NCBI RefSeq assembly: GCF_032444005.1
Contig: NC_091283.1
Location: 45,756,001-45,820,000 of the forward strand
Length of the DNA stretch: 64,000 bases
DNA from: Ranitomeya imitator
Taxonomy: Eukaryota
Reading direction: 5' to 3'
Part shown: piece after piece, positions 1-64,000 of the stretch
Layout: the number at the start of each line of letters is the position of its first letter
How positions within the stretch are numbered: position 1 is the first letter of the stretch
Position numbers and translations under genes: made by a program
The notes under the pieces: model-generated
The model's database searches: none
Told to the model about the DNA's origin: nothing
The model's input: only the letters and a program-made list of their open reading frames with translations

Positions 1-392
1 TGTTAATTGATAAAAAAAAGATAAATTATTAACACTTCTCATCTGAAAGCACTCTTACTTTGTAGCATTTTTTTCCACCTCTTTCAAATTACCCGTTCAG
101 CTAGAGAATTTATTATGTATCCTTCTATGGTGTTATGTATATTCTTGGACGTTCATCACATTTGTTTTATTACTTTATATTGTTTTGTTCTTTATGTGGT
201 TTTAACCTGCAGATAAAGTTCGCTGCATGAAAGGCCGGTATTACTTTGACCCGGTGAATCTGTTTTGTTCCTTTTCTGCATACCTGTCTGTATTAACTCT
301 TTATGGTGTACCGACCTGGTGAAGATCTCACGCATTAATACCGTTACACTAAATAAAACCTTTTGATTGGCTGGGGTCTACCTTATCAATCC

Positions 393-629
393 TAGAATGT
401 TAGAGTCGGAAGGGACCTCCAGGGTCATCGTGTCCAACCCCCCTGCTCAATGCAGGAGTCACTAAACCATCTCCGACAGATGTCCGTCCAGCCTCTGAAG
501 ACTTCCATTGAAGGAGAACTCACCACCTCTCGCGGCAGCCTGTTACACTCATTGATCACCCTCGCTATCAATTTTTTTTTCTAATATCTAATCTGTATCT
601 TCTCCCTTTCACTTTCATTCCATTGCTTC
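393..629 (-). mobile_element. CR1-type LINE 3' end fragment
   Basis: Starts TAGAATGTTAGAGTCGGAAGGGACCTCC, the reverse complement of the typical CR1 3' UTR end (GGTCCCTTCCAAC...ATTCTA). Recognised from memory; right boundary approximate. Confidence 0.6.
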
Positions 630-3600
630 ATGCCAGTCACCCGCTCATTCAAGTCATCAGACTGCACTCGAATGACATCCGAGTGCAGTCCGATTTCCTC
701 CGACTTGCACAATGGAGAAATTTTGTTCTTAATTTTCTCTTCACCTGTACTACGACTCATGCGGGAGTATCGGATCGCACTAGGATGACACTTGGGTAAA
801 ATTCTGTGTCATTTGTATAATCGATCGGAGGAAAGAATGTAGACTCGTGTGATCCAGGCCTTACCGTAACACACTTGCAATTTTGCATGAAAGATGCGCT
901 GTCCATACAGCCCGGGTCAGCCATACCCTAAAATTTGTCACTGGTCCTGCGTACCACCGATCAGATCTTGGAGGAGATGATCAGGGTTCATTCTTTGCTG
1001 AATTATTTAGTGCTGCCGAGACTCTTGGGTTATTCAGGAGAATAAAATCACTCATGAGACGGAGAGGAGGAGAGAAAGGGAGGGAGAGACGCCTGGGTAT
1101 ATAGAGTAATGAAGCAAATAGGAGGAGGCAGCGGCAGCCAGGGAGTGGTGAAGACACAAGTCACCGTACCGATGCTCGAATTATCTGTGCCACATCTGTG
1201 TAAGGTAAGACGGGTGACGGCCACGCTGCCGGTCACATGGAGCAGATGGGATTACCGTCTCCATTAGGCAGATGGAGGGATTCATGCCAACGCTTGCACA
1301 GGGGATACCACGCAGACTTGGATTTTTACGGTAACGGCTATGGAATGTTTAGTCATCACTAAGCATCCGCCGGATCATCATCACTATGCGACGCTATCAT
1401 TGTGATGAACTGCCGAACCCGAAGACTAAGGACGTGTTCACGTGTAATATAAATACAATTTTTTTTTTTTTTGTGCTGAAAAAAATCTGTATTTAGCAAT
1501 TGATGCAAAGCGTGTTAGTTCTTTTTTTTTTTTTTAAATTTATTATTTTAATTATAATTTTTTTTTCCTGAAGGCATTTATGGGGAACCTGAAAAAAAAA
1601 AGAGTGCAAAAAAAAAACAACAACAACCCACAATTGCGTTTTCAAGTGCGCCCTGCAATAAGAGTAAAAAAAAAAAAAAAGCATGAAAAAAAACTACATT
1701 AAATCTTCACCAAAAGCCAAAAAAAATGAGAAAAGTCGGAGCTGATTTTGATGCGGAAAAAAATAAGCAGATTTTCAGATGAATGAACATGGACTTGTTC
1801 CCGTATGCAGAAATGATGCTTTTTCTCGAATATGCAGTAGCGATCCGCACTGGTTTATGTTGAATTTTCCCATTTTTTTTGCTTTTGGGCATGATTTGAT
1901 GCAACTTTTTTCATGCTTTTTTCCCCCTTTTTATGTGTTTTTTTTTATGTAGACTGGGTGCAGCATTTGTTAGTGAAACACTGCGATGCTGGACTTGAAA
2001 AGGCGATTATTTCTGTGATTGCGCCGCTTAAATGCTCCAGTCAGGGATCAACAGCAGCATTTACGGCATTAAACGGCAGTCATTGCCGTTAGAGGGGGTT
2101 GTTGACAGTATAACACAGCCGGCACCCAAAATCGGGAGGGAGTTATCCCGGAATATTAGTTTTTCCACATGTTCCCTCTAGTCTAATTGTCTTTCTGGCT
2201 AATTTCTTACATCTTTTTCTAGTTTCTCTATAATTGTGTTTGCTAAGTGTGACCCATGTGACCCCCTTCTGAACTACATTTCCCACAACCACCTGCTTCA
2301 ACAGGCTCCCAGGTTCCCATAGTAACTCCTCCAAACATCACTGTGATCTCCTAGTGACAAGAGGAGACATGGCGCTGTGTAATATAGTAATAAATATCAT
2401 TTGTGTCTGTCCCTATCGCCCCTGTAGAGTTTATCTGCGTTTCTTCTTTATTGCCCATGGCAACCAATCACAGAGCCGCTAACATTGTACCAGAGCTATT
2501 TAAAAAATATTAGCTGGACTCTGATTGGTTGTTATGGGCAACAATGACAGACGGTACCAATAAAGGCCTAATTGTATTTACATTGTGTTGAGAGGTATGT
2601 CGGGGCCATTGTAAAAAGTCTGAACAGAAATATTCATGCTTCTAATGAGAAGAAGCTTTGTTGGTGTAGTGGCTGGTACTTCTGCGCTTATTCGGCTGCG
2701 TCTATCACACAGCAGAGCTGCACAGTCGGATAGGAGAGGAGCGGGCGCACGGTGCCCATTTTTTCCCCTGTGCAGTGAGGATCACACATGCGCCATTCCC
2801 TGCAAATTAAGAAAAGGATACCCATTGTAGAAGAATATCAGGCGTCTACTGAGCACGTGCGACCTGTCTTCAAAGAACCGCAGGACGTAACCATGGGCAA
2901 CCAAAAGTCTCTCACATGCTAAATTTCAGGGGGTGATACCTTTAGCAGAGAGCGCATTTGGAAATTGATTGCATTTTTATTTTAGGATTTTAAGCCACTA
3001 AACTGTGATTGATTTTGTGTGAATGACCCTTTGTGTTCGGATCACAATATCTGGGGGGTCCTCTAGGTCTCCTGACCTGAGCTAGCTTCCTCATTATCAG
3101 GTCAGGAGACACGGTGGTCGGGCCATTGTTTTCTGAGCATGGTCCATGTTGTGAAACCTTAAAGACGTCCCCTAAATTTGTGTCCCACCTCTCCAGAAAG
3201 GAGGACCCCCCATCTTCCCTGGTGAGGTGTCCACCACATCCCCACCAGAGAATGGAGAGGCAGCTCATATAGCTGTTGTCAACAGCGAGACAACCTCTAC
3301 CCCCTTATTGCCAGGACTGGCGGGGGTCCCAAAGATCAGACCCCCCATACTAAATGGCATATCCTAGCAATATACCATCATTATATAAGATGAGAATACA
3401 TCTTTACAAAATTTCCTCCACCCAAGTCTCTGATGTGCAATCAGCACTGGTAGGGTTTTCCTTCTGGGAAAATTAGTAGGATCTGTGAGCTCAGACTTGT
3501 TCTCTAAAAAACATTGCATATCCTGGTGGTCTTAAACCTACGAGTCTCCAGATATTGTGAGACTGAAGATGTTACCATGCTATGCTGTGAGTTGTAGTTT

Positions 3601-3731
3601 TGCAATAGTCGGGAGAACCACAGGTTGGAGATCCTTGTATTATATAATATAATGAAATGAAGGTGAGACCTTTTCTTGTGCATATAGTGTACCGGACTAA
3701 TGATTTATATTTGTGACATTTTTTTCAGCCC

Positions 3732-4946
3732 ATGCAGTGCTCAGCCATGGTGAGATGCCGGAAGTTCAGCATATCGATCATCGCCCTTCTTGCTCTTGTT
3801 GTCATCAAAATTTTCATTGACTTGAGTTCCCCTCCTTTTGAATTCTCTGACCCATCATCATCTATTTCTGCAGAACCTTCCAACAGCGCACTGATAATGT
3901 TGGAGTCCTTACAAGATGACGAGAAAGCAACCTTGGCAGCTCTTCATTCCTTGGCACAGAACTTGAAAAAAATGGTACCCTTTGCTGAGGCCTACTGGAA
4001 TATGAAGCAACTTCAGCTCCTGGACTTACGGAGGCCATGGGCATGGACATGCAGTAGGTCCATGGCATGGATATCACCACAGGAGCCGTATTCAGACCTA
4101 TTAAAGACTTTCCTCACACAGGGTAATTGTCGAAACCATAAAATGATAATTAACCAGCCATACAAATGTCCACTCAATAGTACTTTTCTTCTTCTGGCCA
4201 TCAAGTCTTCACCACAGAACTTTGCACAGAGACAGGCCGTAAGGGAAACCTGGGGGGCCGAGAAGAGCTATGATGGGAAGTACGTCAGACTGGTCTTCCT
4301 CTTGGGCACAGTGCCAGTGCTTGACCTGTCACCTCTCTTGGAATACGAAAACAACCTCTCTCATGATCTTCTTCAGTGGGACTTTGAAGACACCTTCTTC
4401 AACTTGACATTGAAGGACCAGTTGTTTTTGGGGTGGGCGAGGACATATTGTACAAAAGCAAAATACATACTTAAAGGTGATGATGATGTTTTTGTCCGGA
4501 CGGCCAGCATAATGCGCGTTCTTTCATCACTTAGCAGATATAGGCATCACTCACTCTATATGGGACATGTTGTAAAATCCGCCAAACCTTACAGAGACCC
4601 TCAAAGTAAATACTACATACCTACTTCTTACTATATGGGGATGTATCCACCCTACGCTGGCGGAGGAGGGTATGTGTTTTCCGGATCTCTCACCCCATGG
4701 CTTTACTTGGCGTCCCATTTTGTGTTCCCATTTCCAATCGATGATGTCTACACTGGAATGTGTTTTATGGTTTTGGGGGTGAAACCAATTGGGCATCCAG
4801 GATTTAAGACATTTAATACGCCAAAGAAATCAAAATCCTCAAACTGCGTGGACAAAAAATTCCTTTTAGTACATCAGAAAAGCCCCCAAGAGATTTTGAA
4901 GATGTGGGGGGATGATTTTAAAGGAACACTGATTCAACCTTGCTGA
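3732..4946 (+). CDS. B3GNT8: Beta-1,3-N-acetylglucosaminyltransferase 8 (GT31 family), single coding exon
   Basis: 404-aa ORF with an N-terminal TM anchor and GT31 motifs LLLAIKS, RQAVRETWG, WDFEDTFFNLTLK, KGDDDVFV, YPPYAGGGGY, FPIDDVYTGMC. AYWN and TLKD..LGW resemble human B3GNT8, and the position next to BCKDHA matches human synteny. Splice acceptor at 3728/3729. ATG 3747 (gccATGg, MVRCRK) may be the real start. Confidence 0.9.
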   Translation: MQCSAMVRCRKFSISIIALLALVVIKIFIDLSSPPFEFSDPSSSISAEPSNSALIMLESLQDDEKATLAALHSLAQNLKKMVPFAEAYWNMKQLQLLDLRRPWAWTCSRSMAWISPQEPYSDLLKTFLTQGNCRNHKMIINQPYKCPLNSTFLLLAIKSSPQNFAQRQAVRETWGAEKSYDGKYVRLVFLLGTVPVLDLSPLLEYENNLSHDLLQWDFEDTFFNLTLKDQLFLGWARTYCTKAKYILKGDDDVFVRTASIMRVLSSLSRYRHHSLYMGHVVKSAKPYRDPQSKYYIPTSYYMGMYPPYAGGGGYVFSGSLTPWLYLASHFVFPFPIDDVYTGMCFMVLGVKPIGHPGFKTFNTPKKSKSSNCVDKKFLLVHQKSPQEILKMWGDDFKGTLIQPC

Positions 4947-5384
4947 TAACGGTGATTTATTTTTACACCAGACTACACTCGCAATTCTTCTGCCTCAACC
5001 TTTGAGGACGAAGTCAATGCCCGTGGCTTGGCACATTGTTATTCTGATGTGTTTTGGGGCATGGTTCGGTGCAAAACTTAACTGCCAGTATGTTCTCCTT
5101 ATAGGAAATAATATGTTATGTATAAGGGTTTATCTATTTTGAGTGTTCAGATATATGAATACATATTCAATATTCTGCACTGTCCTCTGAAATTGCTTCA
5201 AACTCGCCTTTAAAGGGGGTATTCCCATATCCTATCCCAATATGTAGTAGGTGTAATAATAATAATATTCGCAAATACCTAGTACAGTTCTTCTGATTCG
5301 CTGTCGCCTACCCCATGTAGGGCATGTGTCGCGGCTGTTTGTTGGGCTCTCCATGCATGTGTTGTGACTGTCACACAGCCGCGA

Positions 5385-5899
5385 CATATGTAGCTGTCCT
5401 GCTACTGGGTTGTTGCCCTCTTATGGCCCCTTCATGTCTTCTGGTGTACTGGCCAGACTCCTGGTATCTGCTCCATGCTCTGGACACTGTGCTGACAGAC
5501 ATAGCTACCCTACTTGCCACAGCTTGCATTGATGTGCCATCCTGGATGAGCTGCACTACCTCAGCAACTTCTGAGGGTTGTAGACACTGCCTCATGCTAC
5601 TGTACCTCTATGGGTGAGAGCAATGACCATATGCAAGTGACCAAAACAACAGTCAAAAAGGATAAGAACAAAAAAATGGTCTGTGGTCACCCCCTGCAGA
5701 ACCACTCCTTTACAGGCATGGTCTTGCTAATTGCCGTTCATTTCTACCTGTTGTCTGTACCATTTACACAGCTGCAGGAGAAATTGATTCACATTCGGTG
5801 TTGCTTCATAACTGGACAGATTGATTTCACAGAAGTGTGACTGACCTGGAATTACATTGTGTTGGTTGAGTGGTCCCTTTATGTTTTTTTTGAGCAGTG
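5385..5899 (-). mobile_element. Tc1/mariner 5' fragment (same family as 60435-62009)
   Basis: Terminal TIR (...TTTGAGCAGTG|TA) and N-terminal transposase HTH peptide MRQCLQPSEVAEVVQLIQDGTSM...VSRAWSRYQ. Truncated on the left. Confidence 0.8.
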
Positions 5900-6917
5900 T
5901 ATACAACCGAGTCACAGAGATGATGAAAAATGGAATGATTGATGGGACTCTGGAAACCAACACAGACAGTGAGAATGAAGGACCAAAAGGGTAGAGCAGG
6001 AGCGAGCATGTGCGACCACCATATGTGTGTGTATATAGTAGTGGTCGCACATGCTCACTGCTGTTCCATTAACGCTGCTTTTCAATAGCACATAAGCCGG
6101 AGTCAGTGACCGTACCGTGTGATAATGGAGATCACTGAACAAAGTGAATACCGGGCGGAGGTCACAGGAAACGGAGCAGAGATCAATTATTTTTTTTTGT
6201 CCATTTTCTCCTTTTCTATCTAATGTCCTTTTCTCTGTTACGGTGCTATCCGAGCCATTACCATACATTAGTATACCTTGATGTATTGTGGTGAATGAGT
6301 TAAAAGCATGACAACTCCCAGCAGTGCTCCTCGCACCCCAGCCGGTAGCTCATAGGGAGCAGAGGATCCAGCACTCATGAGCCATTAGGAGGCCATTATT
6401 GAAAGTAGTTGTGGGACCGGTAATTGACTGAAAGCTGCCATCAAACATGGCGACTGTAGACGGCACGTAATGGACATGTCTTATTATGGAAATCTCACGG
6501 CTTCATTTAATAGTTATGGGCAGAAGAGGGTTAATTTGCACATGGAAGAAATTACAGAACGGCGAGAAGCACGAACTGCTGCAGAACGAAGGATTACAGA
6601 CGAGTGAAGGATATCAAGACGGTGACGTTTAATAGGAAAAGGGTCTTCAGAAAATAGAACCATGGCTCGGCTGATATTTTTCCGAAAATATTTTTGCAAA
6701 AGCTTCTTTCTTGAGTAGTGGGGATGTAAGGAGCAGTTCTCTTTCCATTCGGATGAGGAAGGAGAGGTGCGCGGCCGGCGATGGCAGTGTACGGAGGACA
6801 GGTCAGGACCCGATTGTGTGCTGCCATAACGGTGTGGCGTCCCCTTCATCAGTGGAGCAGTTGCCCCCATCATAGCCCCTTTTACACAAGTTACTCCATG
6901 CTGTTAAACGACCACTA

Positions 6918-7275
6918 ATCGGTGACTCATTACTGGCCCGCTAGGCCGACAAACCTCAGACTAGTACGATGGTTCTGATCGGTGACTCGTTACTGGCCCG
7001 CTAGGCCGACAAACCTCAGACTAGTACGATGGTTCTGATCGGTGACTCTTTACAGGCCCGCTAGGCCGACAAACCTCAGACTAGTACGATGGTTCTGATC
7101 GGTGACTCTTTACAGGCCCGCTAGGCCGACAAACCTCAGACTAGTACGATGGTTCTGATCGGTGACTCTTTACAGGCCCGCTAGGCCGACAAACCTCAGA
7201 CTAGTACGATGGTTCTGATCGGTGACTCATTACTGGCCCGTTAGGCCAACAAACCTCGGACTAGTACGATGGTTC
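6918..7275. repeat. 60-bp tandem repeat, ~6 copies
   Basis: Unit ATCGGTGACTCTTTACAGGCCCGCTAGGCCGACAAACCTCAGACTAGTACGATGGTTCTG with exact 60-nt period. Confidence 0.95.
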
Positions 7276-8132
7276 CGTGCCAGTACCGTATCATCCCATC
7301 CACTGCACAGCACCGGTTTACACCGAAATCATACAAGCGTTCTGCATATTCATTAGATGAGTGCCGGCCTGTTCATATGGCGCGATACGAATGCTCATTC
7401 ACCAATCATTGGTCACTTAGCGATGAGCGCAAGTGCTCGTTACTTGAGTTGGCCTAGGGTTCTCGAAAGATAGATGTTCCTGTTAGCCCACAACATGCCC
7501 TACAAACACGGGCAATCCCCGCATATATTCGGGCTGTCGAACAGCCATGGTGACTCAAACATATTTTTCACACACGACGAAGACTCTCGGTTAGCATCCG
7601 AGCATGCTCAGATAACACCTTATCCATGCACGCCCGCTCATCACTAATAAGAATGTGTGTGTATATATGTATACATGGTCTATGTATATATATCAGGCAC
7701 TGTTCACATCTGCATCGAAGGCTCGGTTGGTTCAGTGTTCACACCTGAAACCTAACGTGTCTTGAAGGGAGACCATCACTAGATTTGTGCCCCTTCCTAT
7801 ACTGCTTGGATTCAGGGTACTAAATACTCCAGATACGTGGTAGTCCGGATATAAAAGAGACGCAGATTCATTATTTTTGATATCCCAAAATGTTATACCC
7901 CTTTCAGTTTTATTACGGCCCTTGGAATTAGTTAAATGTGACAAAGTGGTCCTCGGAGCAGAAAAGGTTGTGCACCCCTGTCCTAAACACAAGGAGTATA
8001 ATGACAACGGTGGGTACAAGGTGCACAGATCTAGCGACGGTTATACCACTCATGTGTACGGTGCCAGAGCAGGTCAGCGTAGACCCCCCCCGAATATCAC
8101 TTCCACCGGAAATCAGTCTTGTGAGTTGTGGT

Positions 8133-8236
8133 CAGGGCTGTGGAGTCAGAGTTGTGGAGTCCGAGCCCATTTTTATGGAGTCGGAGTCGTGGAAATTGAG
8201 GAGTCGGAGGTTTGGATTACCGACTCCGCAGCTCTG
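8133..8236. mobile_element. Short hAT-like MITE
   Basis: TIRs CAGGGCTGTGGAGTC / GACTCCGCAGCTCTG; degenerate 8-bp flanks GTTGTGGT / GTTGCTGT. Confidence 0.55.
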
Positions 8237-8903
8237 GTTGCTGTGATATTAGTCAATCATGTAGATCACGTCAGGGGTTAATATGGAAACTTATCATACG
8301 AGATGGTCACATCAGACTCGTATAGTCGTCCGATCCATGGGCCATTTCATTTTTGCCAGGGTATTTTTTTTTTTTTTTGGAGGAATGGTGAAAACCCTGG
8401 TAGTGCCTGGTATTACAACTCAGCCTTGTTGAAGAAGCGAATGAGGTGGAGCTGGACTGCAATATCAAGCACAACCTATGGCCAGGTGGTGGCACTGTTT
8501 TTTTACGGTTAACTCCTGCTTGGCAAATAGAAATTAGGATATTTGATTCTATATTGCTTGAAAAAAAATATAAGTCAGCTAGTCGGCTTGTAGTTCTATG
8601 GTCCCCATGAAAATACTATATGGGGACACAATTCTGAAACGTACCCTCATCGTCATCTGTGACATTATTACAACAATGACCTCTACATAACAGCTGTCTG
8701 ATAGAGCTTGTAAATACAACCAATTTTGCCATATACGGATTGTAAAAAATGTCACCCGTTCTTGGAGACCGTCCGCCGCTGCTAGACTGCTTATAATTGC
8801 TGGCTGTGATCGCTGGGGCACGTCGCTCCCTCCTAATCCAAAGCCAGATTCAAAGCAATAGACAGCAGTGGTGGTCGGTTTCCTTGACAACAAGTTGTAA
8901 GCC

Positions 8904-9014
8904 AAAAAAAAATCCAGGGATTTTTGTGTACTCACCGTAAAATCCTTTTCTACGAGCCATTCATTGGGGGACACAGGACCGTCCCTGTGTCCCCCAATGT
9001 GGCGACGGAGAAAA
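8904..9014 (-). mobile_element. Collapsed DIRS remnant (both termini, no interior)
   Basis: TACTCACCGTAAAATCCTTTTCT...CATTGGGGGACACAGG-ACCGT-CCCTGTGTCCCCCAATG...GACGGAGAAAA. DIRS-like 3' and 5' termini joined at a hairpin, flanked by A-runs. Confidence 0.6.
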
Positions 9015-9191
9015 GTGTTCATATCTGAAGAACGGATGCAAATTTTAACAAGCAGTAAATTGCAAAGCGGCGTGTTTTTACAAGCACTATCTGATGATAT
9101 CCATTAGATGAAGCTGGGAATAACCCTTTAAGGAGTAAAGATACCACAATAATGCACTTAAAGACAATCCGATTCCCACAATCATGAGACA

Positions 9192-9197
9192 TTTATT
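9192..9197 (-). terminator. Probable BCKDHA polyadenylation signal AATAAA
   Basis: TTTATT on the + strand ~340 nt downstream of the BCKDHA stop. Confidence 0.6.
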
Positions 9198-9534
9198 CCC
9201 TGCAATGTCATACAGTTCCTCCGCCATTGGCGTTCGTGTTCTCGTCATCTAGAATAAGTCACATCATTCTTACTACGCCACAGACACGACGCTCTTCCGG
9301 CTCCGGCTGGGACGTCCACCCCCAGTTTCAGATTATTCCATCGCTTTAAAACTCCCCTCTCCCAGTTATTTACAGGTGGCTGCAGAAATCAGAAAACTAT
9401 TTCACAAAAATTAAAAACCGGAATGAGCAGCCATGAAGAGGAGACCCGGCCGGAGTGTTGTGCTGCCTGTAACAGGAATCCGAGGGTAACCGCGTTCCTA
9501 CAACCATGTCTTTGTTGTCCGGGGTGGGGGGCGG

Positions 9535-9705
9535 TTACTTTTCAAAGCTGTCCAAGGGGTAATGTTCCCCATAAACCTTTAGGTGTTTTTTCAAAGAATC
9601 CTCCTGTTTCTTCAGACGCGGCGGCTTTTCCGAGTAGACGTCTGTGAACATGTGATCGATACTGGGCTTCCGTTTTCGCTCGGCCTCTTCGAAAGCTTCC
9701 ATGAC
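9535..9705 (-). CDS. BCKDHA: BCKDHA exon 9 (last coding exon)
   Basis: ctgcag|[56 protein letters not shown]; 171 nt. Confidence 0.97.
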
Positions 9706-10537
9706 CTGCAGAAAAAAACGGTTGTGTTACATATACTCATTGCCAGGAGCCCAGAGAGACCCTCTTAGGGTATGTTTCCAAAATCCACTGCGGATTACAA
9801 TGCTGAGTGTTGAGGGTGAGATTTTACGCAAAGAAAATCCAGCTCTCAATTTATGTTGCAGATTTTCACACTAGATTTTACCCTGTAATGTGTAAGGAGA
9901 CTTATAGGCCATGCAATGCCCCTCTGCAAAATTAAATACGCAAATTCAGACAGGAAGAGGATTTGAACTCTAGCGCCAACTACTGGAAGCAGCCATCCTA
10001 AAAGTCAGTATTGACCCTGTAATGAGCCTTGCCACATGACTTGGGATAAAAGCCAAACCAGACTCCATTCTCAGACACATGATTCTGGGTGTATTACAGG
10101 CTCTAAAGCAGAGGTTAAAATTTGTGGCATTTCCACAGCCAAATCGCCCACTTTTGGACTTGCTGTGGATTTTCCGATGCATGTGGACAAACCTGACTGT
10201 GCAGGGCCATGCAGCACAGCTGTGCGCTGCGGTTTCTTGCTCAGTGGGATGGTCGCTATGCAAGCAGAAAATGACAGGGAGGCAGCTGTGGTCTTCTCGC
10301 TCTCCCGGTGGTTGCTCTCCGGGTGGTCCCAAAGTGTTAACTTATACTAGCCATATACCATCACCCCCCCACCTTAAAACGGGATCATTGTACACACAGA
10401 TAAGCACCATCACAGCAATGGGGGAATTGTTCTGGGACCCACAAACCCGTGGACTTGGTCATCACCATCTCTACGTGTTGGTAAACTGCAGAGAAAGAGC
10501 CATGTGCAGTAAAGAAACGGCTCAGAACCAGACTCAC

Positions 10538-10988
<451 letters not shown>

Positions 10989-12071
10989 TTAATGGTGGCC
11001 TTATTCACTACCTGTCACATTAAAGGGCTGAAGAATAACACTTTCGAGAGAAGCCCAAGATACGAAGCTACCCCGGCGTGGCCCACGTTCAGACAGCCAT
11101 AGTGCCGCCACATTTAAGTGTCATTTTCAAAACCGACCTGGGGATCCAATGACCCGACCTTACAGCGCTGTAGACCCCTGTGGTGCCATTAGATTTACAA
11201 TTGGGCTGAAATTAAAGCCCATATTATGAATGCAAAAATGTGATCACTTTACATTGTCTGAATGAAGCCTTAAAGGGAGTGTGTCAATCCAAACTGACAG
11301 TAAATCGTAAGCACCTCGCCTGGCAGGGAATACCGCCCCTATACAATCCCCACCTATGGTGTTATAATTGCTGGCTCCATTCTGCAGAAACTGATGATGA
11401 AATATGCTAATTAGGGTGATTGCTGCACTCTGGGTGTGGCCAAGAGCCTCCACCTGCTGGTTTTGCATGTCCCCACCTCCCTCACTGGTGATTGACAGCA
11501 CTGGTTTACTTGTGAGCAAGCACCGTCTGCATGGGCGGAGCAGTACACTGGGCCTCTTGGCCACACCCAGGGTGCACCGGGCACCATAATTATTAGATAT
11601 GAATGAATGCCAGTTTCTAAAGAAAGTGGGCAGCAATTAAACCACTAAAAGTGCAATTTTTACAGGGGCGATTTTCCCTACAAAGCTCAGTGCATACAAT
11701 CGGTTTGGCCTGACGCTCCCTGTAAAGATTGTTTTCCCCAGAAACATGTAGTGATCTACTGGAAAGGGCATTAAAATGTCAAAATGGAGCAGCCACGCAT
11801 GCGTCATCGCTCCAATCATTCTCTATGGGACTGTTGGGAGGTAAGAGGCGCTTTGTATCTCTGGTGGTCTCAGACTGATGGTGATATTTTAGAGCCCCGG
11901 TTTGGAGATCGCTGGGACCTTTCAGCGCCATCGTATGGACTCGCTGTGCTGTTGTACAGGCTTTGTGCTTTGCCGTGGCCCAGGATTCATCCTGTACTTT
12001 GAATTTTACACTTCAGCTTGACACTTACCTGGAAAAAACACAGAGTGCCCCCTAACCCGTTTGGCATTTTA

Positions 12072-12308
<237 letters not shown>

Positions 12309-13486
12309 TTAAAGAAGGAAAAAAAAAATAGGTCATTATAGAAGAAACATTGATGTTCAGCTGAATATGGTGGAACCAACCCACAAGAACCCGACAACCA
12401 GGCCCCTTAGGCTATGGGCACGCTGAGTTTCATGCAGGCAGTTTTAGGCTATGGGCACACGGGGGCTTTTAGATGCCAACACCGCCGGTCATTTTCCTGA
12501 AGCAGCTTCGCTGGCGATTTCGCAGCGTCTCCGCCATTGACATCTTTTATTCTATACTTTCAAGTATAGAGCGCGGGCGACTTTCCAGTTGAAGTTGCAC
12601 AAAGGAGCAACACTTCACGGGTTCCAAACTCTGAAGTGGGTATAAGAAGTGACAAGACGGAACCGCTGCAGTTTTTACATTACTGTGAACTACGGTGATC
12701 TAGGTGAATCCGCCAGAAAGACACTGTGTGCACATGGCTTTACAGTGGAAATTGTTGCAGGAATCGCTCCTTGTCTTGGCAGTTCTAGGTTTCCTAAAGA
12801 GGCTTTGACGTGTTCTAGAACAAATTTTTTGCAACCTTTTAATTTGACTTATGTAACTGCAGAAAAATACCTGGCTGCATGAGGCTTTCAAAGACCAAAC
12901 TGACCATGTGCCAGAGATCCTAGCATGTAGAGCACAGGAACATGATGGACTCGGCATAATCCTGTACACAGACCCTCTATGGCAGCACGTCCCTACAGGT
13001 CCAGAATGAAGAGCTGCTCCTCTTTGGGTCTCCTCCTCAGGCAATAAGGGTCAGTGGGATCTGAATTTTAAGATTTATTCCAGCCGGTGACGTACAGGAC
13101 CGAGCTGTGATAACTAGAGTTGGTGCAAGTCGATTTGCAGGACCCGGTCTGCGCTCCATGGCCATTCGATGCTCCGTCTCTTTCCATCTGGAATCTTCTA
13201 AATATCAGGCCTGGCGCAACATCATGTACGTCATGTCGAAGTAATAACATCACGCCAGGTTGGCTAACCAAAGAAGAGGTGGATCGCCCAATGGCCACAG
13301 ATTACTCACCTGGCTGCTGGACCGGGTCTTACAGATCGATTCGCACCAACTCTATCAATGGCCCGTGTGGTGGTCACGGAAGAAATGGCAGCGAGAGGAC
13401 GGAGGTGACTCAGGCGATGGCAGAAATACAACTATAAAAAGATGTGAGGTCAGAAAAAGTGAAGGGAAATCTTTCTGGATATTCAC

Positions 13487-13648
13487 CTTGTGGTATCTGT
13501 GTTGCTAAAGGTGAGGAAATCGTCACGAAGTTCCGATCTTTGCAGCCATAGTGGACGGGCATCTGTCTTCCTTTGCCAGGATCGGAGGCATTACCGTAGC
13601 ACTGCGCCATGAACAGATCAAGAGGATATCCCCTGTACATCAGGACTC
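13487..13648 (-). CDS. BCKDHA: BCKDHA exon 5
   Basis: [53 protein letters not shown]; 162 nt. Confidence 0.97.
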
Positions 13649-13657
13649 CTGGAGAAA

Positions 13658-15658
13658 GCACAGCAGCACATCAGCGGCTCACATACAGGGTGCCCAGCAG
13701 CACATCAGCGGCTCACATACAGGGTGCCCAGCAGCACATCAGCGGCTCACATACAGGGTGCCCAGAAGCACATCAGCGGCTCACATACAGGGTGCACAGC
13801 AGCACATCAGCGGCTCACATACAGGGTGCACAGCAGCAGCACATCAGCGGCTCACATACAGGGTGCACAGCAGCAGCACATCAGCGGCTCACATACAGGG
13901 TGCACAGCAGCAGCACATCAGCGGCTCACATACAGGGTGCACAGCAGCAGCACATCAGCGGCTCACATATAGGGTGCACAGCAGCACATCAGCGGCTCAC
14001 ATACAGGGTGCACAGCAGCAGCACATCAGCGGCTCACATATAGGGTGCACAGCAGCAGCACATCAGCAGCTCACATACAGGGTGCACAGCAGCACATCAG
14101 CGGCTCACATACAGGGTGCACAGCAGCACATCAGCGGCTCACATACAGGGTGCACATCAGCGGCTCACATACAGGGTGCACAGCAGCAGCACATCAGCGG
14201 CTCACATATAGGGTGCACAGCAGCAGCACATCAGCAGCTCACATACAGGGTGCACAGCAGCACATCAGCGGCTCACATACAGGGTGCACAGCAGCACATC
14301 AGCGGCTCACATACAGGGTGCACAGCAGCACATCAGCGGCTCACATATAGGGTGCACAGCAGCACATCAGCGGCTCACATACAGGGTGCACATCAGCGGC
14401 TCACATACAGGGTGCACAGCAGCACATCAGCAGCTCACATACATGGTGCACAGCAGCACATGAGCGGCTCACGTATAGTGTGCACAGCAGCACATTAGCG
14501 GCTCACATACAGGGTGCACATCAGCGGCTCACATACAGGGTGCATATCAGCGGCTCACATACAGGGTGCATATCAGCGGCTCACATACAGGGTGCCCAGC
14601 AGCAGCACATCAGCGGCTCACATACAGGGTGCACATCAGCGGCTCACATACAGGGTGCACAGCAGCACATCAGCGGATCACATACAGGGTGCACATTAGC
14701 GGCTCACATACAGGGTGCACATCAGCGGCTCACATACAGGGTGCACATCAGCGGCTCACATACAGGGTGCATATCAGCGGCTCACATACAGGGTGCCCAG
14801 CAGCAGCACATCAGCGGCTCACATACAGGGTGCACATCAGCGGCTCACATACAGGGTGCACAGCAGCACATCAGCGGATCACATACAAGGTGCACATCAG
14901 CGGCTCACATACAGGGTGCCCAGCAGCAGCACATCAGCGGCTCACATACAGGGTGCACATCAGCGGCACATCAGCGGATCACATACAGGGTGCCCAGCAG
15001 CACATCAGCGGATCACATACAGGGTGCACAGCAGCACATCAGCGGATCACATACAGGGTGCCCAGCAGCACATCAGCGGATCACATACAGGGTGCCCAGC
15101 AGCACATCAGCGGATCACATACAGGGTGCCCAGCAGCACATCAGCGGATCACATACAGGGTGCACAGCAGCGGATCACATACAGGGTGCCCAGCAGCACA
15201 TCAGCGGATCACATACAGGGTGCCCAGCAGCACATCAGCGGATCACATACAGGGTGCACAGCAGCGGATCACATACAGGGTGCCCAGCAGCACATCAGCG
15301 GATCACATACAGGGTGCCCAGCAGCACATCAGCGGATCACATACAGGGTGCCTAGCAGCACATCAGCGGATCACATACAGGGTGCCCAGCAGCACATCAG
15401 CGGATCACATACAGGGTGCCCAGCAGCAGCACATCAGCGGATCACATACAGGGTGCACAGCAGCACATCAGCGGATCACATACAGGGTGCCCAGCAGCAC
15501 ATCAGCGGATCACATACAGGGTGCACAGCAGCACATCAGCGGATCACATACAGGGTGCCCAGCAGCACATCAGCGGATCACATACAGGGTGCCTAGCAGC
15601 ACATCAGCGGATCACATACAGGGTGCCCAGCAGCACATCAGCGGATCACATACAGGGT
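13658..15658. repeat. 26/34/37-bp minisatellite filling BCKDHA intron 4
   Basis: Unit GCACAGCAGCACATCAGCGGCTCACATACAGGGT with variable CAG number; a CT-to-AT variant dominates from ~14960. Confidence 0.97.
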
Positions 15659-15694
15659 GTGAACGTTGTATATATTGTAGGGTCTGCGTCTCAC

Positions 15695-15803
15695 CTGCTT
15701 CCCGATACTGCCCAAAAACCATATCTGTGTCTTGGAGGGCGGCTACGCTGCCCACGTGGGTCCCCTCCTCTCCGTAGTTGGTCATATAGAAAGATATTCT
15801 TCC
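15695..15803 (-). CDS. BCKDHA: BCKDHA exon 4
   Basis: [37 protein letters not shown]; 109 nt. Confidence 0.97.
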
Positions 15804-17372
15804 CTATGCGAGTAAAGATGAGTTAGGTGGTCAGCATAGGTCGTGAGGTCACCTACACCCACAACAGGGGGCAAACTGTGTAATCTGCCCTACAGTCCGT
15901 CCCTACCCCAAGACAGTGCTCCATACAGAAGAGGTATGCAATTTAGCTCTCCTCCAGAAGGAAGAATATGACCCCTGGAGCCATTTGTAGTATCTATGGT
16001 GGAGTTCAAGTCCGTACAGATACGGATGATAATGGCTCAGAACATACCTGTGCCACAAGTCCATCACACAGTGTAAATGGACCTTTACAGCGGCCAACCG
16101 CTTCCCGACCCACCGTAGACTGTAAACGTCCGAACAGTCCCGCTCCTGTTCTGCACTGATGGTCTAAAAGGTCACTTGAATAGAAGCGCAGCTGCGCCAT
16201 TTTCAGGGATCTGACTGTCAGACAAAGCTGGACTCACCATAAAGAAGGCAGTCACGGTTTATTACCATCTGTGCCTTCTCCATCACTGTATATATGGCGC
16301 TAAAGAAGCTCTATGTACTCAGTAATAGGAAGTGGACAGCGCTGCCTACTCCATATACAGTGATCATGTCACCGCTATGTACAGGAGAGGAACAGAAGCC
16401 GCTGGGTCATAGGAGACATAGACTGCTCTGCTACGCAGACAGGAGGTAGCATGTGCCCTGTAACTGGGGCCAATATACCAACCCCAGTTACAGGGGAAAT
16501 AAAAATATTTCAATATTCAAATGTTCCCCCTACCACAGGTCTTTCATGACCTCATGGGAGGAACAATGGGTAATTTAAAAAAAAAAAATTCCACCGTCAA
16601 TCCAAATTGCTGTTACTAGTCCTGCTCCCATTAAAAAAAAATCCAATATTACAAAAAATATTTGTTACAGAATGGAGAACAAGTTTTGAAGTGCGTTTTA
16701 CTGGTTTTATGTTGTCACAGGAAGAAAAGAAAAAAGGTTATGGCAGCCATTTATTTCCCTACAGACATCAGCAAAAAAAGAAAAAAAGAAAATTACAGGG
16801 ATCTAAAAATTAAGCTCCATGTATCATAAAAAGACAAAAAAATACTTGAATATAAAAAATAAAAAAAAAATAATATTTCAGCCTCTTTATATTGCATGTA
16901 TAAAAAAAAACCCCAAAACACACAAAAATGTGACTGATTTTGAGCCGGATAAACTAGTGCATGTAAGGTGCTGTCAGCGTACAGTAAGGGGTTTAAGTTT
17001 TAAACAAAAGAACAATCATTCTTTTATAAATTATTATTTTTTTTTCTTTTTTTGGGGGGGGAGGGGGAAGGGTTAGGTGGTGATAACTTACTGGTCCCCT
17101 GGACCCCCAGTGGTCCGGAGAGCTCGGCAATGCTTGAATAAAGCGGAAGGGGGACATACTGAACCCCAACTCCATCCATTGGAAATAGCAGAGCTGTGCG
17201 CCGCTTCTCCCATAGTCAACGAATAGAGCGGAGATTGTACGTACCTCTGCAGTGTCGTGTTCTCGGGAGGAGAGTTGGAGGTCCCAGTGCCAAGACCCCC
17301 AGCAATCAGCAATCAGGGGGTCAACCTTTCTTACAGATAGCGGATAACTTTCAATTGTCACCGATCACCCAC

Positions 17373-17459
17373 CTGTCTCTGAGACTCGTACAGGATCCTG
17401 TCCATGGTGTTCAGCAGCGTCATGGTCTCGTAAAACTTCAGGACGGTCTCCTTAGGAAT
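17373..17459 (-). CDS. BCKDHA: BCKDHA exon 3
   Basis: [29 protein letters not shown]; 87 nt. Confidence 0.97.
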
Positions 17460-17566
17460 CTGCAGGACCATAAATACATGAAATGCCCGTGTAACGTGGC
17501 ATTATTTTACATGCATGTTAGAATAAAAGGGCACAATCAGGACACGGCCCGATACAGGACACTTAC

Positions 17567-17743
17567 ATTGGGGTCTTCACTGGGGTTGACTATCTGCCCC
17601 TGGCGGTCCATCACCCTGTAGATGGGGATCCCGGAGATGACATTGGGCTGGATGAACTCCAATGTGTCCACGAAGTCGGCAGACGCTCCGGGGAACTGCG
17701 GCTTTTCTTCCAGAGGTGTGAACTCGCTGTAGGAGCGGACGGC
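17567..17743 (-). CDS. BCKDHA: BCKDHA exon 2
   Basis: [59 protein letters not shown]; 177 nt. Confidence 0.96.
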
Positions 17744-19481
17744 CTGGAAGAAGGAAGCACAGAACGGTCACAATCTGCCAAACCTGACCCCGACAACACA
17801 TCTATATGTTATGGCCGCTCCTCCTTAACTTCATCCTTGTTCTCCTATGACCCAAATTCAGAAGCTTTGGGGAAAATTACATGGTCCCACCCTGCTGCCA
17901 CATTTAGGGCCGGCTGTCAGTCAGTCTCGGGTGCGGTTACAGACGCCGGTCTCTATACAATGAGCGGTGATTGAACCCGCGCCGTCGCCTCCCTATGACC
18001 AAACGCTGCAGGGATGTTTCCCCCTGGCAGCGGGGGTCTAAGTGCGGGCGCCGGGCGGGAAAAAAAAACGCTACTAACCTACTGATTAACCTCATATCTG
18101 CAGGTTAATAGCGTTTTTTTTTTTACGTCACAGGTTCCCTTTAAATAAATCTACTTGAGGGCTTTTTTGCAAATGGGAACCATTAAACAATTTGCATCGT
18201 TTGGCTTTTACACCCCGTTTCCCTGCACGTTGGTCTGTGAGGTGGTCATAAGAGGAGCTCAGAAGAAGACAGATAAGATGGACTACACAGCAGATTGTTA
18301 GAACGGGCTCACTGATGGATTCTCCGTTAACTCATTCTGCAAGCCAGCACTAGACAGTACAGGAGAAACCACAGAAGGCAAACAGTTCAACATTTTTATT
18401 ATTAAAACCAAATTGCAAAAAAATATTTTTAGCCCTAAATACACACATTTAAGTTAGAAATAAAAATGGCCCCAAAAGGTGGACAACCCCTTTAAGTGGC
18501 ATTTTGTCATTTTGAAGGCGAACAGGTCAATGTTATGGGTTTCCGACCGATTGCTACAAAAGGAGCTTAGGTTGTTGTTTATATCTTCCAGGCTTTAGCG
18601 GAAGAGAAAGACGGACGTCTCCATAACAAGGGTGGGATCAGATCGCCCCCTTACGTGAGCCTACAAGACCCCACTGTGCTCACGTGACTATAGACGAGCT
18701 GCAGTTCTGGTTGGGGGTCCGCTGTGCAAAAGGTAAACAAAGCAGTGAATCATTGAGATAGGTGGGGGATTCTTGACGTCGGACCCCCACTAATTATAAA
18801 GCAATCGCTTTCTAGCACGTTGCTTAAGGAAGGTCGGACGTCATCACGCTCGTGCCTATAGATCCCTGTGCAGCGTTATTGTGTATGGAGGCGGGGATCA
18901 GGAATTGGAAGTCCTCACGCCCCTCTGTGAGCAGCCAATCAGCACAGAGATCTGCGGCGAGCCTCCTCAGCAGTCACTGACCTTCCCCAGGGAGCCAGCA
19001 GCTGTAGCACACAATGTCACCCTGTGACTGCCGCCCCCCACCGGGCCGTACAGCAATAACACCATGACGTACTACAACCCCCAGCCAGGCCAGAGATCCT
19101 AGGTGATCACAGGAAAAGTATGAAGTCCTTAGATAGAAGGGCGCGGAATAGAAATGTGATCGCTCCTCTCCGGAGCTCATCAGAACCTCAGCGTCAGGCC
19201 AGTACCGCACCGCCAAGATGTCCGGACCCCAATTCATCAATCTCATAGGCAAACTTGAGGCTGTTATATCCAGGTCAGGAGACCCCCAGTCAGTCCGGAC
19301 ATTGTGGTTGGAATCAGAAGTGCGAAATCAGTCACACAGAACAAGGGTACGCATGGGGGCGAGGACCCTGATAAAAGCACAGTGCCCCCCAGACCACCGA
19401 GCCCATGACAAATAAACATGAACACTAAACAGAAAAAAAATTCAAGTTTGTGCACCCTGCATGGACTTTTACAAGCCTGAT

Positions 19482-21633
19482 GGGGGGGAAATCACCGGAG
19501 GCAGGAGGGGGGGAAATCACCGGAGGCAGGAGGGGGGGAAATCACCGGAGGCAGGAGGGGGGGAAATCACCGGAGGCAGGAGGGGGGGAAATCACCGGAG
19601 GCAGGAGGGGGGCCCCGCAGACAGGAGGGGGGGAAATCACCGGAGGCAGGAGGGGGGGAAATCACCGGAGGCAGGAGGGGGGGGAAATCACCGGAGGCAG
19701 GAGGGGGGGGAAATCACCGGAGGCAGGAGGGGGGGGGGGGGGGGGGGAAATCACCGGAGGCAGGAGGGGGGGGGGGGGAAATCACCGGAGGCAGGAGGGG
19801 GGGAAATCACCGGAGGCAGGAGGGGGGGAAATCACCGGAGGCAGGAGGGGGGGAAATCACCGGAGGCAGGAGGGGGGGAAATCACCGGAGGCAGGAGGGG
19901 GGGAAATCACCGGAGGCAGGAGGGGGGGGGGGGGAAAATCACCGGAGGCAGGAGGGGGGGGGGGGGGGAAATCACCGGAGGCAGGAGGGGGGGAAATCAC
20001 CGGAGGCAGGAGGGGGGGAAATCACCGGAGGCAGGAGGGGGGGGGGGGGAAATCACCGGAGGCAGGAGGGGGGGGGGGGGGGGAAATCACCGGAGGCAGG
20101 AGGGGGGGAAATCACCGGAGGCAGGAGGGGGGGAAATCACCGGAGGCAGGAGGGGGGGGAAATCACCGGAGGCAGGAGGGGGGGGAAATCACCGGAGGCA
20201 GGAGGGGGGGGGGGGGGGGGAAAATCACCGGAGGCAGGAGGGGGGGGGGGGGAAATCACCGGAGGCAGGAGGGGGGGAAATCACCGGAGGCAGGAGGGGG
20301 GGAAATCACCGGAGGCAGGAGGGGGGGGGGGGGAAATCACCGGAGGCAGGAGGGGGGGAAATCACCGGAGGCAGGAGGGGGGGAAATCACCGGAGGCAGG
20401 AGGGGGGGGGGGGGAAATCACCGGAGGCAGGAGGGGGGGGGGGGGGGGAAATCACCGGAGGCAGGAGGGGGGGAAATCACCGGAGGCAGGAGGGGGGGAA
20501 ATCACCGGAGGCAGGAGGGGGGGGAAATCACCGGAGGCAGGAGGGGGGGGAAATCACCGGAGGCAGGAGGGGGGGGAAATCACCGGAGGCAGGGGGGGGG
20601 GGGGGGGGGAAATCACCGGAGGCAGGAGGGGGGGGGGGGAAATCACCGGAGGCAGGAGGGGGGGGAAATCACCGGAGGCAGGAGGGGGGGGAAATCACCG
20701 GAGGCAGGAGGGGGGGGAAATCACCGGAGGCAGGAGGGGGGGGGGGGGGGAAATCACCGGAGGCAGGAGGGGGGGGGGGGAAATCACCGGAGGCAGGAGG
20801 GGGGGAAATCACCGGAGGCAGGAGGGGGGGAAATCACCGGAGGCAGGAGGGGGGGAAATCACCGGAGGCAGGAGGGGGGAAATCACCGGAGGCAGGAGGG
20901 GGGCCCCGCAGACAGGAGGGGGGGAAATCACCGGAGACAGGAGGGGGGCCCCGCAGACAGGAGGGGGGGAAATCACCGGAGGCAGGAGGGGGGGAAAATC
21001 ACCGGAGGCAGGAGGGGGGGAAATCACCGGAGGCAGGAGGGGGGCCCCGCAGACAGGAGGGGGGGAAATCACCGGAGACAGGAGGGGGGCCCCGCAGACA
21101 GGAGGGGGGGAAATCACCGGAGACAGGAGGGGGGCCCCGCAGACAGGAGGGGGGGAAATCACCGGAGGCAGGAGGGGGGCCCCGCAGACAGGAGGGGGGG
21201 GGAAATCACCGGAGGCAGGAGGGGGGCCCCGCAGACAGGAGGGGGCCCCCGCAGACAGGAGGGGGGCCCCGCAGACAGGAGGGGGGCCCCGCAGACAGGA
21301 GGGGGGCCCCGCAGACAGGAGGGGGGCCCCGCAGACAGGAGGGGGGGAAATCACCGGAGGCAGGAGGGGGGCCCCGCAGACAGGAGGGGGCCCCCGCAGA
21401 CAGGAGGGGGGCCCCGCAGACAGGAGGGGGGCCCCGCAGACAGGAGGGGGGCCCCGCAGACAGGAGGGGGGCCCCGCAGACAGGAGGGGGGCCCCGCAGA
21501 CAGGAGGGGGGCCCCGCAGACAGGAGGGGGGCCCCGCAGACAGGAGGGGGGCCCCGCAGACAGGAGGGGGGGAAATCACCGGAGGCAGGAGGGGGGCCCC
21601 GCAGACAGGAGGGGGGCCCCGCAGACAGGAGGG
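19482..21633. repeat. G-tract minisatellite with two unit types in BCKDHA intron 1
   Basis: Unit A (G)n-AAATCACCGGAGGCAGGA on the left; unit B GGGGGGCCCCGCAGACAGGA on the right; mixed at ~20900-21600. Confidence 0.97.
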
Positions 21634-22322
21634 ACGCGAATGTGTCTGACTGATGTGTAGATCTTGGGATGACACTGGTTCCTTTTGTTGAGACCCCCAA
21701 CCCCCCCAGAATAACCAGTCTTACAGGCACGGCCTCCTGGGTAACGGCATGGAAAGGAGATTTTCTTAAAACTGTCTCTAGGTCGCTGCTGTACAGGACA
21801 ATACCAGAAGGTGGCCATCACCCAGAGCTGTGGGTCGGTCATCAATACCAGATCAGTGAGGGTCCGACCCCCGCCGCCATCCGCTGCGCTGGCTCCAGCC
21901 TGATGTATACAATGTGCACCAGCTGCTGCAGAACAGCTTCCTGAGGACGGCCAATCAACTGATTCCACTTCAATTTCACAACATTTGCAGATTCTAGAAA
22001 ATCTGAATTTTGGGGAATTTGATGGATTTATACTGACCATGAAGGAAATGTAAAACTCTCTCATTTTCCTCAGAGCTGATCTCAGCTGATCGGCGGCGGG
22101 GGGCACCGGGGGTTGGACCCCATATTGACAGAAGAGCAGTGGGGCATCAGGTATAGACGTCAGATGATTGGGTGAATATCCCGTGGGGTGACTGACTTTT
22201 ATCCTCCTTCCCCCGGTTACAGATGGGAGATTATATAAACGGCACGAACAATAATAACACAAGTGATTACACCCGGCAGTGACAAGTCCTGGGCGCAGGA
22301 GCAGCTTAGAGGGTCGGCTCAC

Positions 22323-22391
22323 CTGTCTCCCCCCGGTCACCCTCCATCCAGCCGCAGCTCGCAGCCTCCACAACGTCCTCAGCGCCGCCAT
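22323..22391 (-). CDS. BCKDHA: BCKDHA exon 1 (mitochondrial targeting peptide)
   Basis: MAALRTLWRLRAAAGWRVTGGRQ|gtgagc; Arg-rich with no acidic residues; phase 0 joins exon 2. All nine exons total 1296 nt = 431 aa. Confidence 0.88.
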
Positions 22392-22615
22392 CTTGTTCCC
22401 AGGCTGTCCCTCCTGCCGCCCGATGTGGCCTCAGGTCCCCATCACTACCAGAGAACGAAGCTCAGTCCTGGCCTCGGCAAACATCCCAGCAGGTGACCTC
22501 CGCCCAGCCGAGAGCACAGGAACTGTCCCCCCTCCGTGACCGGCAGTGAGCAGGGCAGCCCGGCGCACAGGACCCCGGAAGCGGAAGTGTCCAGCACGTG
22601 GTGTTGGGAAGACTG
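22384..22615. promoter_or_regulatory. BCKDHA/EXOSC5 bidirectional promoter
   Basis: Divergent ATGs at 22391(-) and 22616(+). TISU/YY1 CAAGATGGCGGC at 22384-22395(-), tandem ETS CCGGAAGCGGAAGT at ~22575-22588, E-box CACGTG at 22595-22600; CpG-rich. Confidence 0.85.
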
Positions 22616-22700
22616 ATGGAGATGCTCGCGGGCTTGCGGGAGATCGCCTGTGAGCAGAGCCCCCTGAGCAGGCCGGATGGCTCCGCTACGTTCCTGCAGG
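22616..22700 (+). CDS. EXOSC5: EXOSC5 (Rrp46) exon 1
   Basis: MEMLAGLREIACEQSPLSRPDGSATFLQG|gtaata; SRPDGSA RNase-PH motif; phase-1 donor. Confidence 0.93.
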
Positions 22701-23337
22701 GTAATAATAGACATGTTCTTATCGATGTCTGTGAATAACTGCCTCACACGTAGCGGAAAGAAGAGGGGGCGTGGCCTATAAACAACCCATCAGGTTCCAG
22801 CTTTCATCTTTGCCACGCAGATTAAAATGTGAAAGCAGCAATATGATTGGTTGCTATGGCCTTTGTTCTTTCTAACAGTAGAGTCTCGTCCCGTAGCAAC
22901 CAATCGGATTTCAGTTTTCATCAATTAGAAAATGAAAATAGAGATATGATTGGTTTATTTCACAAATCCACCAGTCTTTGTATTGATGGAGGCGTGGGCT
23001 ATAGCAACCAATTGGATTTCAGCTTCTAGCTTTGCAGCACAGAGTGGAATGTGAAAGCTGGCGTCTGATTGGTTGCTATGGTTCCTGTCTTTCTCATGAG
23101 GCCCAGTACTTATCTGAAGAGCGAGCTCTGTACGTACATTCCGCATGTCTGTGTAATATAAAAAGTCCTGAGTTTTATATCACGGCTTCTGCTATACATC
23201 AGCAGTAATAACACACCCTCACCTGTGACCTGTTTGCTTGTAATCAGTGTGTGCGCATAAAAGCTGAGGGAGTTTCTGGGATCCAGACAGACTCTTGCAT
23301 CTTTCATCCAGCCACTGACATTTCTGGATTGTGAGTC

Positions 23338-24678
23338 ATGGGGAAAGCAAAAGAATTGTCAACGGATCTACAGGAAAAGGTAGTTGAACTGAATAAAACA
23401 GGAAAGGGATGCAAAAAGATATCCAAGGAATTGATAATGGCAGTCAGCAGCGTTCAGACTGTGATTAACAAATGGAACATCAGGGCCCCGGTAAAAACAA
23501 AACCACGGTCAGGTAGACCAACAACAATCTCATCCACAACTGCCAGGAAAATTGTTCGGGATGCAAAGAAAAACCCACAAATAACATCAGCTGAAATACA
23601 CGACTCTCTGAAAACTAGCGGTGTGGCTGTTTCAAGATGCACAATAAAGAGGCACTTGAAGAAAAATGGGCTGCTTGGTCGAGGCGCCAGAAGAAAGACA
23701 TTACTGCGCAAATGCCACAAAGTATCTCACCTACAATATGCAAAACAACAGAGACATGCCTCAAAACTTCTGGAACAAGGTAATTTGGAGTGATGAGACC
23801 AAAATTGAACTTTTTGTCCACAACCATAAACGTTACATTTGGGGAGAGGTCAACAAGGCCTATGATGAAAGGAACACCATTCCTACTGTAAAGCATGGAG
23901 GTGGATCGCTGATGTTTTGGAGATGTGTTAACTACAAAGGCACAGGAAACATGTTCAGAGTTGGAGGAAAGATAAATGCAGCACGTTATCAGCAAATAAT
24001 GGAGGCAAATTTGCACTCATCAGCCCGGAACCTGCGCATGGGACGTACTTGGACTTTCCAACATGACAACGATCCAAAACACAAGGCCAAGTCAACCTGT
24101 CATTGGCTACAGCAGAACAAAGTGAAGGTTCTGGAGTGGCCACCTCAGTCTCCTGACCTTAAAGGGACACTGTCACCTGAATTTGGAGGGAACAATCTTT
24201 AGCCATGGAGGCGGGGTTTTTGGGTGTTTGATTCACCCTTTCCTTGCATGCTGGCTGCAATATTGGATTGAAGTTCATTCTCTGTCCTCCGTAGTACATG
24301 CCTGCACAAGCAATCTTGCCTTGCGCAGGCATGTACTATAGAGGACAGAGAATGAACTTCAATCCAATATTACAGCCAGCATGCAGCCAGCGGGTAAGGA
24401 AAGGGTGAATCAAACACCCAAAAACCCCACCCCTATGGCTGAAGATTCTTCCCTCCAAATTCAGGTGACAGTGTCCCTTTAATATCATTGAGACACTCTG
24501 GGGAGATCTCAAGCGCGCAGTTCATGCTAGACAGCCCAGGAATCTACAGGAACTGGAGGCTTTTTGCCAAGAAGAGTGGGAAGCTTCACCATCTGAGAAA
24601 ATAAAGAACCTCGTCCACAATTACCACAAAAGACTTCAAGCTCTCATTGATGTTAGAGGGGACAATACACGGTATTAA
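23338..24678 (+). pseudogene. Tc1 DD34E transposase, frameshifted and interrupted
   Basis: MGKAKELSTDLQEKVV...WSDETK...FQHDNDPKH...SPDL[MITE]NIIETLW. Frameshift near 23745; MITE inserted just before the catalytic Glu. Confidence 0.9.
24163..24478. mobile_element. T2/Kolobok-type palindromic MITE
   Basis: TTAA|AGGGACACTGTCACCTGAATTTGGAGGG...CCCTCCAAATTCAGGTGACAGTGTCCCT|TTAA. Confidence 0.9.
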
Positions 24679-24967
24679 GAAAGGGGGTACGTGAACTTTA
24701 GATCGGGGACATTTGGATGTTTTGGGTTGTTATTATGATTTAGAAAGAGCATTATCCAAGAAGTATCGTTTCTCCTTGCAGAGATTGACATGCTAAGCAT
24801 GCCGAGATGAGGAGATTTAAAGCTGCAATGCTCCTCTGGGTAATATGCTAATTATGCAAATTGTCTCTTCAGAGAGGAAGAGAGCGAGAACTCTAGTGCT
24901 ACCTATTGGAAGGTAGCAATCCTACAAGTCAATGTTGACCCTTAGACGAGCCTTTTCACATGACTAA

Positions 24968-25431
24968 GGCTACTTTCACACTAGCGTCGTACGACGCACG
25001 ACGCAATGCTGTGAAAGCGCAGCACAACGGGGGCAGCGGATGCATTATTACAACGCATCCGCTGCCCCATTGTGAGCTCCGGGGAGGAGGGGGCGGAGTT
25101 CCGGCCGCGCTTGCGCGGTCGGAAATGGCGGACACAATGCACCAAAAAACGTTACATGCAACTTTTTTGGTGCCGACTGTCCACCACAACATGACGCAAC
25201 GCGTCGCTAATACAAGCCTATGGAGAAAAAACGCATCCTGCAGACAACTTTGCAGGATGCGTTTTTTCTGCAAAACGACGCATTGCGACGTGCGTCGTAC
25301 GACGCTAGTGTGAAAGTAGACTTGGGCGTTGAAATACTGCATCCGCTGCCCACCTCATGCACAAATTTCACAACGTATGTCGGCCCGACGCATAGCGACG
25401 GACCCGTACCGGCACAAGTGTGAAAGTAGCC
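24968..25431. mobile_element. PIF/Harbinger-type MITE
   Basis: TIR GGCTACTTTCACACT...AGTGTGAAAGTAGCC with TAA/TTA flanks; interrupts the minus monomer. Confidence 0.8.
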
Positions 25432-25444
25432 TTAGGATAATAGC

Positions 25445-25524
25445 GAAACCAGAATCTCAATTTGCAGACACTGTGTGTTTCTGGGTACTGCCCCTCGTCA
25501 GTGCAAAGCGGAGATCTGGTTTGG
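25445..25524 (-). ncRNA. Type I hammerhead ribozyme (variant copy)
   Basis: Minus strand: TTTGCA-CTGACGA-GGGG-cagta-CCCA-GAAA-CACACAGTGT-C-TGCAAA. Core intact; G10.1/A11.1 mismatch in stem II. Confidence 0.75.
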
Positions 25525-25679
25525 CTGATTGAGAGGCGTCTGACCCTTATCCAAGTAGTATCATTTTTCCTTGTAGGATTGCTATCTTCCAATTGGTGGC
25601 ACTAGAGTTCTAGCTCTCTTCCTCTGAAGAGACAATTTGCATAATTAGCATATTACCCAGAGGAGCATTGCGGCTTTAA

Positions 25680-26392
25680 AGGTACCGTCACACTAGACGA
25701 TATCGCTAGCGATCCGTGATGTTGCAGCGTCCTCGCTAGCGATATCGTCCAGTGTGACAGGCAGCAGCGATCAGGCCCCTGCTGTGCTGTCGCTGGTCGG
25801 GGAAGAAAGTCCAGAACTTTATTTGGTCGCTGGACTCCCCGTAGACATCGCTGAATCGGCGTGTGTGACACCGATGCAGCGATGTCTTCGCTGGTAACCA
25901 GGGTAAACATCGGGTTACTAAGCGCAGGGCCGCGCTTAGTAACCCAATGTTTACCCTGGTTACCATTGTTAAAGTAAAAAAACAACCGCTACATACTTAC
26001 CTACCGCTGTCTGTCCTTGGCGCTCTGCTTCTCTGCTCTGGCTGTGAGCACAGCGGCCGGAAAGCAGAGCGGTGACGTCACCGCTCTGCTTTCCGGCTGG
26101 CCGGCGCTCACAGCCAGATCAGAGAAGCACAGCGCCGGAGGACAGACAGCGGTAGGTAAGTATGTAGCGGTTGTTTTTTTACTTTTAGGATGGTAACCAG
26201 GGTAAACATCGGGTTACTAAGCGCGGCCCTGCGCTTAGTAATCCGATGTTTACCCTGGTTACCGGGAACCTCGGGATCGTTGGTCGCTGGAGAGCGGTCT
26301 GTGTGACAGCTCTCCAGCGACCAAACAGCGACGCTGCAGCGATCCGGATCGTTGTCGGTATCGCTGCAGCGTCGCTTAGTGTGACGGTACCT
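25680..26392. mobile_element. PIF/Harbinger-type MITE
   Basis: TAA|AGGTACCGTCACACT...AGTGTGACGGTACCT|TAA with internal palindromes; interrupts the plus monomer. Confidence 0.85.
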
Positions 26393-26478
26393 TAAGTCTC
26401 CTCATCTCGACATGCTTATCATGTCACTCTCCGCAAGGAGAAACGATACTTCTTGGATAACAGTCAGACGCCTCTCAA

Positions 26479-26557
26479 CCAAACCAGATCTCCACTTTGC
26501 ACTGACGAGGGGCAGTACCCCGAAACACAGTGTCTGCAAATTGAGATTCTGGTTTGG
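26479..26557 (+). ncRNA. Type I hammerhead ribozyme
   Basis: Stem I TTTGCA/TGCAAA (extended by CCAAACCAGA/TCTGGTTTGG), CTGACGA at 26502-26508, stem II GGGG-cagta-CCCC, GAAA at 26522-26525, palindromic stem III ACAC-A-GTGT. GUC cleavage after 26534. Confidence 0.9.
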
Positions 26558-27706
26558 CTATTATCCTAAGTCATGTGACAAGGCTCATTAAAGGGTTGAC
26601 ATTGACTTGTAGGATTGCTACCTTCCAATAGGTGGCACTAGAGTTCTAGTTCTCTTCCTCTTTGAAGAGACAATTTGCATAATTAGAAAGAAACCACAGT
26701 AGTTTGACAATAAATGGCTTCACAAGAAATAAACCAAAAAACAATTGAAACGGAGCATATAACTGTTTGTCAACCAGAAAGAACCAAGAAGAAATGCCCC
26801 TAAAATATAACTTTTATTCTATTAGGTAAAAATGACCTAAAAATGGTCAGGAGACAGAAGTTAATCTTAACAATATAACTTAACACTAAAAAGCATAGAG
26901 GTATATAAAGTGAGGGGGTGCTCTTTCCCTTCCTCACCCTACCTTACCGCGGAGGTTGGCACCCTAAATTCGACATGGCGCCCCCACTCGACGACGGCTC
27001 TCCCTTAAGACCCTAAGGGGGACTAACAAAGAAACACCATCGCCAACACCAGTATAATTAAAGTGCTAATGTGCTTTAAAAGTGCTAAATAAACACCTGC
27101 ATAGGTATATACCAATATTTTGATATACCAGTTTTTCCCTTTCGCCACGACAGCACCCCACTGGAGAGAGGGATCCGCCCCGCAGGAACAGGAAACCTAC
27201 CGAGAAATAAAAGGGGGCGGTCCGCCTCTCCTCCTCAGTTTAGGTTTCCTGTTCCTGCGGGAACAATCCAGGAACGACAGGACTACAGGACATACCTGGG
27301 CTAGCATGCCGCCTGCGCGGTATCCTTGAGAACGGCAGGGGCTGCAGCTCAGAAGCAGCGTCGGGGGAGTTACGTTAGACGGCTCCCTCCTCAGCTGGTG
27401 GATGGAGCAGACGGCCGGGTCCGGGGAGGGCCGCCCGGCGTCTTCTCCGGCGTGCGGTGCGGCAAGGAGCCGGGTAAGAGAATCTCCATTGCGGTCCGGT
27501 GCTGAATCCCGGACCGCGCATGCGCCGACCGCCGCAATACTGGCTACCCCGGAACTGAAGGAGTCACTTCCGGGGCGCCTAGGCCGGATCTGGGGCGGGG
27601 GAGCCAGCGGCAACCCGCGCATGCGCATTGCGCAGCGGGGAAAAAAAAAAAAAAAAGAGGAAAAAGGGCGCACTATTTAAAAACGCCCAGAAACAATAAT
27701 GCGGCG

Positions 27707-29170
27707 ATGCAGAGATGTCATCCCCAGGTGCCATGGACCCCACAGCTGGAGATCCAGTGCCCCCCACCAAAGATCACACCAAAGGATCCTCGGAGTCCGC
27801 TCGTAAGAGTGACGGTTCCAGAACAGGATCTCGGCCTTCTGATCCGGTACTATTCGCTTCACTGGGTGAGTGTTTAAACTCTGCCTATTAAGCTGACGCT
27901 GTCTCCCTATTTCTCTCTCTTTTCTCTCTCTCTCGCTACTTATTACGCCCAGTCTAAAAAACGACAAAAGTCCAAGCATAAGGAATGTGCCTTGTGTAGC
28001 CAGCCCCTTCCGGACTCATACCCCAAAAAACTGTGCAAAGACTGTTTCAAGGAAACAACTCAAGGAGCGACAGTGTCCGTTACGGACTTACGGGCCATTA
28101 TTAGAGAGGAGCTTAAAAATATGACCCAGGAAATACCGCGTAAAGCTAAGTCCAAAACACCAACACTTCTGTCAGACTCCGAAAGTGACCAGACGGTACT
28201 GTCAGAAGCCTCCCTATCATCATCATCATCTTCCTCAGAAATTGAGGGGCGTTCATGTTTCCCCTTAGACAGTGTGGACAACTTGGTAAAATCAATCCGC
28301 AATACCATGGGGTGTGAGGAGGTAAAGGGTGCGCAAACCACGCAGGAAATTATGTTTGCGGGTTTGGCAGAGAGAAAGAGGAGATGTTTTCCGGTTATAC
28401 CAGCGGTGAAAGCATTAATTAAAAGAGAGTGGGAGAAGCAGGATCAAAGAAGCTTTTTGCCCTCCGCGTCTAAACGTAAATATCCGTTTAGTGATGAGGA
28501 GCTCCTTACATGGACCAAAGTGCCTAAGGTCGATGCAGCCGTAGCTTCTACCTCCAAGCAATCCACTCTGCCTGTGGAGGATGCGGGACTTCTGGTCGAT
28601 CCATTAGATCGCAAAGCTGAATCATCCCTTAAGCGATCTTGGGAGGCGGCTACAGGAATTTTTAAACCTGCAGTAGCCAGCACCTGCGCTGCCCGGTCAA
28701 TGATCATTTGGATTGATCAGTTGGACCAGCAGATCGAAAATAAAGTTTCGAGAGAGAAACTTAGAGCGGCCATCCCCTTAATACGTGGAGCAGCAGCTTT
28801 TATGGCGGACGCATCTGCCGACTCGCTTCGGTTAGCAGCGAGATCCGCAGGTCTTGTGAACAATGCAAGACGCGCACTTTGGATGAAAAGTTGGAAAGGG
28901 GACGCGCAGTCTAAATCCAAAATATGCGCAATCCCATGCGAGGGTGAGTACCTCTTTGGCAAGACCTTAGATGAGATACTCAAAAAGGCAAAGGACAGGA
29001 AGAAAGCTTTCCCTGATTCCTCTATTCCCTTTTACAGGAGAGCCTTTAAGAGGAGACCGTTTGGTAAAAGGAGGCAAACGGATAGGTCTACAACATGGAC
29101 TGCTAAAGAGGACAGGCAAAGAGGTACCATGTTTAGAAGACCCAACCCCCCAAAAGACAATAAATTCTGA
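27707..29170 (+). CDS. DIRS gag (predicted spliced: 27707-27865 + 27953-29170, 458 aa)
   Basis: Open frame with CALC-x12-CKDC, PKVDAAV, DPLDRK, RRALW, GEYLFG. No in-frame ATG before the zinc finger unless the 87-nt GT-AG intron (in-frame TAA at 27875) is removed. Confidence 0.75.
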
Positions 29171-31061
29171 GGATATACCAGTAGGGGGCAGACTGAAATT
29201 TTTCGCCACACAATGGGAAAAAGTAACATCTAGCTCGTGGGTTTTAAACATCATCCGAGATGGAATTAAACTACAATTCTCTCGTGTTCCCCACGAGTCA
29301 TATATTATAACATCCCTCAGCTCGCCCGCACAACAGCAGGCTCTAGAGCTAGAAATTCAAACCCTATTATCAAAGCGGGTTTTAGTCCAAGTCCCCGAGG
29401 GACAGGAAGGCAGAGGATTCTACTCTCCCTTATTCCTGATTTCTAAACCCGACGGTTCTTTCAGGACCATCATAAACCTTAAAAAGCTCAATTCATTTGT
29501 TAAAAACCATACATTTAAGATGGAATCCATTAGATCCACTATAAAACTCCTCTTTCCAAACTGTATGATGGGGGGCATTGATTTGAAAGATGCTTATTAT
29601 CATCTCCCTATCCATGACCGATACCAAAAGTACCTCAGAGTAGCAGTGACAATCAACGGCGAGATTCATCATTTCCAATATACAGCCATGCCCTTCGGCC
29701 TTTCAACAGCACCGAGGATCTTTACCAAGATAATGCTAGAGGTGATGGCCTACCTTCGCCAAAAAGAAACCTTAATTGTTCCCTATCTGGATGACTTTTT
29801 GGTCATTGGAAATTCAGTTACTCAATGTGCTGATCGTTTGGCTCATGCAATTTCCTCTCTACAGGGTTTAGGCTGGATAATCAATACCAACAAATCCAGA
29901 CTCACTCCGCTATCCTGCCAGGCGTTCTTGGGGTTCCATCTAGACTCCGTATCTCAAAAGTGTCTCCTGCCTCAGGTAAAAATACTACTGATCAAACACA
30001 AAGTCCTAGCGGCGATAAACAATCCACGTATATCCCTAAGACAAGCTATGTCCTTACTAGGATCTCTTATCTCTTGTATACCTGCGGTAAAATGGGCTCA
30101 ACATCATACCCGTACACTGCAACACCAGATTTTACAAGAAGATAGACGGTTATCTGGTCACCTAAATGTGAAAATAACCTTATCTCAGGAAGTTTTAACT
30201 TCCTTAACGTGGTGGCTGAATTCAGACCATTTAATGAGTGGTGTTCCATGGATAATAACACCATCTCATACCATAACCACGGACGCCAGTTCTCATGGAT
30301 GGGGCGCTCATATGGGGAATGATTTTTGCCAAGGGCTTTGGAACATGGAGGAAAGCTGCTATTCCTCTAATGTTAAAGAATTAAATGCAGTAAAATACGC
30401 CTTATGCCATTTTCTCCCACAGCTACGAGGGAAAGACGTCAGAATCCTTTCCGACAACACCACCACAGTGGCGTATCTAAACAGGCAAGGAGGCACGCGA
30501 TCAGAGACTCTGATGTCTTCTGCTACAGAAATCCTGAATCTAGCAGAAAGTCACCTAACATCCCTTACTGCACTGCATATAAGAGGGGAAAACAACCAGC
30601 AGGCAGACTTCTTAAGTCGACACACCTTGAAACAAGGAGAGTGGTGCCTAAACCAGCAGATTTTTCGGGATATAGTATCCCTATGGGGTCAACCTCAAGT
30701 AGATCTCTTCGCCACAAGAAGAAACAAAAAAGTCCGGAAATTTGCCTCCCTATCTCTAGCAGATCATCCGGACATTCTGGACGCTCTCCAAGCCCCTTGG
30801 CAGTTCAGTCTAGCATATGCTTTTCCGCCGATCATACTGCTGCCCCAAGTCATTCGCAAAATCAGAACCGAAGGAGCGAGGGTGATACTAATAGCTCCAT
30901 TCTGGCCCAAGAGACCATGGTTCTCGTGGCTGCAAACCATGTCGGTCTCAGATCCTTGGGTCCTCCCCTCAACACCCAATCTTCTCTTCCAGGGTCCGTT
31001 TTTCCACCCTCAAGTGGACAGTCTACATCTCACGGCCTGGAATTTGAGAGGCAGATGCTAA
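28971..31061 (+). CDS. DIRS pol: reverse transcriptase, RNase H, methyltransferase-like domain
   Basis: 696-aa uninterrupted ORF: IDLKDAYYH, MPFGL, YLDD, TDAS..GWG, KELNAV, SDNTTTVAYLNRQGG, ADFLSR, VDLFAT, YAFPP. Confidence 0.95.
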   Translation: MRYSKRQRTGRKLSLIPLFPFTGEPLRGDRLVKGGKRIGLQHGLLKRTGKEVPCLEDPTPQKTINSEDIPVGGRLKFFATQWEKVTSSSWVLNIIRDGIKLQFSRVPHESYIITSLSSPAQQQALELEIQTLLSKRVLVQVPEGQEGRGFYSPLFLISKPDGSFRTIINLKKLNSFVKNHTFKMESIRSTIKLLFPNCMMGGIDLKDAYYHLPIHDRYQKYLRVAVTINGEIHHFQYTAMPFGLSTAPRIFTKIMLEVMAYLRQKETLIVPYLDDFLVIGNSVTQCADRLAHAISSLQGLGWIINTNKSRLTPLSCQAFLGFHLDSVSQKCLLPQVKILLIKHKVLAAINNPRISLRQAMSLLGSLISCIPAVKWAQHHTRTLQHQILQEDRRLSGHLNVKITLSQEVLTSLTWWLNSDHLMSGVPWIITPSHTITTDASSHGWGAHMGNDFCQGLWNMEESCYSSNVKELNAVKYALCHFLPQLRGKDVRILSDNTTTVAYLNRQGGTRSETLMSSATEILNLAESHLTSLTALHIRGENNQQADFLSRHTLKQGEWCLNQQIFRDIVSLWGQPQVDLFATRRNKKVRKFASLSLADHPDILDALQAPWQFSLAYAFPPIILLPQVIRKIRTEGARVILIAPFWPKRPWFSWLQTMSVSDPWVLPSTPNLLFQGPFFHPQVDSLHLTAWNLRGRC

Positions 31062-32072
31062 AATCAAGGGGGTTCTCAGAGGGATTGATAAACACGCTCC
31101 TCCAGAGTAGAAAACCTTCCACTACAAAAATTTACACAAAAATATGGAAGAAATTCCTACAATTCCATACATCTTCAAACACCTCAGAAATTCCGATACA
31201 GTCTATCCTGGAATTTCTTCAAAAAGGGAGAGAACTAGGTTTAACTGCAAACACCTTAAAAGTTCATGTTTCAGCACTAGGAGCTCTCTATGGCCATAAC
31301 ATTGCGGGGAATAGATGGGTATCCCGATTTATTACAGCCTGTGAACGGATAAATCCAGTTAATATACCTAGAGTTCCTCCCTGGGATCTAAACTTAGTTT
31401 TACAAGCCCTAACAGACTCTCCATTCGAAACCAATAGATTCAATACCAATCAAGATCCTATCACTAAAAACGGCCCTCTTGGTAGCACTGACTTCAGCCA
31501 GGAGAATCAGTGACATCCAAGCACTCTCTATAGATCCACCCTTCCTGCTAACTTTTCAGGATAAGTTGGTCCTTAAACCAGACCCTTCCTACCTTCCCAA
31601 AGTAGCTAAGACATTCCATAGGTCTCAGGAAATAATCTTGCCCACTTTCTTCAGTAATCCTTCCACTCCTGAAGAACAAAAGTACCACACTCTAGATGTT
31701 AAAAGAGTAGTGTTAAAGTACATTGAAAGAACCTGTAGCTGGCGACAGTGTAGGGCTCTGTTTATTTCCTTCCAGGGTCACAAGAAGGGTCATGGAATAA
31801 CGAAAAGCACGTTATCCCGGTGGATCAGAGAGTCTATCAGACTGGCCTATTCCGCGAGTAAAGAAAACCCTCCGGAAGGCATAACAGCGCACTCTACCAG
31901 AGCTATGGCATCCTCCTGGGCAGAAAGGGGAGAGGTCCCAATTGAGACTATATGTAAGGCGGCAACTTGGTCAAATCCCTCTACATTCTATGATCACTAT
32001 AGGCTTGACCTATCGTCAACTTCTGACCTAGACTTTGGCAGGACTGTCCTCAGCACGGTGGTCCCCCCCTAG
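30404..32072 (+). pseudogene. DIRS tyrosine recombinase with a single +1 frameshift
   Basis: SARRISD, HSTR, W and HYRL catalytic motifs. Removing one A at 31428-31430 restores PFEPIDSIPIKILSLKTALLVALTSARR. The conserved part starts near ATG 31055. Confidence 0.9.
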
Positions 32073-32091
32073 GTGATGGTCTCTGTAAGAT

Positions 32092-32175
32092 CTCCAGTGG
32101 GGTGCTGTCGTGGCGAAAGGGAAAAAGCCGGATTACTCACCGGTAATACTCTTTTAGTGAGTCCACGACAGCACC
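32092..32175 (+). other. DIRS internal complementary region (ICR)
   Basis: CTCCAGTGGGGTGCTGTCGTGGCGAAAGGGAAAAA is complementary to the element 5' end; GCCGGATTACTCACCGG...GTCCACGACAGCACC is complementary to the 3' end. Confidence 0.92.
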
Positions 32176-32897
32176 CTCTTATATCCCTCCCTATATTAAT
32201 ATAGTACTTACTATTGAGTAAAATTCTTTTAATCATATATGAGCAAATAAGTTTGAAAATGAAATAAATTATATTTGCCTAATACTGGCGGTCCTCCGGG
32301 TACTCTGAAATCAAAACTGAGGAGGAGAGGCGGACCGCCCCCTTTTATTTCTCGGTAGGTTTCCTGTTCCTGCGGGGCGGATCCCTCTCTCCAGTGGGCT
32401 GCTGTCGTGGACTCACTAAAAGAGTATTACCGGTGAGTAATCCGGCTTTTTTCTTTTTTTCAGGATTCCTTTTAGTATGAATCCTGATGCCTTTTTAACT
32501 AAGGTGCAGCTGTGAGCAGAGATATATGGAATAGTATTTTAGCAATAGGCTTACTAATTGTGCCGTATCTTAAATCATTACATATCACCTCATAGTAGAG
32601 ATGCAAAAGAATTCAAGCAGTGAGGAGTAGCATTCCCAAAGAGGTGTATTAATGGAGTATATCAACAACACATCTCAGACCTCTCACTATAGCCAATAGA
32701 CATAAGACACACTGCTCCTGGTCAAATCAATAGTCAAATTGCCAGGTGTCATCAGTCACAGAGTGTCCATTAAAAACATTCACATTTGCTGAATAAATCA
32801 TTCCTTAGTTATATGCCATATTTAGAAAAAAATGCAGGGATATAATTGATCCATAATCAGACCGTGGTCATAGAAAAAAAATTAGTACAGGTAGTAC

Positions 32898-33426
32898 AGC
32901 GATGTCTTCACTGGTAACCAGGGTAAACATCGGGTTACTAAGAGCAGGGCCGCGCTTAGTAACCCGATGTTTACCCTGGTTACCATTGTAAATGTAAAAA
33001 AAAAAAAAAAAAACACATACTTACATTCCGGTGTCTGTCGCGTCCCCCGGCGTCAGCTTCCCTGCACTGTCAGCGCCGGCCAGCTGTAAAGTAGAGCACA
33101 GCGGTGACGTCACCGCTCTGCTTTACGACCGGCACTGACACAGTGCAGGGAAGCTGACGCCGGGGGACGCGACAGACACCGGAATGTAAGTATGTAGTGT
33201 TTTTTTTTTTTTTACATTTACAATGGTAACCAGGGTAAACATCGGGTTACTAAGCGCGACCCTGCGCTTAGTAACCCGATGTTTACCCTGGTTACCAGGG
33301 GACTTCGGCATCGTTGGTCGCTGGAGAGCTGTCTGTGTGACAGCTCTCCAGCGACCAAACAGCGACGCTGCAGCGATCGGCATCGTTGTCTATATCGCTG
33401 CAGCGTCGCTTAATGTGATGGTACCT
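32898..33426. mobile_element. 5'-truncated copy of the 25680-26392 Harbinger-type MITE
   Basis: Shares the GGTAACCAGGGTAAACATCGGGTTACTAAG palindromes and right end GTGATGGTACCT|TAA. Confidence 0.8.
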
Positions 33427-34613
33427 TAAGTCCCCCTTAGGGTCTTAAGGGAGAGCCGTCGTCGAGTGGGGGCGCCATGTCGAATTTAGGGTGCCAACCT
33501 CCGCGGTAAGGTAGGGTGAGGAAGGGAAAGAGCACCCCATCACTTTATATACCTCTATCCTTTTTAGTGTTAAGTTATGTTGTTAAGAGTAACTTCTGTC
33601 TCCTGACCCTTTTTAGGTCATTTTTACCTAATAGAATAAAAGTTATATTTTAGGGGCATTTCTTCTTGGTTCTTTCTGGTTGACAAATAAATGGCTTCAC
33701 CCAATCACTAACCAAGAGTGGAGAAAAAGTTTTGGTGTTGTTATTCATAGTCTCTGAAAAAAGGCCAAGAAAGAAAAAATTCTGCCGGGGTGTGTAAACT
33801 TTTGAGCACAACTGTAGATGGAGCAGGGAGCAATGGATTTTGTTTTTGAAGCCCCACGATCATCAACCACCAATGTAACGGAGCCACCAAAAAGTGCAGG
33901 ATGGTGCTGTCTACCACAGCCTGCTCTGGAAGGAGAAGGGTCTGCAATAACCCATTCCTCGTCCCTGTGTGCCACATAGACACAGCGAGGGGCAGGGATC
34001 GGTAGCGCCCCCGTGCTGAAGCTGTGGGAACCACTAGTCGTGCTCCTGGCATCCACCTGGGCAGCCACCATAGGGAAAGCCGGAGCCCAGCCGAGGCGGC
34101 TCCGTTCCCAGAAGAGGAGATCTTGGGGTGCGCAGGAAGGAAGCGGATCCTGGCGGCCACATAACAAGAAGAAATCACTATTAACCGTTGACTGTCCGAT
34201 CCCCTCGCCGGAAAACTAAAAAGAATTGCCCCAACCTAGCCAGAGGAGCCATAGTACGGGTCTGTGCTCAAGAAGAGGAAACATTAAGGTGCAGCGCAAT
34301 GTGCCATGAATCTCGTGTGGTTCTGCACCTAGTGAGTCCAGGCCCCCCGGGGTCACAGCTCCTGGGGCACTTCACACCTCCAGCCTTCACTTACCTGACC
34401 CCATGGCTTTGATCCTCGGGGGCAGGGCCTCCCACTGTATGACTATATAAGCCACCCAGCGTCCACCCTGATGACCCCGCTTCCAGGGTGCACGATGGAC
34501 CCTTATACCAGGGCAGCCCCGGCCACAGCTGCCTTTATGAAGGGTACTAGGGATCTTGGCCTACAGGGCGAGCAGTGACCTGCAGATGTCATACTGCATG
34601 AGGGAGCATGAAA

Positions 34614-35944
34614 GCGGCGCCGTACTGTGTGAACGGGCCTCAGTAGGAGCAGCGCCGTACTGTGTGAACGGGCCTCAGTAGGAGCAGCGCCGTACTGTGT
34701 GAACGGGCCTCAGTAGGAGCGGCGCCGTACTGTGTGAACGGGCCTCAATAGGAGCTGTGCTGTGTGAATGGGCCTCAGTAGGAGCGGCGCTGTACTGTGT
34801 GAACGGGCCTCAGTAGGAGCGGCGCTGTACTGTGTGAACGGGCCTCAGTAGGAGCGGCGCTGTGTGAACGGGCCTCAGTAGGAGCGGCGCTGTACTGTGT
34901 GAACGGGCCTCAGTAGGAACGGCGCTGTGCTGTGTGAATGGGCCTCAGTAGGAGCGGCGCTGTACTGTGTGAACGGGCCTCAGTAGGAGCGGCGCTGTGC
35001 TGTGTGAACGGGCCTCAGTAGGAGCTGCGCTGTACTGTGTGAACGGGCCTCAGTAGGAGCGGCGCTGTACTGTGTGAACGGGCCTCAGTAGGAGCGGCAC
35101 TGTACTGTGTGAACGGGCCTCAGTAGGAGCGGCACTGTACTGTGTGAACGGGCCTCAGTAGGAGCTGCGCTGTACTGTGTGAATGGGCCTCAGTAGGAGC
35201 GGCGCTGTACTGTGTGAACGGGCCTCAGTAGGAGCGGCACTGTACTGTGTGAACGGGCCTCAGTAGGAGCTGCGCTGTACTGTGTGAACGGGCCTCAGTA
35301 GGAGCTGTGCTGTGTGAACGGGCCTCAGTAGGAGCTGCGCTGTACTGTGTGAACGGGCCTCAGTAGGAGCTGTGCTGTGTGAACGGGCCTCAGTAGGAGC
35401 TGTGCTGTGTGAACGGGCCTCAGTAGGAGCTGCGCTGTGCTGTGTGAACGGGCCTCAGTAGGAGCTGCGCTGTACTGTGTGATCGGGCCTCAGTAGGAGC
35501 TGTGCTGTGTGAACGGGCCTCAGTAGGAGCGGCACTGTACTGTGTGAACGGGCCTCAGTAGGAGCGGCACTGTACTGTGTGAACGGGCCTCAGTAGGAGC
35601 TGCGCTGTGCTGTGTGAACGGGCCTCAGTAGGAGCGGCACTGTACTGTGTGAACGGGCCTCAGTAGGAGCGGCGCTGTACTGTGTGAACGGGCCTCAGTA
35701 GGAGCTGCGCTGTGCTGTGTGAACGGGCCTCAGTAGGAGCTGTGCTGTGTGAACGGGCCTCAGTAGGAGCGGCGCTGTACTGTGTGAACGGGCCTCAGTA
35801 GGAGCGGCACTGTACTGTGTGAACGGGCCTCAGTAGGAGCGGCGCTGTACTGTGTGAACGGGCCTCAGTAGGAGCTGCGCTGTGCTGTGTGAACGGGCCT
35901 CAGTAGGAGCGGCGCCGTACTGTGTGAACGGGCCTCAGTAGGAG
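34614..35944. repeat. 30/35-bp minisatellite
   Basis: Unit TGTGTGAACGGGCCTCAGTAGGAGCGGCGCTGTAC. Confidence 0.95.
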
Positions 35945-36276
35945 AACGTCTCTGGACGGGTTGAAGTAGGGGACTTGCTTAGTGTAAAATGTTACAAGAC
36001 GCAGTGCGTCCATCTTTCCTGCCTTTCCTATTTGGGGGTTTGCAGAAATCTGTCAGCACAAGGCATCTTTCGTCCCCATGACGTGTTCACCTCAAATGCG
36101 TTGGATAATAATCCACAGTTCTGCTAATCTCCGGACCCCCGGCAGTGCCGATTTCTACCCACTTGCCTCTTCCTAAGTCCCAGCCTTCTGCCCCTGTCGG
36201 ACTCTTTGCCGTGTTTTCTCAGTGTGATGTGTTGTGTGGTCGCGGTTACATTTGTTCTTCTTTCCTGCTGTTTCAG

Positions 36277-36390
36277 GGGACACCTCAGTCCTGGCCGGAG
36301 TGTACGGACCCGCCGAGATTAAGTTCAGCAGAGAGATGCACGACAAGGCCACTGTGGAGGTGCTGGTGCGGCCAAAGGTGGGGTTACCCG
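36277..36390 (+). CDS. EXOSC5: EXOSC5 exon 2
   Basis: tttcag|[38 protein letters not shown]|gtgagt; 114 nt. Confidence 0.96.
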
Positions 36391-37594
36391 GTGAGTGGCC
36401 GGAGAGCAGGTGTTCAGTACGTGGCTAAGACCAAACGCCCCTGTAGCCATTGGATAAGTCAGTGCACCCCACGAACTGAGGCAGGATTGTTATATGTATG
36501 ACCGACTACCTCCTGACTAACCCTAATACACGAGGCTTCACTGCTTTTATATATTGGTCATTAATATCAGATCAGTGGGGGTCCGATACCCTGCACCCCC
36601 CAATCAAGCGCCCATAGCACCGATCCACCCCCTCCATCCTCATGCCGCGCGCCTCCTATCAGCTTGATTGACAGCGCTCACATGTGCTGCTTAATTTGGA
36701 TCCCCGAGTCTGCACAAGCGCAGCATACAGGTGCACACAATGTCCGCACACGCACGCTCACCCTCTCCGGTCTTCAGTGGTCGCCCGCTGCACACACTGT
36801 CTGTGTACGCACTCCCTGGGCTCGGAAACTCCACTCCGGCAGCTCTCGCTCTGGGCAAGTGACATCTGTCACTGATTGAGGGGGTGGACCGGTTCACAAA
36901 GCCCTTGGTCACGCCACTGTTCTACAGTTATTGTGGCAAAGTCCCGCATAGGACTGTGTAAATAAAAATTTTGGGGGGTGACAAAGTCCCTTTTAAATTT
37001 ATAAAATTCTGTCCACCACTAGGGGGAGCTTAGCAGCTTATGTCCTTAATAATGCATGAGGCAACCCCTTGAGCTCCCCCTTGTGGTGGCTGAAGGAAGC
37101 TACGGTTTAGAAATAAAATCAGTTTTCTGACTGCTATAAGGAAATCTTAAGACGTAAACCTGCACGACCTTAAGTTTAGGAATGAGCAAAATGGCAGACA
37201 CGACGTCAGGGTGTGAGCTGTATGTTGCTGGTGGCGCAGGGACTCCACACTGTAACATCAGGCACTGGAAGTAAAGGTTCATCTGAGGAACTTACACTTC
37301 TACACAGCGGCCGATCAGAGAATGCCAAAGAATGTGGGCAAAAGCAGTCGTATCACTAGATATTCAGACATTTATATCATATCCAATCACTTCTATGGGA
37401 GTCTTGAGAACCGCTGATCATCACATGACTATTCTTGGAAGTCAGTGGAGAGCGGTGCGCGCGGGCGACCAGTCCTCCAGAGAGGGCCCCTGGGGCGAGA
37501 CCCTCGGCTGTTAGACATGGGCAATAAATGTCTGATATTAAACCTCGTTTATCGTCACATCACCTCCTCCTTGTTTCTGCTTTCTCCTTACCAG

Positions 37595-37716
37595 CCATAC
37601 AAGAGAAAACCCACGAGCAGTTGGTTCGGGAGACGTGCGAGGCCATGATCCTGGGCACTTTGCACCCTCGGACGTCGATCACCATCGTCCTTCAGGTCAT
37701 CAATGACGGGGGCTCA
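37595..37716 (+). CDS. EXOSC5: EXOSC5 exon 3
   Basis: AIQEKTHEQLVRETCEAMILGTLHPRTSITIVLQVINDGGS|GTATCCTT; 122 nt. Confidence 0.96.
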
Positions 37717-38205
37717 GTATCCTTCTATTGCACAGTGTAATACCCCTGACTGTCCACTGGGGGGCACACGTTCTTCACGCTCTGTCCCTGACTGACGGCG
37801 GCCCCTCCATGTGTACACGGATTCTTCCTGTCTTCCCGCTTTCTTGCTCTATCTCCCATTGATAGATGCCGGCCATTGTGCGCAGACGTTGGATCTTATG
37901 TCGCAGTCGGCTCGGCCTGAAAAGCGGCAGATCAGCGAGATTAGAGACGTACAGCAGGAAATGTCACCTGTGTCCTTCACTCCCCATCATTGTGGCGCTG
38001 ATTAGCCACGTAATCCCCTCTATGGGAAATGTCATAATTTGCTTACAAGCGTGGAGGTGTGCGGGGCGATATGTTAGGGGGGCACAGACCATCTGCAGAT
38101 GGCATCCTCTCTAGCGTGCCTCCTTCAGAGGTCTTATCAGCCCCCCATACACATAAGACAAATGTCAGCCAAACCCACCTACAATGGTGGAATTGGCTGA
38201 CAGTC

Positions 38206-39265
38206 TGTGTATAGGGGTGTTCCGACTCTTCCCTGTTAGTATGGGGGCCTCCTGACTCTTCCCTGTGTGTATGGGGGGCTTCCCGACTCTTCCCTGTGTG
38301 TATGGGGGGCATCCAGACTCTTCCCTGTGTGTATGGGGGCCTCCTGACTCTTCCCTGTGTGTATGGGGGGGCCTCCTGACTCTTCCCTGTGTGTATGGGG
38401 GGCCTCCCGACTCTTCCCTGTGTGTATGGGGGCCTCCTGACTCTTTCCCATGTGTATGGGGGGCCTCCTGACTCTTCCCCGTGTGTATGGGGGGCCTCCA
38501 GACTCTTCCCCATGTGTATAGGGGCCTCCAGACTCTTCCTCGTGTGTATGGGGGGCCTTCTGACTCTTCCTTGTGTGTATGGGGGGCCTCCAGACTCTTC
38601 CTCATGTGTATGGGGGGCCTCCTGACTCTTCCCCATGTGTAAGGGGTCTCCCGACTCTTCCTCGTGTGTATGGGGGGCCTCCTGACTCTTCCTCGTGTGT
38701 ATAGGGGCCTCCAGACTCTTCCCCATGTGTATGGGGGGCCTCCTGACTCTTCCTCGTGTGTATGGGGGCCTCCTGACTCTTCCTCGTGTGTATAGGGGCC
38801 TCCAGACTCTTCCCCATGTGTATGGGGGGGCCTCCTGACTCTTCCCCGTGTGTATGGGGGGCCTCCTGACTCTTCCTCGTGTGTATAGGGGCCTCCAGAC
38901 TCTTCCCCATGTGTATGGGGGGGCCTCCTGACTCTTCCTCGTGTGTATGGGGGCCTCCTGACTCTTCCTCGTGTGTATAGGGGCCTCCAGACTCTTCCCC
39001 ATGTGTATGGGGGGGCCTCCTGACTCTTCCCCGTGTGTATGGGGGGCCTCCTGACTCTTCCTCGTGTGTATAGGGGCCTCCAGACTCTTCCCCATGTGTA
39101 TGGGGGGCCTCCTGACTCTTCCTCGTGTGTATGGGGGCCTCCCGACTCTTCCTCATGTGTATAGGGGCCTCCTGACTCTTCCCCATGTGTAAGGGGGCTC
39201 CCCGACTCTTCCCCATGTGTATGGGGGGCTCCACACTCTTCCCCATGTGTATGGGGGGCTCCACT
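38206..39265. repeat. ~33-bp minisatellite inside the U12 intron
   Basis: Unit GGGGGGCCTCCTGACTCTTCCTCGTGTGTAT and variants. Confidence 0.95.
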
Positions 39266-39546
39266 CCCCTACTAAACCTCCAGTTCTCCTCCATTTGATC
39301 TAATGGTGCTTTCTGTGATTTTGTGACAGGATACGATCAGCGGGGCACCCTGACAACCCTGCAGCCCCATGTAAGTTTTCCCTTAGCTCTCCGAGTCACT
39401 CAGGAAAGGCAGCCAGTCCCATTGACTTTAATAGGAGCTCACTATTTCCCCAGTACATCAGGTGGCAAGGAAAAGAGGGACGCAGCAGCCCTTCATTCTC
39501 ATGATCAGCATTTCCCTCTCCCTTTTGGGTTCCAAAACCCCTTTAA

Positions 39547-39907
39547 CGGGGTGTTCCCATCTCCAGGATCATATCCCAATATGTAGTAGACGTAGTAATA
39601 ATAGCAAATGCCTATAATCAGAAATGGAGTATAGTTCTTCTGATTCACTATGTCGCTTACCCCATGTTCAGGGCATTGCAGTAGCTTCTTAGGTATCCAT
39701 GGTTATGCCCACTCATATAGTGACAGTTAGCTAGTTGCTTTTGGTTGTAACCATGGATACCTAAGCTACTGCAATGCCCTGTACGTGGGGAATGCGACAT
39801 AGCTAATCAGAAGAACTATACTACATTTCTAGTTGGCGCTATTTGCTAATATTTTTATTACACCTACTAGATATTGGGACAGGATCTTGGCGATGGGAAT
39901 ACCCCTT
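39547..39907. mobile_element. T2-type MITE (family also seen near 5215-5330 and 57010-57300)
   Basis: TTAA-flanked, GGGG...TTCCCATC termini, internal palindrome around CCATGGTTA...TAACCATGG. Confidence 0.6.
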
Positions 39908-40874
39908 TTAAGTTGGTATTTTAATTTTGTCCTTTTGGAACATTCTGGATCTTTGGTTGAGTTTTCACCGTCTCCTGAGAACACGTTGCACTCGGAGATG
40001 TAATGCAGAACTGAGGCCGTAAATGTCGACTCCACCTCCCCTTTAATTTGTCAGAAATTAGCAGGGTAATTAAAGCTGTACAGGTAGCAATGGAATTAAG
40101 ATGTCATGTCCTGAATGGAGGACGTCTGCGCTGCTGGGGAAAGGGGCATAAAATAGGATCTGGCGGCTGATTCTTGTGGCGGCTGATTCTTGTGGCGGCT
40201 CCTCCTCATCATCAATGATGGCTGACGTTTCGCTGCTCGGCGTCAGTGTAATCGGAGCTTTTCCTTTCCTGCATTTTTTTTCTATAGTGAAACCTGAGTC
40301 GGAGGAGAAGTTAGCTACTTCCTCTGTCACCGATATCATTGGACTACATCTCCCAGCATCCCTTACTTTTCACGTTTGTAAGAAAACTTTATTCGCACTA
40401 CACTACAGACGCGGGGGCAGGAGGTTGAGGGCAGTGCGGATAGGAAAGGGCCTTCTGGGGCCGGTGACTGTCGGTGGTCAGGCAGCTACTTCCTGTCCTG
40501 GCCAAAAATGAATGCCGAGGTGTCTTCATATGTGAGGGTCTCTCCATTCACTACTATGGTAAACAGAAGGTTTTGGGACCCCCCAACTTTCTGATATTTG
40601 TGGCATATTTTATGGCGGTGCTATAAAAGTCTTAAGGTGGGCTTGTCCCTTTTTTTTAAAAGGGGTTATCTCACCAATAACAGATAGTATATGATTAGTG
40701 GGGGCTTTCCCACCAATCCTAATAACGGGAGCTTTGTGTCGCCCCCTGTATGAATGCAGGAGTAGTGCATATGTGACCACCTACCGTATCTGCAGTATCG
40801 CTGCATTCACACTGGGGCACAGTAATCAGTAGGGGTCCCCAGCAGCCCCCAATTCATGTGTTTATCACCTGTCC

Positions 40875-40977
40875 TGTTATTATGGGTGGGCTAGCCCCCG
40901 TTAGAGGGTCTCTTATTATGGGTGGGCTAGCCCCCGTTAGAGGGTCTGTTATTATGGGTGGGCTAGCCCCCGTTAGA
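40875..40977. repeat. 36-bp tandem repeat x3
   Basis: TTATTATGGGTGGGCTAGCCCCCGTTAGAGGGTCT at 40877, 40913 and 40949. Confidence 0.9.
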
Positions 40978-41268
40978 TGGAGGAAATGGGGAATGTCTGT
41001 GTTCAAGTAGCGGTCACACCAGGGGGGCTCCTCATGGAAGTGGTGGAGCACAGCCCACTCAGCTGTTTGCCCAGGTCTACCCCCTGTGGGGAGTATCTGG
41101 TATTGCAACTCTACTCCCTTGAAGTGAATGGAGCTGATTTTACAAGGATCAGCCCAGGCTCGGCTGCACGTAGATCATTTCCTACTGGTATTACTTGACT
41201 GGCACGAGAAGAAAAATACTTTTTTAATCTGCAGAAGTTTTATTGTTGGAGGCCTTAACTCCTCCCAG

Positions 41269-41409
41269 TTACTCGCCTGCCTCCTGAACGCGGCCTGTAT
41301 GGGTATGATGGACGCCGGACTCCCGATGCGCGCTACGTTCTGCGGGGTCACCTGTGCTCTGGACGATGATGGACAATTAACCATTGATCCCACTGCTAAA
41401 GAGCAAAAG
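41269..41409 (+). CDS. EXOSC5: EXOSC5 exon 4
   Basis: [47 protein letters not shown]|gtcagt; 141 nt. Confidence 0.97.
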
Positions 41410-41427
41410 GTCAGTATTGGGGGAAAG

Positions 41428-42482
41428 CACCCACCGCAAGTTTCATACTGCCTTCCCTGCCCACCGCCAGTTTCGTACTGCCTCCCCTGCCCACCGCCAG
41501 TTTTATAATGCCTCCCCTGCCCACCGCCAGTTTCGTACTTCCTCCCCCACCCACTGCCAGTTTTGTACTGCCTCCCCTGCCCACCACCAGTTTTGTACTG
41601 CCTCCCCTGCCCACCGCCAGTTTCGTACTGCCTCCCCTGCCCATAGCCTGTTTCGTACGGCCTCCCCTGCCCACCGCCAGTTTTATAATGCCTCCCCTGC
41701 CCACCGCCAGTTTCGTACTTCCTCCCCCACCCACTGCCAGTTTTGTACTGCCTCCCCTGCCCACCACCAGTTTTGTACTGCCTCCCCTGCCCACCGCCAG
41801 TTTCGTACTGCCTCCCCTGCCCACCGCCAGTTTCGTACTGCCTCCCCTGCCCACCGCCAGTTTCGTACTGCCTCCCCTGCCCACCGCCAGTTTTGTACTG
41901 CCTCCCCTGCCCACTGCCAGTTTTGTACTGCCTCCCCTGCCCACCGCCAGTTTCGTACTGCCTCCCCTGCCCATAGCCTGTTTCGTACGGCCTCCCCTGC
42001 CCACCGCCAGTTTTATAATGCCTCCCCTGCCCACCGCCAGTTTCGTACTTCCTCCCCCACCCACTGCCAGTTTTGTACTGCCTCCCCTGCCCACCACCAG
42101 TTTTGTACTGCCTCCCCTGCCCACCGCCAGTTTCGTACTGCCTCCCCTGCCCATAGCCTGTTTCGTACTGCCTCCCCTGCCCACCGCCAGTTTCGTACTG
42201 CCTCCCCTGCCCACTGCCAGTTTCGTACTGCCTCCCCTGCCCACTGCCAGTTTTGTACTGCCTCCCCTGCCCACTGCCAATTTTGTACTGCCTCCCCTGC
42301 CCACAGCCAGTTTCGTACTGCCTCCCCTGCCCACTGCCAGTTTCGTACTGCCTCCCCTGCCCACTGCCAGTTTCGTACTGCCTCCCCTGCCCACAGCCAG
42401 TTTCATACTGCCTCCCCTGCCCACTGCCAGTTTCGTACTGCCTCCCCTGCCAACTTCCAGTTTCGTACTGCCTCTCCTGCCC
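41428..42482. repeat. 30-bp minisatellite, ~35 copies
   Basis: Unit GCCCACCGCCAGTTTCGTACTGCCTCCCCT; starts 19 nt after the exon 4 donor. Confidence 0.97.
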
Positions 42483-42699
42483 TTGTGAAGGTCATTTCGA
42501 GACCTGAACTATGGAAGTGGGTTCTAATGATAGCCGAGCATCTTCTCTAAGTGCATTTAATCATTTGATCGCCATGGTCAAAAAAAAAAAAAAGGTATCA
42601 ATGGGGGACCCTCTGCTCCGATTGGTTCACTCGTCTTCCCAGCCTAAAATCCAGTCGAAAAATTGTCAAGAGATTGACGCCATCTTGCTTTGTTACCAG

Positions 42700-42789
42700 G
42701 AGAGCCGCGCCGTCTTGACGTTTGCCATTGAGAGCACGGAAAAGAAAATATTAACCGTTTCCACGAGAGGCGTTTACTCCCCCGCAGAG
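42700..42789 (+). CDS. EXOSC5: EXOSC5 exon 5
   Basis: ESRAVLTFAIESTEKKILTVSTRGVYSPAE|gtaagt; 90 nt. Confidence 0.96.
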
Positions 42790-43060
42790 GTAAGTGTCGG
42801 TATACAGTCCACACAGCCGCCAATTGCTCTAATGTATCCCACCTCTCCCCCCAGTATAAGACCACCCTGATGTATCCCGGCTGGCGCCTATATTATTCCT
42901 CTCCTTTTTATCTTTTTCCGTCCACGTTGGCCTATAAGGATTTTGGGGTTTTTTTTGGTTTTTTTTTTTGGGGGGGGGGCAGGATGAGTTGTGGTTTTGG
43001 ATTAACCATTCATTTTCCACGAAATTTGCAGAAAAGTGGGGGAAAAAATTCCAAGTTTAA

Positions 43061-46000
43061 CCCCTTCATGACCCAGCCTATTTTGACCTTAATGACCTGG
43101 CCATTTTTTGCAATTCTGACCAGTGTCCCTTTATGAGGTAATAACTCAGGAACGCTTCAACGGATCCTAGTGATTTTTAAATTTTTTTTTTGTGACATAT
43201 TGGGCTTCATGCTAGTGGTAAATGTAGGTCGATAATTTTTGCGTTTATTTGTGAAAAAAAATCGGAAATTTGGCGAAAATTTTGAAAATTTCGCAATTTT
43301 CAAATTTTGAATTTTTATTCTGTTAAACCAGAGAGTTATGGGACACAAAATAGTTAATAAATAGCATTTCCCACATGTCTACTATACATCAGCACAATTT
43401 TGGAAACACATTTTTTTTTTTGCTAGGAAGTTATATACATTTTTACAACAAAATTTACAAAACCATTTTTTTAGGGACCACCTCACATTTGAAGTCAGTT
43501 TGAGGGATCTATATGGCTGAAAATACCAAAAGTGACACCATTCTAAAAACTGCACCCCTCAAGGTGCTCAAAACCACATTCAAGAAGTTTATTAACCCTT
43601 CAGGTACTTCACAGCAGCAGAAGCAACATGGAAGTAAAAAATGAACATTTCACTTTTTAGTCACAAAAATGATCTTTTAGCAACAATTTTTTATCTTCTC
43701 AAGAGTAAAAGGAGAAACTGGACCCCGAAAGTTGTTGTCCAATTTGTCTTGAGTACGCTGATACCTCATATGTGGGGGTAAACCACTGTTTGGGCGCACG
43801 GCAAGCCTCGGAAGGGAAGGAGCGCCATTTGACTTTTTGAATGAAAAATTAGCTCCAATCGTTAGCGGACACCATGTCACGTTTGGAGAGCCCCCGTGTG
43901 CCTAAAAATTGGCGCTCCCCAACAAGTGACCACATTTTAAAAACTAGACCCCCCAAGGAACTTATCTAGATGCATAGTGAGCACTTTAAACCCCCAGGTG
44001 CATGACAAATTGATCTGTAAAAATGAAAAAGTACTTTTTTTCACAAAAATTTTCTTTGTCTCAATTTTTTCATTTTCACATGGGCGACAGGATAAAATGG
44101 ATCCTAAAATTTGTTTGGCAATTTCTCCTGAGTACGCTGATACCTCATATGTGGGAACTTATCTAGATGTGTGATGAGCACTTTGAACCCCCAAGTGCTT
44201 CACAGAAGTTTATAACGCAGAGCCTTGAAAATAAAAAATCATTTTTCTTTCTTCAAAAATTATTTTTTAGAACGCAATTTTTTTATTTTCACAAGGGTAA
44301 CAGGAGAAATTGGACCCCAAAAGTTGTTGTCCAGTTTGTCCCGAGTACGCTGATGCCCCATATGTTGGGGTAAACCACTATTTGGGCACACGTGAGGGCT
44401 CGGAAGGGAAGTAGTGACGTTTTGAAATGCAGACTTTGATGGAATGGTCTGCGGGCGTCACGTTGTGTTTGCAGAGCCCCTGTGTGCCTCAACAGTAGAA
44501 ACCCCCCACAAGTGATCCCATTTTGGAAACTAGACCCCCCAAGGAACTTATCTAGATGTGTGGTGAGCACTTTGAACCCCCAAGTGCTTCACAAAACGCA
44601 GAGCCGTGAAAATAAAAAATCATTTTTTTCCCCACAAAAATCATTTTTTAGTCCCCAATTTTTTATTTTCCCAAGGATAACAGGAGAAATTAGACCTCAA
44701 AATGGGGGTTGTGCAATTTTTCCTGAGTACGCTGATACCCCATATGTGGGGGGGGGGGGGGGGACCACTGTTTGGGGGCTCGGAAGGGAGGGAGCACCAT
44801 TTGACTTTTTGAAAGCAAGATTGGCTGGAATCAATGGTGGCGCCATGTTGCGTTTGGAGACCCCCTGATGTGCCTAAACAGTAGAAACCCCTCAATTCTA
44901 ACTCCAACACTAACCCCAACACACCCCTAACCATAACCCAAATCACACCCCTAAACCTAATCCCAACCCTAACCATAACCCTAACCCCAACACACCCCTA
45001 ATCCCAACCCCAATCCCAAACCTAACACTAATTCCAACCCTAACCCTAACTTCCGCACAGTTTTTGAAAAATTTCTTAGGTAAAACGTACTGCGTTTTAC
45101 CTGCTGATTTACCGTGGATTTCCAGCGTTTTTTGTGCGGATTCCACCTGCAGTTTTACACCTGCGGATTCCGATTGAGGAGCAGGTGTAAAGCGCTACAG
45201 AATCCGCACAAACAATTGACATGCTGTGGAAAATACAACGCAGTGTTTCCGCGCGGTATTTTCCGCACCATGTGCACAGCGGGTTTGGTTTTCCATAGGT
45301 TTTCATGGTACTGTACACCTGATGGAAAACTGCTGCGAATCCGCACCGTGTGCACTTAGTCTAATTCTAACCCCAATTCTAACCCTAACCCTAGTGGAAA
45401 CATTTCATTATTTTCCCTACCTATGGGAGTAATAAAGGGGGGGGGGGGTTATTTACTATTATTTTTATTTTGATCACTTTGATAGGGTCTATCACAGTGA
45501 TCAAAATGTACCTCGAGTCAATGAACGAATCTGCCGGCTGCCGGATTTGGCGGTCGCAATGCACATGCGCCCTCCATTTTGGAAGATGGCGGTGCCCATT
45601 GGATAAGACCGATGGACGCCGGGCGTGACACTGGGACTCGGGAGGTGCGGGGGGAGCTGAGGACAGGATGGAGTGGAGAGGAGGGCAGCGGAAGACAGGA
45701 TGGAGGGGAGGAAAGACCTGCAAACTGCCGCCACCGTCAGTCGGTGGTGGTGGGGCAGAGCGCGGTCTCCAGCCGTGGCCGATGATATCGCAGCATCTGC
45801 CATGGCTGGATTGTAATATTTCACCAAGTTTCATTAGTGAAATATTACGATTGCTCTGATTGAAAGTTTCACTTTCAACAGCCAATCAGAGCGATTGTAG
45901 CCACTGGGGGAAGGGGTGGGGGTGATAAAGCCTGCGCTCCTGTTCATGCGGGTCGGGTGAAATTTCGGTTAACCATTTCACCCGACCTGTAGGAACGCGA

Positions 46001-46085
46001 TCATTCTGTTGCCAACATATGCGTCACAGGTCGGATTGGCACCGAATTTCATGACACATACGCTGCGTCACAGGAGGGGAAGGGG
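43061..46085. mobile_element. Non-autonomous piggyBac-type element, ~3 kb
   Basis: TTAA|CCCCTTC...GAAGGGG|TTAA. Internal few-hundred-bp duplications, CTAACC-rich tracts and a nested MITE fragment (~45052-45360); no transposase. Confidence 0.7.
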
Positions 46086-46846
46086 TTAATTGAAATTGCC
46101 CTGTACGGAGTGGGCTCTGCTCCATGATGGAAATGTCCGCCATGGAGTGTTAAGGGGTTAAAGGGTTGTCCAGTAAGTAACATGCATATCATTTATGGAT
46201 AGGATAGATGACAAATGATTGGTGGCAGTTCCAGAAGTTGGTCTTCCAAAAAGTGGTTCCAAAGGTCACTGAAGCTTTACTGAGCGTGTGCGACCACCAC
46301 TCTATTCACTGTCTATATGAGTGGTGGTCGCACATGCTCAGTAACCCGTTACACAGGAGACTTTGTCCAGTGGAGGTTTTCAGCAGCTGGAGCCCCAGTA
46401 ATCATACACTTATCATCTCTCCTGTGGGTAAGTTTAGTGTATGAGACCTCCACATAGACCACCAGGCCCGAGGTCATCATCAGCAGCCGCTGGTGGACTG
46501 TTATATAGTAAGTGTTATTACAGCTTGGCGCCCGCTCAGGACATTGCAGCATTGTGCTGGTGTCTGCAGCCCTGCACGCTTCTCGGAGACCCGAGATGCT
46601 GCATAATGCTAATATCAATATTTCTGGACAGTCCTGGGCAGCCTCCAGGCCAGTGACTGATGGCGGTCTGGCAGGCTCAGTGTCTGCACAGTAATGCCGT
46701 CTGCCGCGCTCCACAGAGCACTGAAAATACGGCTGTCGGTGACCAATCAACAGAGGCGGCAGTCTGGAAGCCGCAAGGGCCCCTGGTTTATGCTGGGAAA
46801 TGACGACACCTCTAGGACTGGACATCAGGAGAAGTTTACGATCTAA

Positions 46847-47125
46847 GGCTACGTTCACATTAGCGTCGCTGTTGCGGCGGCGACGCGCCCCTATGTTTAA
46901 CATAGGGGACGCGTGCGTCTTTTTGCACGCGTTTTCCGACACGTGCGTCGTTTTAGACGCTAGCGTCGGACGCAAGAAAACGCTACAAGTTGCATTTTTC
47001 TTGCGTCCGATTTCGTCAAAAAACGACGCACGCGTCGCAAAACGCGCGCGTTTGCGCGCGTTTTTCCGTGCGTCGCGCGTTGCGTCGCCGACGCAGGGCG
47101 GCGCAACGCTAGTGTGAACGTAGCC
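46847..47125. mobile_element. PIF/Harbinger-type MITE
   Basis: TAA|GGCTACGTTCACA...TGTGAACGTAGCC|TAA. Confidence 0.88.
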
Positions 47126-47565
47126 TAATTAGTGCAGACGAGAAATACCAACATCCTTAAGACTGAACAGAGACTCCTGTGCCTCCAGGAATAATGTATG
47201 AGACCGAGACTCCTGTGCCTCCAGGAATAATGTATGAGACCTGCACCTCTGTGACCGCTCTGAGAGCAGAGACTCGCGGAGCGCTAAGACTGGAGCGCAG
47301 AGGCTTCTACACCTCTAGGACTGATGTGATATAGCAGAGGTTTAGAAACCTCTGGGACTTGTGCTCCGTCTTCTCGATTATGGCAGCCGGTAACATTCCT
47401 CTACATTGTATACGTGTGAATAGAGAAGCAGACCCCCAGAACTGGTGTATGAATGCCGGACACGCTCAGGAGTGACACACAAAAGTAGATTCTCTAGGAC
47501 TTGTTAAGGAATTGACTACCTCTAGGACTGATGTATTAAGACACTGAAGGAAAAATATCAGTGAC

Positions 47566-49700
47566 TCGCACACCTCTAGGATTGGTGTCTTGGGGTCTCG
47601 CACACCTCTAGGATTGGTGTCTTGGGGACTTGCACACCTCTGGGATTGGTGTCTTTGGGCCTTGCACACCTCTGGGATTGGTGTCTGGGGGCCTCGCACA
47701 CCTCTGGGATTGGTGCCTGGCACACCTCTAGGATTGGTGTCTTGGGGCCTCGCACACCTCTAGGATTGGGGTCTGGCACACCTCTAGAATTGGTGTCTTT
47801 GGGCATCGCACACCTCTAGGATTGGGGTCTGGCACACCTCTAGGATTGGTGTCTGGGGGCCTCTCACACCTCTGGGATTGGTGTCTTGGGGCCTCGCACA
47901 CCTCTGGGATTGGTGCCTGGCACACCTCTAGGATTGGTGTCTTGGGGCCTCGCACACCTCTAGGATTGGTGTCTGGGGGCCTCTCACACCTCTGGGATTG
48001 GTGTCTTGGGGCCTCGCACACCTCTGGGATTGGTGCCTGGCACACCTCTAGGATTGGTGTCTTGGGGCCTCGCACACCTCTAGGATTGGGGTCTGGCACA
48101 CCTCTAGAATTGGTGTCTTGGGGCATCGCACACCTCTAGGATTGGTGTCTTGGGGCCTCGCACACCTCTAGGATTGGTGTCTGGGGGCCTCGCACACCTC
48201 TGGGATTGGTGTCTTGGGGCCTCGCACACCTCTAGGATTGGTGTCTTGGGGCCTCGCACACCTCTGGGATTGGTGTCTGGGGGCCTCGCACACCTCTGGG
48301 ATTGGTGTCTGGGGGCCTCGCACACCTCTGGGATTGGTGTCTGGGGGCCTCGCACACCTCTGGGATTGGTGTCTGGGGGCCTCGCACACCTCTGGGATTG
48401 GTGTCTGGGGGCCTCGCACACCTCTGGGATTGGTGTCTGGGGGCCTCGCACACCTCTGGGATTGGTGTCTGGGGGCCTCGCACACCTCTGGGATTGGTGT
48501 CTGGGGGCCTCGCACACCTCTGGGATTGGTGTCTGGGGGCCTCGCACACCTCTGGGATTGGTGTCTGGGGGCCTCGCACACCTCTGGGATTGGTGTCTGG
48601 GGGCCTCGCACACCTCTGGGATTGGTGTCTGGGGGCCTCGCACACCTCTGGGATTGGTGTCTGGGGGCCTCGCACACCTCTGGGATTGGTGTCTGGGGGC
48701 CTCGCACACCTCTGGGATTGGTGTCTGGGGGCCTCGCACACCTCTGGGATTGGTGTCTGGGGGCCTCGCACACCTCTGGGATTGGTGTCTGGGGGCCTCG
48801 CACACCTCTGGGATTGGTGTCTGGGGGCCTCGCACACCTCTGGGATTGGTGTCTGGGGGCCTCGCACACCTCTGGGATTGGTGTCTGGGGGCCTCGCACA
48901 CCTCTGGGATTGGTGTCTGGGGGCCTCGCACACCTCTGGGATTGGTGTCTGGGGGCCTCGCACACCTCTGGGATTGGTGTCTGGGGGCCTCGCACACCTC
49001 TGGGATTGGTGTCTGGGGGCCTCGCACACCTCTGGGATTGGTGTCTGGGGGCCTCGCACACCTCTGGGATTGGTGTCTGGGGGCCTCGCACACCTCTGGG
49101 ATTGGTGTCTGGGGGCCTCGCACACCTCTGGGATTGGTGTCTGGGGGCCTCGCACACCTCTGGGATTGGTGTCTGGGGGCCTCGCACACCTCTGGGATTG
49201 GTGTCTGGGGGCCTCGCACACCTCTGGGATTGGTGTCTGGGGGCCTCGCACACCTCTGGGATTGGTGTCTGGGGGCCTCGCACACCTCTGGGATTGGTGT
49301 CTGGGGGCCTCGCACACCTCTGGGATTGGTGTCTGGGGGCCTCGCACACCTCTGGGATTGGTGTCTGGGGGCCTCGCACACCTCTGGGACTGCTGTATTG
49401 GAGCCTTGCACACCTCTAGGATTGGTGTCTTTGTGCATCGCACACCTCTAGGATTGGGGTCTGGCACACCTCTAGGATTGGTGTCGTGGGGCATCACACA
49501 CCTCTAGGATTGGTGTCTTGGGGTCTGGCGCACCTCTAGGATTGGTGTCTTGGGGCCTCGCGCACCTCTAGGATTGGTGTCTTGGGGCCTCGCGCACCTC
49601 TAGGATTGGTGTCTTGGGGCCTCGCGCACCTCTAGGATTGGTGTCTTGGGGTCTGGCACACCTCTGGGATTGGAGTCTGGGGGCCTCGCACACCTCTAGG
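47566..49700. repeat. 32-bp minisatellite with a homogeneous core
   Basis: Unit GCACACCTCTGGGATTGGTGTCTGGGGGCCTC; apparently perfect for ~35 copies at 48256-49389. Confidence 0.97.
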
Positions 49701-50689
49701 ACTGCTGTATTGGAGCGTTGTGGTGGATGCTGGTTTAGTTCCCGCTTCCTCCTCTCTTGTGTTTATTCCATACTCCTCTGCACTGCAGTAATTAGAGATT
49801 GCTCCCCTCGCCTGCCGGCAGTCGTCCCCTCTAGGTGGCCGGTGGATCATCAGAATCATCTCTTGGTAATTGACTGCCCATTTTATCACATTCGTCATTT
49901 CCAGGCAGCACACAGCTCTGCAGACCGTGCAGTTTCCTGCCAGCTCTTCCCAGCATGTAATTGACCAAATGCTCCACTTCTCCCTAATGTGACGAGGTGT
50001 CTGCGCAGTGAGGCAGGGATATGGCCGGCTGCCCCCGGCCTTGGCTGCTGGTTATACTTGAGTGAGGTACGAGGAAAGCTGGGCCTCAGTGTCGCACTGC
50101 CTGTGCTGATTGGGGATTGTCAGTCTCTTTAGGGGCCATGCCCCACAGACTGGGGTGAGTGATAATGTCCATTTGTTTATTAATATATTTCCAGGAGGAA
50201 CAACAGAGGAACAATGTTAAAAATCAAATGCACTATAATAGTTCTACCTGTGCCGACCGTACAGACATCCTGCATTACCGTCATCCTCCACCCCAGTGTT
50301 TGGCGACATGTCGCCTCCTCCGTGCTGTCGCGCACCTCTCTACTACCCCACGTCCACACACCGCACGTCTGGCTCTGCTGCTCCGTCCTGTCCTTGTGGG
50401 TTCTCAGCTGAGACGGTGCCAAATATCGAGAAGATTACACTCTGCAGATATTAGGATCCCAGGTGGTGGAGAACGCAGCGCCATTATTTCTGACTCTTTT
50501 TTTTCCATCTCTGTACAAATCTCAGTCCCAGCTGGAGAGGATCTCGTATCTTGTCTGATCGCACGTCTCTGGTGAATACTGATGTTACTGGCGGATTCCT
50601 GCCTGTGGCGGTGCCGAGTCCATGTCCCATAGCGCCCGGCAGTCAATGTCACCCTGCAGTGATGCCTCATATCTGCCGTATGTTACCCC

Positions 50690-53600
50690 ATAAAATGAGG
50701 ATATCCATGTCCCACACCTGCCTATATTACCCTATAGTGGGAGGATATCCACGTCCCACACCTGCCTATATTACCCTATAGTAGGAGGATATCCATGTCC
50801 CACTCCTGCCTATATCACCCTAAGTGGGAGGAGGATATCCACGTCCAACATCTGCCTATATTACCCTATAGTAGGAGGATATCCACGTCCCATATCTGCG
50901 TATATTACCCTATAGTGGGAGGAGAATATCCATGTCCCACATCTGCCTATATTACCCTATAGTGGGAGGATATCCACGTCCCACATCTGCCTATATTACC
51001 CTACAGGAGGAGGATATCCACGTTCCACATCTGCCTATATTACCCTACAGGAGGAGGATATCCACGTCCCACATCTGCCTATATTACCCTACAGGAGGAG
51101 GATATCCACGTCCCACATCTGCCTATATTACCCTATCGTGGGAGGATATCCATGTCCCACATCTGCCTATATTACCCTACAGGAGGAGGATATCCACGTC
51201 CCACATCTGCCTATATTACCCTATAGTGGGAGGATATCCACGTCCCACATCTGCCTATATTACCCTACAGGAGGAGGATATCCACGTCCCACATCTGCCT
51301 ATATTACCCTATAGCGGGAGGAGGATATCCACGTCCCACATCTGCCTATATTACCCTATAATAGGAGGACATCCACGTCCCACATCTGCCTATATTACCC
51401 TATAGTGGGAGGATATCCACGTCCCATATCTGCCTATATTACCCTATAGTGGGAGGATATCCATGTCCCACATCTGCCTATATTGCCCTTTAGTAGGAGG
51501 ATATCCACGTCCCATTTCTGCGTATATTACCCTATAGTGGGAGGAGGATATCCACGTCCCATATCTGCCTATATTACCCTATAGTGGGAGGATATCCACG
51601 TCCCACACCTGTCTCTATTACCCTATAGCGGGAGGAGGATATCCACATCCCACATCTGCCTATATTACCCTATAATAGGAGGATATCCACGTCCCACATC
51701 TGCCTATATTACCCTATAGGGGGAGGATATCCAGATCCCACATCTGCCTATATTACCCTATAGTGGAAGGATATCCACATCCTACATTTGCCTATATTAC
51801 CCTATAGTGGAAGGATATCCATGTCCCACATCTGCCTATATTACCCTATAGGAGGAGGATATCCACGTCCCACATCTGCCAATAGGAGGATAGATATGTA
51901 CGTCCCACATCTGACATCTGCCTATATTACCCTATAGAAGGAGGATATCCACATCCCACATCTGCCTATATTACCCTATAGTGGGAGGATATCCACGTCC
52001 CACATCTGCCTATATTACCCCATAGAAGGAGGATATCCATGTACCACATCTGCCTATATTACCCTATAGAAGGAGGATATCCACATCTGCCTATATTACC
52101 CTATAGTGGGAGGATATCCCTGTCCCAGATCTGCCTATATTACCCTATAGAAGAAGGATATAAACATCCCACATCTTCATATATTACCCTATAATGGGAG
52201 GATATAAAATTCCTACATCTTCTTATAATACCCTATAGTAGGAGGGTATCCACGTCTCGCATCTGCCTATATTACACTATGGTGGGAGGATATCCTTGTC
52301 ATATCTTACATTACCCCATAGTAGGATATCCATGTCCCATATGCCCCTTTTGTTAGCCTATAGTGGGAGGATAGCCATGTCTCATCTATCACTTATGTTA
52401 CCCTATACTGAGAGGATAGCCGTGTCTCATGTACCCCTTATGTTACCCAATAGTGGGAGGATATCCACATCTCACATCTGTCTATATTACTCTATAGTGG
52501 GAGGATATCCTTGTCAGATATGCTTTGTTACCCTATAGTGAGAGGATATCCATGTCCCATATGCCCCTTATGTTACCCTATAGTTGGAGGATATCTATGT
52601 CCCATAAGCCCCTTGTGTTACCCTGTAGAAAGAGGATATCCATGTATCTTCTGCCGTATGTTACCGTATAGTGGGATGATATTTATGTCTCATATACCCC
52701 TTATGTTACCCTATAGTAGGAGGATAGCCATGTTTCTTATACCCCTTATGTTACTCTTTAGTGGGAGGATATACATATTTCATGTCTTTCGTATGTTGCC
52801 CTATAGTGGGAGGATATCCATGTCTCACATACCCCTTATGTTACCATATAGTTGGAAGATAGCCATGTCTCATATCACTTATGTTACCCTATAGTAGGAG
52901 GATAGCCATGTTTCTTATACCCCTTATCTTACTCTATAGTGGGAGGATATCCATATTTCATATATGTCGTATGTTACCCTATAGTGGGAGGATATCCATG
53001 TCTCACATACCCCTTATGTTACCCTATAGTGGGAAAGTAGCCATGTCTCTTATACCCCTTATGCTACCCTATAGTAGGGGGATAACCATGTCCTATATGC
53101 CCCTTTTGTCACCCTGTAGAAAGAGGACATGTATCTTTCGTATACCCCTTATGTTACCCTGTAGTAGGAGGATAGCCATGTCTCATATACCCCTATGTTA
53201 CCCTATAGTGGGAGGATAGCCATGTCTTATATACCCTTAATGATACCCTATAGTAGAAGGATAGCCATGTTTCATATCTGCCTTATGTTACCCTATAGAA
53301 AGAGGATAGCCATGTTTCATATCTGCCTTATGTTACCCTATAATAGGATAGCCATGTCTCATATACCCTTTGTGATACCCTATAGTAGGAGGATAGCCAT
53401 GTCCCATATACCCCTATGTTACTCTGTAGTAGGAGGATAGCCATGTCTCATATACCCCTATAGTAGGAGGATAGCCATGTTTCATATCTGCCTTATATTA
53501 CCCTATAGTAGGAGGATAGCCATGTCTCATATGCCCCTTATGTTACCCTATAGTAGGAGGGTAACCATTTCTCATATGCCCCTTATGTTACCCTATAGTA

Positions 53601-53772
53601 GGAGGGTAGCTATGTCTCATATGCCCCTTATGTTACCCTATAGTAGGAGGGTAGCCATGTCTTGTCTATCACTTATGTTACCCTATAGTAGGAGGGTAGC
53701 CATGTTTCATATCTGCCGTATGTTACCTTATAGTGGGAGGATATCCATGTCTCGTCTATCACTTATGTTACC
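50690..53772. repeat. Degenerate ~42-45-bp minisatellite
   Basis: Unit GGAGGATATCCACGTCCCACATCTGCCTATATTACCCTATAGT, drifting to GGAGGATAGCCATGTCTCATATACCCCTTATGTTACCCTATAGT. Confidence 0.92.
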
Positions 53773-54122
53773 CTTCAGCAGGAGCAGAACGTTGTCTTTC
53801 ATCTCCTGACCCCATGTATCGTTCTCCGTCTGTCAGCGTCGCCCTGAGGAGGGAAGGACAGTCATGTTGCCTTGTCTTCTGCTGTCGGTGTGTTTTAGTT
53901 TCCCCCTCTGTTTTCTCTCTCCTTATTTCCGTCCCCCTCCTTCCAGGCAGCCGGAGTGAGAGACAATTTAATAAAATGATGTTAAGAGAATCATTAAAAT
54001 TGAACAAATAGCTGCGTCTCCCCGTGGCAGTTCATAAAGTGAGCGGGTAGAGGACGGGAGGAGGCGGTGGGCGCGGGGAGCCGGGGGGTTTAATAATGTG
54101 GCGCTGTCTCTTCTCTCCCCAG

Positions 54123-54215
54123 CTCCAGCAATGTATCGCAGCCGCCCAGCTCTCAGCCCAAAAAATCTTCCACTTCTACCGGGACTCTGCCAGGAGGCGA
54201 TACTCCAAATCCTAG
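54123..54215 (+). CDS. EXOSC5: EXOSC5 exon 6 (last coding exon)
   Basis: ctccccag|[30 protein letters not shown]. All six exons total 645 nt = 214 aa. Confidence 0.97.
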
Positions 54216-54320
54216 CGGGGGCGACCAGTGCACCGTGGCGAGGAATGACGACACCTCATCGGACTGAATTTTTTTATTTATTTTTTTTTCTCCTATAACA
54301 TTTTTTGCAGCGTTTTTCCT

Positions 54321-54326
54321 AATAAA
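54321..54326 (+). terminator. Probable EXOSC5 polyadenylation signal
   Basis: AATAAA ~105 nt after the stop, followed by T-rich sequence. Confidence 0.7.
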
Positions 54327-55763
54327 ATAAGCAAAGCTTTGGAAAAAAAAATCACGTCTGTTTCACTCTTTTTTTTTTTTTTTTTTTCATGCGTTTTAAC
54401 ACATTCAGTGCAGATTTTTCCATACCATTGTCTCTTTACCCCATCCTCACCCGTTCCCCCCAAAAATGCAATAGATTAAAAAAACAACAACTCTGCTTTA
54501 GGCCAAAAAGGTACCGCAGGTTACAAACAAAAAACACACAACTTAGGCATGCGATTTTAGAAATTTCATTCATTTTTATTCCTTTTTTTTTACGTGGGGG
54601 GAGGGGGGAAGCATCAAATGCGCTATATCTGAACAAGCCCTACTATTAAAAGTGGAAATTCCATATAAATTAGTCATGGTAGGATGTGAAAGGGGTTGTA
54701 AACAATAGGAAAAACATGGCTGCCTTCTTCTAGGAACAGAACAGCGCCCCTTCTGTCCACAGGTTGTGTCTGGTATTACGGATCAAGTGGTGTCTGAGTT
54801 GCAATACCAAACACAACCAGCAGGGGCATTTTTTTTTCTAACCCTAACACTATAAAGGAGCAATGATAATAATGTTTTGGGGGCCCTTTAAAGGGGTTTT
54901 GCCACCAAATACATCTCAGCACTGGGGGTAGGGGTCCCAAAGTCTCCTGTGTTAATGGATTGGCCAAACATACCAAAATCTACCACTCACATGGTGGAAT
55001 TTGGGACCCCTGCTCTCAAGATTAGAGGGGTCTTAGCGATTGAACCCCCAGTGATCCTCTTCATTTTGGGGTCCTTTTTTACTGCCCCCCCTCCCCCTCC
55101 TGACCTCTTTGCGCTGTATGTCTGTGTTATTTTCATGTGTGACTGGCCTTACCGGCTTCACTTTGGGTAAATCCTAATTAAAATATATTTAATTAATAGC
55201 ATTTGACACTTTTAATCTATTTTTGATGGAATAATTATTATGCGGCGGAGCAGACTGAGAATTGTTGGCTCGCTTCGCATCTGACCGGGAAAAATATCTA
55301 CGTTCCTCCAGACCCTGAAATATGGGGTATACACATTATGTAAGGGGGGTATACGCCGAGGACGGCCCCTGAATTTAGTCGTATAAAAAAAAAAAGTGTC
55401 AGCAGAGGGTGACAGATATTCTGGCTGCATCAATATTCCTGATTATACCGTCACAGCGAGGCTTATTATTTTCCTTACATCAAAGCACCAGCCATCAATG
55501 TAAAGTTATGTAGATGTATTTCCCAAGCAGCTGGAGCTTCGCTTATGATACAAAATTCCAAATACCCCTGCATAAATGTAGAAATATATGATGCAGACCC
55601 GGTCGCCGGCAGCCATCACTGGTGCTCGCTTCCTGCATAGCTTCATTATAAAGTTCAATGAACATAGAGCTCCCCCTAGTGGTGACTTCAGGCAGCTGGA
55701 ATTGTATCATTTAAAGGGCCTTTCCACAACTCATTTAGTGGTATGTCGTCATTTTATAATTGT

Positions 55764-55999
55764 GCCTATAAGTCTTCTCACACCAGCTGAGTCTCTTCAC
55801 CCCAAGGGTCATTGCCTATAAGTCTCCTCACACCAGCTAAGTCTCTTCACCCCAAGGGTCATTGCCTATACGTCTCCTCACACGAGCTAAGTCTCTTCAC
55901 CCCAAGGGTCATTGCCTATAAGTCTCTACACACCAGCTAAGTCTCTTCACCCCAAGGGTCATTGCCTATAAGTCTCCTCACACCAGCTGAGTCTCTTCA
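55764..55999. repeat. 50-bp tandem repeat x4.7
   Basis: GCCTATAAGTCTCCTCACACCAGCTAAGTCTCTTCACCCCAAGGGTCATT at 55764, 55814, 55864, 55914 and 55964. Confidence 0.92.
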
Positions 56000-58970
56000 G
56001 TGAGAGCCAGCGAGAAAGACTTTATAGAAGTCTTATAAAAAAAAATCTATCCTCCGCGTAAGGGTTAGCTTTTCTTTCATAGGTTCTAAAAAAGCCTCAG
56101 TTCAGCAGCTCTTCCTTCAATTCATCTCGCCGGATGACGGAAGGAACAATTGCGCTTTGAGACTTGTAAAGAACTCGTGTAAAAGGGCTGGGAACGTTAC
56201 TGACAGATCGTATCTATCTGTAGAGAAATACCGAATCTCCCCGGTGTGCCGCCACCCTCCCTGGGGAAGAATCCAGACAGGTTGATTGGATAATCTCCCT
56301 GATCTAATCTCATCTCCTCTCTTGTGTTAATGCGATGTGTTGTGTTCCTCTGATTGTGTACACACGATGCATCTTCCCCGCAGCCCTCCGTAAATCACTG
56401 TCCGCCTGCTGACAGAGCCCTAATAACCTATAAATCGTGCGCTGTCCTTGTGGGCAGATAATACATTGCCGCTGTTATCGGACTGGACTATAATAAGGTG
56501 CATTTATTGTCTGTGTTCTGATCTGTGATGTCACCTCTGATATCCATCAGCAGGGCGCAGACCTCCTGGATGGCGCCAACATCAACACCGACGCCGACGC
56601 CGCCAAGCTCCAGATAGAAAATGCAAATCAGGAATTGTTTGGTTTTTTTTTTACGAATCCCTACCAGATGCCTTCAACCGCAGCTTCTCTCTTCTGTCAG
56701 GTGCGGCGGCTGGCTGCTGTCCTGCAGCTTGGTCATAGTCGCTACCTTACTGAGTACTGGGGGTGTGAAATGCGTTAGCGCTGTGCGGGGTAGAAGACGG
56801 TGACAGGTACCTCCGCCATCATCCTCCTAATTGTATGCCGCACGGAGACGTTTCCTGCTGTTACCGTTCTAAAGTTACCAAATTTCGAGCCCGTGATAGA
56901 GGGAGTCCATCAGCAAGACGGGTACAGTGAGGCTTAGTGATCTAAAACTAACGATCCAGACAACCATAACGGCAATGGAGGAGCCTGTCCTATACTATCC
57001 GATCCTGCGAGATCCTATCCCAATACATAGTAGGTGTAATAATAATAATATTAGCAAATACCTTCAATTAGAAATGTAGTATAGTTCTTCTGATTCACAT
57101 TGCAGGACCTTAGGTATCCAAATAGTGACAGCTAGCTGCTAGTGGACGTAACCACGGATACCTAAGGTCCTGCAATCCCTGCGCAGGAGAAAAGAGACAT
57201 AGCGAATCAGAAAAACTATACTACATTTCTAATTAGAGGTATTTGCTAACATAATTATACTTCCATATTGAGATAGGATCTTGGAGATGGGAGTACCTCT
57301 TTGAATGCCCTCCGTGCTCAAAGAAACACTGACATATTGGCCTCTCTGGGTTTGAAATGTGTTTCTCCCCAATTCTCCAGCTTAGTGGGTGCAATGGACC
57401 CTCTAGTTTAGCTCTATTAGACATTTTACAGGTGCCCTAATTTAAAGGGAATCTGTCACCAGGTTTATGTCACATAATCTGAGAGCAGCATAATGTGCAG
57501 ACTAACACCCTGATTCCAGTGATATGTCACTTACTGGGCTGCATGCTGTAGTTTTGCTAAAAAAAAAAAAAACCTTTTATCAGCAGGAGATTATTACTCA
57601 AGGACTAGTAATCTCCTGCCAAGTAGTCCTCCATATTCATGAGCTCTGTGTAACCCCACCCCTCTACTGATTGGCAGCTGTCTGTGTACACTGTGCGTAG
57701 GCAGAAAGCTGCCAATCAGTCATGGAGCATTCGGCATTCAGAGAATTGGTAGATCTGCAGCAGAGAAAACAGTTTTCATTAACCCCTTTACGTCATATGT
57801 CTGGTCCTTGCCTTTGATGCCGGCTCGCACACTGAGCCCGTATTTTTCCACACACATGATGGCTGATGGCACATGATGGCTAACGATAAAAAAAAAAAAT
57901 CCCAAAATTAAGAATTTTTTGCCTACCGCAACATAGCAATGAAATGCAATAACAGGCGATCACGACATCGTATCTACCTCAAAATGGAATCAATAAAAAC
58001 ATCTGCTCAGGGCGCTAAAAATAAGCCCTCACCCGGCCCCAGATCCCAAAAAATGAGAACATTACAGGACTCGGAAAATGGCGATAAAAGTTAAAAAAAT
58101 TTTTTTTTTTACAAATTAGCAAACTTTGTTTCACCACTTAAATAAAAAAATAATAATGTATGTTTGGTATCTTCATACGCTCTACTGACCTGACAGAAAT
58201 TCTCAGATAAATTTCGTGACCAAAACCATTTGCAGTCACATCCAACATGTGTTGAAGTCTATGGCAAGTGAGTTACGTACGACTTGTGAGCAGCAGAAGA
58301 ACGTCCAATACATGTGGAAACATTGGTGACGGTAGGTTGCACATTCCAAGGCTAATACCATAGGAAATCATTAGGCGCAAGGTTAAGATACACGGTGCAG
58401 CCTAACCCCAGCCAAAACTCATTGATATGAGAGCAAGCGGTAGGTGCCCTCTAGTGGTGGCAGCAGGCATTCAGAATTGATTTGGAGACCTGCTGCTCAT
58501 GACCACAGCAGGTGCATTTTGTTGCAGTCGGCGCAGCGTCCAAACGGCGCATGCGGAGGCATCCACATACAGCGTACGTCCCTGCGTACCCAATGTTAAA
58601 GATAAGTGCGCATGGAGAAGTAGGCAGAGCGTAGCATGGTTTCATGGAGGAAGAAGGGACGAAGTTTGCTGCCATCCGCAGCCCTCCCGTATACAGGTAT
58701 GAAACCAGCCTAAGGGACATATATACCAGGAGGGGGGATATGTATGCCAGGATAAGGGACGTATATTCACCAGGATAAGCACATATATAGCCGGATGTGG
58801 GATATATATATATATACTGTACCAGTATAAAGGACATATATACCAGGATGGGGGATATATATACCAGGATAAGAGACATATGTACCAGTATATGGAATAT
58901 ATGCCAGGATCGGACCCAGGATAAGGGACATATATACCAGGATGGGGAACATATACACCAGAGTGGGGAA

Positions 58971-60394
58971 TCTATAATATAATGCTAGGAGCGTCACTCT
59001 GTCCGAATCCTTTATAGACTGCGCAAGCACGACGCGCCTGTGCAGTCTGAACCCTACAGAGCTACGCATGTGGGGATGAGGATTGTGGCCGATGAGGATT
59101 GTGGCCCAGGAGGGTTGTGGCACCAGAATCAGCGCCTGCACAGTCCGTGCTTTCCGGCACCATTTTTTTACTGAATCTATAAGTAAAATACATCAGCGGA
59201 GCAATCCGGCCACTTTCTACTGAATATATATAGAAAATACGTCAGCGCAGCAAGCCAGTCACTTTTTACTGCACATGAAAGAATGGGGGCGCAGGATAGG
59301 TGCAGCACATACCAGAATGGGGGAGCAAGATGGGAGCAGCACATGACAGAATGGGGGCGCAGGATGGGGGTGCAGGATGGGAGCAGCACGTAACAGAATG
59401 GGGGTGCAGGATGGGAGCAGCACATGACAGAATGGGGCACAGGATGGGAGCAGCACATAACAGAATGGGGGCACAGGATGGGAGCAGCACATGACAGAAT
59501 TGGGGCGCAGGATGGGAGCAGCACATGACAGAATGGGGCACAGGATGGGAGCAGCACATGACAGAATGGGGGTGCAGGATGGGAGCAGCACATGACAGAA
59601 TGGGGGAGCAAGATGGGAGCAGCACATGACAGAATGGGGGTGCAGGATGGGAGCAGCACATGACAATGGTGGCGCAGGATGGGAGCAGCACATGACAGAA
59701 TGGGGGAGCAAGATGGGAGCAGCACATGACAGAATGGGGGCGCAGGATGGGAGCAGCTCATGACAGAATTGGGGCACAGGATGGGAGCAGCACATGACAG
59801 AATGGGGGAGCAGGATGGGAGCAGCACATGACAGAATGGGGGTGCAGGATGGGAGCAGCACATGACAAGATGGGTGTGCAGGGTGGGAGCAGCACATGAT
59901 AGGATGTGAGCACCATATGACAGGATGGGGGCGCAGGATGGGAGCAGCACATACAAGAATGGGGCGCATGATAGGAGCAGCACATGACAGCATGGGGATG
60001 CAGGATGGGAGCAGCACGTGACAGGATGGGGGCGCAGGATGAGAGCACTACATGACAGGATGGGGGCGCAGAATTGGCAGCACATACCAGGATGGGGCAG
60101 CACATACCAGAATGGGGGCGCAGGATAGGAGCAGCACATGACATGATTGGGGCGCAGGATGGGAGCACATAACAGGATGAGGGCACAGGAAGAGAGTAGC
60201 ACATGACAAGATGGAGGCACACAGAACAGGATGAGTACGCAGGATTGGGGTTGCACATAACAGGAAGGGGGCGCAGGATGGGGGCTGCACATGACAAGAT
60301 TAGGGCGTAGGATGGAAGCAGCACATACCAGGATTGAGACCATATAGCAATATAAATGCTCACCACCCGGGCGTAGAATGGGTTCAATAGCTAG
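58971..60394 (+). mobile_element. Non-autonomous Helitron with an internal ~34-bp minisatellite
   Basis: A|TC 5' end; 3' hairpin ACCCGGGCGTAGAATGGGT then CTAG|T; no TSD; internal GGGAGCAGCACATGACAGAATGGGGGCGCAGGAT repeat. Confidence 0.65.
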
Positions 60395-60434
60395 TATACT
60401 TATACCAGGATAGGCCCAGGATTGGGAACATATA

Positions 60435-62009
60435 CACTGTTCAAAAAAATAAAGGGAACACTAAAATATCACATCCTAGATATCTCTGAATGAAATATTC
60501 CAGTTGCAAATTTGTATTCATTGCATAGCGGAATTTGTTCATAACAATAAAACATAACAATTATCAATATAAATTGAAATGAATATCCCATGGAGGTCTG
60601 GATTTGGAATGATACGCAAAATCAAAGTGGAAAATCAAATTGCAGGCTGATCCAACTTCAGTGGAAATGCCTCATGACAAGGAAAAGATGCTCACTATTG
60701 TGTGTGGCCTCCATGTGCCTGTATGACCTCCCTACGGTACAACGCCTGGGCATGCTCCTGATGAGGCGGCGGATGGATGGTCTCCTGAGGGATCTCCTCC
60801 CAGACCTGGACTAAAGCATCCGCCAACTCCTGGACAGTCTGTGCTGCAACGTGACATTGGGGGATGGCGTGAGACATGATGTCCCAGATGTGTTCAATCG
60901 GATTCAGGTCTGGGGAACGGGCGGCCAGTCCATAGCTTCAATGCCTTCATCTTGCAGGGACTGCTGACACACTCCAGCCACATGAGGTCTGGCATTGTCC
61001 TGCATTAGGAGGAACCCAGGGCCAACCGCACCAGCATATGGTCTCACAAGGGGTCTGAGGATCTCATCTCGGTACCTAATGGCAGTCAGGCTACCTCTGG
61101 CGAGCACATAGAGGGCTGTGCGGCCCTCCAAAGAAATGCCACCCAACACCATATCTGACCCACTGCCAAACCGGTCATACTGAAGGATGTTGCAGGCAGC
61201 AGATCGCTCTCCATGGCGTCTCCAGACTTTGTCACATGTGCTCAGCGTGAACCTGCTTTCATCTGTGAAGAGCACAGGGCGCCAGTGGCAAATTTGCCAA
61301 TCCTGTTCTGTGGCAAAGGCCAAGTGTCCTGCACGATGTTGGGGTGTGAGCACAACCCCCATCTGTGGACGTCGGGCACTCAGACCATCCTCATGGAGTT
61401 GGTTTCTAACTGTTTGTGCAGACACATGCACATTTGTGGCCTGCTGGAGGTCATTTTGCAGGGCTCTGGCAATGCTCCTCCTGTTCCTCCTTGCACAAAG
61501 GCGGAGGTAGCGGTCCTGCTGCTGGGTTGTTGCCCCCCTACGGCCCCCTCCATGTCTCCTGGTGTTCCGGCCTGTCTTCTGGTAGCGCCTCCAGCCTCTG
61601 GACACTACGCTGACAGACACAGCAAACCTTCTTGCCACAGCTCGCATTGATGTGCCATCCTTGATGAGCTGCACTAAACGAGCCACTTGTGTGGTTTGTA
61701 GAGTCCATCTCGTGCTACCACAAGTGCGAAAGCACAACCAACATTCAAAAGTGACCAAAACATCAGTCAGAAAGCATTGGTACTGAGATGTAGTCTGTGG
61801 TCCCCACCTGCAGAACCACTCCTTTATTGAGGATGTCTTGATAATTGCCAATCATTTCCATCTGTTGTCTATTCCATTTGCACAACAGCATGTGAAATTG
61901 ATTGTCAAACAGTGTTGTTCCTAAGTGGACAGTCTGATTTCACAGAAGTTTGATTTACTTGGAGTTATATTCTGTTGTTTAAGTGTTCCCTTTATTTTTT
62001 TGAGCAGTG
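60435..62009 (-). mobile_element. Full-length Tc1 element with a decayed transposase
   Basis: TA|CACTGTTCAAAAAAATAAAGGGAACAC...GTGTTCCCTTTATTTTTTTGAGCAGTG|TA. TDES and QDNA motifs present. Start codon appears as ACG (61711-61713); frameshift at MDWP before SPDLNPIE. Confidence 0.9.
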
Positions 62010-62098
62010 TATAACAGGGTGGGGAACATATATAACAGGATGGGGAACATGTATACTACCCGGATGGAGGTCATATATATCATGATGTGGTATATATA

Positions 62099-63710
62099 CA
62101 GGTCCTTCTCAAAAAATTAGCATATAGTGTTAAATTTCATTATTTACCATAATGTAATGATTACAATTAAACTTTCATATATTATAGATTCATTATCCAC
62201 CAACTGAAATTTGTCAGGTCTTTTATTGTTTTAATACTGATGATTTTGGCATACAACTCCTGATAACCCAAAAAACCTGTCTCAATAAATTAGCATATCA
62301 AGAAAAGGTTCTCTAAACGACCTATTACCCTAATCTTCTGAATTAACTAATTAACTCTAAACACATGCAAAAGATACCTGAGGCTTTTATAAACTCCCTG
62401 CCTGGTTCATTACTCAAAACCCCCATCATGGGTAAGACTAGCGACCTGACAGATGTCAAGAAGGCCATCATTGACACCCTCAAGCAAGAGGGTAAGACCC
62501 AGAAAGAAATTTCTCAACAAATAGGCTGTTCCCAGAGTGCTGTATCAAGGCACCTCAATGGTAAGTCTGTTGGAAGGAAACAATGTGGCAGAAAACGCTG
62601 TACAACGAGAAGAGGAGACCGGACCCTGAGGAAGATTGTGGAGAAGGACCGATTCCAGACCTTGGGGAACCTGAGGAAGCAGTGGACTGAGTCTGGTGTG
62701 GAAACATCCAGAGCCACCGTGCACAGGCGTGTGCAGGAAATGGGCTACAGGTGCCGCATTCCCCAGGTAAAGCCACTTTTGAACCATAAACAGCGGCAGA
62801 GGCGCCTGACCTGGGCTACAGAGAAGCAGCACTGGACTGTTGCTAAGTGGTCCCAAGTACTTTTTTCTGATGAAAGCAAATTTTGCATGTCATTCGGAAA
62901 TCAAGGTGCCAGAGTCTGGAGGAAGACTGGGGAGAAGGAAATGCCAAAATGCCTGAAGTCCAGTGTCAAGTACCCACAGTCAGTGATGGTGTGGGGTGCC
63001 ATGTCAGCTGCTGGTGTTGGTCCACTGTGTTTCATCAAGGGCAGGGTCAATGCAGCTAGCTATCAGGAGATTTTGGAGCACTTCATGCTTCCATCGGCTG
63101 AAATGCTTTATGGAGATGAAGATTTCATTTTTCAGCACGACCTGGCACCTGCTCACAGTGCCAAAACCACTGGTAAATGGTTTACTGACCATGGTATTAC
63201 TGTGCTCAATTGGCCTGCCAACTCTCCTGACCTGAACCCCATAGAGAATCTGTGGGATATTGTGAAAAGAAAGTTGAGAGACGCAAGACCCAACACTCTG
63301 GATGAGCTTAAGGCCACTATTGAAGCATCCTGGGCCTCCATAACATCTCAGCAGTGTCACAGGCTGATTGCCTCCATGCCACGCCGCATTGAAGCAGTCA
63401 TTTCTGCCAAAGGATTCCCGACCAAGTATTGAGTGCATAACTGAACATTATTATTTGTTGGTTTTTTTGTTTGTTATTAAAAAACACTTTTATTTGATTG
63501 GATGGGTGAAATATGCTAATTTATTGAGACAGGTTTTCTGGGTTATCAGGAGTTGTATGCCAAAATCATCAGTATTAAAACAATAAAAGACCTGACAAAT
63601 TTCAGTTGGTGGATAATGAATCTATAATATATGAAAGTTTAATTGTAATCATTACTTTATGGTAAATAATGAAATTTAACACTATATGCTAATTTTTTGA
63701 GAAGGACCTG
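62099..63710 (+). mobile_element. Intact IR/DR-type Tc1 element
   Basis: TA TSDs; 200-bp TIRs (62099-62298 and 63511-63710) with 2 mismatches; AAATTAGCATAT at both ends of each TIR. Confidence 0.95.
62428..63432 (+). CDS. Tc1 DD34E transposase, 334 aa, intact
   Basis: MGKTSDLTDVKKAII...GRKR...FSDESKF...FQHDLAPAH...SPDLNPIE...KGFPTKY*; exactly 34 residues between the second D and E. Confidence 0.93.
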   Translation: MGKTSDLTDVKKAIIDTLKQEGKTQKEISQQIGCSQSAVSRHLNGKSVGRKQCGRKRCTTRRGDRTLRKIVEKDRFQTLGNLRKQWTESGVETSRATVHRRVQEMGYRCRIPQVKPLLNHKQRQRRLTWATEKQHWTVAKWSQVLFSDESKFCMSFGNQGARVWRKTGEKEMPKCLKSSVKYPQSVMVWGAMSAAGVGPLCFIKGRVNAASYQEILEHFMLPSAEMLYGDEDFIFQHDLAPAHSAKTTGKWFTDHGITVLNWPANSPDLNPIENLWDIVKRKLRDARPNTLDELKATIEASWASITSQQCHRLIASMPRRIEAVISAKGFPTKY

Positions 63711-64000
63711 TACAGGAGGATGGGGGACATTACTATATAATGGGGTGCAACTTGTTTGTCCTTATAGGATTTAGAACGCTATAAAGGCCCATACATCTGA
63801 CCTACATGCGGGTTGGGGTCCAAGTTTTGCACCGGTGCCCATCGGACTCTAGTTTGCGCCAGTGACTGTAAGGATATCATTTTAAATCCTTTTAATATGA
63901 CATTTGATAATTTAGACAGACGGCACCTTTCGCAGCAGGAGACATATAGAGTGCTACACTACCGGAATGTGATGTGAATTCCTTCTGACACATTGTCATT

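What the first reader, a model, noticed from the sequence alone, without database searches (positions are those of the whole stretch)
24749..26686. Hammerhead-ribozyme retrozyme-like repeat (~325-nt monomer)
Seen: a non-coding unit of 320-328 nt with a complete type I hammerhead (CUGACGA, GAAA, GUC cleavage triplet, short palindromic stem III). It is arranged head-to-tail within each arm and is circularly permuted between arms. Established: minimal type I hammerheads occur in Penelope-like elements, in newt satellite 2 (~330 nt) and in metazoan non-LTR retrozymes that yield circular RNAs. Inference: this is an anuran retrozyme family that spreads through self-cleaved, circularised RNA using a borrowed RT. 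Limit: each strand here has only one ribozyme, so this locus alone would not release a unit-length monomer.
Basis: partly seen in the sequence, partly recalled or inferred. Interest (0 to 1): 0.85.

Follow-up and report, generated by a model that had tools for sequence, protein, structure and literature searches.

The report
Dead fold-back hammerhead retrozyme insertion
This is a real but old and broken copy of a known kind of small mobile element (a hammerhead-ribozyme "retrozyme"), pasted as two inverted arms into a Tc1 transposon; it is an ordinary member of its class whose shape preserves how it was inserted.

Summary
Window 24750-26686 contains a non-coding ~322-nt unit, present as two inverted arms of 1.1 and 1.25 units. 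The arms meet head-to-head at a 4-nt microhomology (25570-25573). Each arm was later split by a Harbinger-type MITE, and the two MITEs make up 61% of the interval. The + arm carries a complete type I hammerhead (26496-26540, cut after 26534). It is the only hit of a strict descriptor in 64 kb (0.005 expected) and matches Rfam Hammerhead_1 full length, though below gathering. The - arm ribozyme is damaged.

Contigs from two species show many Tc1 paralogs without the block. The block is flanked by an 8-10-bp target duplication (TTAGAAAG occurs only twice in the window). It is therefore one insertion event.

The geometry fits cDNA priming from both 3' ends of a staggered break, as shown in vitro for a Penelope-like element protein. 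Both arms read through the cleavage site and exceed one unit, so the template was multimeric or circular RNA, not a cleaved monomer.

Self-cleavage, circular RNA and the donor reverse transcriptase were not tested. Non-LTR retrozymes are already described in frogs. This scan has already found such arrays, and one fold-back copy, elsewhere in this genome. Verdict: a new member of a known kind, of low to moderate interest.

The parts
24740..24749 (.). Left copy of the target-site duplication, TTAGAAAG(AG), in the 3' untranslated part of a Tc1 transposon
   Evidence: TTAGAAAG occurs only twice in the window, at 24740-24747 and 26683-26690. Paralogous Tc1 contigs join 24747 to 26689 and carry a single copy.
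24750..24967 (-). Minus arm, outer (3') part: unit positions about 181-323 followed by 1-70. Its outer end lies at 24750-24752.
   Evidence: Inverted repeats I2, I4, I6 and I7; alignment to the plus-arm unit, 93.4% over 349 columns.
24968..25431 (.). Later insertion: Harbinger-type MITE with 14-bp terminal inverted repeats (GGCTACTTTCACAC) and a TWA duplication (TAA 24965-24967, TTA 25432-25434)
   Evidence: Read from the sequence. The unit is continuous once it is removed. The family is absent from organism E contigs.
25435..25573 (-). Minus arm, inner (5') part: unit positions 39-181, including the damaged hammerhead at 25461-25507 (C11.1 to A; two extra bases in stem III)
   Evidence: Inverted repeats I8-I10; pattern match; fails the strict descriptor and Rfam.
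25570..25573 (.). Head-to-head joint of the two arms, with CTTG shared by both (4-nt microhomology)
   Evidence: Homology of the minus arm ends at 25573 and that of the plus arm starts at 25570.
25570..25679 (+). Plus arm, inner (5') part: unit positions 211-323
   Evidence: Direct repeat D2 with 26606-26661; BLAST 93.8% to 26606-26686.
25680..26392 (.). Later insertion: second Harbinger-type MITE (terminal repeat AGGTACCGTCACAC, TAA duplication 25677-25679 and 26393-26395), itself a nested palindromic structure
   Evidence: Sequence; related copy at 32897-33429; family absent from organism E contigs.
26396..26686 (+). Plus arm, outer (3') part: unit positions 1-291
26496..26540 (+). Complete type I hammerhead ribozyme motif, predicted cleavage between 26534 and 26535. 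Extended stem I reaches 26487-26548.
   Evidence: Strict descriptor: single hit against 0.005 expected. Rfam RF00163 full-length alignment, 25.5 bits, E 1.1e-4 in a 101-nt search, below gathering 34.
26683..26691 (.). Right copy of the target-site duplication. TTAG may equally be the last four bases of the unit (microhomology).
9895..10090 (-). Older, degenerate solo fragment of the same family (unit positions 122-330, about 80% identity, hammerhead core decayed)
   Evidence: BLAST; alignments.

Best explanation
A dead, decayed copy of a non-LTR (metazoan-type) hammerhead retrozyme: a ~322-nt non-coding unit that carries a type I hammerhead.

Inferred history:
1. A Penelope-like-element RT/endonuclease made a staggered double-strand cut in the 3' part of a Tc1 transposon. 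That Tc1 lies in intron 1 of the EXOSC5 gene.
2. Both 3' overhangs primed cDNA synthesis on retrozyme RNA, with 2-4 nt of microhomology at each end.
3. Each cDNA ran for more than one unit (1.1 and 1.25 units), straight through the ribozyme cleavage site.
4. The two cDNA ends were joined at a 4-nt microhomology.

This gives two inverted arms flanked by an 8-10-bp target duplication. The template was therefore a multimeric or circular RNA, not a cleaved monomer.

Afterwards two MITEs landed, one in each arm. The arms drifted to 93% identity and the minus-arm ribozyme was damaged.

The locus itself has one hammerhead per strand and cannot release a unit-length RNA.

Shown: the anatomy, the hammerhead motif, the single-event insertion with a target duplication, and the multi-copy family.
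Inferred: the RNA intermediate, the PLE enzyme, and the nature of the template.
For: - Unit and arm map.
- Hammerhead.
- Empty site: joint 24747 to 26689 in 14 contigs of X1, 9 of X38 and 2 of X9. In addition, 56-84 loose ends per DNA run at 24749 and 26689 continue as the opposite flank.
- Target duplication: TTAGAAAG is present only at the two borders.
- The arms abut with no target sequence between them.
- Within-arm duplicate 93.8% and between-arm 93.4% are alike. Three-way differences are star-like: 3, 1 and 2 singletons over 81 columns. This is consistent with one template sequence and one event.
- No ORF of 130 aa or more lies in the interval, the longest being 128 aa inside the palindromic MITEs. 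Ten of the window's 30 ORFs of at least 180 aa were scanned against Pfam and none matched a reverse transcriptase or GIY-YIG domain.
- The unit folds more stably than shuffles as a circle, z = -4.2, with GC 44%. This matches the low-GC, highly self-paired retrozyme RNAs of PMC7229834.
- Literature: non-LTR retrozymes are ~170-400-nt type I hammerhead repeats with TSDs longer than 4 bp (PMC7229834). They are present in all seven amphibians sampled, with 57 Xenopus families related to PLE pLTRs (bioRxiv 10.64898/2026.07.22.740005). PLE insertions typically carry an adjacent inverted 5'-truncated copy (PMC8557442). A purified PLE protein cleaves and extends both DNA strands (PMC11167929).
Against: - No direct evidence for an RNA intermediate, self-cleavage or circles. 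The runs that hold the unit are only guessed to be RNA, and they hold the neighbouring Tc1 and MITEs as well.
- Rfam gathering is not reached.
- The monomeric active fold is predicted 3.9 kcal/mol above the minimum free energy structure.
- Eight of nine Xenopus retrozyme dimers did not cleave in vitro (bioRxiv 10.64898/2026.07.22.740005).
- The two outer ends lie at different unit positions (about 70 and 291). The in vitro PLE work found a fixed internal RT start site (PMC11167929).
- The right copy of the duplication differs from the consensus empty site by 2 nt in a purine run, so the exact TSD length is uncertain.
- No tandem array of this family was actually seen here.
Confidence: 0.7

Rival explanations
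1. The unit is not an independent retrozyme. It is the pseudo-LTR of an autonomous Penelope-like element, and this locus is an extremely 5'-truncated PLE insertion (pLTR-only, with the usual inverted partner).
For: The inverted, 5'-truncated arrangement is the PLE hallmark (PMC8557442). Frog retrozyme families are sister to PLE pLTRs (bioRxiv 10.64898/2026.07.22.740005). Other notes of the scan describe pLTR-only fold-backs in this genome (unchecked).
Against: In both arms the sequence wraps from the end of the unit straight into its start, with no ORF or other sequence in between. That is what a closed tandem or circular unit gives, not a pLTR followed by an ORF. No RT or GIY-YIG domain was found in the ten window ORFs scanned against Pfam. 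The distinction is partly semantic if retrozymes derive from pLTRs.
Confidence: 0.17
2. A DNA-level event rather than retrotransposition. Either a piece of hammerhead satellite DNA (or extrachromosomal fold-back DNA) was captured at a double-strand break by microhomology-mediated end joining, or a replication template switch inverted part of a small array.
For: There are microhomologies at the central joint (CTTG) and possibly at both outer ends. Short duplications can arise from fill-in of staggered breaks.
Against: An 8-10-bp duplication with 3'-overhang geometry, and both arms oriented with their 3' ends outward, is what two-strand target-primed reverse transcription predicts. It also recurs in other fold-back hammerhead insertions noted in this genome (unchecked). 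Simple snap-back is excluded, because the arms start at different unit positions (39 and 211) and the minus arm runs past the point where the plus arm meets the target.
Confidence: 0.1
3. The hammerhead is a chance motif in an ordinary interspersed repeat with no ribozyme biology.
For: It is below Rfam gathering. The minimum free energy structure of the isolated region is not the active fold.
Against: All core positions and three helices are present. There is a single hit against 0.005 expected. The motif is retained, apart from one core change, in the second arm. Unit size and GC match described amphibian retrozymes (PMC7229834).
Confidence: 0.03

Closest known systems
Metazoan non-LTR retrozymes (Cervera and de la Pena 2020, PMC7229834; vertebrate survey by Li, Clavereau and Pollet 2026, bioRxiv 10.64898/2026.07.22.740005)
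   Same: Non-coding unit of ~322 nt (amphibian mean 316 bp), GC 44%, one type I hammerhead per unit, weak stem III, TSD longer than 4 bp, head-to-tail continuity of the unit, multi-copy family.
   Different: This copy is not a tandem array. It is a fold-back of two inverted arms of 1.1-1.25 units with one hammerhead each, so it fails the 'active retrozyme' criterion of at least two consecutive units with intact hammerheads. Expression and circles were not shown.
Newt satellite 2 and axolotl Rtz331/Rtz353 repeats (PMC7229834)
   Same: Unit of ~330 nt, type I hammerhead with a short palindromic helix III expected to work better as a dimer.
   Different: Helix III here can form 3 bp with a triloop (or 4+4 bp with an A.A mismatch as a dimer), rather than 1 bp with a palindromic tetraloop.
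Penelope-like element insertions with pLTRs and an inverted 5'-truncated partner (PMC8557442); two-strand cleavage and extension by the Anolis PAc protein (PMC11167929)
   Same: Inverted 5'-truncated copies abut head-to-head, 3' ends face the target on both sides, a hammerhead lies in the repeated part, the target is A/T- and purine-rich, and priming occurs on both strands.
   Different: No RT/GIY-YIG ORF. The outer ends lie at two different unit positions instead of one fixed RT start. No 30-40-bp tail was recognised.
L1 twin priming inversions
   Same: The second 3' overhang primes on the same RNA, giving an inverted 5' segment joined by microhomology and flanked by a TSD.
   Different: Here the two arms overlap in content and each exceeds one unit. 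That needs a repeated or circular template.

Membership tests
Type I hammerhead ribozyme (Rfam RF00163) | Conserved core CUGANGA ... GAAA ... UH, with helices I, II and III, and helix I open | tested here: met
   Plus arm 26496-26540: all core bases present; helix I 6 bp (plus 6 bp beyond an internal loop), helix II 4 bp, helix III 3-4 bp, C17. The minus-arm copy has C11.1 changed to A.
Type I hammerhead ribozyme (Rfam RF00163) | Score at or above the curated gathering threshold (34 bits) | tested here: not met
   25.5 bits, E 1.1e-4 in a 101-nt search. No hit in the window-wide or 2.2-kb scans. The model alignment is full length; the shortfall comes from helix I and II letters, not the core.
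Type I hammerhead ribozyme (Rfam RF00163) | Self-cleavage after H17 | not testable with these tools
   Needs in vitro transcription of monomer and dimer. Only contigs were available, so there is no read-end evidence (table 6 empty).
Non-LTR retrozyme | Short (~170-400 nt) non-coding, low-GC repeat unit with a type I hammerhead | tested here: met
   322-323 nt, GC 44%. No ORF of 130 aa or more in the interval; the longest, 128 aa, lie inside the MITEs.
Non-LTR retrozyme | Tandem arrangement with a hammerhead in each of at least two consecutive units | tested here: not met
   At this locus each arm has 1.1-1.25 units and one hammerhead. TRF finds no array. Whether the family forms arrays elsewhere could not be tested. 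Head-to-tail wrap within each arm shows that the template was repeated or circular.
Non-LTR retrozyme | Insertion flanked by a target-site duplication longer than 4 bp | tested here: met
   TTAGAAAG(AG) at both borders, with a single copy in paralogous empty sites.
Non-LTR retrozyme | Expressed as linear and circular unit-length RNA | tested here: inconclusive
   Runs guessed to be RNA hold near-identical unit contigs, but also the neighbouring Tc1 and MITEs. No raw reads were available.
Penelope-like element (autonomous) | ORF with a telomerase-like RT and a GIY-YIG endonuclease between pLTRs | tested here: not met
   No ORF between or beside the arms. Pfam scan of ten of the window's 30 ORFs of at least 180 aa found no RT or GIY-YIG.
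Penelope-like element (insertion signature) | Partial tandem plus an adjacent inverted 5'-truncated copy | tested here: met
   Two head-to-head 5'-truncated arms, each with partial tandem overlap. Signature as described in PMC8557442.

The most novel reading that the evidence does not exclude
The fold-back is an in vivo footprint of Penelope-type reverse transcription primed from both strands of one staggered break on a circular retrozyme RNA (rolling-circle reverse transcription). Both cDNAs exceed unit length and cross the ribozyme's ligated cleavage site. If copies like this are common, they would give the first genomic evidence that circles, not multimers, are the retrotransposition template.
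Probability: 0.3. Interest if true: 0.5.

Novelty: new member of a known kind. Interest (0 to 1): 0.3.

Why it matters
By itself it matters little. Hammerhead retrozymes and their link to Penelope-like elements are already described in amphibians, including frogs, and this copy is dead.

Its value is as a clean, datable example. It has an empty paralogous site, a target duplication, microhomology joints and two arms longer than one unit. This shows the two-strand priming that so far has only been demonstrated in vitro for a Penelope-like element protein. It also constrains the template to a multimer or a circle.

A genome-wide census of such fold-backs could test whether circular RNAs are the substrate of retrozyme mobilisation.

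Tried and rejected
- Rfam at gathering over the whole window and at E up to 10 over 2.2 kb gave no hammerhead. The hits were only miRNA-like matches to the palindromic MITEs, which I regard as artefacts of hairpin repeats. The hammerhead appeared only when 101 nt were searched.
- The minus-arm ribozyme gave no Rfam hit.
- Scanning metagenome contigs for the 25-nt core plus stem II returned one high-GC bacterial contig unrelated to this family.
- The search of earlier findings by sequence was blank.
- The double-hammerhead (dimer) energy could not be evaluated, because the structure is a pseudoknot in concatenated notation.
- The cofold minimum free energy structure was not the double hammerhead.
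- RNA evidence: no run is on record as RNA and all runs are contigs. There is therefore no information on molecule ends, strand or circles.
- Simple snap-back synthesis as the origin of the inversion was rejected: the arm starts differ (unit positions 39 and 211), and the minus arm continues past the plus arm's target junction.
- Two independent insertions were rejected: there is no target sequence between the arms and a single TSD around both.
- In-window Tc1 copies at 60.9-63.4 kb belong to other families and gave no empty site.
Full report
**What is there**

Reading the sequence, the repeat finder and BLAST of the pieces against the window show that 24750-26686 is built from one non-coding unit of 322-323 nt. 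It is arranged as two inverted arms.

- In element orientation, the minus arm is 24750-24967 plus 25435-25573. It spans 355 nt, from unit position 39 through the unit end and on to position 70.
- The plus arm is 25570-25679 plus 26396-26686. It spans 402 nt, from position 211 through the unit end and on to position 291.

Each arm is therefore longer than one unit and wraps head-to-tail.

The arms meet head-to-head at 25570-25573, where CTTG is shared by both. They are 93.4% identical over 349 aligned columns.

**Later insertions**

- A 464-bp MITE (24968-25431) has 14-bp terminal inverted repeats and a TAA/TTA duplication. It splits the minus arm.
- A 713-bp MITE (25680-26392) has a TAA duplication and is nested and palindromic. 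It splits the plus arm.

Removing them restores an uninterrupted unit. The many miRNA-like Rfam matches at relaxed threshold all fall in these palindromes. I regard them as artefacts.

**The ribozyme**

The plus arm carries a complete type I hammerhead:
- helix I: 26496-26501 pairs with 26535-26540, then an internal loop, then 26487-26492 pairs with 26543-26548
- CUGACGA: 26502-26508
- helix II: GGGG/CCCC with loop CAGUA
- GAAA: 26522-26525
- helix III: ACACAGUGU
- C17 at 26534

A strict structural descriptor finds only this site on either strand of the 64-kb window, against a mean of 0.005 in 200 shuffles.

Rfam Hammerhead_1 aligns over its whole length at 25.5 bits (E 1.1e-4) when 101 nt are searched. 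This is below the gathering score of 34, and the match was filtered out in the larger scans.

Helix III is short. It forms 3 bp with a triloop as a monomer, or 4+4 bp around an A.A mismatch between two copies. The monomeric active fold is predicted at -14.5 kcal/mol against a minimum free energy of -18.4 kcal/mol, because CACUG pairs with CAGUG. That fits the dimer-dependent amphibian hammerheads described in PMC7229834.

The minus-arm copy (25461-25507) has C11.1 changed to A and two extra bases in helix III. It fails both tests.

As a circle, the unit folds at -96.8 kcal/mol, z = -4.2 against dinucleotide shuffles, with GC 44%.

**One insertion event, with a target duplication**

The left flank is the 3' part of a Tc1 transposon. 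The transposase ends near 24676. The Tc1 terminal repeat is at about 33790-33815, beyond a DIRS element.

Laying contigs of four public runs on 24400-26950 gave a joint from 24747 to 26689. It was seen in 14 contigs of a DNA run of organism A, 9 of organism E and 2 of a third run, with several near variants. In addition, 56-84 loose ends per DNA run at 24749 and at 26689 read on into the opposite flank.

Paralogous Tc1 copies therefore lack the whole block and read TTAGAAAGAGAAAC with a single copy of the motif. In the window, TTAGAAAG occurs exactly twice, at 24740-24747 and 26683-26690. This is a target-site duplication of 8-10 bp. Its exact length is blurred in two ways:
- a 2-nt difference in a purine run
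- TTAG is also the last four bases of the plus arm, and GA possibly the last two of the minus arm

There is no target sequence between the arms, so both arms belong to one event.

**How it most likely arose**

Both arms have their 3' ends at the target and their 5' ends in the middle. The duplicated target corresponds to 3' overhangs on both sides.

That is the geometry of cDNA synthesis primed from both strands of a staggered break, followed by joining of the two cDNA ends at a microhomology.

A purified Penelope-like element protein cleaves and extends both strands in vitro, unlike R2 and L1 (PMC11167929). An inverted 5'-truncated copy next to a partial tandem is the classical PLE insertion structure (PMC8557442).

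Simple snap-back is excluded. The arms start at different unit positions, and the minus arm continues through the position where the plus arm meets the target.

Both arms cross the cleavage site and exceed one unit. The template was therefore an uncleaved multimer or a religated circle, not a self-cleaved linear monomer. These data cannot tell the two apart.

The within-arm duplicate (93.8%) and the between-arm identity (93.4%) are alike. Differences among the three copies of positions 211-291 are star-like. Both observations are consistent with one template sequence at one time. These last steps are inference.

**Family and relatives**

- A second, older fragment of the family lies at 9895-10090 on the minus strand (about 80% identity, unit positions 122-330, hammerhead decayed).
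- Runs of at least four coded organisms hold 24-68% of the unit's sampled words.
- In the DNA runs of organisms A and E, unit contigs are abundant. The two MITE families are absent from E.
- No ORF of 130 aa or more lies in the interval, the longest being 128 aa inside the palindromic MITEs. Ten of the window's 30 ORFs of at least 180 aa were scanned against Pfam and none encodes an RT or GIY-YIG domain.
- I could not compare the unit with Penelope pLTRs of this genome, nor see whether the family forms tandem arrays elsewhere.

**Comparison with what is known**

Non-LTR retrozymes are defined as ~170-400-nt low-GC tandem repeats with a type I hammerhead, TSDs longer than 4 bp and abundant circular RNAs (PMC7229834).

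A 2026 survey found them in all seven amphibians sampled, with a mean unit of 316 bp and 57 families in Xenopus. It showed that they are sister to PLE pLTRs. Only one of nine Xenopus dimers cleaved in vitro (bioRxiv 10.64898/2026.07.22.740005).

This locus meets the unit, ribozyme-motif and TSD criteria. It does not meet the 'two consecutive intact units' criterion, so it is a dead derivative of such a family.

Earlier notes of this scan report retrozyme arrays of 352-384 nt, and one fold-back copy with a 13-bp duplication, elsewhere in the same genome. I did not check those. They agree with the present reading and show that the class has been found before on other DNA of this genome.

**Verdict**

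This is a new member of a known kind, of low to moderate interest.

Noticed in passing
window 26704-26724 and 33681-33701 (DIRS element between; ITRs 26766-27024 and 33429-33687): The DIRS retrotransposon to the right of the finding is flanked by a 13-20-bp direct duplication of the Tc1 target. TAAATGGCTTCAC occurs only twice in the window. Tc1 paralog contigs run straight from 26723 into the sequence that resumes at 33701. As far as I know, tyrosine-recombinase elements are not expected to make target duplications. This could be an att-like shared core or a different integration route.
   Followed up: partly
window 22616-22700 (+), 9540-9715 (-), 3732-4946 (+): Host gene context. EXOSC5 exon 1 and the BCKDHA last exon are recognised by eye from the translation. 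A B3GNT8-like galactosyltransferase ORF is supported by Pfam Galactosyl_T, E 6.6e-40. The Tc1, the fold-back and the DIRS therefore sit in EXOSC5 intron 1, with the intact hammerhead in the sense orientation of the gene.
   Followed up: partly
window 9895-10090 (-): Degenerate solo fragment of the same hammerhead unit, just upstream of the BCKDHA last exon and in sense orientation. Its 5' limit lies 18 nt upstream of the position equivalent to the cleavage site.
   Followed up: partly
window 24154-24487: Another palindromic MITE (106-nt arms, 91% complementary) is inserted in the Tc1 transposase region. Paralog contigs of organisms E, A and B skip it (loose ends at 24481).
   Followed up: no
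L001:36-75 (metagenome contig Ga0075423_10225895): A high-GC bacterial contig carries the identical 25-nt CUGACGA-GGGGCAGUACCCC-GAAAC string. It may be a bacterial hammerhead with the same helix II, or a coincidence. It is unrelated to the frog repeat.
   Followed up: no
window 24400-26950, runs X1 versus X38: The Tc1 family and the hammerhead unit are abundant in both coded organisms A and E. The two Harbinger-type MITE families have essentially no depth in E, so they are younger or lineage-restricted.
   Followed up: no

What the first reader, a model, noticed from the sequence alone, without database searches (positions are those of the whole stretch)
27707..31061. Splice-coded expression program in a DIRS retrotransposon: one donor, three acceptors, two leader frames
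Seen: a strong donor CTGG|GTGAGT (27865/27866) and three pyrimidine-tract acceptors at 27953 (before the gag zinc finger), 29038 (ccctgattcctctattcccttttacag, before RT) and 30993 (cccaatcttctcttccag, before the conserved YR). The ATG-27707 frame is phase 0 at the donor: it joins gag and removes an in-frame TAA, but stops at once (GAG AGC CTT TAA) if spliced to 29038. The ATG-27715/27733 frame is phase 1: it joins RT (..SLG-EPLRG..) and YR (..SLG-SVFPP..) in frame, but stops (GTC TAA) if spliced to 27953. Each isoform would make exactly one protein. Inference: this explains how the overlapping ORFs are translated without frameshifting. Each phase match alone has a 1-in-3 chance, and YR could instead use reinitiation at ATGCTAA (31055-31061). 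I cannot tell whether this has been described before.
Basis: partly seen in the sequence, partly recalled or inferred. Interest (0 to 1): 0.85.

Follow-up and report, generated by a model that had tools for sequence, protein, structure and literature searches.

The report
Spliced introns in a frog DIRS retrotransposon

Summary
The element is a DIRS1-like retrotransposon (27132-32457) of a Ranitomeya frog, lying sense in EXOSC5 intron 1.

**Supported**
- One NCBI model (P0049) has exactly the leader-to-RT junction 27865>29038.
- Acceptor 27953 is used in many gag models and in seven host-gag chimeras.

**Not supported**
- Gag models use the ATG-27715 (MSSP) frame, not ATG-27707. They use a weaker donor 19 nt upstream (27846|27847). 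That donor motif (CG|GTA) and frame restoration recur in two distant DIRS families.
- The RT acceptor is paired in 14 models (four junction types, three species) with a local donor inside gag (28943|28944). This is a 94-nt intron giving Gag-Pol.
- No model uses 30993. The YR frame is kept open for 205 codons upstream of it.
- RNA contigs from four studies show none of the three junctions. They show only an RT-internal 123-nt intron. Contigs drop rare forms, so this is weak evidence.

**Other points**
- The TAA that splicing would "remove" is copy-specific.
- Other first readers of this scan noted the gag intron and the 94-nt intron on other DNA of this genome.

Verdict: splicing-based expression is likely. 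The exact scheme is unlikely.

The parts
27132..27248 (+). Left inverted terminal repeat of the DIRS element
   Evidence: 104-nt arm 27145-27248 is 97% complementary to 32307-32410; 27132-27167 is complementary to the ICR
27675..27683 (+). TATA-like motif TATTTAAAA about 30-40 nt before the ATG cluster (inferred possible internal promoter)
   Evidence: Read from the sequence. Runs X1 and X2 have zero depth at 27458-27636 and contigs that begin at 27670 and 27711. Inference only.
27715..27846 (+). Leader exon, 44 codons from ATG 27715 (MSSPGAMDP...SRPSDP), up to the weak donor CCG|GTACTA
   Evidence: NCBI models P0001, P0049 and the family-2 models P0202-P0215 start in this frame. No Pfam match.
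27707..27865 (+). Alternative leader frame from ATG 27707 (MQRCHP...), in phase with gag
   Evidence: Seen as protein only in P0201, which reads through the intron in a copy with a sense codon at 27875-27877. The 27875 T>A variant is present in RNA contigs of X1 and X2.
27847..27952 (+). Intron 1 (106 nt): donor GTACTA, CTGAC branch-site motif, about 50-nt CT tract (86% pyrimidine), CAG acceptor. Removal fuses the leader to the gag zinc finger.
   Evidence: Junction SDP|SKKRQK in P0001. Frame restored. Same CG|GTA donor and frame restoration in L001 (102 nt) and L002 (110 nt). Intron features.
27866..27871 (+).
   Evidence: Joined to 29038 in P0049. A strong donor lies at a similar offset in L002 (GTAAGC) but is absent in L001.
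27953..29170 (+). gag (zinc finger CALC...CKDC plus LAP2alpha-like domain); 27953 is the first base after acceptor 1
   Evidence: Pfam LAP2alpha, E = 1e-19. Seven host-gag chimeric models join exactly at this residue.
28944..29037 (+). Intron 2 (94 nt): GAGG|GTGAGT ... CTGAT branch-site motif ... TTTTACAG|G. Removal drops the last 76 gag codons and shifts +1 into RT, giving Gag-Pol.
   Evidence: Second-best donor and best acceptor of the element. Junction C[EQ]G|[EK]P.. in 14 models, four junction types, three species. In-frame join.
28971..31061 (+). ORF2: reverse transcriptase, RNase H and a C-terminal domain (methyltransferase-like in DIRS)
   Evidence: Pfam RVT_1 E = 1e-19; RNase H-like hits are below cut-off
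29742..29864 (+). RT-internal intron of 123 nt (GAG|GTGATG ... CTCTACAG|G) that removes the YLDD active site
   Evidence: GT..AG joint in RNA contigs of X4 and X10. Also in models P0004, P0049-P0052. Its acceptor also receives MOB3A exons in P0054/P0056.
29976..30422 (+). Second RT/RNase H-internal intron of 447 nt (CAG|GTAAAA ... CTCCCACAG|C). Its acceptor lies 46 nt after the point where the YR frame opens.
   Evidence: Junction LLPQ|LRGKD in P0049, P0050, P0052, P0053, P0056, P0216
30377..31513 (+). YR frame, first part. Open from 30377 and overlapping ORF2 by 685 nt; candidate ATGs at 30404, 30683, 30917 and 31055.
   Evidence: 16 stops in this frame at 29168-30374, then none for 378 codons. 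0 stops versus 9.5 expected by codon shuffle. SAM-like integrase N-domain.
30993..30993 (+).
   Evidence: Present and 5th-best AG. No strict branch-site motif in the preceding 80 nt. All 11 YR-containing models matched read straight through it.
31479..32072 (+). YR catalytic part, in another frame in this copy. The YR gene is broken by a frameshift between about 31430 and 31510.
   Evidence: Two ORFs. Phage_integrase hit. Other copies differ by one letter at 31428.
32091..32176 (+). Internal complementary region (ICR)
   Evidence: Complementary to the ends of both ITRs
32307..32457 (+). Right inverted terminal repeat

Best explanation
This is a nearly complete DIRS1-like retrotransposon whose RNA is probably processed by the host spliceosome at two short introns that genomic copies retain, much as retroviral proviruses retain their introns.

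Intron 1 (27847-27952, 106 nt) has a weak donor. Removing it fuses a 44-codon leader starting at ATG 27715 to the gag zinc finger, giving gag an AUG.

Intron 2 (28944-29037, 94 nt) has very strong sites. Removing it cuts off the gag tail and shifts +1 into RT, so spliced RNA encodes Gag-Pol and unspliced RNA encodes full Gag.

The strong donor at 27866 is an alternative 5' site of the leader exon. It can skip gag and join the same RT acceptor.

The recombinase is not reached through 30993. Its frame is the gag frame and is kept open from 30377, so it starts upstream by a route still unknown.

Shown here: the sites, the frames, the gene-model junctions and the recurrence in other families. Inferred: that these splices occur in vivo at useful levels and serve expression.
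For: - **DIRS identity:** ITRs and ICR; LAP2alpha-like gag, RT, RNase H-like and integrase domains.
- **Leader frame:** P0001, P0003, P0049 and more than 10 family-2 loci start MSSP....
- **Intron 1:** junction SDP|SKKRQK. The CG|GTA donor plus acceptor restore the leader-gag frame in three families with intron lengths of 106, 102 and 110 nt, that is all three length classes modulo 3. Intron features: CTGAC or TACTAAC branch-site motifs and a long pyrimidine tract.
- **Natural experiment:** in the L001 family a T7/T8 length difference inside the intron breaks the read-through frame in 7 of 18 otherwise near-identical contigs.
- **Acceptor 1:** seven host-gag chimeric models, from two annotation sets by their protein names, join exactly there.
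- **Intron 2:** the 2nd-best donor and best acceptor of the element lie 94 nt apart in the gag/pol overlap. The join is in frame. The same junction occurs in 14 models, four junction types, three species.
- **Leader to RT:** P0049.
- **Models are probably RNA-based:** their odd 123-nt RT intron appears independently as a GT..AG joint in RNA contigs of two studies. Those studies behave as RNA on the EXOSC5 exon-1 control.
Against: - No junction contig for intron 1, intron 2 or leader>RT was found in four runs. Contigs cross all these sites unspliced, though contigs drop minor forms and intronic copies in host pre-mRNA add unspliced signal.
- All Logan contigs of the L001/L002 families are unspliced.
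- I could not see the RNA support behind the NCBI models, nor the DNA of any other dendrobatid copy.
- The intron-1 donor is weak (rank 54 of 225).
- The intron-2 donor and acceptor coincide with conserved residues (G-E-Y; FP..IPFY), so they could be by-products of coding. They are absent in L001 and L002.
- P0201 and the 27875 variant show that some copies can make gag from ATG 27707 without splicing.
- The same models also carry RT-destroying introns, which looks like promiscuous splicing.
Confidence: 0.5

Rival explanations
1. Incidental (cryptic) splicing. The splice-like sites are by-products of codon and amino-acid composition. The spliceosome cuts DIRS RNA, or host pre-mRNA carrying intronic DIRS copies, at many such sites. 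The products are mostly useless or even limit the element. Proteins come from unspliced RNA: gag from ATG 27707 in copies without the TAA, and pol and YR by frameshifting, reinitiation or internal starts.
For: - RT-internal introns that delete the YLDD motif and part of RNase H are in the same models, and one is in RNA contigs.
- Host exons splice into DIRS acceptors.
- The element sits sense in an EXOSC5 intron.
- The minus strand has equally strong donor motifs.
- The dominant RNA contigs are unspliced.
- P0201 reads gag through from ATG 27707.
- The intron-2 donor is missing in L001 and L002.
Against: - The intron-1 position, its CG|GTA donor and frame restoration hold across three length classes in very distant families.
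- The MSSP leader is conserved between families in the frame that needs splicing.
- The gag exon has no in-frame ATG before the zinc finger.
- The T8 variant in the L001 family is tolerated.
- The best donor-acceptor pair of the element sits exactly in the gag/pol overlap and is in frame.
Confidence: 0.3
2. A single donor at 27865|27866 feeds three acceptors (27953, 29038, 30993). Two overlapping leader frames (ATG 27707 for gag, ATG 27715 for RT and YR) ensure that each spliced RNA makes exactly one protein.
For: - All phases are as stated.
- P0049 has the 27865>29038 junction.
- The ATG-27707 frame is open for 53 codons and continues into gag in P0201.
- In L002 a strong donor at a similar offset also lies a multiple of 3 (81 nt) before the acceptor, with an upstream ATG in the gag frame.
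Against: - No model or contig shows 27865>27953 or 27865>30993.
- Spliced gag models use the MSSP frame and another donor.
- RT is joined to gag in 14 models and to the leader in one.
- The YR frame is open 205 codons before 30993, 0 stops versus 9.5 expected.
- L001 lacks this donor.
- The TAA is not shared by all copies.
Confidence: 0.07
3. Annotation artefact. There is no splicing of the element's own RNA. The gene predictors placed GT-AG introns to bridge frames and stops in repeated pseudogene-like copies.
For: - I could not inspect the RNA evidence behind any model.
- Models of repeats are often chimeric, for example 'MOB kinase activator 3A' and 'DGCR6' with DIRS parts.
- No junction contigs for the key introns.
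Against: - The 123-nt intron of the models is seen independently in RNA contigs of two studies.
- In-frame deletions of conserved RT sequence are not what an ab initio predictor would introduce.
- Annotations of three species give the same junctions, and acceptor 1 is also used in a second annotation set of R. imitator.
Confidence: 0.1

Closest known systems
DIRS1-like retrotransposons (DIRS order; Dictyostelium DIRS-1, Xenopus, fish and reptile DIRS1-like families)
   Same: Inverted terminal repeats plus an internal complementary region. ORF1 with a LAP2alpha-like domain. RT/RNase H ORF with an extra C-terminal domain. Tyrosine recombinase whose ORF overlaps pol at length (overlap described in PMC3266345).
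   Different: Native spliceosomal introns are not mentioned in the DIRS1-like overview: 'intron' and 'splic' occur 0 times in PMC3266345. They are also absent from the fungal survey PMC3783388. In the DIRS-1 replication paper, introns appear only as artificial reporters (PMC7192593). How the overlapping ORFs are translated is left open there.
Ogre Ty3/gypsy elements of legumes (intron between gag-pro and RT, partly spliced). From my own knowledge of Steinbauerova et al. 2008; Ogre appears in the hits of the search, which I did not open.
   Same: A short intron retained in genomic copies sits at the gag/pol boundary, and its removal puts pol in frame with the upstream ORF. This is the same logic as intron 2 here.
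   Different: LTR element with integrase, in plants. Splicing was shown experimentally there; here it rests on gene models only.
Ty1/copia elements with spliced subgenomic gag RNA (Drosophila copia, barley BARE, Arabidopsis Copia)
   Same: Alternative splicing of one primary transcript sets the ratio of Gag to Gag-Pol while unspliced RNA is the replication template. The BARE abstract (PMC3735527) raises the same question of how the translated and replicated roles of the transcript are balanced; the Arabidopsis abstract (PMC5580714) reports a conserved genome expression strategy for Ty1/Copia. The splicing details are from my own knowledge; only the abstracts were read.
   Different: There splicing removes pol to make more Gag. 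Here splicing would create the Gag-Pol fusion and give gag its start codon.
Retroviral alternative splicing (one major 5' donor, several acceptors)
   Same: One model (P0049) does show the leader donor joined to a distant acceptor.
   Different: Most junctions here are local short introns with their own donors. No env-like or accessory genes. No evidence for the third acceptor.
LAP2alpha (TMPO) and ZNF451 exons derived from DIRS gag (Abascal et al. 2015, PMC4495291)
   Same: [quoted passage not shown] The gag acceptor at 27953, which captures host exons in seven frog gene models, is a concrete candidate for it.
   Different: Those are domesticated mammalian host exons, not mobile elements. The correspondence of the acceptor position was not tested here.

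Membership tests
DIRS1-like retrotransposon | Inverted terminal repeats | tested here: met
   27145-27248 versus 32307-32410, 104 nt, 97% complementary
DIRS1-like retrotransposon | Internal complementary region matching the outer ends of both ITRs | tested here: met
   32091-32126 is complementary to 27132-27167 (100%); 32116-32176 is complementary to 32397-32457 (95%)
DIRS1-like retrotransposon | Tyrosine recombinase instead of DDE integrase | tested here: met
   Phage_int_SAM_4 (E = 1.4e-5) and Phage_integrase (E = 1.5e-4), both just under Pfam cut-offs. Close homologues carry PF00589. The gene is frameshifted in this copy.
DIRS1-like retrotransposon | RT and RNase H related to Ty3/gypsy, followed by a methyltransferase-like domain | tested here: inconclusive
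   RVT_1 E = 1e-19; RNase H-like hits below cut-off. No Pfam hit for the C-terminal third in this copy, though relatives carry PF05869.
DIRS1-like retrotransposon | Long overlap of the pol and YR ORFs | tested here: met
   YR frame open at 30377-31513 while ORF2 ends at 31061. 0 stops versus 9.5 expected.
Retroelement with splicing-based gene expression (retrovirus, copia, BARE or Ogre type) | Canonical GT-AG introns with branch site and pyrimidine tract, retained in genomic copies | tested here: met
   Introns 27847-27952 and 28944-29037 have GT..AG, CTGAC/CTGAT motifs and pyrimidine tracts. Retained in this copy and in all Logan contigs of L001 and L002.
Retroelement with splicing-based gene expression (retrovirus, copia, BARE or Ogre type) | Spliced junctions observed in RNA | tested here: inconclusive
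   No joint for 27846/27865>27953, 27865>29038, 28943>29038 or 27865>30993 in contigs of X1, X2, X4 and X10. Only 29739>29863 was seen. Contigs lose minor isoforms, and raw reads were not available. Junctions exist in NCBI models.
Retroelement with splicing-based gene expression (retrovirus, copia, BARE or Ogre type) | Splicing restores or creates the reading frames of the element's proteins | tested here: met
   Leader-gag, gag-RT and leader-RT joins are all in frame
Retroelement with splicing-based gene expression (retrovirus, copia, BARE or Ogre type) | Sites and phases conserved among related elements | tested here: inconclusive
   Intron 1 is conserved in position and frame effect in L001, L002 and, by protein junctions, at least 6 dendrobatid families. 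The intron-2 junction occurs as four junction types in dendrobatids but its donor is absent in L001 and L002. The donor at 27866 is present in L002 and absent in L001. DNA of other dendrobatid copies could not be fetched.
   Only 27865>29038 is found, in one model (P0049). 27953 is used with another donor or with host exons. 30993 is never used.
   Spliced gag models start MSSP (ATG-27715 frame). The 27707 frame appears only unspliced, in P0201.

The most novel reading that the evidence does not exclude
Vertebrate DIRS retrotransposons are intron-bearing retroelements. A conserved 5' intron gives gag its start codon. In dendrobatid families a second 94-nt intron replaces ribosomal frameshifting as the way to make Gag-Pol, with an alternative leader donor that can bypass gag. 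The conserved gag acceptor is the very site that let DIRS gag be captured as the alternative LAP2alpha and ZNF451 exons of mammals, and it still traps host exons in frogs today.
Probability: 0.4. Interest if true: 0.75.

Novelty: new variant of a known kind. Interest (0 to 1): 0.55.

Why it matters
How DIRS elements translate their heavily overlapping ORFs is not addressed in the DIRS papers I could search. If introns 1 and 2 are real, DIRS would join copia, BARE, Ogre and the retroviruses as elements that use the host spliceosome to set protein ratios. It would be the first case I could find for a tyrosine-recombinase retroelement.

It would also mean that unspliced RNA must be selected as the replication template.

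The gag acceptor gives a concrete mechanism for exon trapping by intronic DIRS copies. It is also a candidate for the splice acceptor that Abascal et al. (PMC4495291) inferred in the birth of LAP2alpha.

For genome annotation, it explains the many 'LAP2-like' and chimeric gene models in poison-frog genomes.

Tried and rejected
- **RNA contigs of four runs from four studies:** This is weak negative evidence, because contigs drop rare forms. Only one read-laying run was allowed, and no raw-read run was offered.
- **Control on EXOSC5 exon 1 plus flank:** other runs of studies P2, P3 and P4 hold 13-32% of the words. DNA runs hold over 90%. So those studies behave as RNA. X1 held none.
- **DNA of other dendrobatid copies:** fetching the loci of P0049 and P0128 failed because the files are too large. 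Site conservation within the family could only be read from protein junctions.
- **Spliced forms among Logan proteins and contigs of the L001 and L002 families:** none found. All are unspliced.
- **Motif statistics:** splice-site strength alone does not exceed what the opposite strand gives. I rejected it as evidence.
- **A 5'UTR intron 27474-27710** (strong donor CGG|GTAAGA; zero depth in X1 and X2): no acceptor signal and no joint. Dropped.
- **A local donor that could shift ORF2 into the YR frame before 30993:** the only decent one (30881|30882) gives a 111-nt in-frame intron. Rejected.
- **Reinitiation at ATGCTAA (31055):** the Met is Leu or Ile in most other families, so this is not a conserved start.
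- **Goodwin and Poulter 2001:** not held in the library, so I cannot exclude that introns were mentioned there.


Full report
**What is there**

Window 27132-32457 is a DIRS1-like retrotransposon.
- It has 104-nt inverted terminal repeats (27145-27248 and 32307-32410).
- It has an internal complementary region (32091-32176) that matches the outer ends of both repeats.
- It encodes a gag with a zinc finger and a LAP2alpha-like domain (27953-29170).
- It encodes an RT/RNase H ORF (28971-31061).
- It encodes a tyrosine recombinase in two pieces (30404-31513 and 31479-32072), because this copy has a frameshift.

The closest proteins are NCBI models from Ranitomeya imitator and R. variabilis, at 92-98% identity. 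The host is therefore a dendrobatid poison frog. The element lies in sense orientation after EXOSC5 exon 1 (22617-22700). It is bracketed by an unrelated 259-nt inverted repeat.

**The observation**

- Donor CTGG|GTGAGT is at 27865|27866.
- The acceptors are at 27953, 29038 and 30993.
- The ATG-27707 frame joins gag across an 87-nt intron that contains a TAA.
- The ATG-27715 frame joins RT and YR in phase 1.
- The crossed joins stop at once.

Motif strength is not significant by itself. With a rough consensus matrix, 27866 is the 4th-best GT and 29038 the best AG of the element. The opposite strand carries equally good donors.

**What the gene models say**

I could not fetch DNA of other Ranitomeya copies. 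I read the splice junctions from proteins of three NCBI annotations (R. imitator, R. variabilis, Dendrobates tinctorius). An earlier R. imitator annotation added further host-gag joins at acceptor 27953.

*Leader to RT.* P0049 (XP_069588445.1) reads MSYPGAMDP...VLFASLG|EPLRGDRL. This is exactly the predicted 27865>29038 join. The same model also skips 123 nt and 447 nt inside RT. It therefore lacks the YLDD motif and part of RNase H.

*Leader to gag.* P0001 reads MSSPGAMDP...SRPSDP|SKKRQK.
- This is the ATG-27715 frame.
- The intron is 106 nt and the join is in frame.
- Family-2 models at more than ten loci, and at least four further families, have the same architecture. The leader mostly ends in Pro, followed by |AKR....
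- No spliced model starts in the ATG-27707 frame. That frame appears once, in P0201, as an unspliced read-through in a copy with a sense codon where this copy has TAA. The same T>A difference at 27875 is common in the RNA contigs. So the TAA is copy-specific.

*Gag to RT.* Fourteen models with four different junction sequences from three species read ...C[EQ]G|[EK]P.... This corresponds to donor GAGG|GTGAGT at 28943|28944 joined to 29038. It is a 94-nt intron that removes the last 76 gag codons and shifts +1 into RT. This donor and acceptor are the 2nd-best GT and the best AG of the whole element.

*YR.* All 11 YR-containing models that matched read straight through 30993 in the YR frame. They start 25 to about 220 residues upstream of it.

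**Are the models RNA-based?**

I could not see their evidence. However, the peculiar 123-nt RT intron of the models appears independently as a GT..AG joint (29739>29863) in contigs of runs X4 and X10.

Sister runs of studies P2, P3 and P4 hold only 13-32% of an EXOSC5 exon-1-plus-flank probe. Genuine DNA runs hold over 90%. That is the pattern expected of RNA.

In those same contigs none of the other junctions appears, and contigs cross all three acceptors unspliced. This is weak negative evidence. Contigs keep the major form only, and intronic DIRS copies in pre-mRNA add unspliced signal.

**Other families**

Logan contigs of two distant DIRS families (gag about 42% identical) were fetched.

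Both have a short leader ORF, then CG|GTA, then a pyrimidine tract and CAG directly before the basic patch and zinc finger. L001 also has a perfect TACTAAC branch motif.

Splicing at the CG|GTA donor restores the leader-gag frame in all three families. The intron lengths are 106, 102 and 110 nt, which covers all three length classes modulo 3.

| Feature | Window | L001 | L002 |
|---|---|---|---|
| Intron-1 length (CG\|GTA donor to acceptor) | 106 nt | 102 nt | 110 nt |
| Strong second donor about 20-30 nt downstream | GTGAGT, 87 nt before the acceptor | absent | GTAAGC, 81 nt before the acceptor |
| Donor inside gag (intron 2) | present | absent | absent |

In the L001 family, 7 of 18 near-identical full-length contigs from different runs carry one extra T in the intron's T tract. 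This breaks the read-through frame, while the rest of the element is unchanged. That is what one expects if this stretch is not translated.

The intron-2 donor is absent in L001 and L002. Intron 2 is therefore lineage-specific, or a by-product of the conserved G-E-Y codons.

**Acceptor 1 as an exon trap**

Seven chimeric models (SH3, PDI, Sm, tRNA methyltransferase and others) join host sequence to gag at exactly the residue after acceptor 27953. [quoted passage not shown] This acceptor is a candidate for that site.

**The recombinase**

The YR frame is the same frame as gag.
- Over ORF2 it has 16 stops between 29168 and 30374, then none for 378 codons.
- In the 228 overlap codons, 0 stops are seen against 9.5 expected from codon shuffling; none of 5000 shuffles reached 0.

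A leader-to-30993 splice would make the 205 open codons upstream of 30993 pointless. No strict branch-site motif precedes 30993.

The acceptor at 30423 is used in several models. It lies 46 nt after the frame opens and is also phase 1 for the YR frame, so it would fit a spliced YR message better than 30993. I have no junction evidence for it. How YR is translated stays open.

**Best reading and rivals**

The most likely reading (about 0.5) is two retained introns plus an alternative leader donor. Intron 1 gives gag its AUG. Intron 2 makes Gag-Pol. The strong donor at 27866 can bypass gag.

The main rival (about 0.3) is incidental splicing of a sequence rich in splice-like motifs, with the proteins made from unspliced RNA. 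The RT-destroying introns and the host chimeras show that such promiscuous splicing does happen.

A pure annotation artefact is also unlikely (about 0.1).

**Known or new**

Splicing that sets Gag to Pol ratios or joins gag to pol is established for copia, BARE, Arabidopsis Copia and Ogre elements and for retroviruses. This rests on abstracts listed and on my own knowledge of Ogre and copia.

For DIRS I found nothing.
- The DIRS1-like overview never uses the words intron or splice.
- Neither does the fungal DIRS/Ngaro survey.
- The DIRS-1 replication paper uses only an artificial intron.
- Goodwin and Poulter 2001 was not available.

Other first readers of this scan noted the gag intron and the 94-nt intron on other DNA of this genome. 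These are unchecked notes, not independent evidence.

I class the finding as a new variant of a known kind. It still needs junction-level RNA evidence.

Noticed in passing
window 29742-29864 and 29976-30422: Two GT..AG introns lie inside RT/RNase H. The 123-nt one removes the YLDD active site. It is seen as a joint in RNA contigs of X4 and X10 and in NCBI models of two species. Its acceptor also receives MOB3A exons in Dendrobates tinctorius models. The 447-nt one is in six models. Both would inactivate Pol.
   Followed up: partly
L001 599-4952 (also L005-L021): In this distant DIRS family, gag and the recombinase share one reading frame that is open for 4.35 kb, with a single stop (the gag TGA at 2048). 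Over 630 pol codons the overprinted frame has 0 stops against 22 expected (0 of 2000 codon shuffles). This suggests stop read-through or some other use of a pol-overprinting frame to reach YR.
   Followed up: partly
window 29168-31513: In the window too, the YR frame equals the gag frame (30404-27953 = 817 x 3). Over ORF2 it has 15 stops against about 31 expected by codon shuffle, and none in the last 228 codons.
   Followed up: partly
L001 family, intron at L001 668-769: T7 and T8 variants of the intron's pyrimidine tract occur in 11 and 7 otherwise near-identical full-length contigs from different runs. T8 breaks the read-through frame of gag.
   Followed up: yes
window 27675-27717: A TATA-like motif TATTTAAAA is followed by three ATGs in the three frames, 8 nt apart (27699, 27707, 27715). 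Runs X1 and X2 have no depth at 27458-27636, and their contigs begin at 27711 and 27670. This may be an internal promoter giving a short-leader mRNA in which ATG 27715 is the first usable start.
   Followed up: no
window 22617-22700 and 27132-32457: The DIRS lies in sense orientation in intron 1 of EXOSC5. The exon-1 donor (CAGG|GTAATA) is phase 1, like the RT and YR-frame acceptors, so in-frame host-DIRS chimeras are possible.
   Followed up: partly
window 26766-27024 and 33429-33687: A 259-nt inverted repeat (98% complementary) brackets the DIRS at a spacing of 6.4 kb. Further palindromic repeats lie at 25893-26263 and 32911-33298. The DIRS seems to sit between inverted copies of another repeat.
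   Followed up: no
window 31428-31513: This copy's recombinase gene is split into two frames. Contigs of all four runs differ by one letter at 31428.
   Followed up: no
window 30917: ACCATGG, a strong start context, lies in the YR frame 25 codons before 30993. It is formed by the conserved Pro-Trp of ORF2. The NCBI model P0169 starts at the matching Met, and a Met is present there in about half of the related families.
   Followed up: no
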